From a virus (Duplodnaviria; Heunggongvirae; Uroviricota; Caudoviricetes), in the IMG/VR virus record IMGVR_UViG_2531839235_000014: a DNA stretch of 10,051 nucleotides, one strand, 5' to 3'. Every line of letters begins with the position of its first letter. Position 1 is the first letter of the stretch. Shown in pieces: positions 1-10,051 of this stretch. Both the position numbers and the translations under genes were made by a program. The notes below the pieces were generated by a model. It did no database searches. It was not told where the DNA came from and saw only the letters and a program-made list of their open reading frames with translations.

Positions 1-102
1 TGGCTCGCTTTATATCTCTGGTACCCATCAAAAATACTGGAATACTTCGGATTCAGATACCTGGTATCAGGTGGGGTATACCAGCAGCTGGGTTGGCATC
101 AG

Positions 103-642
103 TTATTCACTCTCATTTTCGTGAAAAATACTGAAAGCGCGAAACAACATCCACTCCACCAGTGGGTTAACATAAGCCTCTTCCAGTGGAACTGGCGTAT
201 CATCGTCCTGCGTCAGAACATACACTGCCTCCGGTATCCGGCTTACCACTGCATCAATACTTATCTCTTTGTCAGGAGTAGGAAACAGCCAGAATACGCG
301 CGGGGACAGGTCGTTGCTGATAAAACATTCAGGAATACCCTTCATTGTGGGCCACTCAGGATACTGCGCATCCAGCACCTCCCGGGATAATGGTCTGACT
401 GCACTACCGTCACTGAGGCATATCACGTCAAGAAGTTGTATTACACCATCGGGCAAAACCTGACGGGCGCCAGGAACACAACTTATTGTTTCCAGGCTTG
501 CGCCAGCATCCGGTCTCGCCAGAATCACTGCCCTCACAGCATCATTGTAATAATCGCACAATTCCTGCAGGGGCCAGCGAACCATCATCGGGTCAACCAG
601 TTGTGTATTCACACGTCCGATGATTTCTGTAATCGTCGTCAT
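103..642 (-). CDS. Hypothetical phage morphogenesis protein (179 aa), likely a head-completion or connector protein
   Basis: Complete ORF with ATG at 642 and TAA stop at 103-105. Its ATG overlaps the TGA of the upstream ORF by one base (TGATG), suggesting translational coupling. Same strand and operon as the head genes. No recognisable motif; function inferred from position only. Confidence 0.55.
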
Positions 643-1205
643 CAGAAAAACCTCTGCCTGCGTACAGGGTTGCGGTATGAAGAGTACGGGCTTGTCGCCA
701 GTGTATGACGATATGCCCGACGGATCCCCTCAGAAAACTGCACAGAAAAATACTGTGCGCGTAACGGATCTGACCATGAAACACCAGTCTGCATGAACAA
801 CCGCTCAAGTGCCCCCGCAGCCACTTCTTCAGGCCATGTGAGGAGTTCATCCGGTATCTGGCTGCGTCCGGCTTTCGGAGCGACGGCATAAAGCACGCTC
901 ACCTCACCGGGAGAACAGGCAAATCGCAGGGAGCGTCCGGAGCTGATATCCACATCCCGACCGACAAAAAGCTCATGATTATCGTCAGAGATACGGATGA
1001 TATGAACGCACTCCTCATCATCTTTGTCATACGGAAGCACGATTTCTTTTCCTGCTACTGGTACAACAGTAACCTCCCGACGGCACACCAACGACTGGCG
1101 GCTGAATGCCACGGCAGCCATTGACAGAGCATCCGTCATCATAATGTTCAGTGGACCGCTGATATGACGACGGACATACGGTAAAAAATCACTCAGTTCC
1201 GCCAT
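642..1205 (-). CDS. Hypothetical phage morphogenesis protein (about 188 aa)
   Basis: The six-frame ORF 642..1313 is trimmed to the internal ATG at 1205 (MAELSDF...), which has a GGAG about 9 nt upstream. The longer start at 1313 would overlap the preceding gene by about 125 nt. Stop overlaps the next start (TGATG). Function unknown. Confidence 0.5.
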   Translation of the reverse strand: MAELSDFLPYVRRHISGPLNIMMTDALSMAAVAFSRQSLVCRREVTVVPVAGKEIVLPYDKDDEECVHIIRISDDNHELFVGRDVDISSGRSLRFACSPGEVSVLYAVAPKAGRSQIPDELLTWPEEVAAGALERLFMQTGVSWSDPLRAQYFSVQFSEGIRRAYRHTLATSPYSSYRNPVRRQRFF

Positions 1206-1650
1206 GCTGTTCAGTCTCCGCAACACGACGGCGAAATGCCTCACGCACCCGGATACGGAATGCCTCAGCCGTTTCTTTCGGGTCTTTGTGAATATCCAGC
1301 TCTTCTGCCTCACACAGCGTCGCCAGCCGTGCTGAGGTGAGCTTACTTAAATCCACCTCCTGCCCGTTAACAGAAACAACAAAACTGTTCTCCGCTTCTG
1401 CCAGCGCAGCAAGCACTCTTTCCTGCGCCTGCTGTGCCTGCCGCAACTGCTCATTCTGTTGTTGCTTTTTCAGAACATCATCAAGCTCTTCATGACGAAC
1501 CCAGACATCCGGAAACCCCAGCAGTTGCCAGGCCATCGCGCTGTCAACATGCACCGGCTCAAGACGTGGGAACAGCGTGCGACTTCCGGTAATGGTGTCC
1601 TTTTTCACGGGTTTTGGGCCGATATAGACAACGGCAATTTTCTCACTCAT
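1189..1650 (-). CDS. Hypothetical phage morphogenesis protein (about 153 aa) with a Q-rich predicted helical segment
   Basis: The six-frame ORF 1189..1677 is trimmed to the ATG at 1650 (MSEKIAVV...), preceded by GGGGAA. The ATG at 1677 lies inside the loop of the upstream terminator hairpin, so it is an unlikely start. Function unknown. Confidence 0.5.
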   Translation of the reverse strand: MSEKIAVVYIGPKPVKKDTITGSRTLFPRLEPVHVDSAMAWQLLGFPDVWVRHEELDDVLKKQQQNEQLRQAQQAQERVLAALAEAENSFVVSVNGQEVDLSKLTSARLATLCEAEELDIHKDPKETAEAFRIRVREAFRRRVAETEQHGGTE

Positions 1651-1664
1651 ATAATTCCCCGGAT

Positions 1665-1686
1665 AAAAAGCCCGCATGACGCGGGC
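1665..1686 (-). terminator. Intrinsic (rho-independent) terminator, minus-strand orientation
   Basis: On the minus strand: GCCCGC-gucau-GCGGGC stem-loop (1670-1686) followed by UUUUUAUCC (1665-1669). It lies between the 129 aa ORF stop (1700) and the next start (1650). Confidence 0.65.
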
Positions 1687-1699
1687 CGGAAGGTTTTAA

Positions 1700-2089
1700 T
1701 CAGTATCCCACCACGGTATAACGCAGCAGAACATTCAGGGTGCCGGTTGCAGCGGCAGTCTTAATGGTGACAGTAACCAGCTCCCCGTCACGCTGTGTGG
1801 TGTACGGCTCCACTGGCACATATCTGGCAAATTTTGCAGAAACAGCTTCGCTGTTATCGATGAGAGCATGCTCACCGGACTTAATGCTGACGGTTGCAGT
1901 ACCCAGACCACCCGTTGAAACCAGTTGGAGTGAGTTGATACGGATGCCCACTGGCAGTGAGAGAAGATGAATAACACTGTCCGCTTCCGCAGCATTCACC
2001 GTAAATACGCCTTCTGCCACCGACTCATTACCGTGCGTACCCGTATAGACCCGTTCACTCAGTGACGGGGCAAGGATAGTCTTTGCCAT
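1700..2089 (-). CDS. Small hypothetical virion protein (129 aa), possibly a capsid-associated or decoration protein
   Basis: Complete ORF with ATG at 2089 and AGGAG about 9 nt upstream. Located immediately downstream of the major capsid gene and bracketed by two intrinsic terminators. Composition is Thr/Val/Gly-rich, suggesting a beta-rich protein. The function is a guess from context. Confidence 0.55.
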   Translation of the reverse strand: MAKTILAPSLSERVYTGTHGNESVAEGVFTVNAAEADSVIHLLSLPVGIRINSLQLVSTGGLGTATVSIKSGEHALIDNSEAVSAKFARYVPVEPYTTQRDGELVTVTIKTAAATGTLNVLLRYTVVGY

Positions 2090-2104
2090 AATTAATGACT
2101 CCTG

Positions 2105-2127
2105 AAAAAGCCGGGCGAAAACCCGGC
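2105..2127 (-). terminator. Intrinsic terminator, minus-strand orientation, directly after the major capsid gene
   Basis: On the minus strand: GCCGGG-uuuucg-CCCGGC (2110-2127) followed by UUUUU (2105-2109), then the AGGAG ribosome-binding site of the next gene. Confidence 0.7.
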
Positions 2128-2144
2128 ATAGGGAAAGGAAAAAA

Positions 2145-3359
2145 TCAGAGCTTCACTGCTGTATCAACGGCAATCACGCCGTGATCCTGCATCTTGCCGC
2201 TCTTCTCGGGGAAACGGATTTTTTTCAGACCGTTGATCCAGCTGATTGCTATCTCAGTACGGTTATCCATATCCGTTTTCTTCTCAACCATGTTGAAGTG
2301 ACCGCCCGCCTTCTGACCGTAAGCATTTGCCAGCGCCTGAGCCCCCAGTAACATGGCGCGGTCAATATTGGTTGCAGCAGCGACCTCTTTCGTGGTTGCC
2401 GTCAGGTTATTCTCTGATACCAGAACCTTTGACCCCTGATAGAAACGGATCGGCATACCCGCATACTTACGAACCAGGATATTGCGCCACATCGCACATT
2501 CACCTTTGAACAGCGGATGATTAAAACCTTTTGCACGGTTCACGGCACGAACCATCATCTGGTTCCAGTCCTTACCGGACGTCGAGGTGTACCAGTCATT
2601 CCACTGACGCGGCGTGACGTACAGGACGTAATATGGATCTTCTCCGTGAAGTTCATCACCGGACAGACGAACCGGCTGTAACGGATGCGCCATTTCGTCA
2701 ATGAACAGGGAGAGATTGTCCACCAGGCCAATAGAAAAAATATCTGCCGCTTCAATCTGCTCAAAGCTTGTCGCATCACCGCCAAAAAAGTGACGGTCAT
2801 GTGTCGGAGGCAGTACATCGTTGATCATGATTTTTTTGAATTCAGGGTGCTCCGCTGTCGGCAGAATAGTGTCGTCAGCAACAAAATCACCACGAGCTCC
2901 AGCAAGATGCACTATCGCACACTGGTCCTGCAGGTCATTAAAGTACGTCCCCAGAAGCGTTCTGGCTGAGGATGCCAGGTTAAACTTCGTGCGCTGCTGA
3001 CTCATACGTCCGCCTGCATCCACCAGGTGACGTCCCTGATTGATTTTCAGGGAGAAGTCAGCATGGCTGAGATCCTCACCACGACCTTCAACACGCTCAT
3101 CTCCCATCGTCGGACGTTTTGAGAGTTTGTGCATGATGCTGAAGGTCACTTCATCACCGGCCTGTTTGTTAAGGTCTGTGATACGGACAACCGGCGCACC
3201 CGCGCTGGTCTGCTTCGTGCTTTTCTTGTCCGGCGAAACCGCTTTTGGCGCTTCCTGCTGTTCAGTGAGGATATTTACCATCGAGCGGTTGCGGTTGGCA
3301 GCGGTAAAAAGCGCCACCTGATACAGCTTATTCGCCTGGGCTGATGTTACAGTCGTCAT
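2145..3359 (-). CDS. Major capsid (coat) protein, 404 aa
   Basis: Complete ORF with ATG at 3359 and GGAGAA ribosome-binding site. It is the large ORF that follows the scaffolding-like gene in the order terS-terL-portal-scaffold-capsid, and is itself followed by a strong terminator, as expected for a highly expressed coat gene. Assigned by synteny and size; no search was run. Confidence 0.7.
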   Translation of the reverse strand: MTTVTSAQANKLYQVALFTAANRNRSMVNILTEQQEAPKAVSPDKKSTKQTSAGAPVVRITDLNKQAGDEVTFSIMHKLSKRPTMGDERVEGRGEDLSHADFSLKINQGRHLVDAGGRMSQQRTKFNLASSARTLLGTYFNDLQDQCAIVHLAGARGDFVADDTILPTAEHPEFKKIMINDVLPPTHDRHFFGGDATSFEQIEAADIFSIGLVDNLSLFIDEMAHPLQPVRLSGDELHGEDPYYVLYVTPRQWNDWYTSTSGKDWNQMMVRAVNRAKGFNHPLFKGECAMWRNILVRKYAGMPIRFYQGSKVLVSENNLTATTKEVAAATNIDRAMLLGAQALANAYGQKAGGHFNMVEKKTDMDNRTEIAISWINGLKKIRFPEKSGKMQDHGVIAVDTAVKL

Positions 3360-3382
3360 TACTTCAGTTCTCCTTCAGTAAG

Positions 3383-4390
3383 TTACCCGAGCTTCTCCAG
3401 AAGCGCGTCTATTTCAGCATTCGTCATACCGCGCATAATCGCCTCTGCCTCTGAATGAGAAGCGCCAAGTAACCGTTCAAAATTATCACCGGTTCCGACG
3501 GAAGCCGTGGTGCCTAAATCTGACGGGGAAGCAGGTACTGCCTGCTCCTGTTCAGCGGTCTTCACTTTCTCTTCCGCCGTTTTCCGGATATCCGTTTTGT
3601 CTGCCTTGTTGTCAGCAGACGACTCACTGACTTCACCGAAAGCAACCTGCGTACGACGGGCCACTTCAGCGAAACGTTCAGTGAGCGTTTTGTCTTTCCA
3701 TGCGGGGTCATTCTGGAGCTTCCCGTCGATGGATACAGCAACCGAGAAGCGATCTGGATCGGACTCCTGCCACGTTTTCAGCACCGGCACGGCATTCATC
3801 GCATCAAGAACCGGTGATAAATCCTCACCACCATTACCTTCTGCCTGCTGTGCTGATTGCTGAACACGGGACTGGAGATAGTTATTTTTACGGATGAGCG
3901 AAGCCACCGCGTCACCAATTTCCGGATACATCTCCCTGATACGGGCAATCTGCTCATCAGAAATTTTTTCGTTTTCCGGTAACGGTGTGGGCTTCATACC
4001 GGCCTGGTGGATCTGAGACGTCAGCAGTTCCACCCTGCGTTTTTCTTCAGCTATCTGCCCACGAAGAAGTGCGGCTTCCTGTTCGGCCCGTTGCTTACCG
4101 GAACGTTCAGCCTCAAGGACTTCATAGGGAATGACGTGTTTACCGTCGCGGGTGAGCACCCCCTTCGCTTCCGGCTCCTTCACGTCCTGCGTCTGCTCCA
4201 CACTGGCATCCGGCGTCGGTGCCACATTGTTATCGCCCGTCTGAGTCTGTGCTTCCTCATCCGCATGTTTTTCCGTGGTATCTTCCGTCACGACGTCCTG
4301 TGCGTGACTGTCAATATCCACATCCCCAAGTCCTTCCAGCATTTTTTCCAGTTGTTCCGGGGTTTCTTCACCCGTAAATTCAAAATCCAT
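3383..4390 (-). CDS. Putative scaffolding protein, 335 aa, highly acidic
   Basis: Complete ORF with ATG at 4390 and GGAG 7 nt upstream. Very acidic, Glu/Asp/Gln/Ala-rich low-complexity sequence with predicted long helices, located between the portal and major capsid genes, which is the canonical scaffold position. A prohead protease is not excluded, but no protease motif is evident. Confidence 0.5.
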   Translation of the reverse strand: MDFEFTGEETPEQLEKMLEGLGDVDIDSHAQDVVTEDTTEKHADEEAQTQTGDNNVAPTPDASVEQTQDVKEPEAKGVLTRDGKHVIPYEVLEAERSGKQRAEQEAALLRGQIAEEKRRVELLTSQIHQAGMKPTPLPENEKISDEQIARIREMYPEIGDAVASLIRKNNYLQSRVQQSAQQAEGNGGEDLSPVLDAMNAVPVLKTWQESDPDRFSVAVSIDGKLQNDPAWKDKTLTERFAEVARRTQVAFGEVSESSADNKADKTDIRKTAEEKVKTAEQEQAVPASPSDLGTTASVGTGDNFERLLGASHSEAEAIMRGMTNAEIDALLEKLG

Positions 4391-4500
4391 AAATAACTCC
4401 GCATGGTCTGTTTATCGGACAGATCCGAATGGTTGAGTAAATAAGGCTTATCGCTGCCCCCGCGAATAAGCGCACCGCTCCCGGAACGCTTACCTCCGGA

Positions 4501-4527
4501 AACAAAAAACCCCGTACGATGACGGGG
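4501..4527 (-). terminator. Intrinsic terminator, minus-strand orientation, between the portal and scaffold genes
   Basis: On the minus strand: CCCCGU-caucgu-ACGGGG (4510-4527) followed by UUUUUUGUUU (4501-4509). It lies 20 nt downstream of the portal stop. Confidence 0.7.
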
Positions 4528-4547
4528 TTCAGTTGAAGCCAGAGTTT

Positions 4548-6692
4548 TCAGAGCGACATTTCATTCATCCGCTGTTGTAACGTATACAGCATCTGTTGCT
4601 GAAGAACGTCCTGCTCCTGTTCCATATTCTGTACGCCGGTAATGATTTCTGCCGTATGTGCCTGGTTAAGCGCATCCACATAACGCTGCCCCTGTGTCAG
4701 GGCGACTTCCCGCTGTGCACTGGCATTATCCCGTTGTGCAGCTGCATGTGCCCTGGCGGCGTCAGCTTCCAGTTTTGCCACTCTGCCAGCCATCTCGCGC
4801 ATCTGGAGTTCTGCCTGTTGTTGCTGAAGTGCCTGTTGTTGTGCCGCTACTTCCTGTTCTTCCGGCGTCATTTCATCCGGTGATTTTGGCGTCCCCAGCG
4901 CAGCACGAATACGCTCAACAAACTCCTGTTTCTGCGGCACATCCAGAAGATTAACCCACAGGTCGAGCACAACAGCCTGCACCTGAGGCGGCAGCCCCTG
5001 AATAACCTCTGACATTCTCTGTGCAAGCTGTGCCTTAAACGCCGGTGTCTGCTGAACAGGCGCCAGCGCAATATGTGTATTTAACCTTGAAATATCATTG
5101 GTCAGTTCACCATTATCACCTTCAGCATTGAGGACAATGGTCTGGCGACGCTGGCGATCATCGCGATTAATCACCACTGCATGATTACGGCGTTTTTTCA
5201 GGTCATCGAGAAGATAAGCCAGCAACAGTCTTCCCACCTGCTGGCAGGCAAACTGGTAGTTATCGTTGATTTCCGCAAGGGTTGTGGCCCCCTGCTCCAC
5301 CAGGTTACTGATAGCCACGCCTGACGTCGCACCTGAATCCTGCCCGAGAAATGCGGAATACACTCCCATGGTATCCTGGATAAGTTTTTCCGATTCCTGC
5401 ATGACCTGAAACTGCTGGCTGGCAACCTGAAAATCCTGCTCAACCCGAAAAACATCTGCGACACTTTTCTGATTTTTTCGGACCGGATTCAGTTTAATAA
5501 TGCCATCCGGACGTTCGAGCTGCTCCATCAGGTCGTTGTCTGACAACTGGGTGGCATCCTCGTCCATAATCACACGTTTGGCCTGAAGCAACCAGGTCAG
5601 CTTGATACGACGAAAATTCACCTCATCCTGTGCCGGAATGGCGCGGGAAATTAGCCCGTATGGCTCCCCGGTTTTATCCTTTCGGTATCCCCAGAAAGGA
5701 ACCAGCGGAAACATCCCCTGCGGAGCACTACAGGGGCGATCCACAATAAAGTGCGGCCCGACAAACCAGGCTTCACGAATACGGCTTACCCGCCCGACTT
5801 TCACCTGAACCCGCCCGGATGCCACAGCTACCGCCTGCATCAGATTATTTTTATCAAAGGCCACCACCCGTCCATTACTGAGTTCAATCACCGGAAGACG
5901 CTCGAATGTACGGTAATAAACCACCTGAAGCAGCACACGACGGCGTTCACGCTGAAGCCATTCGTTCTGCTGTCGATCCCATGACTGATACTCTTCCCAT
6001 GCACTCATCAACGGACTGGGCTGGCCTTCAGTAACCGTGGTATCGACAAAACCACGCCAGTCATCAATGGCATAATCGATAACCTGAGCCATTCCCGGGA
6101 ATGTAGCTTTTGCCTCATCGGTATCCATCCAGCGGCGACGCATCAGCCAGCGGCAGTCACTTAAATCAGCCTCCCGGCTCAGCCAGTCCCAGAAAACCTC
6201 ATTCCGGCTGACAGTAGACACCTTAAATTCAGGCCCGAACGGATCACTGTTTCGTCTGACCTCCACCCAACTGAGGCCCGCCTTGATTTGTTCCGCATAG
6301 GCATCGGAGCGGGCCTTATTCATGTTGCCAAGACGGCACGCATCAGCAAACTCCGCATTAATGGCCTCTGCCAGTTTCTCTGTTTCATCGTTCGGATCGT
6401 CTGACATCACTATCAGGTCCGTTCTTGTTTTTGCCTCCATTCCCAGTACACCATCTACCGTGGGGGCAATGAGGTTATGGATGGTCATGGGCTGACCGCG
6501 ATCTTTCAGTACCTGGATAACTTCCGGTGCCAGCTGGTCGCCATCATAATACGCACAGGCCTTGTTTGCGGCATCACGCCAGAGAGGCTGACTGTCAATA
6601 TCAGAACAGAGAGACAGTAACTGACGCTGAGAAAAACGCGGCGTGGATCCATGATCGTTTTTCATCGCTGTGGTGTTAATTTCATTTTTCAT
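4548..6692 (-). CDS. Portal protein, 714 aa, with a C-terminal Q/A-rich helical extension
   Basis: Complete ORF immediately downstream of the large terminase; its ATG overlaps the terminase TGA (TGATG). Size of about 700 aa and a C-terminal ~100 aa low-complexity helical tail (QQQALQQQQAELQ...) are reminiscent of P22-type portals with a C-terminal barrel. Assigned by synteny and architecture. A second in-frame ATG lies 9 codons downstream. Confidence 0.7.
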   Translation of the reverse strand: MKNEINTTAMKNDHGSTPRFSQRQLLSLCSDIDSQPLWRDAANKACAYYDGDQLAPEVIQVLKDRGQPMTIHNLIAPTVDGVLGMEAKTRTDLIVMSDDPNDETEKLAEAINAEFADACRLGNMNKARSDAYAEQIKAGLSWVEVRRNSDPFGPEFKVSTVSRNEVFWDWLSREADLSDCRWLMRRRWMDTDEAKATFPGMAQVIDYAIDDWRGFVDTTVTEGQPSPLMSAWEEYQSWDRQQNEWLQRERRRVLLQVVYYRTFERLPVIELSNGRVVAFDKNNLMQAVAVASGRVQVKVGRVSRIREAWFVGPHFIVDRPCSAPQGMFPLVPFWGYRKDKTGEPYGLISRAIPAQDEVNFRRIKLTWLLQAKRVIMDEDATQLSDNDLMEQLERPDGIIKLNPVRKNQKSVADVFRVEQDFQVASQQFQVMQESEKLIQDTMGVYSAFLGQDSGATSGVAISNLVEQGATTLAEINDNYQFACQQVGRLLLAYLLDDLKKRRNHAVVINRDDRQRRQTIVLNAEGDNGELTNDISRLNTHIALAPVQQTPAFKAQLAQRMSEVIQGLPPQVQAVVLDLWVNLLDVPQKQEFVERIRAALGTPKSPDEMTPEEQEVAAQQQALQQQQAELQMREMAGRVAKLEADAARAHAAAQRDNASAQREVALTQGQRYVDALNQAHTAEIITGVQNMEQEQDVLQQQMLYTLQQRMNEMSL

Positions 6693-8398
6693 CAGTGTGC
6701 CATCCAGTGTGTGGTTCTGCGTTTATCCGTTTTCTGTTTTACCCTCACCGGCATTCTGGCGCGCATCTCCTGGGCAATCATGTAGCTCATGAGCTGATCA
6801 TCAAAGCAGCCTTCCTGTGCATTCATGGAGCCTTTCGCGTCATAAACGTAGGTGTTCATTTCCGATAATGTGCCTGACCAGCGGATCCCTGATATTCCAT
6901 TATTCAGAAGCGTTTTCATTCCTTCGGTCAGAACAGGTTTGCTCTGACGGGTTGTCAGCCAGCCAAGGCGGGGCGTATCGTCGTCATATGCCTGGTCAAG
7001 ATGCTGTTCGTTGTAGATATAACGTGTCGGATAGAGTTCCCGGAGTTTCAGGATAACTGCATGTCCGTGATTATTACGCTCCGGCCCCACAAACGCGTTG
7101 TTATACATACGACAGACCTGCGAAATGAGATGAGCAAAAAGTTCAGCATCGAGATGCCCGAACCAGTGAGCCACCTGCTCGCCATTACTGCGTTTGACAA
7201 CATCCAGCGATGAGCGGTCTCCGTGCTCCAGCCCTTCGGCAGTATCTGCCCCACAAACATACTCTTCATCCGGATCCGGCAGTTCCCATACCAGCAGATA
7301 ATTCATCAGCGTCCGCTGCAACTCGTTTTTATTTCCTTCACGCAGAGACTGAGCTTTAGTCTTCGCTCCTGTAACAGGTTCAATGTCATAAACAATCATC
7401 GGTGGCGAACAGAATGATTCTGCCTGCAACGTACTTTCGGCACTGAACACACGTCGTCCGGACGTCAGAAACGCCTCCTGTGGCGTTGAGGGAAACTCCT
7501 GCTTCATTTCCTCACGCTGTTCAGTTTCCTTATTGATGTACCACTGCTTCTGTTCATCAGTAAGCGTGATGTTCATTGCCTTCTCAACCGCAGAAAAATA
7601 CGTCATTTTTTCCCGTGACAGCTTCAGCCCGCTTTCCGGCACTCTGGCGCTGTATTTAGGATCCTGCCACCAGGCGTAAAAATGGAATTTATAATCCTGT
7701 GCCGTCAGCAATAAGCCTGATGCAGTGATCTCCTGTGCTCGGTTACTCATCTCGTAAAAATCACCACCCACGCCTTCAGCAGTGGACTCATCAAAAATAA
7801 TGCATTCATCAGAGACGGCATTAAGCGTACCGGTTCGCAGTTCTTTCGCCTTAGCCGGATATTTCGCGCAAATTTTGCCGTGCTCTGAGATATGCAGGCG
7901 CTGCACCGTACCTGAACGGAATGAGGTTGCCACCTGGATACTCGAGCCGTGACCAAACAGGATATAGCCACCGCTGGCACCGCTACGACGTTCAACGATG
8001 GTGAATGAGGCTCTCAGCCAGTCAGGGAGATGATCAAACGGTACAGCAATTTTTGTGCGGAAAATTTCACTGGCAGCCTGTTTATCCTGAGCGACGATCC
8101 CGCATTTGAGATGCGGAATGAATAATGCCTGGTCGAGAAGATAAATATCAATGGCTGTGGAAAATCCCAGCTGGCGCGCTTTCAGGATAATATTTTTATT
8201 GTGCATGCTCCGGAACAACTGGCGCTGCGCCGGTCGCATTCTGAAGGTGACCAGTTCACCTTTTTCGTTCTGTATTTTGTAGAGATGATTGAGCCGCCAC
8301 CAGGGATTGCTCAGTTTAGTCATGATGAACAGACGTTGTTCAGCCTCGGTCATTTCTGACGGCTCATCACATCGCGGTTCATTCTTCCGGAATGTCAT
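6692..8398 (-). CDS. terL: Terminase large subunit, 568 aa
   Basis: N-terminal deviant Walker A-like motif KARQLGFST, a Walker B-like IIFDEST, and a C-terminal acidic nuclease-like region (VCGADTAEG...). GGGGAG ribosome-binding site 6 nt upstream of the ATG at 8398. Sits between the small terminase and portal genes. Confidence 0.88.
   Translation of the reverse strand: MTFRKNEPRCDEPSEMTEAEQRLFIMTKLSNPWWRLNHLYKIQNEKGELVTFRMRPAQRQLFRSMHNKNIILKARQLGFSTAIDIYLLDQALFIPHLKCGIVAQDKQAASEIFRTKIAVPFDHLPDWLRASFTIVERRSGASGGYILFGHGSSIQVATSFRSGTVQRLHISEHGKICAKYPAKAKELRTGTLNAVSDECIIFDESTAEGVGGDFYEMSNRAQEITASGLLLTAQDYKFHFYAWWQDPKYSARVPESGLKLSREKMTYFSAVEKAMNITLTDEQKQWYINKETEQREEMKQEFPSTPQEAFLTSGRRVFSAESTLQAESFCSPPMIVYDIEPVTGAKTKAQSLREGNKNELQRTLMNYLLVWELPDPDEEYVCGADTAEGLEHGDRSSLDVVKRSNGEQVAHWFGHLDAELFAHLISQVCRMYNNAFVGPERNNHGHAVILKLRELYPTRYIYNEQHLDQAYDDDTPRLGWLTTRQSKPVLTEGMKTLLNNGISGIRWSGTLSEMNTYVYDAKGSMNAQEGCFDDQLMSYMIAQEMRARMPVRVKQKTDKRRTTHWMAH

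Positions 8399-10051: not shown

Follow-up and report, generated by a model that had tools for sequence, protein, structure and literature searches.

What are intrinsic-terminator hairpins doing between the head genes of a phage late operon, and why should two of them bracket a single small gene? The window, i.e. the whole stretch of 10,051 nucleotides that was analysed, shares 99.3-99.9% identity with 933W/Sp5-type Stx phages, and by this comparison it is the head module of a Shiga-toxin-type (933W/Sp5-type) prophage. The relevant genes and elements are listed below from the upstream end.

4548..6692, minus strand: portal gene (PF16510 match, E = 8e-127)
4500..4530, minus strand: T1, intrinsic-terminator hairpin, 17 nt past the portal stop codon and at the 5' edge of the scaffold-gene leader
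4391..4506, minus strand: structured leader of the scaffold-like gene, ~115 nt, with the hairpin H2, a distal and an SD-proximal hairpin, and the SD GGAG at 4400-4397
3383..4390, minus strand: scaffold-like head-assembly gene (Sp5 ORF61; PHROG 479)
2145..3359, minus strand: major capsid protein (MCP, coat) gene (PF13252, E = 1.5e-88; 8h89_A, E = 1e-38)
2105..2127, minus strand: T2, intrinsic-terminator hairpin, 17 nt past the coat stop codon
1700..2089, minus strand: 129 aa capsid cement protein gene (phi24B gp67, Sp5 ORF63, 933W L0117; PHROG 486, virion structural protein)
1664..1687, minus strand: T3, intrinsic-terminator hairpin, 12 nt past the cement-protein stop codon
1189..1650, minus strand: 153 aa gene downstream of T3 (Sp5 ORF64; PHROG 482)

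The earlier note had placed three canonical minus-oriented terminators at 4501-4527, 2105-2127 and 1665-1686, and within a few bases of these positions we indeed found hairpins of the intrinsic-terminator type, oriented with the genes and each consisting of a G+C-rich stem and a U-run on the coding strand. The T1 stem (4530-4507) is GAACCCCG/CGGGGTTT with the U-rich tail TTTGTTT (4506-4500), the T2 stem (2127-2110) is GCCGGG/CCCGGC followed by TTTTT (2109-2105), directly beyond which lies the SD of the cement gene (2103-2099), and the T3 stem (1687-1669) is GGCCCGCG/CGCGGGCT followed by TTTT (1668-1665). The stems have 7-9 pairs, 5-6 of them G-C, and the loops 3-6 nt, and the U-tracts read UUU within the stem and then UUUGUUU for T1, UUUUU for T2, and U within the stem and then UUUU for T3. 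Intrinsic terminators were defined by a loop of 3-8 nt on a G+C-rich stem about 5-14 bp long, with the U-tract 0-2 nt away from that stem, and T1-T3 conform in stem, U-tract, orientation and position after a stop codon. Given their short U-tracts, T2 and T3 are likely to be of moderate termination efficiency. The proposed free-energy check was run and gave about -13 kcal/mol for each stem-loop (T1 -13.0, T2 -12.7 and T3 -13.2, thus -12.7 to -13.2). Compared with shuffles, folding of the intergenic surroundings gave z-scores of -4.0 for T1, -3.2 for T2 and only -0.9 for T3, the context of which is G+C-rich and folds no better than shuffles.

The window has only three sizeable intergenic gaps (157, 55 and 49 nt), together 2.6% of its length, and all three hairpins lie inside this fraction and on the coding strand. 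A mechanically called open reading frame (1189-1677) has its ATG within the T3 loop; since PHROG 482 covers residues 10-162 of this frame, the true start of the 153 aa gene is the ATG at 1650, and T3 is therefore truly intergenic. A strict scan of the window (stems of 7 or more pairs, 5 or more of them G-C, and 5 or more T in 8) returned exactly three sites, T1-T3, while 300 dinucleotide shuffles gave a mean of 0.40 and reached three sites twice. A lenient scan found 14 sites versus 10.0 +/- 2.7 in shuffles, which alone is not significant.

We then compared the same junctions in relatives, for which the broad coat alignment (A2) offered no usable conserved stretch for locus finding, while the narrower alignments A3 and A5 worked. 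At the T1 junction, relatives carry a terminator with different stems, and TTTTTGTTTG always comes next. At the T2 junction, 35 of 38 distinct enterobacterial variants form a hairpin with a free energy of -8.9 kcal/mol or lower, the stems being unrelated, and at the T3 junction a hairpin is found in 39 of 39 distinct enterobacterial variants, in 58 of 59 Pseudomonas-type variants and also in five very distant relatives. Same-junction hairpins extend to relatives with a coat identity as low as about 25-35%, among them phages of Ralstonia, Agrobacterium, Klebsiella and Pseudomonas (25-33%). The stems at these conserved junctions are unrelated but compensating in sequence, so the position is kept while the sequence has turned over. 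T3 is near-universal and T2 is frequent but missing from some relatives, in keeping with a single high-copy unit made up of coat and cement. A good U-tract is missing from many hairpins of high-G+C relatives, hence what is conserved may be a role in the stability or processing of the RNA and not in termination, or, in E. coli, the other way round. Minimum free energy folds also suggested an anti-SD/SD clamp around T2 and T3 that would couple cement to coat translation. This candidate was rejected, as the flank duplex energies were no better than those of shuffled 5' flanks (0/32 and 0/34 variants significant), the 5' sides being merely pyrimidine-rich.

The earlier note regarded the bracketing of the 129 aa gene as unusual and as a possible mark of a later insertion. 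Homology identifies its product as the capsid cement protein (phi24B gp67, GP4 gp1): it carries the His19 anchor, its profile matches the GP4 cement chain 8h89_J (E = 1e-16), and the pairwise match to the syntenic Vibrio gene has an E of 3e-9. A cement homologue occupies the same position in 80 of 80 IMG/VR relatives and in Vibrio phages, and is in place wherever an enterobacterial locus reaches beyond the coat gene; Pseudomonas, Pseudoalteromonas and Burkholderia phages have a gene of comparable size at the syntenic position, but its alignment to the cement gene is weak. Its G+C content is 52.8%, that of its neighbours 51.7-53.7%. Presence is thus not sporadic, composition is not deviant and the function is not accessory, and the insertion claim fails on synteny, homology, G+C content and structural function alike. 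Nor is the bracketing exceptional, since the major tail gene of HK97 is likewise flanked by annotated putative terminators. The cryo-EM structure of phi24B has 9 coat and 9 cement (gp67) subunits per asymmetric unit, giving equimolar copies (535 coat, 540 cement), and the portal has 12 subunits according to the literature. The cement gene is outside the nine genes that are essential in the laboratory (PMC5155283). [quoted passage not shown]

Hairpins after genes for abundant products are known from other operons. In T7 the T-phi terminator follows the coat gene 10, in filamentous phages a terminator follows gene VIII, and the malEFG and puf operons contain intercistronic stabilising hairpins; placed behind the gene for the most abundant product, a hairpin increases the mRNA of that product relative to distal genes by partial termination, exonuclease protection, or both. 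Termination or decay has been measured in these systems, none of which is known to involve Q-type antitermination, and T7 uses its own polymerase. Parallels also exist in the late operons of HK97, P22 and lambda. The HK97 record (NC_002167) marks putative terminators where the portal gene ends (3309-3335) and after coat gp5 (5192-5213), and those at 6692-6719 and 7443-7462 flank the major tail gene, so that, as in the window, a lambdoid late operon has G+C-rich hairpins past the portal and coat genes and a bracketed high-copy gene. However, its head lineage is unrelated, with a protease, a cross-linking coat and no separate cement gene, and no structured leader stands behind the portal terminator. 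P22 (NC_002371) shares the gene order portal, scaffold, coat, and has a hairpin with a U-rich tail right after the coat stop codon, annotated as a stem-loop (6102-6119) whose location the record likens to that of the HK97 and lambda stem-loops, but it has neither a cement gene nor a terminator or leader in its 13-nt portal-scaffold gap. Lambda has a hairpin after gene E, and the 933W late operon contains further compact terminators. T2, directly 3' of the MCP gene in a long late operon, belongs to this pattern, and hairpin punctuation of late operons is both old and conserved and has been annotated before (HK97, P22 and lambda records).

We therefore consider it probable that T1-T3 are selected intrinsic-terminator hairpins that punctuate a 933W/Sp5-type head module, with the layout terminase-portal, T1, leader-scaffold-coat, T2, cement, T3, and then the low-copy connector and tail genes. 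Late genes of Stx phages are expressed from PR' in dependence on Q antitermination (PMC7547250), and with 99% identity to 933W/Sp5 the head operon is presumably read by a terminator-resistant, Q-modified polymerase. During lytic growth, as judged from what is known of Stx phages, Q-modified RNA polymerase starting at PR' would pass T1-T3, and the hairpins would remain within the polycistronic RNA and act post-transcriptionally. T2 and T3 would bar 3'-to-5' exonucleases once downstream cleavage occurs and may in addition halt a fraction of the polymerases, so that mRNA for scaffold, coat and cement, needed in hundreds of protein copies, would accumulate above that of the downstream 6-12-copy genes. 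T1 would close the low-copy terminase-portal segment and insulate the structured leader, which probably controls scaffold translation. In the lysogen, unmodified polymerase would be stopped by the same hairpins. As part of this explanation, the cement gene is probably bracketed as the last high-copy gene and not as a foreign one. The earlier proposals of read-through, stabilisation of mRNA 3' ends and silencing in the lysogen are reasonable because these are terminator-type sites in DNA 99.3-99.9% identical to Q-controlled Stx phages. The earlier note's suggestion that termination yields low portal and high coat expression does not hold for T1, which lies upstream of the high-copy genes, so only post-transcriptional effects could produce this pattern. 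Against the punctuation reading, the stoichiometry could also be set by nothing more than unequal translation efficiencies. Our literature search found no usable transcriptome data for induced Stx phages; the Term-seq data deposited in GEO for strain Sakai are from uninduced cells (PMC7547250).

The prophage is truncated in the present genome, in which T1-T3 may have no remaining purpose.

The T1 gap holds more than a terminator. The leader behind it contains three elements:

4456..4503, minus strand: H2, long interrupted hairpin; its base, UAAGC/GCUUA, is conserved, while its apical stem is variable and compensating
4444..4459, minus strand: distal small hairpin GGGC[AGCGAUAA]GCCU with a CGAUAA-type loop
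4406..4425, minus strand: SD-proximal hairpin GAUCUGU[CCGAUAA]ACAGAC, ending 5 nt before the scaffold SD GGAG

In an alignment of 35 distinct leader sequences (A4), near-invariant blocks stand out against a scaffold protein that is only ~40% identical. Some relatives have 0.6-2 kb of genes inserted after the portal gene; in these the leader stays with the scaffold gene and tandem terminators precede it. In H2, 94-98% of cells are paired and six pairs are changed on both sides. The outer H2 helix uses the GGGC of the distal hairpin as its 3' strand, which makes these two pairings mutually exclusive. The TTCGCNNGGGCAGCGATA block occurs at 98 IMG/VR loci and, in nearly all of those with enough sequence, lies 59-126 nt upstream of the scaffold homologue. 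In the distal hairpin (alignment A6), the loop shows GCGA-A without exception, covariation is seen at 4 of 5 stem pairs and pairing holds in 93% of cells; its score was reached by 0/500 shuffles, with the A6 variants preselected for at least 3 closing pairs. The SD-proximal hairpin is paired in 95.6% of cells, with one A-U/G-C exchange in 13 sequences. Its Pseudomonas-type equivalent, compared over 67 distinct leader regions, stops at a median distance of 9 nt from the start codon, and there the SD directly adjoins the stem.

A translational operator hairpin was defined by a position next to or over the SD or start codon, by a conserved loop on a covarying stem and by a cognate RNA-binding repressor, and the leader conforms in the first two respects. 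Hairpin RNA operators with a conserved loop and a variable stem are exemplified by boxB of lambda and P22 (loops GAAAA and GACAA) and by the MS2 coat-protein operator, and the P22 scaffold gene has long been known genetically to be autoregulated post-transcriptionally in an assembly-coupled manner. The leader resembles these operators in its covarying stems, its GAUAA/GACAA-type loop cores and the hairpin that abuts the scaffold ribosome-binding site; unlike boxB, it has no boxA, does not stand behind an early promoter and is kept in more distant relatives outside the enterobacterial group. No such leader exists in P22, which with its 13-nt portal-scaffold gap was set aside as a model. We tentatively suggest, as a possibility that we would not yet favour over its negation, that the leader is an undescribed cis-regulatory RNA of a wide podophage lineage (Stx phages, other enterobacterial prophages, and Vibrio and Pseudomonas F116-like phages), namely a translational operator through which scaffold synthesis is coupled to head assembly, with T1 as its built-in 5' insulator. 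Such an RNA would comprise a single small hairpin or a pair of them, the stems covarying and the conserved loop reading (N)GCGAWA(N)/CCGAYAA, and one hairpin would lie directly against the scaffold ribosome-binding site. No candidate for a cognate RNA-binding repressor was identified. Rfam searches (cmscan, E <= 1) gave no match anywhere in the window, leader and junctions included, and in five relatives only a sub-threshold Leu_leader match on a terminator. A nut-type antitermination site was rejected, as the leader lies deep in the late operon, downstream of T1, and has neither boxA nor an early-promoter position. CGCTCTTA is limited to some clades and lies within the H2 stem. Bcep22/LASTA/Itty13-type phages carry a palindrome, YCGATAATCGR, upstream of the coat gene, for which we claim no kinship to the leader hairpin.

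Of the alternatives to punctuation, it is unlikely that the hairpins are pure lysogenic insulators, which would only keep unmodified polymerase, reading through from moron, IS or host promoters, out of the head genes and have no lytic role. The U-tract geometry is that of true terminators, the tandem terminators stand before the leader where genes are inserted behind the portal gene, and PR' is constitutively active in lysogens and stopped by tR' (PMC7547250). However, hairpins at the same junctions in distant relatives have other gene contexts and in many cases no U-tract, and the hairpins are placed in line with protein copy number, not where foreign transcription would be likely to enter. 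It is also improbable that efficient terminators bound separate units, with a promoter in the T1-scaffold leader, perhaps activator-dependent, driving scaffold and coat, and possibly cement, without PR'. A highly conserved non-coding block of ~115 nt right after a terminator would suit this arrangement, as would the recurrence of this type of unit in more distant relatives with other gene contexts, but a window scan found no sigma-70-like promoter in or beside the three gaps, candidate -10 positions differ between clades (by eye, A4), covariation of the variable stems speaks for structured RNA and against a DNA operator, and essential genes beyond T3 would still need read-through. Other promoter types in the leader were discarded as well, sigma-54 for a GG-N10-GC spacing that is inconsistent between clades (by eye), and sigma-28 because GCCGATAA resembles a -10 element but no TAAA -35 element is present.

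We consider it very unlikely that T1-T3 give rise to stable, Hfq-binding regulatory small RNAs derived from 3' ends. A terminator hairpin with a U-tail is an Hfq-binding module, and Stx phages make such RNAs elsewhere, e.g. StxS and AsxR (PMC7547250), but the window has no Rfam match and, in data from uninduced cells, none of the listed Sp5 Hfq-CRAC candidates (1,255,628; 1,266,899; 1,268,411; 1,268,494; 1,292,386; 1,301,433; 1,308,356; 1,308,663) is near the head junctions, estimated at ~1.279-1.282 Mb. That the hairpins are chance inverted repeats without function is scarcely credible: the unenriched lenient scan and the weak T3 context z-score would allow it, but the strict count (3 versus 0.40), the confinement of all three to intergenic DNA and, above all, a position kept while stems were replaced in well over a hundred distinct relatives contradict it.

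Under the punctuation reading, the terminators themselves are of little importance beyond annotation. They place the late operons of Stx phages with those of HK97, P22 and lambda in having punctuation, the placement of which tracks protein copy number, with the scaffold-coat-cement unit fenced off, and this is of use for reading RNA-seq and Term-seq data of induced EHEC and for engineering constructs derived from Stx phages. The post-cement terminator, near-universal down to ~25% coat identity, is a clean case of positional conservation with sequence turnover. The scaffold-gene leader, apparently undescribed, is the more valuable by-product, as it offers a concrete, mutable RNA target for studying scaffold supply versus capsid assembly in a dsDNA phage, and, if the operator reading is true, it would provide a physical basis for assembly-coupled scaffold autoregulation of the kind seen in P22.

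From the Rz-like spanin through the SU10-type adaptor, all genes in the window lie on the minus strand, as listed here.

Genes of the late block
9241-9486, minus strand, Rz-like spanin (PHROG 6954)
8379-9185, minus strand, small terminase (PHROG 370)
6692-8398, minus strand, large terminase (PHROG 2 and others)
4548-6692, minus strand, portal (PF16510)
3383-4390, minus strand, 335 aa head-assembly protein (PHROG 479), the scaffold-like gene
2145-3359, minus strand, major capsid (coat) protein (PF13252)
1700-2089, minus strand, 129 aa virion protein (PHROG 486)
1189-1650, minus strand, 153 aa protein, true start 1650 (PHROG 482)
642-1205, minus strand, virion structural protein (PHROG 437)
103-642, minus strand, SU10-type adaptor (PF24175)

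Stx-converting phages, among them PA28, 933W and VT2-Sakai/Sp5, match positions 129-10051 at 99.3-99.9% identity. In the 933W record the corresponding block is found in the late region, 3' of stx2 and also of the lysis genes and bor. Late transcription in Stx phages starts at PR' and is antitermination-dependent (PMC7547250). Two start codons were corrected: ATG 1677 sits within the loop of the hairpin after the 129 aa gene, the true start of the 153 aa gene being 1650, and GTG 1313 adds 36 codons past the PHROG 437 match, with the true start at ~1205. The bor homologue (9594-9887, plus strand) is on the opposite strand to the surrounding late operon, and a weak terminator-like site (9946-9960, plus strand) follows directly 3' of it. 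Positions 1-128 show 98-99% identity to sfmD, a fimbrial usher gene of the chromosome. At 128/129 this sequence is joined directly to the phage adaptor gene at mid-gene, and the shortened adaptor has 179 aa, versus 217 aa in 933W L0120. The junction was absent from the complete E. coli genomes and phage records in the searched collections. The prophage in this genome therefore appears to be truncated, without tail genes.

The earlier note had placed three minus-oriented terminators in the head operon, and a consensus scan confirmed them, with positions off by a few bases only. The top three sites were the minus-strand hairpins 4530-4507 after the portal gene (T1), 2127-2110 after the coat gene (T2) and 1687-1669 after the 129 aa gene (T3), each followed by a T-run, and their folding energies are -13.0, -12.7 and -13.2 kcal/mol, respectively. 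The total of a lenient scan was not enriched (14 sites versus 10.0 ± 2.7 in shuffles). Stricter rules returned exactly T1-T3, versus 0.40 ± 0.64 sites expected from 300 dinucleotide shuffles, only 2 of which reached three sites. All three hairpins lie on the coding strand with a stop codon 12-17 nt upstream. The head module has no sizeable gaps other than the three that they occupy, of 157, 55 and 49 nt, which add up to 2.6% of the window. Between stop codon and hairpin, T2 (2128-2144) and T3 (1688-1699) have flanks with a marked pyrimidine excess, as in TTTTTTCCTTTCCCTAT and TCCATCCCCTAATCCCC; every clade keeps this composition but not the sequence. Pairing of this 5' flank with the downstream ribosome-binding site (SD) was rejected, as it was no better than that of shuffled flanks.

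Conservation was examined in annotated phages from a tblastn search with the coat protein, in 80 IMG/VR loci with 73-100% coat identity, in 80 loci from the F116-like clade of Pseudomonas, whose coat proteins are ~33% identical to that of the window, and in five still more distant phages. The gene order portal, scaffold-like, coat, ~130-aa and next gene is kept in Vibrio phages and in sufficiently long enterobacterial loci, and the F116-like relatives have the layout of the window; in Bcep22-, LASTA- and Itty13-type phages the region upstream of the coat gene is arranged differently. Among distinct junction sequences of the enterobacterial set, a hairpin of -8.9 kcal/mol or lower was present 3' of the coat gene in 35 of 38, and in the same comparison 39 of 39 had a hairpin 3' of the 129 aa gene. 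In the Pseudomonas-type clade these numbers were 45/59 and 58/59, often with a poor U-tract. Post-coat stems are wholly unlike between clades (GCCGGG/CCCGGC, AAGCAGGC/GCCTGCTT, AATAAGCAGG/CCTGCTTATT), and those after the small gene include GGCCCGCG, GCCCGCC, AAACCCGCC and AGCCCAC. The position of the hairpins is therefore conserved while their sequence turns over. Each of the five still more distant phages (Atu_ph08, QkW1, LASTA, Itty13, KPP25) carries a hairpin 3' of the small gene, and no hairpin was found after the coat gene of LASTA and Itty13, where the gaps are just 12 and 27 nt. Of the post-coat and small-gene hairpins, the latter is the more universal. In three loci (L087, L089, L091) the gap after this gene is enlarged to 185-206 nt, and a strong G+C-rich structure folds there at -22 to -31 kcal/mol, e.g. 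GCCGTTGGGGTCGTAACGGCGTGAGCCGTCGGAGTGCCCCGAGGT.

A profile built from the 129 aa protein together with its syntenic partners matched chain J in the capsid entry 8h89 of Ralstonia phage GP4 with E = 1.2e-16, and chain A of that entry is matched by the coat protein of the window. GP4 is reported to have 540 coat and 540 cement proteins (PMC9698820). The capsid of Stx phage phi24B is T = 9 with an asymmetric unit of nine coat gp69 and nine cementing gp67, and its cement trimers have a His19 anchor (2026 cryo-EM preprint); the window protein reads ...YTGTH19GN. Alignment with a Vibrio homologue gave E = 3e-9, and the G+C of the gene equals that of its neighbours. The suggestion that the gene is a later insertion is refuted by this homology (GP4 chain J, Vibrio), the synteny, the neighbour-like G+C and the cement role: its product is an old partner of the coat protein, with which it is equimolar. 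Nine Sp5 genes are essential for plaques to form, and the counterpart of this gene is not one of them (PMC5155283). In one otherwise identical IMG/VR contig (L012, 6271-6624), the cement gene match stops early, covering residues 1-69 only, which is probably a frameshift or assembly error.

The RefSeq record of HK97 has putative terminators annotated at the portal end, 3' of the coat gene and on either side of the major tail gene, and the P22 record has a stem-loop directly 3' of coat gene 5, noted there as similar in location to those of HK97 and lambda. All these sites fold as G+C hairpins, most with U-rich tails; the sequence 3' of lambda gene E likewise folds as a G+C hairpin, and the 933W late operon has more compact late-strand terminators after stx2B, before S and after L0123. 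These precedents make T1-T3 a known kind of feature. They also mean that the bracketing of a high-copy gene, which had been considered unusual for the 129 aa gene, is not so, the HK97 major tail gene being equally flanked.

Real terminators, an antiterminated operon and the plausible roles survive from the earlier reading, and the insertion idea does not. Neither does the proposal that termination keeps portal low and coat high, because T1 is located upstream of the high-copy genes and termination there is unable to raise coat over portal. Based on layout, copy numbers and analogy with other operons, we infer that Q-modified polymerase would read through T1, T2 and T3, and that the hairpins would exert their effect on the RNA after read-through. 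T2 and T3 may serve as 3' exonuclease barriers and weak residual terminators, and the scaffold-coat-cement segment would be longer-lived or more abundant than the distal low-copy genes. T1 would close the terminase-portal segment, and in the lysogen unmodified polymerase would be blocked by all three hairpins. A literature search located no transcript data for induced Stx phages, and the Hfq cross-linking list for uninduced Sakai contained no small RNA at the T1-T3 junctions.

In all enterobacterial relatives the post-portal terminator leads into one shared non-coding block of ~115 nt, although the scaffold protein is only ~40% identical. This leader contains four parts.

Parts of the scaffold-gene leader
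T1 with TTTTTGTTTG
4456-4503, minus strand, H2, a long interrupted hairpin with conserved base and compensating apical stem
4444-4459, minus strand, near-invariant GGGCAGCGATA(A/C)GCC
4406-4425, minus strand, hairpin GAUCUGU[CCGAUAA]ACAGAC, 5 nt before the SD

H2 is 94-98% paired with six covarying pairs. Where relatives have 0.6-2 kb of extra genes after the portal gene, these are inserted upstream of the leader, which still has a terminator to itself; in some cases this stands in tandem with the terminator of the insert. The portal-to-T1 gap is an insertion hot-spot in relatives (L005 1223-3336; L006 2714-3234; L066, L080, L086, L089), containing genes annotated as anti-Thoeris and endolysin in Vibrio phage 1F273_PE002, a small ORF in D56, and 0.6-2 kb inserts in several enterobacterial prophages; several examined inserts finish with a terminator belonging to the insert, directly 5' of T1 and the leader, which are retained.

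The exact pattern TTCGCNNGGGCAGCGATA occurs in 98 IMG/VR loci, one per contig, and in nearly all loci with enough sequence it is 59-126 nt upstream of a scaffold homologue; five matches are chance occurrences in unrelated coding DNA. The near-invariant block can be folded as GGGC[AGCGAUAA]GCCU, and equivalent hairpins are found in Vibrio phages 1F273_PE002 (GUGC[AGCGAUAA]GCAC, GCUAU[AGCGAAAA]AUAGC) and D56 (GUCAU[AGCGAAAC]AUGAC), and in the Pseudomonas-type clade (GCCAC[GGCGAUAU]GUGGC or GUCAC[AGCGAUAA]GUGAU). A blind scan of 65 distinct loci of the latter clade, for stems of at least 4 bp round a CGAWA-containing loop, gave 62 sense-strand matches at -1200 to -1001 nt from the coat start, which is immediately 5' of the scaffold-like gene. 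The background was mostly 1-3 matches per 100-nt bin, with four secondary peaks of 11-13 matches each (three sense, one antisense). In this clade the median spacing from hairpin end to start codon is 9 nt, and the SD abuts the stem. Among 21 curated variants, the loop letters GCGA-A never change and covariation is seen at four of five pairs; since at least three closing pairs were required for selection, the location statistics alone are unbiased.

No Rfam family matched the leader. Its loop cores GAUAA, GACAA and GAAAA recall boxB-type loops, and the site fails the other nut-site features. The hairpin geometry is that of a translational operator, a role that is put forward as a lead rather than a result. 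The P22 scaffold gene is autoregulated; P22, according to its record, differs in being without a leader of this kind. In Bcep22-, LASTA- and Itty13-type relatives, a gene for a CsrA-like regulator lies directly 5' of a ~100-190-nt pre-coat gap, and in L010 (4006-4389), L280 (3570-3877) and L281 (3596-3886) this gap contains the palindrome YCGATAATCGR (TTCGATAATCGAA, CCGATAATCGG, TTCGATAATCGGG). The terminators add a new example to a known kind and have modest interest; the scaffold-gene leader next to them is the part that deserves experiment.
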